A stretch of 64,000 nucleotides of DNA. Origin: Eledone cirrhosa (lineage: Eukaryota). The DNA is taken from assembly GCA_964016885.1 (NCBI GenBank), contig OZ024746.1:38874001-38938000 (forward strand), in the 5' to 3' direction. A program made the position numbers and the translations under genes. A model generated the notes under the pieces. That model was not told the origin of the DNA. It ran no database searches and saw only the letters and a list, made by a program, of their open reading frames with translations. This document shows positions 1-64,000 of this stretch, piece by piece. Positions within the stretch are counted from its first letter, which is position 1. Every line of letters begins with the position of its first letter.

Positions 1-1085
1 AAAACTGAAATCAATCAGTTATTATAAGGGAGACTGTTGCAGAGTTGAAGAGAACAGATTAATGGTAGTGGTCGTGATGGGGGATAACTTGGTATTAATT
101 AGTATGAGGGGGAGGGCCAACAAAGCAGTGTGTGTGTTTCTGAAGGATTCGTCACAAATGGAGTGGTAATATTTCCAAGGATTTTTTTGTTTTGTTTTTC
201 CTAATTTCTCTGTCACACAAGAGAAAATTCTGAAGTAATTCGTAAGTCTTTGAATGAAGCAGCGAAAATAGAGCAGGTTTCATAATGATAGAACTAAGGT
301 AATGGAATGACTTGTGGGCGATGGTGATATAGGATAAGTAATGCTGTCAAAATATGCCAAACCTTCATCAGGAGGTGAATTACTACTCTCATTGAATTAC
401 TGAAACCACTTGATTTGGTGGCGTAATGGTAGCGTTGGTGAGGTTATTAAACAATGAGAATAAAACATTGTGGTAGGGTGTGGGACTTTTGTGTTATGTC
501 TGCAAGCGTTGATTTATACATTTTACTATCTAGTAAATTACATGTATATTCAAACCAGGTTTACAACGCATTGATTGAGTATTATTGAATTATGGTGTGA
601 GAGCCAAATGGGGAATTATTATTATTATTGGTTTTCCAATTGATTGTAGTTTTTGTTTGACTGAGAAAATGTTGATTAGCCGGTCAGACTAACGTGGCTA
701 CATGGACTTCTTTTAAACGAACATGTGTGCACAAGTAAATTTACAAGCACCTCAAATATTATGACGAGTGGATGGAGGGTGCTAAGAATACTAAGGTAAC
801 AATTTATAACAATATACATTAGGAGAAGTACGACTGAGGAATGTAGTGAATCCTAAATAAATATATGCTAAGATCCCTCATATATAATATAGTGAGTTGA
901 AAATGTTCTATCGACAGTGATTTAATTTAGTAATTAGTAGTCAAAAAGCTTCCTCTAGGAATGTCTAAAATCTAAAAACAAGCAAGGCAGAGAGCTCCAA
1001 TAAGATCAATTGACTGAAATGTTTTAAAGGACCAGATTAATGTGGATTTAGTCTTTAAATCCATTTGTTGGAAATAGCTGATCCA

Positions 1086-1126
1086 CTTGACATGATGTTT
1101 CAATCTTATTAGGCCTCTTCAGCAAG
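1086..1126 (-). ncRNA. degenerate hammerhead-ribozyme motif (Penelope-like remnant)
   Basis: Minus strand reads CCTTG-CTGAAGA-GGCC-TAATAA-GATT-GAAA-CATCATG-TC-AAG. Both core boxes, stem III ACAT/ATGT and a GUC triplet are present; stems I and II are decayed. Confidence 0.45.
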
Positions 1127-1179
1127 GTATATTCTACTCAGATGGCAAAACTAAGAGTGGTCGATTTAAATCGAAATAC

Positions 1180-1435
1180 AGCGGTTGTACCCCTGGCAGT
1201 GGAGACTTCTGGTGTCCTCGGCCCTATGGCTACCTCCCTACTCACCACCATAGACGCTGAGCTGGCCAGCCGCAGGTGTGAGCCCTGCGAGCTGGAGTGG
1301 CTTTTCCAGCGCGTCTCCCTTCCCGTCCTCCGGGGAAACGCCTTCTCCATTCTGTCCGTCGGGGCTGTGTGGGGGGCGGGAGTCACGTATCATTCCACTG
1401 AACCAAGTTTTTAAAGTTATTATTTGCACTATCAT
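1180..1435 (+). mobile_element. 3' fragment of an RLE-type non-LTR retrotransposon (CRE-like)
   Basis: GC-rich island encoding PLAVETSGVLGP...LFQRVSLPVLRGNAFSIL, matching the PxAxETxG...QRxSxxxxRGNA C-terminus of CRE-type restriction-like endonucleases. Confidence 0.7.
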
Positions 1436-1947
1436 ATATTTTGGTTTCTATTAATTCCCTGGAGAAATGGTTGACCAAATTCTTTGCTTAAGGAATGTAG
1501 TGATGCTAATTATGAATATCAACAATACTTCAGGTCAGTGGCATAGCCAGTGTTTGTGCTACATGAGTCAGACTTTGAGTAGACTTCCTCAAAATCTTAA
1601 GCCCACGCCAACCGGCTCACCTTTTCTCATTTATTCAGACTTGTATATAACATTATAGGAATATATATCGGTTCTATTGCTTCAATAATACTTTGCTCGC
1701 TTTAATCTATCCTCATACATCTCTAATGTTGAAGTTAATACTCTGAAATAGAATAATCTTATTAACAACTGATTACAGACATTGCATTTTAAATTTATGT
1801 CATTGTTTTCTACCTGTCCTCTAGTCATATGTCAGTTGTACAATAATGGTATATGTCAGAAATTCATTTATTTAGTGTTATATCTAACGTTATTGTTGTT
1901 TCTATGTTACCACCTTCATTGTTATTATTATTGCCGTTTGTTAACTT

Positions 1948-2235
1948 TGGTTAACTTTGCCTTTCATCCTTACGGGGTCGATAAAATAAAGTACCAGTAA
2001 TGTACTGGATAATTGATGGCCTTGTGCCAAAAGTAGAAACAAATATTATTGCCGTTTGTGATCTGAGTTCAAATCCCGCCGAGGTTAACTTTGCCTTTCA
2101 TCCTCACGGGGGTCGATAAAATAAAGTACTAGTAATGCACTGAGGTCGATTTATCCTTTATCGATTTTATCCTTTATCGACTTTATCCTTTCCCAAAATT
2201 GCTGGTCTTGTGCCTATATAAGAAACCATCATTAT
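1948..2235 (+). mobile_element. two partial copies of tRNA-derived SINE family A
   Basis: GAGTTCAAATCCCGCCGAGGTTAACTTTGCCTTTCATCC...GTCGATAAAATAAAGTAC body shared with many copies in the window. Confidence 0.8.
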
Positions 2236-2250
2236 TGCCGTTTCTAATGT

Positions 2251-2472
2251 TGTTATTTATGTTTGTATTCCGGCGGATTTCAGTAAAGGATTTTTCGATT
2301 TCTGACAAGGAACATACTAGGTTTATCTTGTTGTATACTGTGCACTTTGGTGATAGTTGTAGTATACGACTACCACTAAAGTTCACAGCATTCAAGATAA
2401 ACCTAGTATGATCCTTGTCGGAAATCGGAAAATCCTTTACTAAAATCCGTTGGAATACTAACATAAATAACA
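2251..2472. repeat. ~220-bp imperfect palindrome (MITE/fold-back)
   Basis: Arms 2251-2361 and 2365-2472 are reverse complements with a 3-nt loop; the ORF track shows near-identical peptides on both strands. Confidence 0.9.
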
Positions 2473-3409
2473 TTTATTTAGTCTTCGAAGAAATAGTTAT
2501 TAAAACACTCGTCTGTGCGATCTGTGAGAGCATTCTAAATACTGGAATGGAAAATTTGGCTTTTGGTATAAATCAATCAATAGCTTCTGTAATTAGATCA
2601 ATACAGTCATCCTCTGTTGTTAAATTTACTTATAATTATTGTAAAAAAAAACACATCAACATCATCGTCTAGCGTCCATTTCTCCACTCTTACATGGGCT
2701 TAGATGGGATGTCACATTATGAGACAATTCAGATCAGGTGACCATGTTTTGCTCATATGGACCTGTACTTTGGCTTGATTTCTATGGCTGGATGCCCTTC
2801 ATAATACCAATCACATTATAGAGTGGAGTGGGGACGTTTTATTGTACTTTTTATGGCACAAAAATGACCATCAAAAAGGGTAGACTGGGTGGTTTTCCAT
2901 CAAGTCACCAGCACAACTACCTTAGAGGGTGAACTGGGTGCTTTTTGTCATATCACCAGCAATGTCATAAAATTGTCATATCACTATGACAATTTTATGA
3001 AATTTGTTTTCTGGTTGTTTATGAATTGCAGGTGATGCATTTCTGTTGTAAAAATGTTGCCCAAGAGTGGAACCATGACCCTGAATTTTAACAAAAACAC
3101 TTTGCAGCTGCATTTATGATCCATATAGAAGTTTTGGTTTCACAAGCAATGTATGCAATCTTTTGGTTATTGATTGAAAATAAAAATAACTCAAATGTTT
3201 TGAACCAAACAAATCAATCAATGAAACTATGCTTAAGTCATCTCTTCTCTGTTTTCAGCTTCCTTGAATTTGGAGAGAGCTTAGCACTGAAAAAGTGGAG
3301 ATGTGTCGCCTAGTGGTAAGGGTGTTGGACTTACGATCATAATAAGTCACTATTTCTTCTACTGTAAAAAACAATTCTACATTTTCTGTTTGCAAGTTGA
3401 TCATCATCA

Positions 3410-4066
3410 TCATCATCATCCTCATTATCATCATCATCCCTATTTAACATTTTTTCCATGCTAGCATGGGTTAGATGGGTTGTCCCATTTGTGACAGGGT
3501 GGGTCAGGTGACCATGTCTTGCTCATATAGAACTGTTTCTAGGTAGATTTCTACAACTGGATGCCCTTCCTAATGCCAACCATATTTACAGTGTGGACTG
3601 GGTGCTTTTTGTCGTGAGACCTACACAACCACTTTACAGTGTGGACTTGGTGCTTTTTGTTGTGAGACCTACACAACCACTTTACAGTGTGGACTGGGTG
3701 CTTTTTGTTGTGAGACCTACATGACCACTTTACAATGTGGACTGGGTGCTTTTTGTCATGACACCTACATGACCACTTTACAATGTGGACTGGGTGCTTT
3801 TTGCCATGACACCTACATGACCACTTTACAATGTGATTGGGTGCTTTTTGCCATGACACCTACACGACCACTTTACAATGTGGACTGGGTGCTTTTTGCC
3901 ATGACACCTACACGACCACTTTACAATGTGGACTGGGTGCTTTTTGCCATGACACCTACACGACCACTTTACAATGTGGACTGGGTGCTTTTTGCCATGA
4001 CACCTACACGACCACTTTACAGTGTGAGCTGGGTGCTTTTTGTCATGACTCTTACACAACCACTTT
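3410..4066 (-). mobile_element. RTE-LINE 3'UTR-derived repeat with internal 48-bp minisatellite (~10 copies, 3586-4066)
   Basis: (CAT)n tail and CTGGATGCCCTTCCTAA motif match the reverse complement of 62290-62545; unit CTGGGTGCTTTTTGCCATGACACCTACACGACCACTTTACAATGTGGA. Confidence 0.85.
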
Positions 4067-4793
4067 AAATATTTCTGAGAAGAGTAGGTTCCATCAAGTT
4101 ACTTGATCTTATTTCCATAATATAAAGATGAAGACATCAATGTCTAAACAACTCAACTATCCAATTGTATTATGGGACATTGATGTTTTAACGAAATATC
4201 TAATAGTGGGTAAGCTATCCAACTGGCAGTGAATGCAGGAATCTGTCAGTTTAAAATGAGATCAATTTTGGTGTATATGTGTGTATGTGAATGGGTATAC
4301 AGTTAACTGGTTGAAGGTAATCAATGAAATATTTAATATCTGGTGGCAAACTATAGAATATCAATCAGCCATATAATAAATATTAGACAACTGTATTGGA
4401 ATCGCAGTTCACTTGATAATATTGGTTAACTAACTGTCTGTGTAGATCAGATATCTATATATGTAATCTATCATTTAGAATGAACCAACAAGGGAGTTTC
4501 TATATAGTCACATGCACTACTAGAAACAGTAGCTAAATCTTCATCAAAGTACATTGTAGTATTTTAAATAAAGAAAGATACATTAGACAATAAAGTCTTT
4601 TAAAAAAAAGAACACATTAGATAATATAGTGCTAGATACACTATACCTGATTTTTTTTAAATTATCTTGTACATTTTTTGGTCAGAGATCTGTTCACTTA
4701 ATGTATTTAAACAACATCATCAACATCATTATGATGATCTTCCTTTGCAACTGAGATTGACTATCACCAGTCTATCGATTCTGTACACTCTTT

Positions 4794-4816
4794 TTAACCC
4801 TTTAACATTTACATTA

Positions 4817-4868
<52 letters not shown>

Positions 4869-5056
4869 ATTTTCATGGTAAAGGCTTTATCTCATATAAT
4901 TATCTCACATAATATTGAATCTATGAGATTTTTATGTTATTTATTTTGAGAATAATACCTTAATGTCAGTTTGAGTAGCCAGCTACAGCCAGTTTGAACA
5001 GAAAGAGGTGAGGAAATTCTGGTCAGATACAGCCATTTTAAAGGCTAAAGGGTTAA
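4794..5056 (+). mobile_element. TTAA-flanked piggyBac-type MITE (family P1)
   Basis: TTAA-CCCTTTAACATTTA ... AAAGGCTAAAGGG-TTAA; body shared with other P1 copies. Confidence 0.75.
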
Positions 5057-6037
5057 ACAGTTGAAATAAGTTAACTTATTAACTAGTCACATTCATCATC
5101 ATCATCATCATCATCACAACTATCATTTTCTAGCATGGATAGACTGTACAGTTCTGCATTTCAGCATATTTTGTTGCTTAGGCTAGTTGATATAAATTCA
5201 AATATTGACTATATCACTTAATTTTTTTTTAAGGTCTCTGTCAGTAAGAGTTTACCATGTATCAACACATCAAAAGTTCCCTTCTAGGATCAAGGCCTGG
5301 GCAAGGTGTTTTATGAAAACCTAGCAGTTGAACAAGCAACAATTCTCCCTACTTTATATCTTAATATCCTGTAATGATTTATCAGAAAATATTTTAAAAC
5401 GGTTTTATTAAATCATATGTTTATAGCATCTTTACCCATGGACAGATTGCCTTAAGAAATGAGAATATTAGAGTAAAAGTTTTAATATTTAATGTGATAT
5501 AGTCATAAGTGCCATTTGTACTTTTTAAGAATGTTATTTTAATGTGATTTCATAATATTGTTTGGTACTTTTCAAGAATGTCATGCTAATGTGGTATCAT
5601 GTAGTACATGTCGTTAAGAGTTAAGCCACTGATGTTCAAGGAAAAAACAAGGGCTGATGCAGCTTGGCTCCAGTATCATCTCAGGTGAACACCAACATAA
5701 AAATCTAGAACAAATACCACAAGCCATTTTTTTCCAATGCTCTAGCAATTCAGTCAATCTTTCACCTTAGATTAATGCAAAGTTAACCTCAGAACAAATA
5801 CTGCAAGGTAAATTGTTTGATACTCTCATGATTCTGTTAAGTTAGGGGATTAATTAACTCTTACTTAAGATTAATTAAGTTAGAGGATTAATTACCTCTT
5901 AACATCCAATACCTCATAAAACTATATTAGCAAGACATTTTTAAAATATACAAAACAGCACTATGACAACATCCCATGTAAAATGTTAGTCTTTACTTTA
6001 GTTTACTGCAAATTTTCACAACAATCTACCCACTAGT

Positions 6038-6339
6038 CAGGGCCGGATTTAGACCTTGGGGGTCTCTGGGCACTTTGGTTTTTGGGGACCCCTCATACAC
6101 ATAAAATTAGAATACACAGCAAACCCCCTAATTTTACATATCAAAGTTAACTTGGCGCAAGTAACTGGAATTGAAAAGTTATACATACAGGTATTAAATT
6201 CAAAAAATCTAACCATCCTAAACCTAAAAATCTCATCAGAGAGCACAAATAAATAGCTACGACTGTGGGGCCCTCCACTGCAGGGAGCCCAAAGCAATTG
6301 CTCACCCCCACCCCCAACCCCCTATTAAATCTGGCCCTG
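6038..6339. mobile_element. hAT-superfamily MITE
   Basis: TIRs CAGGGCCGGATTTA / TAAATCTGGCCCTG and a perfect 8-bp TSD CCACTAGT (6030-6037, 6340-6347). Confidence 0.9.
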
Positions 6340-7400
6340 CCACTAGTAAAGACTCTAGAAACATTTGAATTAACAAACCCCATTTTTAGATATGTTCTGA
6401 TAGATCATTACTTGATGTTAAGAATTAATTAATAAACATAAGTTAACTAGACAAGCTAACAAATTTAATTAATTCACTAATTAATATATATTATAGTGGC
6501 TATTTGGAGAAATGGAATGATGATGTATTAATGACTAAAGAATACAATGGTGTGAGAGTATTAGCAGTAGTATGGTGGTTTCTGGAGTGGCATAAAAATA
6601 AGTATGAAGGGAAGCTGAATTCACATCACATCTGCATCCACAGTCACCTTCCTAGTTACCCAACGACAGATCAATAATAGTGGTGGTGGTGGTGGTAGTA
6701 TTATTATTAGTAGTGGTGGTGGGAGCAGTATTATTAGTGGTGGTGGTGATAGTAGTAGTATTAGTAGTAGTGGAGGTAGTAGCATAACAGAAATAGATGG
6801 ATGATTGAATGTGTATGTAATATTGAAATGCTATGTTAGTCCTTTTAATACCAAACTTCTGGAAACTGCTCTGGTTCTATGACACAAAACTGTTTGTATT
6901 TATCTAAAAACCTTCCATCAAAATTTTATGTCACGAACTTTGTTAAGTTATGTTCCAAACATCAACTTAATAATGAGAAAACTACTTACGTTTTTAAATC
7001 TCTCCAAATTCTTCAATATTTATAAAATTATTTGAAAATCAGATTTTAGGAATATGGTAATGAAAGAGATAATGATTTGGAGGGTAAATCCATTGCAGAT
7101 ATTTCTTTGTCATTCTATACTAGAAAATTATATTCTGCATTGTCTCACGCAGTTCAGCTAGGTTTTAGGAATCAGATATTTGTAATGAAACAACCAGGAA
7201 GACTATATTTCAATAAAGGACTCAATACTACATTTTAAAGTTTAAGGTAATTCACCTTACAGCTGTCCTGCTGTTTCACTGTCTTATTACATTATTTTGA
7301 GAGACCTCTCATGGTGTGATCTCTAAAGATAATGTGAAAAAACATTAAACCAGCAGGATAACTGTAAAGTCAATAACCTTAACACATACATACACATTCG

Positions 7401-7498
7401 TACATACATACATACATACATACATACATACATACATACATACATACATACATACATACATACATACATACATACATACATACATACATACATACATA
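7401..7498. repeat. (TACA)n microsatellite
   Basis: Direct reading. Confidence 0.95.
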
Positions 7499-7751
7499 CT
7501 CTCTCTATATATATATATAAGATTACTTTCAACCCATGTCAGTATGGAAAGTGAACATAAAAGCAATAATGAAGATGATGATGATGATGATTATATAAAA
7601 GAGGAAATTTATTTATAAGTTTTTCTATATGAAATAAAATAAAATGATTCAGCCTTATAACTCAGTTCAGCTCGTTGTTAGGAATCAGATATTTGTGATG
7701 AAACAATCAGGAAGACTCTATTTCAAAAAAGGACTCCATACTACATTTTAA

Positions 7752-7972
7752 CCCTTTAGCATTTATATTACGCTATATTTACTATTGTATTTTTGCAGTA
7801 AAGGCTTTATCTCACATAATTATCCCACATAATATCGAATCTACAAGATTTTGATATTATTTATTTTGAGAACAGTACCTTAACGTCTGTATGAGAGGCC
7901 GGTTACAGTCAGTTTAAACAGAAAGAGGTGAGAGAATTCTGGCCGGATATGGCCGGTTTAAATGCTAAAGGG
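7752..7972 (+). mobile_element. piggyBac-type MITE P1
   Basis: TIRs CCCTTTAGCATTTA / TAAATGCTAAAGGG, preceded by TTAA. Confidence 0.85.
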
Positions 7973-8003
7973 ATAAGGTTACTTCATAATAACCACCATT
8001 ATT

Positions 8004-8193
8004 CGGGGGATTGGCAGTATCGGTAGAAGGACAGACGTCATGCTTTGCAGCATAGAGTTATGGCCCTTTACGGTCTGAGTTCAAATCCCGCCGAGGTCAA
8101 CTTTGCCTTTCATCCTTACGAGGTCAATAAAAAAAGTACCAGTAATGCACTGGGGTAATTGCTGGCCTTGTGCCAAATGTAGAAACAATTATT
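8004..8193 (+). mobile_element. tRNA-derived SINE family A, near full length
   Basis: A-box-like TGGCAGTATCGG, B-box GAGTTCAAATCC, conserved central domain and an AATT/TAT tail. Confidence 0.85.
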
Positions 8194-8379
8194 TTTTTAC
8201 AGAAAATTAATGGTGTCATTTATTTTGTATTTGGTGTAGTATTTAATGATGGTTGTTGCACATATTTTTGTAATAAATAAATGGAAGAACCCATTATTCT
8301 CAAACTATATACCTTGCCCTGTGAAAATTTATACATCATTCCCTGGGTAAAAAAAAAATAGATTTTCTGTTTAGTAATA

Positions 8380-8572
8380 GTGGTTTCTTATATAGGCACA
8401 AGGCCAGCAATTTTGGGGGAGGGGAAAAACGATTAAATCAACCCCAGTGCATTACTGGTGCTTTATTTTATCGACCCCGTAAGGGTGAAAGGCAAAGTTA
8501 ACCTCGGCAGGACTTGAACTCTATGCTGCAAAGCATGGCGTCCGACCCTCTACCAATACTGCCAATCTACCA
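8380..8572 (-). mobile_element. SINE family A
   Basis: Reverse complement of the family A body. Confidence 0.8.
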
Positions 8573-8767
8573 CAGTGTTTGTTTATAAGTATGTGCATAC
8601 TTTTTTTTACTTTTTAATTAATACTTTTTTAATTACTCCTTCATTTCCAGGAACCCATGAAATTAAAAGAATTTAATAGTCAAATTCAATTATTTCCTAG
8701 ATTATCTGATCACAGTAAACCTTTTTTTATATTTGTGGAAATTTAGTTGTAAGAATGTTTTCAAATA

Positions 8768-8960
8768 AATAATTGTTTCTACTTTTAGCACAAGGCCAGC
8801 AATTACCCCAGTGCATTACTGGTACTTTATTTTATCGACCCCGTAAGGATGAAAGGCAACGTTAACTTCGGCGGGATTTGAACTCAGACCATAAAGGGCC
8901 GTAACTCTTTACTGCAAAGTATGGTGTCTGACCCTCTACCAATACTGCCAATCCACCGCC
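8768..8960 (-). mobile_element. SINE family A, full length
   Basis: Minus strand starts GGCGGTGGATTGGCAGTATTGG and carries a B-box and tail. Confidence 0.85.
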
Positions 8961-9719
8961 CTTCAAATAAATAATAGATATGTTTCTTTTATTTGCCACC
9001 AGGGCATCAAAAGTGGGACAAGTATAATGGGGGGAGTTTACACAAAAAGGCGTCCTCAATAAGGAGGAGGCAATAACAATATATAAAAATAAAATAAAAT
9101 ATAACAAAAAATAAAATATAGGTAGATAGACAGGTATCATGAAATTAAATGAATAGTTAAGATATTGAAGAAAAAAATCACCATTATCATAATAATCACT
9201 GTCAAACTCACATAAACACATACACATAAGTGTGTAGAGCACACACCAGTTTTGTCATATCTGGGTTGGATTAATATTTGTAATAGCATTAATAGTGAAG
9301 CAAGGTAAAGCAGGAAAGTTAATTGTTGTTACTGTCATTGTTGTTCTTATGATTATTGTAACAACTGTTCATGTATTTATAACTAATAATAAAGTATTTT
9401 TTTTTTAAATTGTTGCTCTTGACAGAATCGGTAGAGTGTCAGACAAATTATTTGTGGTAATTGGTCTGACTCTTTGTATTTTCATTTAAAATCTAACAGA
9501 ATCAACATTACCTTTTATTCTGCAGAGTTTGATAAATAAAGTATATATCACGTAATAGGGTCTGTTCTCCCCCTTCTCTCTCTTACTCTCTCTCTCTCTC
9601 ATACATACATACAAACATATATAGAGAGAGATATGTAAAACCCTGACTGCAGTGCCTGGCTTGTGTGTCATCACTGCAGACATATATATATATAAGTGGA
9701 TTCCCGATGTATATTGGAG

Positions 9720-9909
9720 GATGGGGTGTGACCACAATTAAAAATGATACTCAATATGTTAGTAGAGTATTGGCATTTTTATTTTATTATAGAAATTACT
9801 CCTGCAGAACTAGAACTGTTTCATTTGGAAGAAATCATCAGAACTTTCCTGAAGATTTCTTATGAATCAAACAGTTCTAGTCCTGTAGAAGTCATTTCTC
9901 TAATGAAAT
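9720..9909 (-). mobile_element. fold-back element with hammerhead-like boxes and a conserved tail
   Basis: Imperfect inverted arms 9781-9841 / 9849-9909, each reading CTGAWGA...(G/C)AAAC outward. The tail ACTCTACTA..TATTGAGTA..TGGTC is shared with 21651-21700. Confidence 0.55.
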
Positions 9910-9929
9910 ATTCTTTTTATTATTATTGG

Positions 9930-10130
9930 CATCCGTTTGTCTCGAAAGACCATGGATCTGTGCCTGGAGAATTTTGTGTCAGCTGCTGATGGCAATGCAA
10001 TGAAACTTGCCTCCGAAGTAAAACGTGCTCAAGAAAAGAACAACTCAGTAGCACTGGAGGAGAACATCTACAAATGCAGTTGCTGTATACAGGACTGCCA
10101 CTCATGTGTGGGCCTGTACAGCCACATACT
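9930..10130 (+). mobile_element. degenerate LINE 3' end (RTE-type C-terminal zinc finger)
   Basis: Peptide YKCSCCIQDCHSCVGLYSH resembles the CxxCxRxCxSRIGLxSH terminal motif of RTE-type ORFs; it is followed by (TA)n. Confidence 0.6.
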
Positions 10131-10336
10131 AATATATATATATATATATATATAAGGAAAGGGGTCACACAAGGGCAGGGAAGAAAACAGTTAAAATGTG
10201 AGAGTTTAAAACCAAAAATAAAAAAATGGAAAAATATGTGATTGATAAAATATATGCACTAAAATATGAATAATTTGTGTACATTGGTAATATTTACGCT
10301 GAGTAGAAAGAGAAGAGATCTGATGTTTCAGGTTAA

Positions 10337-10761
10337 CCCTTTAGCATTTATATTACTCTATATTTACTATTGTATTTTCATGGTAAACACTTTATTTCAC
10401 ATAATTATCTCACATAAAAGTATTTACTTTGGGCACAAAGCCAGCAATTACCCCCAGTGTATTACTGGTGCTTTATTTTATCGACGCTGTAAGGATGAAA
10501 GGTAAAGTTAACCTCAGCGAGATTTGAACTCAGATCATAAAGGGCTGTAACTCTATGCTGCAAAGCTTGACATCCGACCCTCTACTGATACTGCCAATCC
10601 ACCACCCTTTAATTATCTCACATAATATTAAATCTATGAGATTTTGATATTATTTATTTTGAGAACAATACCTAAACATAAGTATGAGAAACCAGCTATG
10701 GCCAGTTTGAACAAGAGATGAGAGAATTCTGGCCAGTACCGTCAGTTTAAATGCTGAAGGT
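10337..10761 (+). mobile_element. piggyBac-type MITE P1 interrupted by a minus-strand family A SINE (~10425-10607)
   Basis: P1 TIRs at both ends; the P1 body resumes after the SINE at TAATTATCTCACATAA. Confidence 0.8.
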
Positions 10762-11172
10762 TTAAACCTTTTATCAAATTATTGTAAGGAAAACAAAAGA
10801 AGAAGAAATAAGATAAAGTGTAAGAATAATACCAAATTCTAGAGTAGTTGCGGTTATCATTTTCTTTCTCATTATCTCAGAATGGGCTGCACTGTGACAT
10901 AGCCATGGGGGGCCACTCATTCTGTCTCAATCCTCCAAGCTATGGAGGCACTAGCAACAACTTCCTATTTAGCATGATAGGAATATCATCCAAAGAAACC
11001 AGGGGACAGGACAGGACAAGTGTAGACAAGTCACTGCTGTAAAACCATGGGATGGTTAAAGAAACAAAACTGTTAATCGTGTTGGAGTGTGGCTCAGGAT
11101 TTTTCTTTTTTTTTATCAGAAGTTATTTTCTGTGGAAGATAGCAAATTGGTAAAATCTTTAGTATGTCAGAT

Positions 11173-11357
11173 GTGGATTGGCAGTATCGGTAGAGGCTCA
11201 GACGCCCTGCTTTGCAGCACAGTTACATCCCTTTACGGACTGAGTTAAAATCCCGTCGAGGTTAACTTTGCCTTTCATCTTTACAGGGTCGATAAAATAA
11301 AGTACCAGTAATGTACTGAGTAATTGCTGGCCTTGTACCAAAAGTAGAAAGAATTAT
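11173..11357 (+). mobile_element. SINE family A
   Basis: Family consensus match. Confidence 0.8.
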
Positions 11358-11585
11358 GTAAGATAAAGCTGTTACCATAAAATACAATAGTATATAGAGA
11401 GTAATATAAATGCTAAAGGGTTAACACAAGGTTCACTCTGATCAAGTAGACTTATGGTGAAATGGTGTTCCTGCTGTAATCTCTTCATTTCTAAGTAAAT
11501 AATGTATCAAGGATTACATTCTCTCATGTGTCTCTTTTAGGATATAACTTGACTGCTATTTCTACCAGGCTGAACAATAACAAGC

Positions 11586-11772
11586 TTGGCAGTATTGGTA
11601 GAGGGTCTGACGCCATGCTTTGCAAGAAAGAGTTACGGCTCTTTATGGTCTGAGTTCAAATCCCGCCGAGGTTAACTTTGCCTTTCATCCTTATGGGGTC
11701 GATAAAATAAAGCACCAGTTATACACTGGGATGATTGTTGGCCTTGTGCCAAATGTAGAAACAATTATTATT
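11586..11772 (+). mobile_element. SINE family A
   Basis: Family consensus match. Confidence 0.8.
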
Positions 11773-12059
11773 AGCTACCCCAAGGATAGTGAATTGGTAG
11801 AATCACTAGGGTATTGGAGAAAATATGTGATATTTGTTCCGACTTTTTAAATTTTCATTTATAGCTTTTAGTTTATATCCTTCCCCCTAAATTGCTGGCC
11901 TTGTGCCTAAATTAGAAGCTGCCATTAGTTCATTTATTCTTGTTGTAGTTGTTTAGCACCAAATCAGTCATGTTTCAACAGACCTTTGGAAAAACTGCAT
12001 TCCAGGCATAACCACACCATTTTTTGTACATTCACAACTACATTGTCCAATTTATAATC

Positions 12060-12692
12060 ATCAATGTTTAACGTTCGTTTTTCCATACTAGCATGGGTTA
12101 GACGAGTTGTCCTGTTGGGAGAAATACCAGGTCAGATGACCATATCTTGCTGATACAGAACTGATTTTGGCTTAGTTTCTACAACTGGATGCTCTTCCTA
12201 ATACCAACCATATTTCCAGTGAGTACTAGATGCTTTTTGTTGTGACACCTACATGATCACTTTACAGTGAATACTAGAACTTTTTGTTGTGACACCTACA
12301 TGATCACTTTACAGTGAGTACTAGAGCTTTTTGTTGTGACACCTACATGATCACTTTTCAGTGAGTACTAGGTGCTTTTTGTTGTGACACCTACATGATC
12401 ACTTTACAGTGAGTACTAGAGCTTTTTGTTGTGACACCTACGTGATCACTTTTCAGTGAGTACTAGGTGCTTTTTGTTGTGACACCTACATGATCACTTT
12501 ACAGTGAATACTAGAGCTTTTTGTTGTGACACCTACATGATCACTTTACAGTGAGTACTAGAGCTTTTTGTTGTGACACCTACATGATCACTTTACAGTA
12601 AGGACTAGGTGCTTTTTATTGTGACACCTCCACAACCACTTTACAGTGTAGGCTGGGTGCCCTTCATTATGTCACTCACATGACCACCCTAC
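12060..12692 (-). mobile_element. RTE 3'UTR-derived repeat with 47-48-bp minisatellite (~10 copies, ~12215-12690)
   Basis: Unit GAGCTTTTTGTTGTGACACCTACATGATCACTTTACAGTGAGTACTA, homologous to the 3586-4066 unit. Confidence 0.85.
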
Positions 12693-12957
12693 ATTTCTCT
12701 TTTAAAATAGTAAGGTATAATTTGAAGGAAATGATTTAGCTGCTATTTCTAGTGCTCATATTGATATTCCCATCTGTCTTGTAATTATTTGATTTTGTTG
12801 TTTGTTTATTTGGTTTGATATTTCCCTCCTCACTAACCCTAATAAAGGAAATATACACAGACACACACATACACACATATGTGCATACAGGCCTACACTG
12901 AAACATAAACCTGCAAAATGAAATTTTTAAAAACTTAGAAAATATTTCCTAGCTTAC

Positions 12958-14985
12958 CTGTTTCATGCTGTAACTTAAGTCTGAACCACTAAAGTCAAGT
13001 TCTAAATCCTCATCAAGAATCTTTAAGGGTGAGGTCGAAATGTTGTCAGGGAATATATTATGCTCCCCGTGGTGGTCATTTGAATGATCAAGATCTGTCT
13101 GGATATTGTCTGAATTTAACCTGAAATTTGTTCCTGGTTTTATTCCTGTATCTAGCCCAGAATCAATATCTATTGCAGGTTCTGTTTTAGTTCTGGTCTC
13201 CTTAGAGTCAATTTCAGTGTTAGTCAGTGTTGATGGCTGGTGTTGAGGCTGCTGTTGATGTTGTGGCTGGTCATTGTGTTTCTGATTTTGAATTTTGGAG
13301 ATGACCTCTTGTGAAATGTCCCGGGCTTTTGAAATGGTAACCTCCCGTGATTGAGATGGATTTGGAACTATTTCTGAATTTATTTTTTGTTCTGGCTCTG
13401 AATTTGAAAGACCAGTACGAGGTTTTAGTGCTGGTGGAAGGAAGCGAGATGCAGGTGTGGTTACTCTCAGTGGCCTGGATAGCGAAGACGAAGTTGAAGA
13501 AGATAGAAAGGAAGGCAAAGAAGAGGAGAATATATTTGACAGTGAAGTTGGGGGGGTGGCTGTGGAGGTGATCACAGTGGGAAGCAGTGGGTCTTCTTCT
13601 AGAAGCTTGGACGGAGACGTGGACCGAGATACAGGCGAAACTGCTAATGGGTCCAAAGTTTGAACTGAAGAGGGTGGTTTTTGAAACTGTTGGAAGACCC
13701 GAGAAGATCCAGACCTGATGTCTGCTGATGAGAATATTGATGAGTTCAAGGGCCGGGTAGAATTCCTAGCTGCAACTGATGCTGCTGCTCCCACTACTGT
13801 TCTTTTTAGTGATGACTTGCTTAGGAAAGCATCAAGATAAGCAGCTTTAGTTACAGCTGATGTAGTAATAGTAGTGGCTGTTGTAGTAGTTGTAGCAACA
13901 GTCTGTAGTAATGGCCGTGTAGCTACCCTGCTACCAACAACACTGTATTTCTCCTTTACATCAACATTGTCAGCAGTAGCATCATCTTCAGCAGCAGCAG
14001 TTAACAGTGCCTTGTTGTCAGTGCATAATGCAAAAGCTTGAGGATTATCCCCAGCTGCGCACCACTCAGTCAAGCTGCTCATCCCAGCATTGTTATCCTC
14101 CCCAACACCTTCTTTCCACTTCTTTCTCTCAATCCTACTATCAATTTCCTTCTCACCTTTGCCCTTCCTTTCACTCATTCCTTCACACCCACTCTCATGC
14201 TTGCTCCTGCCCTCATCCTGTTGAGATCTCTCTTCCCAGCCACTCACACTGTCATTGTTACTCTCTCCCCACCTCTTCTTACCACTAATACTACTTCTAC
14301 TTCTCCCCTTGTCCTCTGTCATTTTCTCTGTATCTGTTGTTTCTCTCACCTTCTCCTTCTCTTTCTTCTCTTCACTAGCTCCACTTCCATAAATCTGTGT
14401 CTGAGGAACTTGCTTAAGATATGTACTTGAGGAAGACAGTTGGTGTTTCACTTGATTGTATGGATGGATGCGATCACTGGTACTGTTGCTGTTGTCATTA
14501 GAATCATGACCGTCGCCATCTTTCTGGTTAGCGCGGTGGACATTGTTGTTTTTGTTGATGTTAACTAGAGCATCATCTTTAGCATCATTGCAGTTATCAT
14601 ATTCAGCATTCTTGTTGTCATGGTTTTTGGGGGAACTGGCCACTCGCCAGCTACTCTGTTGTTGTATTTGCTGTTCTTCATCTTCTTGCGCTTGCCACGA
14701 CAATGGCCGCCAGGCCCTGAGACTGCTTCCCCTTTTTGTATATACCCTCCCTAACTCAGACTGTTCACCAACTGGTCCTTTCTCCTGCCCTAATATCTCA
14801 TCCAAAGTTTTCTCTGCCGACAAACTCCATCTTCTTACATCTCCACTTGCTATACCTCCAGCTGTCACTTTCTCTGCCTCCTTCCCTTCCTCATCCAAGC
14901 CTGTAATAGAGAGCTCTTTCTTCAGCCGTCGTTTTTCTTTCCAGCTTTCCAGGTAAGAGTCTCCCAGATCATCGTTACCAAACAT
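12958..14985 (-). CDS. large coding exon (probably the first coding exon) of an unidentified protein; S/T/E/K-rich, likely disordered
   Basis: 2-kb non-repetitive ORF, more GC-rich than its flanks, with ATG in AAAATG context. It ends at a phase-0 donor CAG|GTAAGC (12958/12957). An upstream acceptor TTTTTATTTTGCAG|G lies at 15087/15086, after a long pyrimidine tract. Confidence 0.8.
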
Positions 14986-15401
14986 TTTTTTCTTTTAAAA
15001 AAAGTCTTTAAAAAAAGTTTAAAAAAAAAAAATTCTGTGATGATAACTTTTGAGATTATCTCTAATCCACAGTAATCCAGTTCATCCTGCAAAATAAAAA
15101 AATAAATAGATAAATAGATATGCAAAATAAATGACAATAGAAAAAGAGGGATTGAGAAGGGGGAGGAAGAGAGATGTGGGTGAAGAGGGAGTATGCGAGG
15201 AAGAGAATAAGAGAAGGGAGTTAATATTTTTAAAAAGTACACAAGGAACAAGGAATTATGAAATGGCATGTGGCTAATTGTATGTGTGTGCGTGTGGTTG
15301 GAGGAGGTGGTGATGAAGGAGATGGTGATGAAGAGGTAGAGGAGATGGTGGAGGAAAAAAGGAAAGAAAGGGAATAAAAGTAATAGCAACAACAACATTA
15401 A

Positions 15402-15634
15402 CCCTAACCCTTTACCATTTCCATTACTCTATATATACGATTGTATTTTCACAGTAAGCACTTTATCTCACATAATTATCTCATATGATATCGAATCTAT
15501 GAGATTTTGATATCATTTATTTAGAGAACAAAACCTTAATATAAGTATGAGCAGCTGGTTATGACCAGTTTGAATAGAAAGATGTGAAAGAATTCTGGCC
15601 AGATATGGCTGGTTTAAATGCTTAAAAGGGTTAA
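15402..15634 (+). mobile_element. piggyBac-type MITE P1
   Basis: P1 body ending AAAAGGG-TTAA. Confidence 0.75.
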
Positions 15635-16136
15635 AAGAAAACTTAGATAAGGATCAAGTATAAAACATTATGATGGTGTAACCATCAAATAAAATAAGCA
15701 TGTTACTAGGGCCTCAAGTAAAGTGAGGCTCCATACAGTTTTTATTCTGTACAGTATGTGAAGGTTTTGTTCCATTTAGAGTATATGGCGGATACCATAA
15801 TCTCTTCAGTGCTTAGGACCTTTAACCCTTTTGATACCAAAATAGCTGAAACTATCCATAGTTTTATGATACCGAGTTGTTTATTTTGAAGTGTTTATCA
15901 TGATCCTCCTTCTCATCATCATCATCATAATTTAATGTGTGCTTTCCCTGCTAGCAAGGGTTGGATAGGTTTGTATCTATCTGAAAATAATTTCTGTCAT
16001 AATTCTTCTGTGTGAACCAGATAATCACTAAGAAAGTTAGTTATATTATTAAATCTTAGTTATTTTCAAAGTTATGTGTCTGTTAGAAGTATGGTAAGAA
16101 AAGGGTTATTAAGTGTCTGTTATTAGAAATATTATA

Positions 16137-16468
16137 GGCGGTGAATTGCCAGAATCATTAATATGTCGGTTAGAATGCTTTATGGTATTTGTTCCGGCTC
16201 TCTGCTCTTTCAGTTCAAATCCCGTCGTGGTCAACTTTGCCTTTCATCCTTTCGAGGTCGATAAAAAAAGTACCAGTCTAGTACTGGGGTCAATTCTTCC
16301 TCTATATCTCTTTCTCATTTCCTCTCTCTCACTTTCTATCTTTCTCTGGAAGAAATCTGCTGTTCTCAGGCCTGAAAAGGAATGGGCTCCGCCAGGCTTA
16401 AAATGCCTAAGAAACAGCTTATGTCAATACAGCGGCCCTACAACTCTATCAGGAGTTATGGGACCATA
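16137..16468 (+). mobile_element. SINE family A variant with an alternative 3' tail (also 26942-27275 +, 31234-31570 -, 37846-38072 +)
   Basis: Same head and central domain, but continues with a CT-rich stretch and ...GGAGTTATGGGACCATAC. Confidence 0.75.
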
Positions 16469-17082
16469 CGAAATGGTTAAAAATCTTAATACAGCCTAGG
16501 CTATGGTTACTGCATCATGGCTATTTCAGACATTGTTTCTCAGACTACACAGTCCAGTGTGTCAGCAGCTTCGTTTTAAGCTGGCTAGGTATATTTTTGA
16601 GGGAGATCTGGGTATTATTTCTTGTAAGGTAAATGACTGCATAGACATTTCCATATATCTTTGTACTGCTCTAATGTAATCAACAGTGCACACACATGCA
16701 TATTGAGGTCCAGAATCTACTTGTGCTGATCAATGAGTCCTCCAATCATCATTGCTCTCCAACTACATGTCTCTACCCCTGTGTCTTCCTCTGATGAAGG
16801 AAAGCTGATGTTAAATGATGATGATATAATTTATATATACACATCGAGCTTGGCCACCTCTCAGATGGGATCATGGTAATGCCGTCTTTCCTGCTTACCA
16901 ACACTTTAGTCTTTTTTTCTAAGCTTACTCTCAGCCTTTATAAATTAACCCTTTAGCATTTAAACAGGTTATATCCAGCCAGAATTCTCCCACCGCTTTC
17001 TGTTCAAACTGGCCACTCATACAGTCATTAAGGTATTGTTCTCAAAATAAATTATATCAAAATCTTGTAGATTTGATATTAT

Positions 17083-17274
17083 AATAATTGTTTCTACGTT
17101 AGGCACAAGGCCAGCAATTACCCAGTGCATTACTGGTACTTTATTTTATCGACCCCGTAAGGATGAAAGGCAAAGTTAACCTCGGCGGGATTTGAACTCA
17201 GAATGGCAAGGGCCGTAACTCTATACGTCAAAGCATGGCGTCCGACCCTCTCCTAATACTGCCAATCCACCGCC
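17083..17274 (-). mobile_element. SINE family A abutting a truncated P1 MITE (16946-17082)
   Basis: Family consensus match on the minus strand. Confidence 0.8.
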
Positions 17275-17310
17275 CTATTGATATAATAATAATAATAATG
17301 ATAATAATAA

Positions 17311-19033
17311 CTTCAAGGTGGCAGACAACATCAGACAGCTATTAAGTAAAAGTATGAAGTCCTGGGAAACAGAGTTAACATGACATGGAGAATCCTTGGG
17401 AGGCATCAAGAGAAGTATCTTCCAGGGAGATAGTTTGTCTCTTTTGTTGTTTGTCCTTGCCCTGATGTCCGTCATATTGCGAAAAGTGAAAGCAGGATAC
17501 AAGCTGGGAAGAGGAGAGCTTACCATCAACCACCTCCTCTTCATGGATGATCTTAAACTCTTTGGGAAGAGTGAGGAGTTGGATGTACTTGTTGACACTG
17601 TCCGTATTTTCAGCAATGATATATGTATGCAATTTGGTGTAAATAAGTGTGGAGTCCTAGTGATGAAGAGGGGTAAATTGAGCAGAAGCAACGGAATCCA
17701 GGTACCAACAGGTGAGATGATAATGGAAATTGACACTGAAGAGGGATACAAATATTTAGGTGTTCTGGAGGCAGATGACATCAAGAACAAAAAAATGAAA
17801 GAATTGATAAAATTTGAATACATAAGGAGAGTAAGGAACATATTAAAATCACATCTAAATAGTAGGAATGTCATAAGTGCAGTAAATTCCTGAGGCATGT
17901 CTATTATTAGGCACAGTGTGGGAATTCTGAAACGGAATGTTGCTGAACAAAAAGAAATGGATAGGAAGACTAGGAAGCTATTGACTATCTACAACATGTT
18001 CCACAAGAGGAGTGATATTGATAGACTCTACTTAAAGATATCTGAAGGTGGAAGAGGTCTTATCAGCATAGAGGACTGTGTTCAGTTGGAGAAAAACAGC
18101 CTGCACAAATATGTGGCTGACAGTAGGGAGCCAATGCTCAAAATTGTACTGAAGGAGAAGACAATAGACCAGGGGATGTCCAAGGAGGAAATAACAACAA
18201 GGAGGAAGAGCAACCTTCATAGTAACTACTTTAAGAAAACGGAATTTAGAGATCCACAGACATGGAACTTGTTAAAAAGAGGAGACCTTAAAAAAGCTAG
18301 AGAAGGAATGCTAATGGCTGCGCAAGAGCAAGCCCTCAGAACAAAGTGGGTGAAACACCATATTGACAACGAGGAGGCTAGCTCACTGTGTAGGATCTGT
18401 GGAGAGAGAGAGAGAGGAGACTGTGGCTTACATTGTATCCGAGTGTTAACAGACTCACTATAAAGGCTGGAGACATGATGTGATAGGCAGGGTGATCCAC
18501 TGGCATCTATGCAAACTAAACAATTTACCACATTCTGAGAAGTGGTATGAGGATAAGCCAAAGTTGGTGATAGAAAACGATCGGGTGAAGGTGCTATGGG
18601 ATTTTAGGATACAGACGGACAAGAAATTAGAACACAATAGGCCTGACCTGGTGGTTTGGGACAAGGAAAAAAGATTGTGCCTGATTGTAGATGTAGCTTG
18701 CCCATTTAACACGGGAGTGCAAAAAAGGGAGAGGGAGAAAATTAACCGATACCAGGTTTTAAAGTGGGAGTTAAAAAGGATTTTGAACTGCCAGGAGATC
18801 AAGGTCATCCCGATTGTCATAGGTGCACTAGGTACTATCTCAAAGAGTTTCCAAGGATGGTTAAAGAAGATTAGTCCAGCCCCGCTTTTTGGAACACTTC
18901 AAAAGGCATGCTTGCTGGGAACAGCAAGCATGCCTTCGATACGTCCTGAATGTCTGAAGCTGCAGGTAGCGGCTTGATATTCATTTCAACAAACTTTCCA
19001 GTTAAATAACATCAATGACTGAAACTCAAAGAA
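17311..19033 (+). mobile_element. 5'-truncated, inactivated R4/Dong-clade non-LTR retrotransposon (RT + CCHC + RLE)
   Basis: Motifs IFQGDSLS, HLLFMDDLKL, YKYLG, RLYL..EGGRGL, CRICG, RHD, NRPDLVV..DVACP. There is an in-frame stop at 17891-17893 and a frameshift in (GA)n near 18410. The 5' junction is in a (TAA)n tract. Confidence 0.9.
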
Positions 19034-19549
19034 CAATAATGAAATTATTGTGTACAGTGCTCAGGTGCACTACAACTCATCAAAAGTGTTCAAATGTTCA
19101 AATGTCAATGGCTTTAAGCCACATGGTTTTGAGCTCCATCCCACTAATATTTCATCATCACCATATAATGCCTATTTTCCCTGTTAACAAGTGTTGAATG
19201 TGCTGTCACAGACCAGTTGGTATTCAAATGGAGCTCTTCACCTCCAAGTGGGCCAGGTGCCAACCATACGATCCAGAACTCTAAGTGTAGTTTTTCATAG
19301 TAACAATGCTAGGAAAGTTGTCGAGTCATTGGCATAGCTTATGAGTTTTTGTATCATTTGTTTTGTATGGCTAAAAACCTTTCCTATAATCAACCACTTT
19401 ACAAAGTATACTGGATGATCATTTATCATGTAAGATTATCAACACTAGGGAGGTTATCATGTCTATGGCACAGCTAAAAGGTCTTTGTAAGCCTTTTATA
19501 TTTACTGATAAATATACTGGCATATAATTGTAAATATACATATTAACCA

Positions 19550-19965
19550 TCATGCCAACAACAACCCAAAGCACCTTTTTGAATTCCATGTGTCTAACAC
19601 CCGTGTGCATACTTACAAAGTCAGAAAACAGCACAGTTCCCATGACTTTCGGAAACATTTTTTTCATGCTCAGAGTTGCTGAAGCATGGAACAAACTATC
19701 TGCATCGGTTGTTTGCTGCCGGGACACTGTATCCTTCAAAACCTCCATGCTTCCTGAAATTTGCCAACACTACACCTGATATTCCACCACCATACACATG
19801 CATGCGTGTATCTGAGTGTATATCATGACTCATACACTGTTCACTTTCCTGACATTTCTACATTATACTATGTAATATACATGGTACATCATTCTATGTA
19901 CTATACATGTACCTTTGATGAGTTGTAGTGCACCTGAGCACTGTACACAATAATTTCATTATTAT
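19550..19965 (+). mobile_element. CR1-type LINE 3' end
   Basis: Peptide NTRVHTYK...RKHFF-LRVAEAWNKL..VV....FK matches the CR1 ORF2 C-terminus. The tail GTAGTGCACCTGAGCACTGTACACAATAAT also occurs inverted at 19035-19085 and at ~24545. Confidence 0.8.
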
Positions 19966-20304
19966 AAATAACTATAAATATAATATGAGTCGAAAAACTA
20001 CTTCAAGAAGTCTCATCCAACCCATAGTGAATATAAAAACGAGGATAAGGATGAGGATGTTATATGCAATGTATATGCATGTGTGTGTATGAATATGTAT
20101 TTGTGTATATGAATGAGTGTGTGTGTGTTTAAAAATAAACAAGTAAAGGTATACATGGATGAATATATGAATGAACAAGAGAGAGAGAGCGGAGGAGAAA
20201 AATTGACCAATAGCATTAACTGAATTGATGATGAGAAAAACAGATGGCATCAAAATAACCCAAGCCACTTGACAAAATAATAAGTAACACAAGGAACAAG
20301 TCTA

Positions 20305-20348
20305 TATGTATATATATATTCATGTGCATATATATATATATATATTCA

Positions 20349-20390
<42 letters not shown>

Positions 20391-20472
20391 TGTGCATATA
20401 TATATATATATATATATTCATGTGCATATATATATATATATATATATTCATGTGCATATATATATATATTCA

Positions 20473-20514
<42 letters not shown>

Positions 20515-20544
20515 TGTGCATATATATATATATATATATATTCA

Positions 20545-20584
<40 letters not shown>

Positions 20585-20610
20585 TGTGCATATATATATA
20601 TATATATTCA

Positions 20611-20641
<31 letters not shown>

Positions 20642-20694
20642 TCATGTGCATATATATATATATATATATTCATGTGCATATATATATATATTCA

Positions 20695-20754
<60 letters not shown>

Positions 20755-20850
20755 TGTGCATATATATATATATATATATTCATGTGCATATATATATATA
20801 TATATTCATGTACATATATATATATATTCATGTGCATATATATATATATA
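20305..20850. repeat. compound repeat: (TA)n punctuated by TTCATGTGCA (~20 times)
   Basis: Direct reading. Confidence 0.95.
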
Positions 20851-20874
20851 TATACACACACATATATATGTATG

Positions 20875-20906
<32 letters not shown>

Positions 20907-21103
20907 TATATATGTATATATGTATATGTTAAACAATGATGATGTATGTGCGTGTGTGTGTGTGCATATATATATATCTATAAGTGCAGTGTGTGAAAGT
21001 ATTTAATGAAAATAAGAAACAAAATCAAAAAAAGAAAGACACACATAACCACTTAACTTACCACCATATACAAAAACATTCATAATACCACTACCACAAT
21101 TAT

Positions 21104-21181
<78 letters not shown>

Positions 21182-21536
21182 ACACACACAAGCTATATAT
21201 TGGTGCCCCGATAAAAAGGATTTAATAAAGCATTGGGGTGGGAGTGTACTTAAGTGAAATGTTCCCCTCACGTCTCAGCACTTTGTAGAGTGTGGGAACG
21301 TATTCAAGTGAAATGCAGACCTCCAGTCCATCTGAGAGGTACTAGTTCTGCTTGAGTAGTGCTAGATCTGTCACAACCTGTGTCCAACCCTTGCTAGACA
21401 TTAACTGTCAATGAATATATCATCATCAACATTACCATTTTACGTCCATTCTTCCACACTAGCATATATATATATATATATATATATATCATCATTTTCG
21501 TTTAACGTCCATTTTCCATGCTAGCATGGGTTATAT

Positions 21537-21730
21537 ATAGGAAAATAGTCAGGACCCCGACGGCTGAGCTCCAGCCGTTTCAACAGCTAGATCCGAACTA
21601 GTTGTCGAAACAGCCGGAGCTCAACTGTTGGGGTCCTGACTCTTTTCCTATTACCCACTCTACTACCCTAAGTATTGAGTACTCTGGTGCATTATGGTCC
21701 ACCTGGTTCCTTACCACACTTTCTTGGTTA
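21537..21730 (+). mobile_element. hairpin-plus-tail element between (TA)n tracts
   Basis: 54-bp arms 21537-21590 / 21598-21651 with 8 mismatches and loop ATCCGAA; the tail is shared with 9720-9775 and 33055-33115. Confidence 0.7.
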
Positions 21731-21956
21731 TATATATATATATATATTTCGTTTCTGAATTTGTTTAGCAAGATTCTTTATCTGAAAACGTGTGTTGAAA
21801 CCGATATTGTTATACTTTGGGAGGGTCATGTTGCCAATAAGAAACACACGCATCAGTTGCTTTCACTTCAATTTATTATAATAAATTTATAAATTTAGGA
21901 ATTTATAAATTTCCGGTTGGTTGGTTGGTTGCACAACCAGATGATTGTTTATATAT

Positions 21957-22000
21957 TGTCAAAGTTCTTTCGTCACACATTCTGTGACCTCTTCAATGAC
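21957..22000 (-). ncRNA. degenerate minimal type-I hammerhead ribozyme
   Basis: Minus strand reads GTCA-TTGAAGAG-GTCACA-GAATG-TGTGAC-GAAA-GAAC-TT-TGAC. It has a 4-bp stem I, a perfect 6-bp stem II and a GAAA box, with C3 changed to U. Confidence 0.65.
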
Positions 22001-23734
22001 TGGGGATTCTTTTCTTTGTTTTTGTGCCTCTCCTTTGTTCTGTCCTATGCCATCTTGTTTTTACAAGATGAAATTTCGTTTCATTTTTTCCGTTTATATA
22101 TATATATATATATACTTTGTTTTAGAATTTGTTTTGCAAGATTTCTTATCTGAAAACGTGTGTTGAAACAGATATTGTTAGACTTTGGGAGGAAGTTTAT
22201 AATAAATTGAAGTGAAAACCAACAGGTGCATGTGTTTTAATTGGCAGCATGACCCTCCCAAAATATAACAATGTGTTTATTATAATTGTCTACATATGCT
22301 GACTCCAATATGTAGTGTTCAATCATATATATATGCAATAACAATGAATATGAAGACTAAGTTTCCATAATTATCTTTATTATGTAATTTGTTGTAATAC
22401 ACATTTCTGTGGTGTCAGTATTTATTACACAATAATACCATTATGCAATTATTGACACTGTATATATATATATATATATATATCATTATCATAATCATTG
22501 TTTGACGTCCATTTTTCCATGCTAACATGGGTTAAATGGGTTGTCCCATTTGAGGCAAGTTGGGTCAGGTGACCATGTCTTGTTCACATATATATAGAGA
22601 TACACTGTATATATAAAGACCAGGCATAAATTAAGGTAGTTGCATTTGCAGATTTAGTGTGTAGCTAGTTAATGTGGAGGAGATAGTGCAAATCTAATAT
22701 GGAACTAGATTGAAGCTAGAGCAAGTCTACTGCAATTGAAGGAAGTCAATGAAAAGGTCCCAGAAACATGGTGAAGGACTTCAATAAACCAACTACTTTT
22801 GTTAATGGTTAACTTTAATTAATTAGTTAAGAAATAATAAAATAGTAATGGGGTGCAACCAGTACATGTGTGCTTTTACTGGCAGAATAACACTCCCAAA
22901 AGTATATATTATATATTTATATATCCTTAGTCAATCATATATATAGAGAGAGGCACACCAAGTTGGGAATTATCCCAGTTTCATTGCCATTAAGTGACAA
23001 AGTGTACAAGACTCCTCCATTGGCTGGATACCAGTCCATGGCAAGGTTAACCCCCAGCTACAGCTGATACTAATTTTTCCAGCTGAATAAACTGAAGAAG
23101 TGTAAAATGAAGTATCTTGCTCAAGGACACAACATACTACCTAGTTCAGGAATTGAAGTCACAACTTTATCATCATGAACACAACACACTAATCACCAAG
23201 CCACACACCTTTACTTAATTTGTACTAATATACAGTACCAGTGCTTGACTGGTAGTTTATTTTATTGACTCCAAAAGGATAAAAGAAGTTGCCCTCAACA
23301 GGATTTGAACTCAGAATGTACAGACTGTAATTACATAGTCCAAGTTATTTTACCTAATGCTCCTAATGATTCTGCCAAACTACTTATTTCTTACATAGTC
23401 ATAATGTCAGACATTTTGTAAGGAAGAAACAGTTGATAGTATTGACTCCAGAATGTCACTGGTATATCAACAGTGAAAGGATGAAAAGCAAAGTTGACAT
23501 TAGTGGGTTATTTACTTAGAAATTAAAGAACTGAAAGAGAAACAAATACCACAAGGTATTTATTTTGTATGATGCTCTACCGACTCTTCCAATCCAGTTC
23601 CCTCAGATGATGATGATAACAATATCATAATGATGATGATAATATTATAAATAATGAGGATGATGATGATGATGATGATGACAATAATAACAATGCCAAT
23701 ACTAATAAGGTGAGCATTGATAAGGGATAGAGTG

Positions 23735-23765
<31 letters not shown>

Positions 23766-25112
23766 TTGACTGACTTATAGATAGAGGAGGAGGTGTGGGT
23801 GTTAGTTATAAAATGAACATGTGTCACTTTGATTAGTTATCAAGTATATGCAGGTAAATTCCTGCAGACACCTTTTAAACAAAGGTAAATTCATGTACGT
23901 ACTTGTCTGGATTAATTTAATTAAGGTTCAGTGTCTAAAGGAGATAGAGAGGGGTGTAAGTATTTCAAATCAGTTGGTACTCATAACACTTCTTTGTAAT
24001 AAGGATTTCAAACACTGACACAAAGCCACCCATTTTAGAGAAAAACAGTGTTAGTTAATTAAATTGAACCCTCCTTCCTCCTTCCTCACCCAACACATGA
24101 CTGGTACTTATTTTATCAATCTTTCCTTCCATAAAAATAGAAAGTAAAGTTAACCCAAGTAGGATTTGAACTCACTCAGGACATGAAATGGTGGAAATAA
24201 TTAATCTCCCATTCAATTAATTAATGAAGAATTTTGGGAGATTTACTAAAATTATTAATTATTTCTCTACTAAGACAGTAACTTAACATATGGTACTTTT
24301 ATAAAATTATATTAGAAGATTTAAACTTAAATAGGACCCTTTAAACTGGGGGAAGTGGGGGTCATAGAACCAGAGCGGGTTTAGGATTGACTGGTATCAA
24401 AAGTGTTAAATTTGTTTTACTTTGCCAGTTAAAAATCTGTGCAAAACAAGATAATAATGTTTTCTGATTTAGGCACAAGACTAACAATTCTGGGGGAGGG
24501 GAAAGTCAATTAAATTAACTCCAGTACTTTATTTTATTACCTTGTTGTAGTGCACCTGAGCACTTTACATAATAATTTTCATTGTTACTCATAGCAAAGC
24601 TAACATCGGCAGGATTTGAACTCAGAATATAAAGGAACATAACTCTATGCTGCAAAGTATGGTGTCCGATGCGCTACCAATTCTGCCAATTTCACTCACA
24701 AGGATTTGGTTAACCTCTGACTGTACAAGGACGGATTACAGCACAAAGTGGGGTTTACATCAAGTAAAAATTCGAAAATCAACAAAAACAATAAATATCA
24801 CTATGAATTTCCAAGAAAATTCTCCCAATAGGGAGAAAACCACCTAGAGTAATTTATGACATCCCACCCCTCAGATAAAATCCCAGATTACAAAGGCATT
24901 GAAAATGCCTTCTCCCAGTCCCCCCCCCCCTTCCTATCTTAGAAAAACATACCCAGGGTAGACCTACTTAGTCTCGTCAATCTTGCTGTTCTCACCTACT
25001 TTTCAGGAAACACTTTAGAGGCAGAATCTCCCATTCCATCCTCACTTTCTCTTCAAGAGGTACTTGAAGAAGTTAATAAGGGCTTGGCCAGAAAATAAAT
25101 ATTATAATAATA

Positions 25113-25470
25113 ATAATTGTTTCTACTTTTTGGCACAAGGCCAGCAATTACCCAGTACATAACTGGTACTTTATTTTATCGACCCCGTAAGGATGAAAGG
25201 CAAAGTTAACCTCGGCGGGATTTGAACTCAGATCATAAAGGGACATAACTATGCTAGAAAGCATGGCGTCTGACCCTCTACCGATACTGCCAATAATTGT
25301 TTCTACTTTTGGCACAAGGCCAGCAATTACCCAGTACATTACTGGTACTTTATTTTATCGACCTCTGTATGGATGAAAGGCAAAGTTAACCTCGGCGGGA
25401 TTTGAACTCAGATCGTAAAGGGACGTAACTATGCTGGAAAGCATATCCAACCCTCCACCGATACTGCCAA
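25113..25470 (-). mobile_element. two tandem family A SINEs
   Basis: Head-to-tail ~180-bp copies. Confidence 0.85.
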
Positions 25471-26016
25471 CAATAATAATAATCTACCAGGGCACTTGAT
25501 CGCTAAAAATATTAGCTACATGTCCCTCCCTATGCAAATCCCACCTCATCCTATAACAACAAATGCATAATGGATAATGTAATCCTAGATTCATTATCTA
25601 AATAAAAGTTGAGCTGATCAGGGCTAGAAAATTTTAAATTGTTGGTCTATTTGACCAGGGCGAACCTTGGATTAAATAAGAACAACAATTACAGAGGTCA
25701 ACTGTTAACAGTTAGAATGAGTTGTTTTTATTTTTTTTTTTCATTTTAAACCCAACACTGGCATTTTTATAAAACATGCACAAACATACATTGATATATA
25801 TGTGTATGTGAGTGTCAGATAGTCCTATATGAGCGGTCACTCGACCAACTTTGCCTCAAGTGGGACAACTTCCGTCTAGCCCATGCTAGCGTGGAAGATA
25901 GACGTTAAACGAAGATGATGATGATATATATACTCACATATATATATGTGTGTATATATATATAGATACATATATATATACACACACACATATATATGTG
26001 TGTGTGTGTGTGTGTG

Positions 26017-26067
<51 letters not shown>

Positions 26068-26271
26068 GTGTGCGTGTGTGTGCGTGTGTGTGAAATATGT
26101 AAGTTGTATACTGACAGCATAGCGCCATCTTGTGTGTTCCAACAGAAGCTAAGTACAGGCTTAGCTTCTACTGGAACACACTATATATATATATATATAT
26201 TTTACGTCCACTTTTTCCCTGCTTGCAAGGGTATGTATACCACTATGTAGGAGCACCAATAAAAATGTATG

Positions 26272-26307
<36 letters not shown>

Positions 26308-28469
26308 CATACATTTATATACATACCCTTGCAAGCAGGGAAAAAGTGGACGTAAAATGAAAAAATGAAATGATGTATTGTATATTGAATAATATATATA
26401 TGTACATGTTTTTTTTTTTACTCAGATTAGGTGTGTGACGTTTGACACAACCTTAAAATTCCATAGTGAATGTGTGTGTGTAGGTCAAATGTACAAGTTA
26501 ATCCACTAAGACCATTATAGACCATTATTCAACTTAGTATTCTATATTTACGGAAACTAGTGTCAGTATTATAAGAATGTTCTGCTCTTTGGTTAAGCTT
26601 AACTGCCAGGCAGAAAATCCTTATAATATACTGTATATATATATAAGAATAGGTAAGTGAGTGGGTCTATCCATATGTATTTGATCCAGATTATAGAAGT
26701 GTTGACAGCACCTGGCTGTTACTGGACAAGGGAGATTGAATAATTATATCTTTATATAGAATTCTCTTTGATCTTTAGTTCCAGTTCAAATTAATCTATT
26801 GTAAAACTACAACTAGTTGAGTAATTGTAAAAACTGATTGTTTTCTAATTCAGTCTCTTTTCTCTTTTCTTTTCTTTTTTTATTTTACCCCAAAGTATTG
26901 AATGTTAATAGAAGAGAGTTAGAACAATTAATGTCAAATGCAGGTGGCAAATTGGTAGAGTTGTTAGAATGTCGAATAGAATGCTTTATGGTATTGGTTT
27001 CGGCTCTCTGCTCTCTGAATTCAAATCCCGCCGAGATCAACTTTGCCTTTGATCCATTCATTGTCGATAAAAAAAGTACCAGTCAAGTACTGGGATCGAT
27101 TCTTTCTCTATATCTCATTCTCACTTCCATTTTCTCACTGTCTATACTTCTCTGATAGAAATCTGCTGTATTCAGACCTGGAAAGGGATGGGCTCTACCA
27201 GGTTTAAAATAATACTCTAGAAACGTTGTATGTCAATACAGCACTGCTACGACTCCCTCGGAGTTACAAGACCATACATATATACATAAAAGACAATTCT
27301 TTTTTGTAAAATTATGGTGTAGTGTTATTCCTTTCCCAATAAAGGCATTTGGACAATTATTTAAAGAGATGAAAGTCATTTAACCTTTGTCATAAATAAT
27401 GGATTACATCCATAAATTATTTGTATGGAAAAATTAATAAAACTTTCACTTTTTTTCAAGCTAAACTCTTTCACTTTGACCTGAAAGTTCCTGAATTCAA
27501 CTTGAAAATCACTACTGTTAAATATTTTCAATGTTGGTGGTCTGAAAATGAAGATGTATCCCCAAAACATCAATTGAGAAAAAAAAGTTATCATTGACAA
27601 TAGTTTTCCGTCGAAGTAAATCAAAATGAAATTCATTTGACATGCTTCACTCATTTACACACAAACAGTCATCATTAGAAGTAACAGAAGACCAACACAC
27701 GTAAGTGTGTGTGTGCAGGTATCCAAGTCTGTGTTTATGTTTACACTGATCTAAAGAAAGTGGTGCTATTTATATGAGAGTCCATTTATGTGTTGTAACT
27801 TAGCACTTGGACAAACAGAGATCTATAAAGTATGTATCAGATTGAAATAAGTCGTTAGGTTTATATGATTAACTGATGCTCTTGAAGGTTATATCCCTGG
27901 ATGACTACAGTTCGATGATTGAATCCCAAATAAGAATAAAAGAATACAAATATATGTATTTGTAAATGTGAGTGCGTGAATGGCTGTCATGTGTAAGGTA
28001 AACAGGCTTGTATAAGGAATAACCCTATTTACTTTTCATATCAAATATATCAAATATATCAAATTCTGCACACTTCTAGAACAAGGATATATTGAGTACT
28101 TTTATGTTCTTACATGAGAAAACAAACTAAAAAGAAACAATTACTATACACATACACACACACACATACCATACACACACACACATACACATGGGCGTGT
28201 GTGTGCTTGTGTTTACATACATATCCACATTATAAATCAGGTTAATATGTTAATGTGTATAAGTAAGATTATGCTTATATTTGTATTTATAAGTGTAGCC
28301 AATTTATGTTATATCATTCAGTTTAATGTATTTTTCTTCTTTTATTAGATTAACCAATAGACTTAGCCTACACCCATTCAGCTAGGAGCAATAGATATCT
28401 TAGAATACTTAATGTTTCTATGTATATATACTAAATAACTCTTACTTGACTTCACGGTTCAGTACTGAA

Positions 28470-28501
<32 letters not shown>

Positions 28502-28744
28502 TAGTGGATGGCTAAATCAATAGTATGGTATTTGGTTGTGTCTCTTTACATTTTGAGTTCAAATCATAGTTAATTACATGGTGATCTTTATCCTGGCAAA
28601 TCTGCTAAAATAAATGATGGTTGTGAAATAAATTGATATATTTGACTATTACACCCCCTGCAGATGTAACATGTTCACAGACCAATGAATTATAGCAGTT
28701 GAAAAGATGCCTGTTATATATATATATATCATCATTATCATCAT

Positions 28745-29072
28745 TTCATTTTACGTCTGCTTTTTCCCTGCTTGCAAGGGTGGGACGGGAACTGATTCTG
28801 GCTCGATTTCTACAGCTGGATGCCCTTCCTAACACTAACCTCATTTACAGTGAGTGCTAGGTGATTTTTTTGCCGTGGCACCTCCACGACCACTTTGCAG
28901 TGGAATGATAGGGACCCCAGTCCCTATCATCTCATTTCTACAGCTGAGTAAACTGGAGCAATGTGAAATAAAGTGTCTTGCTCAAGGAAACAACACATCA
29001 CCCTGTCTGAGAATTGAACTCACAACCTTTCGAATGAAAGGCCAATGCTCTAACCACTAAGCCATGTGCCTC
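28745..29072 (-). mobile_element. full-length tRNA-derived CORE-type SINE with RTE-derived 3' tail (family B)
   Basis: Minus strand has A-box TGGCTTAGTGG, B-box GAGTTCAATTC and CORE-like TCCTTGAGCAAGACACTT...CAGCTGTAGAAATG, followed by a GGAAGGGCATCCAG...GACGTAAAATGA tail as in the RTE 3'UTR. Confidence 0.8.
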
Positions 29073-29073
29073 C

Positions 29074-29115
<42 letters not shown>

Positions 29116-29251
29116 CTCTCTCTCTCTCTCTCTCTCACATATATATATAAAGTTACATCTGAATATATACAGAGTGGATAACCGAGACTACATATATATA
29201 TATATATATGCAGTCTCGTTTATCCACTCTGCATATATTCAGATATAACTT

Positions 29252-29288
<37 letters not shown>

Positions 29289-30090
29289 TAGCAGTCCACT
29301 CATGCCCAGGAAGATCATCACTGACTATTAAAAAGAATAGTGTTTTCAACAATGGATCTTTAAGCGTGCCAGACTTCTACAAGTCTTTTAGTAGGCCTTA
29401 CTAACACAGCTGCATGTGTACACATCTATATATATTCCCAGTTCTGTAACAGAACAGAATTGCATTCTAACATATAGTACTGTATCATTTTAATCTCCCA
29501 CTATATTTGCAGATCTTCCCACATTAACTGAATATGACACAATCTGATGTCATGTACCTCACTTACTGAAGTCAATGTTTTGTATTTAAGAAATTTAGTT
29601 CATTGGTGACTAACCAGACCAACCTTGGAAAGACATATATACAACCACAAACACCAAAACCCAAGTTCATCCCACCTATGTAAAAATTGTGAATTTTCAT
29701 GCAACTTGCTACAATTTTGTTTGAGGGATGAATACTTTTACAAAATCCTCTGCATCATTGTTTATCCCTTTTCCCCATTAGTGGCAATGGAAAATATTTA
29801 TCTACACATTCTTTTATTCTTTAACTGGTTTCAGTCATTAGACTACGACCATGTTGGGGCACCGCCTTAGAGAGATTTAGTTGATTACATCGATCCCCCA
29901 CCCACTACTTATTCTTTGAAATCTAGTACTTCTTTTATCAATCGCTTTCTCAAACTGCTAAGTTATGGGACATAAACAAATACAGACGTGGACACACATG
30001 CACACCCACAAACACAGACACATGCGCAGTCACACATACACATACACCCACATATATATATATATGTATTTATATATATATATATATATA

Positions 30091-30985
30091 CGAGGTGTGT
30101 CAGAAAGTTCCAGGACTGATGTCACAAAAGATTTATTTCAAACACAAACTTCACACTAAGAGTTTTCTCCTTCAAAGAAATCCCCCTGGAGTATGTAACT
30201 GCGACCTTAGCTCTCTGCAGCGATCAAACTTTTTTCTTCATAATTTTATGTACATGTCTTCTGTTTCAGGTCGTCAAGCAATGAGCACAGAGCAACGAAC
30301 AAACTTGAAAACTCCGTCAGAAGCACTGGGATTGCTGCAGCAAGTGTATGGAGATGAGACGATGTCACGCTCATGTGTTTTTGAGTGGTGCAAGAGATTT
30401 AAAGAAGAATGTGAGGATGTAGAAGATAACCCCAGGAGCGGAAGGTTTTCAACAACCAGGACTGGGGTCAATGTTGAGCGCATCAGGCAGATGTTGCATA
30501 GCGATCGTCGGCTGACTGTTCGACTGATGGCAAATGAACTGGGCATGAATCGGGACAGCGTCTGGAAGATTCTCACAGACGATTTGGACATGCGGAAAGT
30601 CTGCGCGAAGATGGTGCCAAAACTACTGAACGATGACCAGAAGGGTCGACACGTGCAAGTGTGCCAGGACATCCTCGAGCATCTTGAAACCAAACCAGAC
30701 TTGCTAGAGACAGTCATCACCGGTGATGAGTCATGGATCTTCGAGTATGACCCGGCGGGGACCCGTTTTGAAGACGTGGATGACATCAAAAAAGCCGTGA
30801 CGACGAAACTCCAGAAGATCCCGGAAGAATCCTTCCAGGAGTGTATGCAAGCGTGGCAGAAAAGGATGGAAAAGTGCATTAGACTCCAGGGGGATTACTT
30901 TGAAGGAGAAAACTTTTAGTGTGAAGTTTGGGTTTGAAATAAATCTTTTGTGACATCAGTCCTGGAACTTTTCTGACACACCTCG
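30091..30985 (+). mobile_element. internally deleted mariner (Tc1/mariner) transposon
   Basis: ~100-bp TIRs beginning CGAGGTGTGTCAGAAA, flanked by TA. Transposase motifs include the HTH region, RSGR, MVPKLL, ITGDESW and GDYFE. Confidence 0.95.
30281..30919 (+). pseudogene. mariner transposase lacking most of the DDD catalytic domain
   Basis: WIFEYDP is joined directly to AGTRFED; the second Asp and the YSPDLAPxD motif are absent, yet the frame stays open. Confidence 0.85.
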
Positions 30986-31602
30986 TATATATATATATAT
31001 ATAATGGGTTTCAACAGACATGGACAGACACACACACACACACACACATATGTACAATGGGTTTCCACATTGTTTCCATTCACCAAATTTTACTCATAAA
31101 GCATTGGTCAATCTGAAGCTATAATAGAAGACAGTTTTGCCCATGCAGTAGAACTGAACCAAAAACCATGTAGATGTAGAGCAGACTCCTTAAGCACACT
31201 CACATGCCAGTGTCTGCATACATGGATGGATTATTCCATAACTCCTGAGAGAGTTGTAGAGGCACTGTATTAATATATGGCGTTTCTAGTGCATTTTTAA
31301 ACATGGCAGAGCCCATCTCCTCTCCAGGTCTGAATACAGCATGTTTTTCCCAGAAAAGTATAGAGAGTGAGAGAATGGAAGTATAGAGAGTGAGAGAATG
31401 GAAGTATAGAGAGTGAGAGAATGGAAGTGAGCAAGAGATATAGAGGAAGAATTGAACCCAGTACTTGACTGGTACATTTTTTATTGACCCAGAATAGATG
31501 AAAAGCAAAGTTGACCTTGACAGGATTTGAACTCAGAGAGCAGAGAGTCAAAATGAATACCACAAATCATTCTATCCAATATTCCAATTGTACCTAAGTG
31601 CA

Positions 31603-31983
31603 AAGTGAAACCTACTACAGTCAGTAAGCGCCTCTAACAAAATACACCCCCATCCCACTACCCCCAGCCCCACCCCTTTCAATGTAAAGTTATGTTGGTA
31701 CCACAACATCCAGTCCGAAACAAATGAGGTCGTGTAGGTGTCCCGACAAAAAAACACACAGTCCACGCTGTAATGTGGCCGTGTAGGTAACACGGTAAAA
31801 ACCTCCCAGTTCCACACTGTAAACGTGGTTGGTGTTAAGAAGGGCATCCAGCCGTAGAAAACCCGCCAGACAGTCCTATGCGAGCAAGACAACCACTCTT
31901 GCCTCAAGTGGGAAAACTCCCGTCCAAACCCATGCGAGCGTGGAATATGGACGTTAAACGAAGATGATGATGATGATGATGAT
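31603..31983 (+). mobile_element. 5'-truncated RTE copy (3'UTR only)
   Basis: Closely matches 62158-62545 and ends in (GAT)n. Confidence 0.9.
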
Positions 31984-32452
31984 TCTAACAACATGATGTA
32001 AAAGTACAACCAATATGAAGAGACATTTGAGAATTAGATCAAGCAACGTATTCTATATTTAAGACAGTCATGTTTCTAGCTGTCAGATTGTCATTGAAGT
32101 GAATGGTCATCTGATGCCTTTGTCAGTGAATAGTACTTTACTGTTTAAATACACTGTTTTAACAACAACAACCTGTGACATACAGAAACAGTTGAAATAT
32201 GAAGAACACAAATACACTTGATTTACTTTGCCAATCACTTTACAGGAATGCTCAAATGAACATTAAAAACACAATCTAAAGTAAACTTAGAGAAATTAGT
32301 TGTTATAGTAATAATTGTTTCTAATTTTGGCACAAGGCCAGCAATTTTGGGGAGAAGGGAAAGTTGATTATATTGATCCCAGTACGTGATTGGTACTTTA
32401 TTTTATCGACCTCAGAAGGCTGGAAGGTAAAGTTGACTGTCTCAACTGAGGT

Positions 32453-32720
32453 TCCTTGAGCAAGACACTTTATTTCACATTGCTCCAGTTTACTCAGCTG
32501 TAGAAATGAGATGATAGGGCCTGGGGTCCCTATCATTCCACTGCAAAGTGGTCGTGGAGGTGCCACAGCAAAAAAAGCACCCAGCACTCACTGTACAATG
32601 AGGTTGGTGTTAGGAAGGGCATCCAGCTGTAGAAATCAAGCCAGAATCAGTTCCCGTCCCACCCTTGCAAGCAGGGAAAAAGCGGACGTAAAATGAAATG
32701 ATGATGATGATGATGATGAT
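32453..32720 (+). mobile_element. 5'-truncated family B SINE
   Basis: Near-identical reverse complement of 28745-28990, with a (GAT)n tail. Confidence 0.85.
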
Positions 32721-33149
32721 ATATGTATATGTATGTATATACATATTAATTCATTTATTATTAATAAAAGTTTAAAGCAAAGAATCGCTATTTTCACCTT
32801 ATTATGGGATCTTCTGAAACTAATATATATGTAATAAAAAATATTTGTGGGTAGGAAAAAGGGAAAAGTGCTCAATCTTGTGTAGGAGAGGTGATTTAGT
32901 ATTTATCAATGTTCATAATGAAACATACAATACACTACCTTAGGTGTCAAAGCCCAGTTATTATGTGTGTGAGTGTGTGTGTAGAGAGAGAGAGATGTGT
33001 AAAATCCCAACCGTGGTGCCAAGCAGTTTCGGCTTTCAGGATTTTACACATCTCTATACCCACTCTACATCTCCCCATGTATCATGTACTCATATGACTA
33101 GTGGTCTCCTTGGTCTCAGCACTGCAGACTCCCTCTCTCTCTCCCTATA

Positions 33150-33184
<35 letters not shown>

Positions 33185-33474
33185 CATCATCATCATCATT
33201 GTTTAACGTCCATCTTCCACGCTTGCATGGGTTTGGACGGGAATTTTCCCACTTGAGGCAAGATTGGTTGTCTTGCTCGTATACGAACTATATATATATA
33301 TATGTATATATCTATATATATATATATGAATAAAGTTAGTCCTTCATCAGTGATCTTCCAACCATCATTGGTATTTCAATCCTTTAAAGACCATATACCT
33401 CCGGTTGGTGCGAGCAACGGCTAAAGAAAGTCGTTGGGACACATAAATAAGGGGAACGAGTGAGAGTGTAAACA

Positions 33475-33553
<79 letters not shown>

Positions 33554-33585
33554 TAGAATTTCATTTTACATATGTATATATATAT

Positions 33586-33857
33586 TTCAAGAAATGACAA
33601 GACAAACAGAGAGATGCAAAAACACAGTATTATTAGTATCATGCTTACGAGGAAGTAGAGTTATCCCTCATTTCATCTATTTTGATAATGCTTATCTTTT
33701 CAACCTTTCATTCCCTACTTTTTCCTAACTTTACTCTTTCTTGATGTAAAGACTAATGTCCGATACATTGAAATATTGCTTTACCTTTATCAACACGTAT
33801 GAAACTAATAAGACTTTGTGTAATTGTATCTCTGTGTTTGTCTTGTTTAACATTGAA
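33586..33857 (+). mobile_element. short element with ~60-bp imperfect inverted ends and a central decayed hammerhead (33737-33773)
   Basis: Ends TTCAA..ACAAGACAAACA.. / ..TGTTTGTCTTGT..TTGAA. Internal TTTC-TTGATGTA-AAGAC-TAAT-GTCC-GATA-CATT-GAAA. Flanked by (TA)n. Confidence 0.6.
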
Positions 33858-34272
33858 CTATATATATATGGATCATCATCATCATCATCATTATCGTTTA
33901 ACATCCATCTTCCACGCTTGCATGGGTTTGGATATATATATATATATATATATATCTCATCATCATCATCAGTGTCATTTTAACGTCCACTTTCACTGCT
34001 TGCAAAGATACATATATATATATATGTAACCTATGTAACATATTAATTTATTGGTATTTTATTTGAGTGACCCGAATCTTCCTGGTCGTTCTTTTTCGGC
34101 TGCATGGGTGGTTTTAGGCATGTTCTCTATGTGTTGGTATTTTAACGATAGTTATAGCTCTGATTTATCCAAATTATTGAGCCCTCTGCCATGCATGTCG
34201 GATATTGTTTATCATGATTTCGTGGGCTGATATTCCGATTCTCGATTATTCTACTATATATATATATATATA

Positions 34273-34683
34273 GTTATACTTGGGGAGGGTCATATTTGTG
34301 TAATATTGCCAGAATTAATAACAGAACACACTCACTGTTTGGTTGGTTTTCGCTTCTCGTTGTCTTTTATATCTGTGATCTAACTTAATCGGTCCTCAAT
34401 GTTGCCATTGACTGACCGACGGTCAAAAATAATACAGATACAATATAGACACAAACACATATATATAGTTTATGTAAATTATGTAAACTATATATATGTG
34501 TTTGTGTCTATATTGTATCTGTATTATTTTTGACCGTCGGTCAGTCAATGGCAACATTGAGGACCGATTAAGTTAGATCGCAGATATAAAAGACAACGAG
34601 AAGCGAAAACCAACCAAACAGTGAGTGTGTTCTGTTATTAATTCTGGCAATATTACACAAATATGACCCTCCCCAAGTATAAC
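34273..34683. repeat. near-perfect 200-bp inverted repeat with 11-nt spacer
   Basis: Arms 34273-34472 and 34484-34683; one mismatch seen. Confidence 0.95.
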
Positions 34684-34796
34684 AATATTTGTTTCGACAC
34701 ACGATTTCATATAAAAAACCTCGCTAAACTATATATATATATACATACATATATGTAACATATATATATACATACAAATATGTAACATATATATAT

Positions 34797-34840
<44 letters not shown>

Positions 34841-34842
<2 letters not shown>

Positions 34843-35000
34843 ACACTGTAAATGTGGTTGGTGTTAGGAAGGGCATCCAGCCATAGAAAACCCGCCAGAC
34901 AGTCCTATGCGAGCAAGACAATCACTCTTGCCTCAAATGGGAAAACTCCCGCCCAAACCCATGCAAGCGTGGAATATGGACGTTAAACGATGATGATGAT
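34841..35000 (+). mobile_element. short RTE 3' tail insertion
   Basis: Matches 62377-62545. Confidence 0.9.
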
Positions 35001-35064
35001 ATATATATATATATATCATCATCATCATTATATATATATATATATGTATACACATATATATATA

Positions 35065-35232
35065 ACATATTTCCCAGCACCGCAGATGCTTCGTCCTCGA
35101 GGACACACCCTAATTTTGACAACCAAAATTAAAAAAAATAATAATAAACAACCTTCGGCCTCCAGAACGCATGGTAGATTTGTTAGACTTATTTTAAGAA
35201 AAAGGTAGTGTCTTCGATACCAGGAAATACGG
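35065..35232. mobile_element. decayed pogo/Tigger-like MITE
   Basis: The right end ...GGAAATACGG-TA pairs imperfectly with the left end ACATATTTCC..., in a TA context. Confidence 0.4.
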
Positions 35233-35289
35233 TATATGTGTGTGTGGGTATATACATGTATGTATGTATGGTATCCAATGTATGATGGT

Positions 35290-35612
35290 ATCCAATGATG
35301 TTGACTTGTTCTTCTTTTTGGTAAATATCATCTTGGTTAAGAGAGTGGGATTGGCTTTGTGCAGTGCCTTTGCTCACTATAAAAGCTTCACGGCACAGGC
35401 ATTGCTTTATATCTGGAGATCTCTCTGCACTTGTCACATGGTACCATGGGCCCAGCACTATGTGTCAATAACTGTCACAAGTGTAGTGTTTGTACCAGAG
35501 TTTTCAAGTCGCTGGCTGGACTAAAAAGTCACACTCATTCAGAGCATCGGTAGGGGTTCTCCTACATGGATATAAAGTAGTGGCCGTACTCGAAAACGAG
35601 TTGGCAGCCACC
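35290..35612 (+). mobile_element. LINE 3' fragment with C2H2 zinc finger (RTE-like)
   Basis: Frame reads HKCSVCTRVFKSLAGLKSHTHSEHR*, followed by a short UTR and a simple-repeat tail. Confidence 0.6.
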
Positions 35613-35877
35613 ATGTATGTATATATGTATGTATGTATATATATGGATGTATACATGTGTGTGTGTTTGAGTATATATGTATACTCACTAAGAAAGGTTG
35701 TTAGAAATGTATACATACAATTTTCATATAGTTATTACACACACACACACACGCACACGCACACGCACACACGCACACGCACACGCAAACACACACACAC
35801 ACACGCGCGCGCGAGCCATATAATTTCAATACTAAAGTTGCTTGCATTTAGTTGAATTTTAGGTCAGGTGGCTTCTC

Positions 35878-36393
35878 TGGTGGTGGTGGTGGTGAGGTGG
35901 GGTGTTGGCAGCAGTGGTAGTGGTGGTTGTTGGTGGGGGGGGGTGTATTGACAGCAGTGGTAGTGGTGGTTGTTGTTGTTGGTGGTGGTGGTGAGGTGGG
36001 GTATTGGCAGAAGTGGTAGTGGTGGTTGTTGTTGTTGGTGGTGGTGTTGGTGAGGTGGGGTAGTGGCAGCAGTGAAGTGATGGTTGTTGGTGGTGATGGT
36101 GGGGGTGGTGAGGTGGGGTATTGGCAGCAGTGGTAGTGGTGGTTGTTGTTGTTGGGGGTGTTGGTGGTGAGGTGGGGTATTGGCAGCAGTGGTAGTGGTG
36201 GTTGTTGTTGTTGGTGGTGGTGTTGGTGAGGTGGGGTATTGGCAGCAGTGGTAGTGGTGGTTGTTGTTGTTGGTGGTGGTGGTGGTGGTGGTGGTGGTGG
36301 TGAGGTGGGGTAGTGGCAGCAGTGGTAGTAGTGGTTGTTGTTGTTGGTGGTGGTGTTGGTGAGGTGGGGTAGTGGCAGCAGTGGTAGTGGTGG

Positions 36394-36425
<32 letters not shown>
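35878..36425. repeat. degenerate (GGT/GTT)n repeat with a ~55-65-bp higher-order unit
   Basis: Recurrent GTGAGGTGGGGTATTGGCAGCAGTGGTAGTGGTGGTTG. Confidence 0.9.
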
Positions 36426-36829
36426 GCTCCTCCTGTACAGTACCCCCCCCCCCCGAATACAGTAAGGAACAAGTATAGACTAGCTTCTTGTGTTAACAAG
36501 AAGAACAACAAAGGCAACAGCCAAAATAATAACAACAACACACTGGCAACAACTACTATGACCATGTTAGCAACAACAACAAGAAAAACAACAACTAAAA
36601 CACCAGCCACAACAACAATATAAAAAAAAAAGCTACAATCATAGCTCACTACACCTCACTTCAGCACACTAGATTCCATGATGGAGCTTCTATGTGGTTG
36701 ATCAACCTTCCAGAAATAGCTACTCTATCACTTTCATAAATAAGGAAAGCATATGCTAAATAATGTAGTCTTAAAGCAATGATATAGTTATGGTTTGGAT
36801 GCCTTTGATCATAACTGGGCTGTCACCTA

Positions 36830-37200
36830 GGGAAGTTACTGGATGGCAATAACTCCTCTACTCTGAACCCATCACCAAGGGCAGTCACTGAAAGACAATG
36901 AGCCCCTGCCCCCACACACATAGGCGTGTTGTCACTGGAGGGCCTCCATCTTCATGGGCCCATCAATAAGGGGAGTCACTGGATGGTAATGACCACTCCT
37001 CTCCCAGGCCTGTCACCAAAAGGAGTCACTGGATGGCAAGGCATTCTCCTGCAGACCCATCCCCAAGGGGAGTCACTGGAGGGCAATGCATTCTCCCCCA
37101 GGCCCATCCCCAAGGGAAGTCACTGGAGAGCAATGCATTCTCCCCCAGGCCCAACACTAATAGGAGGGAATTCACTGGAGGACAATGTCTCCCCACCCTC
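36830..37200. repeat. 47-bp GC-rich minisatellite, ~8 diverged copies
   Basis: GTCACTGG recurs at 37025, 37072 and 37119, with more diverged copies upstream. Confidence 0.85.
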
Positions 37201-38074
37201 CTATGCTTCATTGATGTAAATAGAGTTTACATTTGAGATACATTCTCTCTTTAGCATTCACATTATTTGATATATACTATTATATTTTCGTAGTAAAGGC
37301 TTTACTGCACATAATTATCTCACATAATATCGAATCTATAAGATTTTGAAAGTATTTATTTTGAGAACAATACCTTAACATCAGTTTGACCGACCAGTTA
37401 AAGCCAGTTTCAACAGAAAGAGGTAGAGAATTCTGGTCGGTTTTGGCCGGTTTGAACACTAAAGGGTTAAATTAGATTACCTACCCACCCAAAATATTCT
37501 GTAGCCCTTATCACCTGCCCCACTTCTCTGTTACCAAATAGCAATGGGCCTGAATCATGTTGGTTCGACAAGGGTGAACCTGGAGATAAACAACAAAAAG
37601 TATGTTTTTTTCGGATCAACAACATCACTTAACTTAACCTGTTAGTAATAATAGCTAAATTTTTCTGAAATTATTCATGACCTACTTAGAAATTATCTTA
37701 TCTAGTATTACAGTTGACAATGTACTATTCGATTACATAACGCCCTAAACAAAAAGATGACACAGCCATTGCTGGAATGCTTTCGGTTATTGGACTGAAC
37801 AACCAGGGCTGAAATGGGGCTAAATAAAAACAACATTACACTATAAGGTCAACTTTGCCATTCATCATTGTGAGGTTGATAAAAAAAAATACCTGTCTAG
37901 TACTGGGGTCGATTCTTTCTCTATATCTCTTTCTCACTTCCTCTCTCTCACTTTCTATCCTTCTCTGTATTCCTGCCTGGTGAAGGATGGGCTCTGGCAG
38001 GTTTAAAATGCCCAAGAAATGCTGTATATCAATACAACACTCCTACAACTCCATCAGAAGTTATGGAGCCATAC

Positions 38075-38610
38075 CACACCACCACACTACACTAGTCTAC
38101 ACTGTACTACAATATTTTTTTATGTTATACATGTTTCTAAACTACATTACACTATATGATTCTACATTGTCTACACTACACAACACTATACTACACTACA
38201 CAACACTATACTATACTACACCGTACTATATTACACATGCTATACAGTACTACATGGCACTGTACTACACAACACAATACTACACTACACAACACTATAC
38301 TATACTACACTTCACTGTACTATATTACACATGCTATACAGTACTACATGGCACTGTACTACACTACACAACACTATACTACACTACACAACACTATACT
38401 ACACTGCAATGTACTAAATTACACATGCTATACAGTACTACATGGCACTGTACTACACTACACCATATTACATTACACTATATGATTCTACATTGTCTAC
38501 ACTACACACTACACTGTACTATACTATCCTGCACTGTACTGTACTGCAACATATGCTATACAGTACTACACTGCAGTGTACTATACTACACTGCACTAGA
38601 CTATACACTG
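38075..38610. repeat. degenerate pentanucleotide (CTACA/ATACT) repeat with longer internal duplications
   Basis: Direct reading. Confidence 0.85.
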
Positions 38611-38639
38611 CATTCACATTGTGGCAACAGTTAATCATA

Positions 38640-39132
38640 ATGTTGATGATGAAAATGATGATGATGATGATGTTCATGATAATGGTGATGATGATGGTGA
38701 TGATGATGGTGATAATGATGGTGATGATGATGGTGGTGATGATGATGATGGTGGTGGTGATATTACATCTAAAATACTACTACTATTACCACCAACATCA
38801 ACAACAACAAAACCACCACTACTGCTACCATTGCCTCTGCAGCTACTACCACCACCACCACCACCACCACCATTACAACTACTACTACTACCACCACTAC
38901 TACCACCACCACCACCACTACTACTACTACTACTACCACCACTACCGCTACTACTACCACCACTACCACTACTACTACTACTACTACTACCACAACCACT
39001 ACTACTACTACTACCACCACCACCACTACTACTGCTGCTGCTACTACCACTACTGCTGCTACTACTACTACCACCACTACTACCACCACCACTACCATCA
39101 CCACCACTAATACTACTACCACCACCACCACC

Positions 39133-39171
<39 letters not shown>

Positions 39172-39235
39172 ACAACTGCTGCTACTACTATCACCACCAC
39201 CACTACCACCACCACCTCTACCACCACTAAAACTA
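38640..39235. repeat. compound trinucleotide repeats (GAT, CTA, CCA, CTG)
   Basis: Direct reading. Confidence 0.9.
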
Positions 39236-39329
39236 CCAAAGTGGTTTTCCAAATTATGAAACACCACTTGATCAACTAATTTAAGTGCAAAGATATTGAA
39301 GTATTGGAAACCAGTTACTACTCCCCACT

Positions 39330-42300
39330 AACACCAACAACAGCAGCAACAGCACCAACACCACCAACACTATCAACACCACCAACACCACCACCAACAC
39401 CACCAACACTATCAACAGCACCAACAGCACCACCAACACCACCAACACTATCAACACCACCAACACCACCACCAACACCACCAACACTATCAACAGCACC
39501 AACAGCACCAACACCACCAACACTATCAACACCACCAACACCACCACCAACACCACCAACACTATCAACAGCACCAACAGCACCACCAACACCACCAACA
39601 CTATCAACAACACCAACACCAACACCACCAACACTATCAACAGCACCAACAGCACCACCAACACCACCAACACTATCAACACCACCAACACCACCACCAA
39701 CACCACCAACACCACCAACACCAACACCACCACCAACACTGTCAACAGCACCAACACCACCACCAACACCACCAACACCACCACCAACACCACCAATACT
39801 ATCAACACCACCAACACCACCACCAACACCATCAACACCACCAACACCACCACCAACACCACCAACACTATCAACACCACCACCAACACCACCAACACCA
39901 CCAACACCACCAACACCACCAACACCACCAACACGACCAACACCACCACCAACACCACCAACACTATCAACAGCACCAACACCAACACCACCACCAACAC
40001 CACCAACACCACCACCAACACCACCAACACTATCAACAGCACCAACACCACCACCAACACCACCAACACTATCAACAACACCAACACCACCACCAACACC
40101 ACCAACACTATCAACAACACCAACACCACCACCAACACCACCAACACTATCAACAACACCAACACCACCACCAACACCACCAACACTATCAACAGCACCA
40201 ACACCACCACCAACACCACCAACACTATCAACACCACCAACACCAACACCACCACCAACACCACCAACACCACCACTAACACCACCAACACTATCAACAG
40301 CACCACCAACACCACCAACACTATCAACAACACCAACAGCACCACCAACACCACCAACACTATCAACAACACCAACACCACCACCACCAACACTATCAAC
40401 AGCACCAACACCACCAACACTATCAACAGCACCAACACCACCAACACTATCAACAGCACCAACACCACCAACACTATCAACACCACCAACACCAACACCA
40501 CCACCAACACCACCAACACCACCACTAACACCACCAACACTATCAACAGCACCAACACCACCACCAACACCACCAACACCAACACCACCACCAACACCAC
40601 CAACACCACCACTAACACCACCAACACTATCAACACCACCAACACCACCACTAACACCACCAACACTATCAACACCACCAACACCACCAACACTATCAAC
40701 AACACCAACACCACCACTAACACCACCAACACTATCAACACCACCAACACCACCACTAACACCACCAACACTATCAACACCACCAACACCACCAACACTA
40801 TCAACACCACCAACACCACCACTAACACCACCAACACTATCAACACCACCAACACCACCAACACTATCAACAACACCAACACCACCAACACTATCAACAA
40901 CACCAACACCACCACCACCACCACCAACACTATCAACAGCACCAACACCACCACCACCATCAACACTATCAACAACACCAACACCACCACCAACACCACC
41001 AACACTATCAACAGCACCAACACCACCACCAACACCACCACCAACACCACCACCAACACCACCAACACTATCAACAACACCAACACCACCACCAACACCA
41101 CCAACACTATCAACAGCACCAACACCACCAACACTATCAACAGCACCAACACCACCAACACTATCAACAGTACCAACACCAGCACCACCACCAACACTAT
41201 CAACAATACCAACACCACCACCACCAACACTATCAACAACACCAACACCACCACCAACACCACCAACACTATCAACAACACCAACACCACCACCAACACC
41301 ACCAACACTATCAACAACACCAACACCACCACCAACACCACCAACACTATCAACAGCACCAACACCACCACCAACACCACCAACACTATCAACAGCACCA
41401 ACACCAACATCATCACCAACACCACCAATACTATCAACAGCACCAACACCAACATCACCACCAACACCACCAACACTATCAACAGCACCAACAGTGTTAA
41501 CAGCACCAACACCACCACTAACACCACCAACACCACCACCAACACCACCAACACTATCAACAGCACCAACACCAACATCACCACCAACAGCACCAACAGC
41601 ACCAACACCAACACCACCACCAACACTGTCAACAACACCAACACCACCACCAACACCACCAACACTATCAACAGCACCAACACCAACACCACCAACACTA
41701 TCAACAGCACCAACACCAACACCAACACCAACACCACCAACACTATCAACAGCACCAACACCAACACCACCAACACTATCAACAGCACCAACACCAACAC
41801 AACCACCAACACCACCACCAACACCACCAACACTATCAACAGCACCACCAACACCACCAACACCACCAGCAGCGCCATCATCACCATCAACAGAACCAAC
41901 ACATTCACTAACAACAATATCACCACCACCACAAGCACCAACATCTCAACACCACCAACAGCACCACCAATGCCTCCATCACCCACACCATCACCACCAA
42001 CAGCACCCCCAACGATCCCACCACCAACACCACTACCATCAACACCACCACCAACACCACCACCACTAACACCACCACCACCAACACCACCACTACCATC
42101 AACAGCACCACCAACACCTCCACCACCAACACCACCACCAACGACCCCACCAACGACCCCACCACCAACACCACCAACAACGACCCCACCACCAACACCA
42201 CTACCAACACCACCACCACAACCACCACCATCAACACAACCATTAACAACACTATCACCACTATCACAAACACCATCATCAGCAATACCAACAATAACAT

Positions 42301-42480
42301 TAACACCACCACTACCAACTACAACACCACCACTACCACTCTCAACACCACAAACAACGCTATCACCTTCAATACCACTACCAACACCACCATCAACACT
42401 CTCACCTCTTACACCACTACCATCAATACTATCATTGCCAACATCACTACCAACACTGTCACCTCCACCAACACCACCAT
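39330..42480. repeat. 3.1-kb degenerate (CCA/ACA)n array with recurring ACACTATCAACA
   Basis: Triplets are nearly all CCA, ACA, CTA, TCA or GCA. Confidence 0.9.
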
Positions 42481-42736
42481 TCAATCAATAATTGTTTCTA
42501 CTTTAGGCACAAGGCCAGCAATTACCCAGTACATTACTGGTACTTTATTTTATCGACCCCGTAAGGATGAAAGGCAAAGTTAACCTTGGCGGGATTTGAA
42601 CTCAGATTCAATCAATAATTACTTAAATTTATTGAAGTTGTGATTCACACCTTTCTTCTATGTGTGTCTCTCTCTCCCTCTCTCTCTATCTCTCTCTATA
42701 TATATATCCCTCTCTCAATCTATCTCTATCTCTGTC

Positions 42737-42768
<32 letters not shown>

Positions 42769-44183
42769 CATACAGAGACAAAGAAAGAGAGGAGAAGTGA
42801 AAGAAAGATAGATAGACCAAGTGAATCCTTTGATGTATGGTATCAAGTAAATGAGAGATGAATTTCTTCCCTGGATAGTATATGATTATATTTATATTAA
42901 GGGTGATAGATTAGTCGCAGCGGTAGACTGTTGGAGAACATGCTTTGTGGAATTTAGTTACATCCCTTTACATTCTGAGTTCAAATCCTGCCAATGTTAG
43001 CTTTGCATTTCATACTTACAGGATCATTAAAATAAAGTACCAGTAATTTAATCGACTTTCTCGTTTCCCTTAATTATTTGCCTTGTGCTTAAATCAGAAA
43101 TCATTATATCTGTATCAACACACCAAGATGTTTTGGTATAATTCTTAATGTCCTGTACCAAATGAAACCATATTAATAAGGTTTTCTAGAAAAGTACCAA
43201 ACAGCACTATGGCTGCATCACATTAAACATCTTCACTTTAGTTTCTTGCAAATTTTCACAACAATCTGTCCATTACTAATTATATTATAAACATTGGAAT
43301 TAACAAACTTAGCTTGGTGAACTGAAACAGCCTTCTTTGAAATTCTCTGAAATGACTCCCTAACCTCTTAAATAAAGGTGGATACTTTAGACAATGTAGT
43401 CCTAGAAACATTGTATCTGGCTGCAAACATGACTGAGCAGTTAAGAATTTTGTTTCACAATTGGGATTTTCCAATGGGGATTTTCAATGGGCTACTCAGC
43501 TACTTACATGTAATTCTTCAGCCAAATTAGCATAATACAAATGTGACAAAGATAGACCTTTGAATAACAGATAAAATCCATCTGATGGTCTTCCATATAG
43601 TGTCAGTCTGCCAAACTTCACCTATAAGGCTAAAGTTAATCCAAGGATCTCTAAAAATACCTTGGTGTAGTATTACAGAGCTCACAACTCCTTGTAAAGT
43701 CTGTCTCAACTGAGGTTGTCAAATAAATGAATGAAAAACATTATAGATAAACTTTGTAAAATTCTTTCAGAATAAAGAACACAAAATTTTACTAAATGAA
43801 GCATTTTTGTCATATGAAACAGATTAGTTATACATAAGAATTTGCTATATGAATCATTTTTGTTAAATCTTAATAAAATAATTTCATGTCAGCAGTAGTC
43901 TCACACCATTTAGTTTAATAAGCAACACACCTAAATAGATGAAGAGATCTGTCTGACACAACTAGAGATATGTCAACAAAATACCAAAATAAATAAATAA
44001 TAAAATAATTATTTTTAGTTTAGGCACAAGGCCAGCAATTTGAAGGGGAGGGGGAAAGTTGATTAAATCGACCATAGTACATTACTGGTGCTTTATTTTA
44101 TCGACCCTGTAAAGATGAATGGCAAAGCTAGCCTTGCCAGGATTTTATCTCAGAACGTAAAGGGCTGTAACTCTATGAGTTAA

Positions 44184-44380
44184 CCCTTTAGTTTACTTGA
44201 CTATTATATTTTCATGGTAAAGGCTTTACCTCTTACATAATATAGAATCTACAAGATTTTGATATTATTAATTTTGAGAACAATACCTTAATGTCAGTAT
44301 GAGTGGCCAGTTATGGCCAGTTTAAACAGAAAGAGGTGAGAGAATTCTGGCTGGATATGACCAGTTTAAATGCTAAAGGT
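44184..44380 (+). mobile_element. piggyBac-type MITE P1
   Basis: TTAA-CCCTTTAG start and P1 body. Confidence 0.8.
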
Positions 44381-44789
44381 TTGAAGGAATAATGTCCAGA
44401 GGGCATTTTGACTCATTCCATGCAAAAATGGCTAATGGGTAGTTCTGGGTGCCCAAAGCTCCAGTACAAACAGTGGCGTGATCTAAACCAACCTAAACAA
44501 TGAGTTCTCACTCATCTATAGGTGGAAACCCGAAATGCTTTTGTAAGTATGATTTTAAATATTTTGATTTACGTATTGTTTTTTTACATTGTTATTTATT
44601 TATTTAGTTATTTATTAGGTCTTTATTTTTAGACAAATTAAAAATGAATGTTTGTATAAGACCTGTAGCAAGGTGGTCAGCAGTGAAATAAAAAGGTGTA
44701 TAAAAAATCAGAAGGCGTTTCTGACCCACCTGTTCATTTTTGTATAACTTTGTCTTATTTATCCCACATGCTTCCTGTAACCTTCTTAA

Positions 44790-45010
44790 CTCTTCAGCAT
44801 TCAAACCAGCCATATCCAGCCAGAATTATCTCATCTCTTTCTGTTCAAACTGGCCATAACTGCCTGCTCATACTGATGTTAAGGTATTGTTCTCAAAATA
44901 AATAATATCAAAATATCATAGATTTGATATTATGTGAGATAATTACATGAGATAAAGCCTTTACCATGAAAATACAATAGTAAATATAGAGTAATGTAAA
45001 TGCTAAAGAG
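44790..45010 (-). mobile_element. piggyBac-type MITE P1, inverted
   Basis: TTAA on both sides; reverse-complement P1 body. Confidence 0.85.
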
Positions 45011-45633
45011 TTAAATACTTTTTGTTAATGTGAATTAGTCACAACACAGCTTTTAGAATAGGTGTGCCATAAGAGGTGACTAAAGGTCTTGGCATCAGAA
45101 AGGGCATCTGGCTATAAAATATTATTTCAAAACATCCCATCCAAGCTATGCCAGCATGGAAAAGTGGGCATAAAAACGATGATGAGGATGATGATGATGA
45201 TGTTCACATATTAAATAGCAATACACATTCAAGTCTTTTATTCTGATTCAATCTTAAACAGTTTATCTATGATATTAACATGGACAAAAAGTTGAATTGT
45301 TGGAATGCATTGCTAATAAATAACATGTTATTGAGATTGGTGAGAGGAGGAGGGCAGTGCCCACAATCAGTGGCATAGCAAGGGTTCTCAAGAAGGGTTG
45401 GGGGTGACAGAGAGAAAGTGAAAAAGAGCTGTAGAGGAAGAATGGCATCAGTACTGGATTGGTACTTTTTTAATGACCTCAAAAGAATGAAAGGCAAAGT
45501 TGAGCTGAGAGCACAGTCGGAAAAAATACAAAGCAATATCATCATCACCGTTCTACGTCCGTTCTTCCATACTAGCAGACCGTGCTGAATAGGACGTAAA
45601 ATGATGATGATGATGATGATGTATATATATATA

Positions 45634-45858
45634 CAGGGTGTCTCAAAAAATGCTTACACACTTTAACAGCAAAAACAAATGCATTAAAATAAATTCTGTT
45701 TTATTGCATTATTTAAATTATGTAAACACTTTTGGGTGTTTACATACAATTGAATTATGTTTGTAGATCATTTTATTTTTGGGGAAAGGCTGTGCATTCT
45801 AATAAATATTGCCTGTACAAGTAATCAAAGTATGTATACATTTTTGGGGGACACCCTG
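45634..45858. mobile_element. Tc1/mariner-type MITE
   Basis: TIRs CAGGGTGTCTCAAAAAATG / CATTTTTGGGGGACACCCTG with TA on each side. Confidence 0.85.
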
Positions 45859-46221
45859 TATATACATACATAGACTTAGCCAATTTTTTCTGGTAACATC
45901 TTACTTTGTCATGGAATGTTTTGTAATCCTTTTCAGAAAAAAAGCAGCATGGAAAGTAGGTTATTGAAACTCAAGTGGTTTTATGTCATTGATCTCAGCC
46001 AAAGATAAATAGTGTCTATGTGTGTATGTGAGTGAAAGGGAGAGATGGGTAGAGAGAAAAGGGCTACTTGAAGGGAGGTTGAAGAAATGTCTGTCGACAA
46101 TAGAGTATAATGTGCTGGTATGTGGATATATATACATGTCCAAATCATGCAAGCATGGAAAAGTGATGTAAAATGGTGGTTATGATACACACACAGGCAC
46201 ACACACACAGGCACACACAGG

Positions 46222-46253
<32 letters not shown>

Positions 46254-46669
46254 CAATATGTGATGACGAAGTTTCACTTTCAAATGATTTTATTGCATAT
46301 CAACAGTTACATATGTTTCACAGATGATTGGCTCAAGGTCTTTAGAGATATGATAGCCCTAACTCCAGTATAGATCTGTTCAACAGACATGTGGACTCAA
46401 TTTTGCTCAAGAACAAACAACCCAGTCAAGGAATTGAACAACACCATGATCATAAGTCCAACACCCTTACCATTATGCCACACACCTCCACTTAATGGTG
46501 TTGTGCCTGTGGAATGCTCAGACACTTGCACCTTAATTTCATGAGCAGACTGCTTCATTGATCAAACAAATGGAGCACTCATCACAACTGATAAAGCTCC
46601 AACAAACTTGCAAATATAATATAAATTCTCTGATTTTAAATTTTAGTAGATCTGTGTGACAGGGAAGCA

Positions 46670-46995
46670 GAGAGAGAGGAGAGAGAGAGAGAGTGTGAGA
46701 CAGAGAGACATACTGAGACATTGTGATAGAGTGAAAGAAAGTGAGAAAGATAGATGTAGAGATAGAGAGATTGTGATAGAGAGAAGTGGAGAATTAGAGA
46801 CAGACAGAGAGAGAAAGAGAGTAAGATAGAGAGATAGAAAGAATTTGAGAGTGAGGAAGAGAGAGAGAGTGAGAGAGGGTGAGACAGAGACATGGCGATA
46901 GACAGTGTGAGAGAGGCAGAGAGACATAGAGATAGAGATAAAGAGAGTGAGAAATAGGGATATAGAGAGACATAGAGATAGAGAAAGTAAGAGAA
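46670..46995. repeat. degenerate (GA)n tract
   Basis: Direct reading. Confidence 0.85.
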
Positions 46996-47145
46996 TATTC
47001 TAATCATAATAACAGAATAACAGTACAGAATAACAGAAACCTAGTTTTAATCCTGGTAGATGCTGCACTTAGGACAGATTCTTTTATTCTTTTACTACAG
47101 CTTTGTTATTTTATTGATTTATTAAAATCAGAAACCATCATTACA

Positions 47146-47860
47146 TGGTTGATAAAATAAAGTACCAATAATAGACTGGGGGTGATTTAATCAACTTTAC
47201 TTTCCAGCAAAATTGCTGGCCTTGAGCCTAAATCAGAAACCATTATCATTATTATGTCGATAAAATAAAGGACCAGTAATACCCTGGAGTAATTGCTGGC
47301 ATTTTGCCAAAAGTAGAAGCAATTATTAGAGCATCAGACACAATGCTTCACCGCAGAGAGTTACGGCCCTTTACATTCTGAGTTCAAATCCCAACGAGGT
47401 TAGCTTTGCCTTTCATCCTTATAAGGTCAATAAAATAAAACACCAGTAATACACTGGGGTCAATTTAATTGATTTTCTCTCCCCCAAAAATTGCTGGCCT
47501 TGTGCCTAAATCAGAAACCATGGATTGGCAGTATCGGTAGAGGGTCTGACGCTATGCTTTGAAGCATAGAGTTACCTCCCTTTATGATCTGAGTTCAAAT
47601 CTCGCCGAGGTTAACTTTGCGTTTCATCCTTACGAGGTCGATAAAATAAAGTACCAGTAATGCACTGGGATAATTGCTGGCCTTGTGTCAAAGGTAGAAA
47701 CAATTATTATTATTGTTATTGTTGTTGTTATTATTTAGTGTTGAGTTCAAAACCCGCCGAGGTTAACTTTGCCTTTCATCCTTAAGGGGTCTATAAAATA
47801 AAGTACCAGTAATACACTGGGATAATTGCTGGCCTTGTGCCAAAAGTAGAAACAATTATT
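47146..47860 (+). mobile_element. cluster of ~5 head-to-tail family A SINE copies/fragments
   Basis: Repeated ATAAAATAAAGTACCAGTAAT...GCTGGCCTTGTG...AGAAAC. Confidence 0.85.
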
Positions 47861-48792
47861 TAGTGTTGGCATAATTACTGGGTAAATGAAGCACAAAACC
47901 TGTTTCTAGTTATAATAATGTGCTGTATTAGTTACATTTATATCAATAATGAAAAAAACTTTTGTGTGTGAGTGGGTGTGTATGTGTGTGTGTGTGTGTG
48001 TTTATATCTGTGAGTGTATGTTTGTGTGAGTAAGTAAGTATGAATAAGTATGTGTGTGTGTTTGTGAGTGAGTGTTTGTGTTTATGTGTGTAAGCATTAG
48101 TGAGTGTGTATACATGTGTCTGTGTTTGTGATTTGTGAATGTGTGTCTGTGTGTGTGTGAATAAGTGTGAGTGAATATGTTTAATGTAGCCTGGCAAAAG
48201 GATTAACACATATATCTATTTATTACTGATTCAACCAGATTCAGCTATTGTTAATTAAAAAAAAGCATTTTGGTATTTAGTTACATCCTTTTACATTCTG
48301 GGTTCAAATCCTCCAGCAGTGGTTGACTTTACTTTCTATCTTTCCAGAGTTGATAAAATAAGTACCAGTTATCAACTGGTGTCTATTTATTTGGTTGCTA
48401 TTTCTCGTAGTCTGTGTGACTGTCGTGAGCAGAGATAAGGAACCCTTTTTTAGTACTGGAGGGCAGATGTGGGGTATTGCATGCACATCAGCATTTGTAG
48501 TGGTGCATTCCATCATTATCCTCACCCCCACCTCCACCATCACCATCATCGTCATCATCATCATCATCATCAGCATCATCGTCATCACCATTGCCTTCCC
48601 GTACTAGCAAGAGTTAGACAAGACATCTTGAGGCAGTATTTTAAGGTTGGATCCTTTTCCTGTCACTAACCCCTTTACTTGCTTCTTATGACATACAGGA
48701 ATATATTGTACCTATTCTAATAACAGGGATAAACATATGTACACAATTGAGCTGAGACAATAAGGAATCTTTCATTTTAAAATATGTATAAT

Positions 48793-49016
48793 TAACACTT
48801 TAGTATTTACATTACTCTATATATACTATTATATGTTCATGGTAATGGCTTTACCTCACGTAATTATCTCACATAATATCGAATCTATGAGATTTTGATA
48901 TTTATTTTGAGAACAATACTTTAAAGTTGGTATGACGAGCCAGTTATGGCCAGTTTGAATAGAAAGAAGTAAGATAATTCTGGCCGGATATGGTCAGTTT
49001 AAATGCTAAAGGGTTA
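48793..49016 (+). mobile_element. piggyBac-type MITE P1
   Basis: TTAA ... TAAATGCTAAAGGG-TTAA. Confidence 0.8.
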
Positions 49017-49474
49017 AACATATCAATATATATGTATCCATACTCATATATATACATACACAATATATATATATATATATAGGGAGAGAGTTGCAGGTAT
49101 TTATCTATATAAATATATATATATATATATGAGTCCCTGGTTCAATTGGGGCTGTTTGTATGTTTGTGTGTCTATAGGTACTTGAATGTGAATGTGAACC
49201 TTGTTTTTAATTTGTGTCAGTGTGTTAATGTGTATATTTCTAAAAATATTTTTTTTAAAGAATCCCTCTTCTTTAAAATCCCTAGGCAAATAACCTCTAC
49301 TCATCCTCAAAACCAGCACCTTCCCCAACCACCAGAAAAAATATAAATACCACCATATTACAATAGTAGTTGTAGAAGTAATTTCTATATTAAATTTTAT
49401 ATATATATATATATATTATTGAGTAAAATGACAGGAGGCTGGACTGGTGAAATTCCTTCAAAGATTTATTTTAG

Positions 49475-52400
49475 CAAACACTATATACATTTAAGTGACC
49501 AAGTTATGTAAGATCCAGGTGTCAACATATGTCAAACACTATATACATTTCAGTGACCAAGTTATGTAAGATCCTGGTGTCAACATATGTCAAACACTAT
49601 ATACATTTAAGTGACCAAGTTATGTAAGATCCAGGTGTCAACATATGTCAAACACTATATACATTTCAGTGACCAAGTTATGTAAGCTCCTGGTGTCAAC
49701 ATATGTCAAACACTATATACATTTAAGTGACCAAGTTATGTAAGATCCTGGTGTCAACATATGTCAAACACTATATACATTTAAGTGACCAAGTTATGTA
49801 AGCTCCTGGTGTCAACATATGTCAAACACTATATACATTTCAGTGACCAAGTTATGTAAGCTCCTGGTGTCAACATATGTCAAACACTATATACATTTAA
49901 GTGACCAAGTTATGTAAGATCCTGGTGTCAACATATGTCAAATACTATATACATTTCAGTGACCAAGTTATGTAAGATCCTGGTGTCAACATATGTCAAA
50001 CACTATGTACATTTCAGTGACCAAGTTATGTAAGCTCCTGGTGTAAACATATGTCAAACACTATATACATTTCAGTGACCAAGTTATGTAAGATCCTGGT
50101 GTCAACATATGTCAAACACTATATACATTTCAGTGACCAAGTTATGTAAGCTCCTGGTGTCAACATATGTCAAACACTATATACATTTCAGTGACCAAGT
50201 TATGTAAGCTCCTGGTGTCAACATATGTCAAACACTATATACATTTCAGTGACCAAGTTATGTAAGCTCCTGGTGTCAACATATGTCAAACACTATATAC
50301 ATTTCAGTGACCAAGTTATGTAAGATCCTGGTGTCAACATATGTCAAACACTATATACATTTCAGTGACCAAGTTATGTAAGATCCTGGTGTCAACATAT
50401 GTCAAACACTATATACATTTCAGTGACCAAGTTATGTAAGATCCTGGTGTCAACATATGTCAAACACTATGTACATTTCAGTGACCAAGTTATGTAAGAT
50501 CATGGTGTCAACATATGTCAAACACTATGTACATTTCAGTGACCAAGTTATGTAAGATCCTGGTGTCAACATATGTCAAACACTATGTACATTTCAGCGA
50601 CCAAGTTATGTAAGATCCTGGTGTCAACATATGTCAAACACTATGTACATTTCAGTGACCAACTTATGTAAGATCCTGGTGTCAACATATGTCAAACACT
50701 ATGTACATTTAAGTGACCAAGTTATGTAAGATCCAGGTGTCAACATATGTCAAACACTATATACATTTCAGTGACCAAGTTATGTAAGAACCTGGTGTCA
50801 ACATATGTCAAACACTATATACATTTCAGTGACCAAGTTATGTAAGATCCTGGTGTCAACATATGTCAAACACTATATACATTTCAGTGACCAAGTTATG
50901 TAAGCTCCTGGTGTCAACATATGTCAAACACTATGTACATTTCAGTGACCAAGTTATGTAAGATCCTGGTGTCAACATATGTCAAACACTATATACATTT
51001 CAGTGACCAAGTTATGTAAGCTCCTGGTGTCAACATATGTCAAACACTATATACATTTCAGTGACCAAGTTATGTAAGATCCTGGTGTCAACATATGTCA
51101 AACACTATATACATTTCAGTGACCAAGTTATGTAAGTTCCTGGTGTCAACATATGTCAAACACTATATACATTTCAGTGACCAAGTTATGTAAGATCCTG
51201 GTGTCAACATATGTCAAACACTATATACATTTCAGTGACCAAGTTATGTAAAATCCTGGTGTCAACATATGTCAAACACTATATACATTTCAGTGACCAA
51301 GTTATGTAAGATCCTGGTGTCAACATATGTCAAACACTATGTACATTTCAGTGACCAAGTTATGTAAGATCATGGTGTCAACATATGTCAAACACTATGT
51401 ACATTTCAGTGACCAAGTTATGTAAGATCCTTGTGTCAACATATGTCAAACACTATGTACATTTCAGTGACCAACTTATGTAAGATCCTGGTGTCAACAT
51501 ATGTCAAACACTATATACATTTCAGTGACCAAGTTATGTAAGATCCTGGTGTCAACATATGTCAAACACTATGTACATTTCAGTGACCAAGTTATGTAAG
51601 ATCCTGGTGTCAACATATGTCAAACACTATATACATTTCAGTGACCAAGTTATGTAAGATCTTGGTGTCAACATATGTCAAACACTATGTACATTTCAGT
51701 GACCAAGTTATGTAAGATCCTGGTGTCAACATATGTCAAACACTATGTACATTTAAGTGACCAAGTTATGTAAGATCCAGGTGTCAACATATGTCAAACA
51801 CTATATACATTTCAGTGACCAAGTTATGTAAGAACCTGGTGTCAACATATGTCAAACACTATATACATTTCAGTGACCAAGTTATGTAAGATCCTGGTGT
51901 CAACATATGTCAAACACTATATACATTTCAGTGACCAAGTTATGTAAGATCCAGGTGTCAACATATGTCAAACACTAAATACATTTCAGTGACCAAGTTA
52001 TGTAAGATCCTGGTGTCAACATATGTCAAACACTAAGTACATTTCAGTGACCAAGTTATGTAAGATCCTGGTGTCAACATATGTCAAACACTATATACAT
52101 TTCAGTGACCAAGTTATGTAAGATCCTGGTGTCAACATATGTCAAACACTATGTACATTTCAGTGACCAAGTTATGTAAGATCCAGGTGTCAACATATGT
52201 CAAACACTATGTACATTTCAGTGACCAAGTTATGTAAGATCTGGTGTCAACATATGTCAAACACTATATACATTTCAGTGACCAAGTTATGTAAGAACCT
52301 GGTGTCAACATATGTCAAACACTATATACATTTCAGTGACCAAGTTATGTAAGATCCTGGTGTCAACATATGTCAAACACTATGTACATTTCAGTGACCA

Positions 52401-55400
52401 AGTTATGTAAGATCCTGGTGTCAACATATGTCAAACACTATGTACATTTCAGTGACCAAGTTATGTAAGATCCTGGTGTCAACATATGTCAAACACTAAG
52501 TACATTTCAGTGACCAAGTTATGTAAGATCCTGGTGTCAACATATGTCAAACACTATATACATTTCAGTGACCAAGTTATGTAAGATCCTGGTGTCAACA
52601 TATGTCAAACACTAAGTACATTTCAGTGACCAAGTTATGTAAGATCCTGGTGTCAACATATGTCAAACACTATGTACATTTCAGTGACCAAGTTATGTAA
52701 GATCCTGGTGTCAACATATGTCAAACACTAAGTACATTTCAGTGACCAAGTTATGTAAGCTCCTGGTGTCAACATATGTCAAACACTATATACATTTAAG
52801 TGACCAAATTATGTAAGCTCCTGGTGTCAACATATGTCAAACACTATGTACATTTCAGTGACCAAGTTATGTAAGATCCTGGTGTCAACATATGTCAAAC
52901 ACTATGTACATTTAAGTGACCAAGTTATGTAAGCTCCTGGTGTCAACATATGTCAAACACTATATATATTTCAGTGACCAAGTTATGTAAGATCCTGGTG
53001 TCAACATATGTCAAACACTATATACATTTCAGTGACCAAGTTATGTAAGATCTTGGTGTCAACATATGTCAAACACTATGTACATTTCAGTGACCAAGTT
53101 ATGTAAGATCCTGGTGTCAACATATGTCAAACACTATGTACATTTAAGTGACCAAGTTATGTAAGATCCAGGTGTCAACATATGTCAAACACTATATACA
53201 TTTCAGTGACCAAGTTATGTAAGAACCTGGTGTCAACATATGTCAAACACTATATACATTTCAGTGACCAAGTTATGTAAGATCCTGGTGTCAACATATG
53301 TCAAACACTATATACATTTCAGTGACCAAGTTATGTAAGATCCAGGTGTCAACATATGTCAAACACTAAATACATTTCAGTGACCAAGTTATGTAAGATC
53401 CTGGTGTCAACATATGTCAAACACTATATACATTTAAGTGACCAAGTTATGTAAGATCCAGGTGTCAACATATGTCAAACACTATATACATTTCAGTGAC
53501 CAAGTTATGTAAGCTCCTGGTGTCAACATATGTCAAACACTATATACATTTAAGTGACCAAGTTATGTAAGATCCTGGTGTCAACATATGTCAAACACTA
53601 TATACATTTAAGTGACCAAGTTATGTAAGCTCCTGGTGTCAACATATGTCAAACACTATATACATTTCAGTGACCAAGTTATGTAAGCTCCTGGTGTCAA
53701 CATATGTCAAACACTATATACATTTAAGTGACCAAGTTATGTAAGATCCTGGTGTCAACATATGTCAAATACTATATACATTTCAGTGACCAAGTTATGT
53801 AAGATCCTGGTGTCAACATATGTCAAACACTATGTACATTTCAGTGACCAAGTTATGTAAGCTCCTGGTGTAAACATATGTCAAACACTATATACATTTC
53901 AGTGACCAAGTTATGTAAGATCCTGGTGTCAACATATGTCAAACACTATATACATTTCAGTGACCAAGTTATGTAAGCTCCTGGTGTCAACATATGTCAA
54001 ACACTATATACATTTCAGTGACCAAGTTATGTAAGCTCCTGGTGTCAACATATGTCAAACACTATATACATTTCAGTGACCAAGTTATGTAAGCTCCTGG
54101 TGTCAACATATGTCAAACACTATATACATTTCAGTGACCAAGTTATGTAAGATCCTGGTGTCAACATATGTCAAACACTATATACATTTCAGTGACCAAG
54201 TTATGTAAGCTCCTGGTGTCAACATATGTCAAACACTATATACATTTCAGTGACCAAGTTATGTAAGCTCCTGGTGTCAACATATGTCAAACACTATATA
54301 CATTTCAGTGACCAAGTTATGTAAGCTCCTGGTGTAAACATATGTCAAACACTATATACATTTCAGTGACCAAGTTATGTAAGATCCTGGTGTCAACATA
54401 TGTCAAACACTATATACATTTCAGTGACCAAGTTATGTAAGCTCCTGGTGTCAACATATGTCAAACACTATATACATTTCAGTGACCAAGTTATGTAAGC
54501 TCCTGGTGTCAACATATGTCAAACACTATATACATTTCAGTGACCAAGTTATGTAAGCTCCTGGTGTCAACATATGTCAAACACTATATACATTTCAGTG
54601 ACCAAGTTATGTAAGATCCTGGTGTCAACATATGTCAAACACTATATACATTTCAGTGACCAAGTTATGTAAGATCCTGGTGTCAACATATGTCAAACAC
54701 TATATACATTTCAGTGACCAAGTTATGTAAGATCCTGGTGTCAACATATGTCAAACACTATGTACATTTCAGTGACCAAGTTATGTAAGATCCAGGTGTC
54801 AACATATGTCAAACACTATGTACATTTCAGTGACCAAGTTATGTAAGATCTGGTGTCAACATATGTCAAACACTATATACATTTCAGTGACCAAGTTATG
54901 TAAGAACCTGGTGTCAACATATGTCAAACACTATGTACATTTCAGTGACCAAGTTATGTAAGATCTGGTGTCAACATATGTCAAACACTATATACATTTC
55001 AGTGACCAAGTTATGTAAGATCTGGTGTCAACATATGTCAAACACTATATACATTTCAGTGACCAAGTTATGTAAGAACCTGGTGTCAACATATGTCAAA
55101 CACTATATACATTTCAGTGACCAAGTTATGTAAGATCCTGGTGTCAACATATGTCAAACACTATGTACATTTCAGTGACCAAGTTATGTAAGATCCTGGT
55201 GTCAACATATGTCAAACACTATGTACATTTCAGTGACCAAGTTATGTAAGATCCTGGTGTCAACATATGTCAAACACTAAGTACATTTCAGTGACCAAGT
55301 TATGTAAGATCCTGGTGTCAACATATGTCAAACACTATATACATTTCAGTGACCAAGTTATGTAAGATCCTGGTGTCAACATATGTCAAACACTAAGTAC

Positions 55401-58400
55401 ATTTCAGTGACCAAGTTATGTAAGATCCTGGTGTCAACATATGTCAAACACTATGTACATTTCAGTGACCAAGTTATGTAAGATCCTGGTGTCAACATAT
55501 GTCAAACACTAAGTACATTTCAGTGACCAAGTTATGTAAGCTCCTGGTGTCAACATATGTCAAACACTATATACATTTAAGTGACCAAATTATGTAAGCT
55601 CCTGGTGTCAACATATGTCAAACACTATGTACATTTCAGTGACCAAGTTATGTAAGATCCTGGTGTCAACATATGTCAAACACTATGTACATTTAAGTGA
55701 CCAAGTTATGTAAGCTCCTGGTGTCAACATATGTCAAACACTATATATATTTCAGTGACCAAGTTATGTAAGATCCTGGTGTCAACATATGTCAAACACT
55801 ATATACATTTCAGTGACCAAGTTATGTAAGATCTTGGTGTCAACATATGTCAAACACTATGTACATTTCAGTGACCAAGTTATGTAAGATCCTGGTGTCA
55901 ACATATGTCAAACACTATGTACATTTAAGTGACCAAGTTATGTAAGATCCAGGTGTCAACATATGTCAAACACTATATACATTTCAGTGACCAAGTTATG
56001 TAAGAACCTGGTGTCAACATATGTCAAACACTATATACATTTCAGTGACCAAGTTATGTAAGATCCTGGTGTCAACATATGTCAAACACTATATACATTT
56101 CAGTGACCAAGTTATGTAAGATCCAGGTGTCAACATATGTCAAACACTAAATACATTTCAGTGACCAAGTTATGTAAGATCCTGGTGTCAACATATGTCA
56201 AACACTATATACATTTAAGTGACCAAGTTATGTAAGATCCAGGTGTCAACATATGTCAAACACTATATACATTTCAGTGACCAAGTTATGTAAGCTCCTG
56301 GTGTCAACATATGTCAAACACTATATACATTTAAGTGACCAAGTTATGTAAGATCCTGGTGTCAACATATGTCAAACACTATATACATTTAAGTGACCAA
56401 GTTATGTAAGCTCCTGGTGTCAACATATGTCAAACACTATATACATTTCAGTGACCAAGTTATGTAAGCTCCTGGTGTCAACATATGTCAAACACTATAT
56501 ACATTTAAGTGACCAAGTTATGTAAGATCCTGGTGTCAACATATGTCAAATACTATATACATTTCAGTGACCAAGTTATGTAAGATCCTGGTGTCAACAT
56601 ATGTCAAACACTATGTACATTTCAGTGACCAAGTTATGTAAGCTCCTGGTGTAAACATATGTCAAACACTATATACATTTCAGTGACCAAGTTATGTAAG
56701 ATCCTGGTGTCAACATATGTCAAACACTATATACATTTCAGTGACCAAGTTATGTAAGCTCCTGGTGTCAACATATGTCAAACACTATATACATTTCAGT
56801 GACCAAGTTATGTAAGCTCCTGGTGTCAACATATGTCAAACACTATATACATTTCAGTGACCAAGTTATGTAAGCTCCTGGTGTCAACATATGTCAAACA
56901 CTATATACATTTCAGTGACCAAGTTATGTAAGATCCTGGTGTCAACATATGTCAAACACTATATACATTTCAGTGACCAAGTTATGTAAGATCCTGGTGT
57001 CAACATATGTCAAACACTATATACATTTCAGTGACCAAGTTATGTAAGATCCTGGTGTCAACATATGTCAAACACTATGTACATTTCAGTGACCAAGTTA
57101 TGTAAGATCATGGTGTCAACATATGTCAAACACTATGTACATTTCAGTGACCAAGTTATGTAAGATCCTGGTGTCAACATATGTCAAACACTATGTACAT
57201 TTCAGCGACCAAGTTATGTAAGATCCTGGTGTCAACATATGTCAAACACTATGTACATTTCAGTGACCAACTTATGTAAGATCCTGGTGTCAACATATGT
57301 CAAACACTATGTACATTTAAGTGACCAAGTTATGTAAGATCCAGGTGTCAACATATGTCAAACACTATATACATTTCAGTGACCAAGTTATGTAAGAACC
57401 TGGTGTCAACATATGTCAAACACTATATACATTTCAGTGACCAAGTTATGTAAGATCCTGGTGTCAACATATGTCAAACACTATATACATTTCAGTGACC
57501 AAGTTATGTAAGCTCCTGGTGTCAACATATGTCAAACACTATGTACATTTCAGTGACCAAGTTATGTAAGATCCTGGTGTCAACATATGTCAAACACTAT
57601 ATACATTTCAGTGACCAAGTTATGTAAGCTCCTGGTGTCAACATATGTCAAACACTATATACATTTCAGTGACCAAGTTATGTAAGATCCTGGTGTCAAC
57701 ATATGTCAAACACTATATACATTTCAGTGACCAAGTTATGTAAGTTCCTGGTGTCAACATATGTCAAACACTATATACATTTCAGTGACCAAGTTATGTA
57801 AGATCCTGGTGTCAACATATGTCAAACACTATATACATTTCAGTGACCAAGTTATGTAAAATCCTGGTGTCAACATATGTCAAACACTATATACATTTCA
57901 GTGACCAAGTTATGTAAGATCCTGGTGTCAACATATGTCAAACACTATGTACATTTCAGTGACCAAGTTATGTAAGATCATGGTGTCAACATATGTCAAA
58001 CACTATGTACATTTCAGTGACCAAGTTATGTAAGATCCTTGTGTCAACATATGTCAAACACTATGTACATTTCAGTGACCAACTTATGTAAGATCCTGGT
58101 GTCAACATATGTCAAACACTATATACATTTCAGTGACCAAGTTATGTAAGATCCTGGTGTCAACATATGTCAAACACTATGTACATTTCAGTGACCAAGT
58201 TATGTAAGATCCTGGTGTCAACATATGTCAAACACTATATACATTTCAGTGACCAAGTTATGTAAGATCTTGGTGTCAACATATGTCAAACACTATGTAC
58301 ATTTCAGTGACCAAGTTATGTAAGATCCTGGTGTCAACATATGTCAAACACTATGTACATTTAAGTGACCAAGTTATGTAAGATCCAGGTGTCAACATAT

Positions 58401-60137
58401 GTCAAACACTATATACATTTCAGTGACCAAGTTATGTAAGAACCTGGTGTCAACATATGTCAAACACTATATACATTTCAGTGACCAAGTTATGTAAGAT
58501 CCTGGTGTCAACATATGTCAAACACTATATACATTTCAGTGACCAAGTTATGTAAGATCCAGGTGTCAACATATGTCAAACACTAAATACATTTCAGTGA
58601 CCAAGTTATGTAAGATCCTGGTGTCAACATATGTCAAACACTAAGTACATTTCAGTGACCAAGTTATGTAAGATCCTGGTGTCAACATATGTCAAACACT
58701 ATATACATTTCAGTGACCAAGTTATGTAAGATCCTGGTGTCAACATATGTCAAACACTATGTACATTTCAGTGACCAAGTTATGTAAGATCCAGGTGTCA
58801 ACATATGTCAAACACTATGTACATTTCAGTGACCAAGTTATGTAAGATCTGGTGTCAACATATGTCAAACACTATATACATTTCAGTGACCAAGTTATGT
58901 AAGAACCTGGTGTCAACATATGTCAAACACTATATACATTTCAGTGACCAAGTTATGTAAGATCCTGGTGTCAACATATGTCAAACACTATGTACATTTC
59001 AGTGACCAAGTTATGTAAGATCCTGGTGTCAACATATGTCAAACACTATGTACATTTCAGTGACCAAGTTATGTAAGATCCTGGTGTCAACATATGTCAA
59101 ACACTAAGTACATTTCAGTGACCAAGTTATGTAAGATCCTGGTGTCAACATATGTCAAACACTATATACATTTCAGTGACCAAGTTATGTAAGATCCTGG
59201 TGTCAACATATGTCAAACACTAAGTACATTTCAGTGACCAAGTTATGTAAGATCCTGGTGTCAACATATGTCAAACACTATGTACATTTCAGTGACCAAG
59301 TTATGTAAGATCCTGGTGTCAACATATGTCAAACACTAAGTACATTTCAGTGACCAAGTTATGTAAGCTCCTGGTGTCAACATATGTCAAACACTATATA
59401 CATTTAAGTGACCAAATTATGTAAGCTCCTGGTGTCAACATATGTCAAACACTATGTACATTTCAGTGACCAAGTTATGTAAGATCCTGGTGTCAACATA
59501 TGTCAAACACTATGTACATTTAAGTGACCAAGTTATGTAAGCTCCTGGTGTCAACATATGTCAAACACTATATATATTTCAGTGACCAAGTTATGTAAGC
59601 TCCTGGTGTCAACATATGTCAAACACTATATACATTTCAGTGACCAAGTTATGTAAGATCCTGGTGTCAACATATGTCAAACACTAAGTACATTTCAGTG
59701 ACCATGTTATGTAAGCTCCTGGTATCAACATATGTCAAACACTATATACATTTCAGTGACCAAGTTATGTAAGATCCTGGTGTCAACATATGTCAAACAC
59801 TATGTACATTTAAGTGACCAAGTTATGTAAGCTCCTGGTGTCAACATATGTCAAACACTATATATATTTCAGTGACCAAGTTATGTAAGCTCCTGGTGTC
59901 AACATATGTCAAACACTATATACATTTCAGTGACCAAGTTATGTAAGATCCTGGTGTCAACATATGTCAAACACTAAGTACATTTCAGTGACCAAGTTAT
60001 GTAAGCTCCTGGTGTCAACATATGTCAAACACTCTATACATTTCAGTGACCAAGTTATGTAAGATCCAGGTGTCAACATATGTCAAACACTATATACATT
60101 TCAGTGACCAAGTTATGTAAGATCCAGGTGTCAACAT
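49475..60137. repeat. 58-bp tandem satellite, ~184 copies
   Basis: Unit CAAACACTATRTACATTTCAGTGACCAAGTTATGTAAGATCCTGGTGTCAACATATGT; the register shifts 2 nt per 60-nt line. Confidence 0.98.
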
Positions 60138-60145
60138 CAGGTGTT
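60086..60145 (-). ncRNA. hammerhead-like motif formed by the terminal satellite unit plus its flank
   Basis: AACAC-CTGATGT-TGACACCTGG..CTTGGTCACT-GAAA-TGTATA-TA-GTGTT. It has a 5-bp stem I, both core boxes (A9 changed to U), a near-palindromic stem III and an AUA triplet. Confidence 0.6.
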
Positions 60146-60287
60146 ATATAATAAAGGAATAATGGTAAACACAATCCAAGAGGCTATAAGAAAAGAAAGA
60201 AGAAAAAAAACAGAGAAAAATGTTTTTGACTCGAAGGCGATCAAGAGGGCCTGTTGTTGTCATATGTTGTTGTCTGTGTATATATAT

Positions 60288-60342
<55 letters not shown>

Positions 60343-60465
60343 TGTAGGTATTTGTATATATAAAACACATTTTTTTTTTGATACATATAGTGCACATATT
60401 CTAAAAACTAGGAAAAATATGGTACATGTACATATGGTATATAGATTTATATCTATATATATATA

Positions 60466-62547
60466 AAACCCAATAGAAGGACCAGCAGTGTTAGTCGAGT
60501 GGAGTATAATAAGTAAGGCAATCAAGGATATGAAGACGGGTAAGGCGGCTGGACCTTCGGAAATAGTTGCTGAGATGCTGAAGGCATCTGGCACGGTGGG
60601 ACACACCATGGTCACCCGCATAGTTAACCAAGTCGTACAGAATGGAGTTGTTCCGAAGGACTGGCATAGCAGCATCATCGTTAACTGTTATAAGGGTAAA
60701 GGAGATGCCCTAGATAGGAGTAACTATAGAGGCATTAAATTAATCGACCAGGTCATGAAGGTCACGGAAAAAGTAATAGCGCAACTAATCAGAGAGAGAA
60801 TTGACCTAGATGAAATGCAGTTCGGGTTTGTGTCAGGCAAAAGTACCACAGACGCTCTTTTCATTGTACGACAACTACAGGAGAAGTACCTAGCTAAAGG
60901 TAAACCCCTCTACTTAGCTTTTGTCGACTTGGAGAAAGCCTTCGACAGAGTCCCCCGCTCCATTATCTGGTGGGCTCTTAGAAAACTAGGCGTTGACGAA
61001 TGGCTTGTGAGGGCTATACAAGCCATGTATAAAGAAACAGTCAGCAAGGTTAGAATTAACAACGAATATAGTGAAGAGTTTAGCGTAAAAGTTGGCGTCC
61101 ATCAGGGCTCTGTTCTCAGCCCCCTACTATTTATTATTGCCCTTCAGGCTATAACAGAGGAGTTCAAGACCGGCTGCCCATGGGAACTCCTATACGCAGA
61201 CGACCTGACACTCATAGCGAAATCAATGGCCGAGCTAGAGAAGAAATTCCAAACATGGAAGCACGGCCTAGAGTCAAAAGGACTTAAAATTAACCTGGCT
61301 AAGACCAAAGTTCTAGTTTGTAGGAAAGAAAACAAGGCGGCGGTCCCTTCTGGGAAATGGTCGTGCTCGGTGTGTAGGAAAGGCGTAGGTAGAAACTCCA
61401 TTTTATGTCCTAAATGCAAAGTATGGGTACATAAAAGATGTAGTGGGATCACAGGTAAGCTAACTAAGAACATAGATTTTACATGTGGCCGGTGTTCTGA
61501 TGCAATAAGTAGCAGCAAGTGCCCACAAAATACTAGCTCTTTCAATTGCGCAGAGGGTTCTATAGAAATAGTGGACAGCTTCCGTTACCTGGGCGATAAA
61601 ATCAGCAGTGGGGGAGGGTGCTCTGAAAGTACTGTAGCTAGAGTCAGAACTGGTTGGAAAAAGTTCAGAGAGCTTATACCACTATTAGCTGCTAAAGGGT
61701 TCTCCCTAAAAATGAAAGGCAGGTTGTACGATGCCTGCATACGAACAGCAATGCTGCATGGCAGTGAGACCTGGGCATTGTGTGCAGAGGATATACGCAG
61801 ACTAGAGAGGAACGAAGCTTGCATGCTCCGCTGGATGTGTAACAGTAATATACGTGAACGGCAAAGCATAAACGAACTAAGGAAAAAATTAGAGATAAGA
61901 GGGATCAGATGTTGTTTACTCGAGAGAAGGCTACGTTGGTATGGACACGTGATGCGCATGAAAGTCGATAGCTGTATAACAAAGTGCAGGGCAATAAAGA
62001 TAGACGGTAGTCACGGAGTAGGCAGACCTAGAAAAACCTGGGACGAGCTGATAAACTCCGACATCACACACTTACACCTCTCCAAGACAATGTCACTGGA
62101 CCGAGACCTTTGGCGGTACTCAGTAACAGAGAAGACCCGCCTTACCTAAATATATAGTAAAACCTACTCCAGCCAGTAGGCATCTCTATCAAAATACACC
62201 CCGTCCCACCACCACCACCCCCACCCCATCCACACCACCCCGTTCTATGTAAAGTTATGTTGGTACTGCGCCATCCAGGCCGAAACAAATGAGATCGTGT
62301 AGGTGTCACGACAAAAAACACACAGTCCACGCTGTAATGTGGCCGTGTAGGCAACACGGTAAAAACCTCCCAGACCCACACTGTAAATGTGGTTGGTGTT
62401 AGGAAGGGCATCCAACTGTAGAAAACCTGCCAGACAGTCCTATGCGAGCAAGACAATCACTCTTGCCTCAAGTGGGACTACCCCCGTCCAAACCCATGCA
62501 AGCGTGGAACACGGACGTTAAACGTTGATGATGATGATGATGATGAT
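60466..62547 (+). mobile_element. 5'-truncated RTE-clade LINE with 3'UTR and (GAT)n tail
   Basis: RT motifs NYRGI, QFGF, FVDLEKAFDRV, GVHQGSVLSPLLF, YADD and FRYLG, plus RTE C-terminal RRLRWYGHV..GRP..TW. The endonuclease is missing. Confidence 0.95.
60488..62149 (+). CDS. partial RTE reverse-transcriptase ORF with embedded PHD-type finger
   Basis: 553 codons without a stop; C4HC3 pattern at ~61364-61495. There is no true start because the element is 5'-truncated. Confidence 0.75.
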   Translation: MLVEWSIISKAIKDMKTGKAAGPSEIVAEMLKASGTVGHTMVTRIVNQVVQNGVVPKDWHSSIIVNCYKGKGDALDRSNYRGIKLIDQVMKVTEKVIAQLIRERIDLDEMQFGFVSGKSTTDALFIVRQLQEKYLAKGKPLYLAFVDLEKAFDRVPRSIIWWALRKLGVDEWLVRAIQAMYKETVSKVRINNEYSEEFSVKVGVHQGSVLSPLLFIIALQAITEEFKTGCPWELLYADDLTLIAKSMAELEKKFQTWKHGLESKGLKINLAKTKVLVCRKENKAAVPSGKWSCSVCRKGVGRNSILCPKCKVWVHKRCSGITGKLTKNIDFTCGRCSDAISSSKCPQNTSSFNCAEGSIEIVDSFRYLGDKISSGGGCSESTVARVRTGWKKFRELIPLLAAKGFSLKMKGRLYDACIRTAMLHGSETWALCAEDIRRLERNEACMLRWMCNSNIRERQSINELRKKLEIRGIRCCLLERRLRWYGHVMRMKVDSCITKCRAIKIDGSHGVGRPRKTWDELINSDITHLHLSKTMSLDRDLWRYSVTEKTRLT

Positions 62548-62620
62548 AAGACAAATTTACATATGTGAGTTTATAGTAAACATACATTTCTAGCCATGGA
62601 AAGAAATGTAGTTATTGAGG

Positions 62621-63024
62621 TTAACCTCTTAACATCATGTCATGATTTAACAGAAAACATCTAAATACAGGTTTTTTAATTCACATGTTTATAATATATC
62701 TTTACTAGTAGTCAGATCACTGTTAAAATGTGCAGTAAATGCAGTAAGTCATGCAAAAAATAATGTAGTGTGTGAAGTTATGTATCAAGTCTTAGCATCC
62801 TGTAATGATTTAGCAGAAAATATCTAAAGATAAGCTTGTTAGTTCAAATGTCTATAGAATCTTTACTAGTGAACAGATTATTGTGAAAATTAAAGTAAAA
62901 TTAAAGTAAAATAAAACTAAAATAAACTCTAAATTGTTAATGTGATGCAGACATCATACTGTTTTGTACTATTCAAGTGTGTCTTGTTACTGAAGCTTCA
63001 CATGTACAGGACATTAAGAGTTAA
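62621..63024 (+). mobile_element. TTAA-bounded MITE family P2 (related partial copy at ~5360-5624)
   Basis: TTAACCTCTTAA ... TTAAGAGTTAA ends, with an internal duplication of ATGATTTA.CAGAAAA.ATCTAAA. Confidence 0.55.
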
Positions 63025-63274
63025 AAAAACATGGGATTTTTGTCTTTGTGTGGTAAAAAAGGGAGATTGACCTGACTAGTTTCAGTAGATTTGATCAGTG
63101 GTACTACTTGCTCATGAAAATAATGTGTAAATGACTGAACATTCCACAGACACATGTATTCTTAATAAAGCTGGACACTGTCTGATCTCTCACAATGCCA
63201 TTGCTATAACAAAAGCACTAAGTTCATCCTCTATGCTGATCTGGGGTCATAACAACAAAAACTCTGAGTCCATC

Positions 63275-63572
63275 CTGTAAGGTGGTCAGGTTGATGACAT
63301 GACAAAAAACACCCAGTCCACCTTGTTAAGTGGTCATTTCAGTGCAGTGATAAAAAGCACACAGTCCACACTGTAATGTGGTTGGCATTAGGAAGAAATC
63401 CAGCTGTAGAAACCAAGCCAAAATACAGATCCCTATGAACAGAACAAGACATGGTCCCCTGACCTGAATTGTCTCATAATATGACAATATGTGTAACCCA
63501 TCTAATCATGGAAAATGGGCAATAAATGATGATGCTGCTACTGCTAATAATAATGATGATGATGATGATGAT
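63275..63572 (+). mobile_element. old RTE 3'UTR-derived repeat
   Basis: Diverged match to the RTE tail, ending in GAT repeats. Confidence 0.65.
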
Positions 63573-64000
63573 GGCTGGCCCTTTAAATTACAGGTCTATC
63601 TGATTGGACTACCCGACAGTTTTCATCTACCCAGTTTCACCCACATGGCATGATTCAGCCTGGGGCTATAGTTAATGATATTTGTCCCAAAATGACAGGA
63701 AGGGGCATAGAACCCAGGACTTAATATTTGCAATACAAACTCCTTTACAGTTCAGCCATGCTGAGTTTTGAACTAAAAACCATCCCACTTCTTTCACTGT
63801 CTGATAAGACATTCCTCACATAGTCACAATGGCATCACAAAGGCTGGCTTCCCATTTGAAAGGAGGGAAATATTTAAAACATGAACAACAGCTAACTCTA
63901 TACAAAATAATATTGCACTATCTACTAGTTATACATACACATACACATACATACATGCACACACACACACACACATATATATAGATAGATAAATACATAT

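Follow-up and report, generated by a model that had tools for sequence, protein, structure and literature searches.

A 58-bp tandem array in Eledone cirrhosa probably derived from the hammerhead segment of a truncated Penelope-type copy and predicted to be catalytically dead

The presence of a 10.7-kb run of hammerhead-like repeats at one site in the Eledone cirrhosa genome raises the question of whether it is a working ribozyme array or an ordinary satellite that happens to carry ribozyme-derived sequence. The two are easily confused: a hammerhead-looking satellite is not necessarily a retrozyme, since a dead fragment that has expanded by ordinary DNA processes looks alike. The window analysed was the 64,000-nt stretch at positions 38,874,001–38,938,000 (forward strand) of contig OZ024746.1, assembly GCA_964016885.1; all positions below are relative to it. 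An initial annotation had read the repeats as an amplified ribozyme segment of a Penelope-like pseudo-LTR that intact family members might cleave in trans. The origin proposed there was supported and the function was not: very probably, the array is a single-locus minisatellite made from a 54-bp hammerhead piece of a truncated, likely Penelope-type copy, which likely grew at the DNA level from an already decayed copy and, by prediction, has no catalytic activity.

Structure of the array and its single locus

The features of the locus, with the basis of each, are as follows.

49398–49416, no strand assigned: (TA)n run at the element 3′ end, the likely insertion target (sequence)
49414–49474, minus strand: parent-element 3′ flank, on the downstream side of the hammerhead (gapless alignment to family copy L002)
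49475–60137, minus strand: tandem array, 58-bp unit × ~184 (repeat call and unit anchors)
49591–52953, no strand assigned: 58-unit (3,363 bp) block, an exact repeat of the block starting at 56199 (exact-run comparison)
56199–59561, no strand assigned: second copy of the 58-unit block (exact-run comparison)
60086–60145, minus strand: sole near-complete hammerhead motif of the array; the cut site would be 60091/60090 (sequence read)
60145–60141 / 60090–60086, minus strand: stem I of this motif (sequence read)
60140–60134, minus strand: first box, CUGAUGU, with A9 lost (sequence read)
60102–60099, minus strand: GAAA box (sequence read)
60138–60263, minus strand: parent-element 5′ flank, as far as the 5′ truncation (alignment)
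60279–60338, no strand assigned: (TA)6 (60279–60290) followed by (AG)n, beyond the 5′ truncation (sequence)

Tandem-repeat analysis of 49475–60137 gave a period of 58, 183.9 copies and 96% matches, in agreement with the satellite originally described. Between unit anchors there were 183 whole units (178 of 58 bp and five of 57 bp) plus a 54-bp end unit; the whole units comprised 31 distinct sequences and differed from one another by 3.4%. Each unit consists of 54 bp of hammerhead segment, running from A6 to just past stem I, and a 4-bp filler, ACAT; it lacks C3-U4-G5 and the 5′ strand of stem I. The annotation had noted a replacement by TGACAT in internal units. The loss of C3-U4-G5 was indeed found, but only the four bases ACAT are new, because the TG closes the preceding unit.

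The minus strand at the right end read AACAC CTGATGT TGACACCTGG...CTTGGTCACT GAAA TGTATA TA GTGTTT, as first reported. Minus-strand counts over 49418–60280 were 150 for ACCAGG, 19 for ACCTGG, 176 for CTTGGT, 54 for ATGTACAT, 108 for ATGTATAT and one each for CTGATG and AATAAA. Stem II was thus ACCAGG in most units, as claimed; ACCTGG, which had been taken to mark the terminal unit, is not peculiar to it, since both end units have it. The perfect stem III palindrome was lost in the majority of units. The TA runs described on both sides of the element were also present.

A junction-spanning 23-mer matched 173 times in the 3.0-Gb genome, always within the window, and a looser junction pattern allowing a gap of 0–14 bases gave 75 matches, all 75 in the window. 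A 24-mer with an intact core had 97 exact copies in the genome, which were dispersed and never in short tandem. In assembled short-read contigs from one sample (three runs), the junction had a depth of 379–492 as against ~10 over a unique stretch of flank; these contigs may come from the very sample used for the assembly, and contig depth gives no copy number and leaves the exact array length unconfirmed. The high depth of the junction in these contigs shows that the array was not created by the assembly. The junction was ~40–50 times deeper than the unique flank, against the ~89 times implied by the assembly; this is about half the two-chromosome expectation, which may mean that the array is shorter or confined to one homologue. 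That the array is genuine but its length and block structure were inflated by misassembly would fit both this ratio and the 3,363-bp block recurring without one difference. An array on one homologue would, however, likewise halve the ratio, the blocks are of several sizes and are nested and offset from one another, as genuine tandem arrays show, and the joins with the parent element are clean on both sides; we consider such inflation improbable.

The parent family

As the annotation's reading implies, the two flanks belong together: they were contiguous around one hammerhead motif in 30/30 family loci examined (28 distinct places). The 3′ flank of the array was 85% identical over 109 bp to family copy L047, while the 5′ flank has ~15 bp deleted just upstream of the motif. 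The family core (CUGANGA, GAAA and a NUH triplet) was intact in 27 of 38 ungapped copies (five more, shifted or partial, were left out), a proportion biased upward because copies were picked with core-containing patterns; core and stems were both kept in 15 of the 38. Two subfamilies were distinguished. None of the 11 core positions differed between them, and each of the three stems showed a single compensatory base-pair change (C-G to U-A in stem I, A-U to G-C in stem II and U-A to A-U in stem III). Across 54 ungapped copies, with four indel-bearing ones set aside, 87.8% of cells were paired and 35 had changed on both sides, compared with 20–40% paired in slid controls; in effect this represents three events between the two subfamilies. 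The dispersed homologues therefore keep both the core and stem covariation, and the hammerhead reading survived this comparison. Judged from sequence, the family motif is credibly a type I hammerhead. Predicted monomer folds (z of −0.4 for subfamily A, −3.2 for subfamily B and +0.4 for the array) by themselves lend some support to subfamily B and none to subfamily A or the array.

An Rfam scan, a check proposed by the annotation, returned no hammerhead match at E ≤ 10 for three stretches, namely the end unit and one copy per subfamily; dimer-type Penelope hammerhead variants may fall outside the Rfam models. Hammerheads are carried by metazoan Penelope-like pseudo-LTRs (Cervera and de la Pena 2014, PMC4209133). 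As in the part of that work considered, the parent family motif is of type I, with a short stem I, a long stem II and a small palindromic stem III suited to dimers, and occurs mostly as single dispersed motifs, with some opposite-strand pairs 100–700 bp apart. It differs in that stem II has U-U at its base in place of G10.1-C11.1; U-U at this place is documented elsewhere (PMC3088659; axolotl HHR_Amex2, PMC7229834). Unlike the elements described in PMC4209133, the parent has no RT gene between its direct repeats, and the array units hold only part of the motif.

The parent element is non-coding and 1.8–2.4 kb long. At L096 direct repeats (pLTR, partial tandem) carry two copies of the motif at a spacing of 1,778 bp; at L039 and L047 the unit is ~2.4 kb. 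An inverted partner copy was present at 6/28 places, and of 29 family 3′ ends, 13 ran into a microsatellite, 11 into element body and five into other sequence. Truncation at the 5′ end, inverted partner copies and microsatellite targets are features of Penelope-like elements (PMC8557442). An ORF for RT plus GIY-YIG was not found between the repeats, and DNA searches upstream of the element for an autonomous partner yielded no firm link to an RT/GIY-YIG gene. The end of a Penelope-type ORF (GIY-YIG end, beside L036) was joined to family body at one of 20 loci; this is probably a chimera, as the other 19 ORF copies lack the family body. Extending five of the 19, and one further locus, by ~5 kb revealed no family pLTR. 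Pfam named none of the Penelope-type fragments, which by their motifs and their relatives (one of four with PF00078) we take to be Penelope RT/GIY-YIG. An endonuclease fragment near L096 was considered as a partner and rejected, since a microsatellite separates it from the element. Structure and insertion marks thus uphold the Penelope link made by the annotation, while a coding partner was not firmly identified; on sequence grounds the parent is likely a non-autonomous Penelope-type element.

Loss of the hammerhead core and cleavage in trans

The annotation had recognised CUGAUG and GAAA boxes in the end unit. Both are present, but the first box is CUGAUGU instead of CUGAUGA, so that A9 is lost; stem II of this motif is also weakened, and the motif as a whole has a predicted fold of −5.9 kcal/mol (z +2.1). 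Position 9 was U in all 179 array units measured, whereas 36/38 ungapped family copies retained A9. A search of the array for CUGANGA or UUGANAA gave no matches, leaving it with no complete first core box. G12 was lost in 26/178 units and A16.2 in 17/178. Five differences from the subfamily majority were common to 178–179 of 179 units (5/54 positions, 9%, compared with a family mean of 7%). Changes in the hammerhead core usually lower activity (PMC3088659). With half of the cutting core missing, the array is most likely an inert, DNA-grown satellite, predicted from its sequence to be catalytically dead, and not a working ribozyme array. The junction sequences UUGACAU and UUGACAC were considered as a variant U3–A8 core and rejected, as both lack A9 and a preceding stem I strand.

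The missing half could in principle be supplied in trans. The array would then be transcribed in the hammerhead sense, and the 5′ cleavage products of dispersed intact copies would cut its RNA at each AUA, at 158 half-sites per transcript, releasing phased 58-nt pieces; a split hammerhead would be assembled from two unlinked loci, and the importance of the array would be greater. The substrate half-site is intact in 158/183 units, some family copies have both core and stems, as noted above, and 14 bp are possible with a family copy (eight in stem III and six in stem I; predicted hybrid −8.6 to −10.5 kcal/mol). Read-through in the required sense is possible, because the start of a same-strand host gene lies ~34.5 kb downstream of the array; since the first coding exon of this nearby gene starts near 14985, any of its exons beyond the array could only be 5′ untranslated ones. 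However, the site is predicted to be buried: for five inner sites of one 7-unit stretch, under a nearest-neighbour model without tertiary terms, opening costs 7.1–7.7 kcal/mol in array RNA against 2.9 in a family copy, leaving a net −1.1 to −3.4 kcal/mol against −7.6. Site-damaging variants have also spread in the array, the family is old (copies 5–7% from the family majority), and metazoan Penelope hammerheads cut poorly even in cis, according to the part of PMC4209133 considered. Cleavage in trans is therefore predicted to be possible on paper and weak, and that it takes place seems most improbable.

Origin of the array and comparison with known systems

The locus holds a short (~250 bp), 5′-truncated copy of a non-coding hammerhead-bearing element between TA repeats. 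This supports the local expansion within one such copy suggested by the annotation, and the following history would account for the array. The copy would have been inserted by a Penelope RT/endonuclease and would then have gathered ~9% changes, including the loss of A9, presumably before expansion. A tandem duplication of 54 bp with the 4-bp filler would have produced the first dimer; the filler is an inverted copy of the next four bases, which is what a repair or template-switch junction would leave. Slippage and unequal exchange may then have copied whole blocks of units until 10.7 kb was reached. Exact duplicated runs were 58, 33, 13 and 12 units long, and those of at least seven units took in 164/183 units, while the longest exact run in 300 shuffles of unit order was six. 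Exact repetition of blocks as long as 58 units suggests that growth was late, took place at the DNA level and started from a copy that had already decayed. On the order of events, the first duplication could instead have come before the shared differences were fixed, with homogenisation spreading them afterwards. The derived ACCTGG is found in both end units and the family state in most inner ones, a distribution that this history fits poorly.

Reverse transcription round a 58-nt RNA circle, with insertion in one step as in retrozyme-type rolling circles, would be another route. The monomer lies inside the 51–972 bp range reported for animal retrozymes (10.64898/2026.07.22.740005) and the parent bears Penelope-type ends. 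Yet the array unit is predicted to be unable to cut itself, the junction is at a distance from the cut site and contains four foreign bases, the 58-bp unit occurs at one locus only, and one circle would not give 31 variants arranged in exact kilobase blocks; we find this route scarcely credible. Compared with animal non-LTR retrozymes and newt satellite 2, the array is alike in being a tandem from a Penelope-like hammerhead end, with a copy number near their reported maxima of 180–300 (PMC7229834; 10.64898/2026.07.22.740005). In the parts of these sources considered, retrozymes need two or more successive units that each contain the whole hammerhead, are dispersed and are transcribed. The array differs in that none of its units holds a complete hammerhead, the genome-wide junction search found no dispersed copies of the unit, and both parent flanks are retained. 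Local amplification from a Penelope end has been proposed (10.64898/2026.07.22.740005).

A recurring cause can be added to local DNA-level growth, and is compatible with it: the hammerhead segments of Penelope ends might be hot spots where satellites arise, with the first duplication promoted by the palindromes and stems. The array would then belong to a class and represent a failed proto-retrozyme, its core having been cut through by the junction. In favour of this, nearly all of the duplicated 54 bp fall within the 62-bp motif, and the unit junction forms an 8-bp palindrome inside a longer quasi-palindrome. Against it, the motif already makes up a quarter of a 250-bp copy, a genome-wide pattern search found no second array of the hammerhead segment, and there was no other tandem repeat over the motif in 105 fetched loci (many overlapping and not all of the parent family), where the only clear tandem of family sequence was a 51-bp triple in the element body. 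A hot spot is thus rather unlikely; were such arrays enriched at hammerhead motifs, they would show how the first retrozyme dimer could arise at the DNA level, and this one would gain in importance.

Set beside other repeats, the array is a well-traced but ordinary transposon-derived minisatellite, in which an internal segment of a dispersed element has expanded between its own flanks at one locus. Minisatellites derived from transposable elements number in the thousands and include Ms6-hm and Hm-2, in MaLR LTRs, and Alu-derived cases (PMC9659126); in these, too, an internal piece of a dead non-autonomous element expands between intact flanks. The source here differs in being a ribozyme motif, and no Penelope case was found in the part of PMC9659126 considered. 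A literature search of partial coverage found no description of a satellite of core-less hammerhead segments or of the parent family. The array offers a clean, traceable instance of satellite birth within a transposon end, in which the parent family, the founder mutations, the junction and the block duplications can all be read.

Structure of the array and its dispersed relatives

Tandem Repeats Finder placed a single array at 49475-60137 (period 58, 183.9 copies, 96% matches), divisible into a 54-bp end unit and 183 complete units, of which 178 are 58 bp and five are 57 bp long, with 31 distinct sequences. The hammerhead-like motifs listed in the initial annotation were all present in the window. 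CUGAUG and GAAA occur in the end unit as described, but its first core box is incomplete, reading CUGAUGU and lacking A9. The unit is a 54-bp duplication plus four new junction bases; of the TGACAT replacement proposed for the inner monomers, only ACAT is new sequence. Oddly, the derived ACCTGG is present in both end units, although most inner units have the family form ACCAGG. In short-read contigs (one sample, three runs; possibly the assembled sample) the junction had a depth of 379-492, whereas a unique stretch of flank had about 10, so the array is real and large; about 89 copies of the same junction words are implied by the assembly, and contig depth does not confirm the exact length.

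Of 743 candidates from a right-flank search of the 3.0-Gb genome, 41 were scored matches. Thirty loci at 28 places were fetched, and in every one the two flanks were contiguous, overlapping on one copy of the 54-bp segment. This supports the proposal that the array expanded from a segment of a Penelope-like element, whose flanks should rejoin elsewhere. A 24-mer that includes an intact first box occurs in 97 exact, dispersed copies in the genome. The family hammerhead has stem I AAACAC/GUGUUU, boxes CUGAUGA and GAAA and triplet AUA. Its stem III is a palindrome (AUGUACAU); its stem II is long and has an internal loop and, at the base, a U-U of the kind documented for active hammerheads in PMC3088659 and PMC7229834. 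Copies were selected by core-containing patterns; in 38 ungapped ones (five shifted or partial copies excluded), A9 was present in 36, the core was intact in 27, and core and stems together in 15.

The sequence downstream of the motif led to a sister subfamily. The majorities of the two subfamilies, A and B, differ at 20 of 66 columns (core, 0/11; stem, 9/30; other, 11/25), the stem changes including one compensatory pair per helix, one pair gained, one weakened and one broken. In 54 ungapped copies (four with indels excluded), 87.8% of cells were paired and 35 had changed on both sides, compared with 20–40% paired in slid controls; this covariation represents about three independent events, not 35. 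Core conservation and stem covariation, both anticipated for dispersed copies, were thus observed; a covariance-model match, also suggested, was not, the Rfam models matching neither the end unit nor either subfamily. In family alignment A1 (columns 29-36), the loop II sequence of subfamily A is itself palindromic (UUACGUAA) and might provide a second dimer contact; this palindrome is broken in the array.

Nature of the parent element

An upstream walk showed a non-coding unit in each subfamily, measuring about 2.4 kb in A and 1.78 kb in B; the subfamily B locus L096 has the motif twice, in direct repeats. Family copies are 5′-truncated, with an inverted partner at 6 of the 28 places, and their 3′ ends enter microsatellites (13/29) or continue into the next unit (11/29). 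Direct repeats, 5′ truncation, inverted partners and 3′ ends in microsatellites are marks of Penelope-like elements, as described in PMC8557442 and PMC4209133. The suggested adjacency to a Penelope-type RT/GIY-YIG frame was seen at one locus, where a broken frame is joined to the family body; 19 of the 20 loci with that ORF end lack this body, so the link is weak. The parent is likely a non-autonomous Penelope-type element.

At the fetched loci L081 and L082 (G000:C13:23431000-23446000) a broken Penelope-type ORF directly joins the non-coding family body, possibly a template-switch chimera, and part of the ORF end recurs in inverted orientation 5 kb away. In L019, another locus, a 51-bp triple tandem (1739-1893) lies in the family body and not near the hammerhead.

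Growth and cleavage potential of the array

A junction 23-mer matched 173 times genome-wide and 173 times inside the window, and a looser pattern 75 times in each; since these counts are equal, the unit exists at one locus only. Relative to the subfamily majority, five changes, including A9U and a disruption close to the stem II base, are common to 178-179 of the 179 units measured. They affect 9% of the segment, a level close to the family decay of 7%, while units diverge from one another by 3.4%. The simplest reading is that the founder copy decayed before expansion, although the fixed differences may have been homogenised later. Unit order is repeated exactly over stretches of 58 (3,363 bp), 33, 13 and 12 units, and exact runs at least seven units long take in 164 of the 183 units (300 shuffles gave runs of six at most). 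Such block-ordered variants disfavour reading round one small circle and point to copying of DNA blocks. The ACAT filler inverts the next four bases and may have been left by a repair or template-switch junction. No second tandem covering the motif was found among the fetched loci, which therefore give no support to a duplication hot spot there. At L001, two inverted copies of the family GAAA–stem III–stem I segment form a hairpin (positions 2-198), a second rearrangement with the motif at its centre.

Neither CUGANGA nor UUGANAA occurs in the array. A9U by itself cripples hammerhead cleavage. The end unit folds worse than its shuffles (z +2.1). Core changes usually lower activity, according to PMC3088659. 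G12, the general base according to PMC6155905, is lost in 26 of 178 units and A16.2 in 17, and only 54 units retain the perfect stem III palindrome; these losses give no indication that the motif is under selection in the array. A ribozyme function of the array is therefore unsupported.

The substrate half-site is kept in 158 of the 183 units, where 14 base pairs with a family copy are possible, so that cleavage in trans would be geometrically sound. In the array's own predicted fold the junction pairs with this site, which would therefore be costly to open: 7.1-7.7 kcal/mol, whereas a family copy needs 2.9, with net energies of −1.1 to −3.4 against −7.6 kcal/mol (five array sites, tertiary terms not included). 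Even in cis, cleavage by the Penelope hammerheads of metazoans is weak, as stated in PMC4209133. That the array serves purely as a substrate, its RNA being cut in trans, seems very improbable.

The array works like transposon-derived minisatellites and falls within their definition as given in PMC9659126. Non-LTR retrozymes, in contrast, have a complete motif in consecutive units and a dispersed unit, whereas the array has no complete motif and a single locus. Local amplification from a Penelope end is proposed as the start of retrozymes in a 2026 preprint (10.64898/2026.07.22.740005). Literature searches found no paper on an array of core-less hammerhead segments. Overall, the initial observation was confirmed and its interpretation partly supported, in origin and not in function.

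Other hammerheads and neighbouring features

At the fetched locus L077 (G000:C1780:33500-38600), complete hammerheads of another family occur four times at 312-bp spacing, with an additional inverted copy, forming a retrozyme-like array. The fetched loci also contain about 20 more hammerhead-like motifs (e.g. at L071, L074, L082, L083, L084), which belong to several other families, differ in their stems and share the palindromic stem III layout. Other features of the window were:

12952-14994, minus strand: initial coding exon of a host gene, an open frame of 681 aa
60467-62146, plus strand: open frame of 560 aa that contains RVT_1 and a PHD-like finger
39280-42488: 3-kb 9/39-bp repeat
3585-4067 and 12213-12648: related 47-48-bp tandem arrays, 9-10 copies

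The host gene exon lies about 34.5 kb from the array on the same strand; its relatives are named Octopus proteins (45% identity across a quarter of its length), which marks the host as an octopod, and no Pfam domain was found in the frame. The 560-aa frame is a LINE fragment, 130 bp past the parent element on the opposite strand and unrelated to it. The repeat at 39280-42488 has several frames, rich in Thr/Pro or Thr/Asn, that stay open for 900-1,060 codons, and could be either a mucin-like exon or a plain repeat. The arrays at 3585-4067 and 12213-12648 are pieces of a common dispersed repeat.
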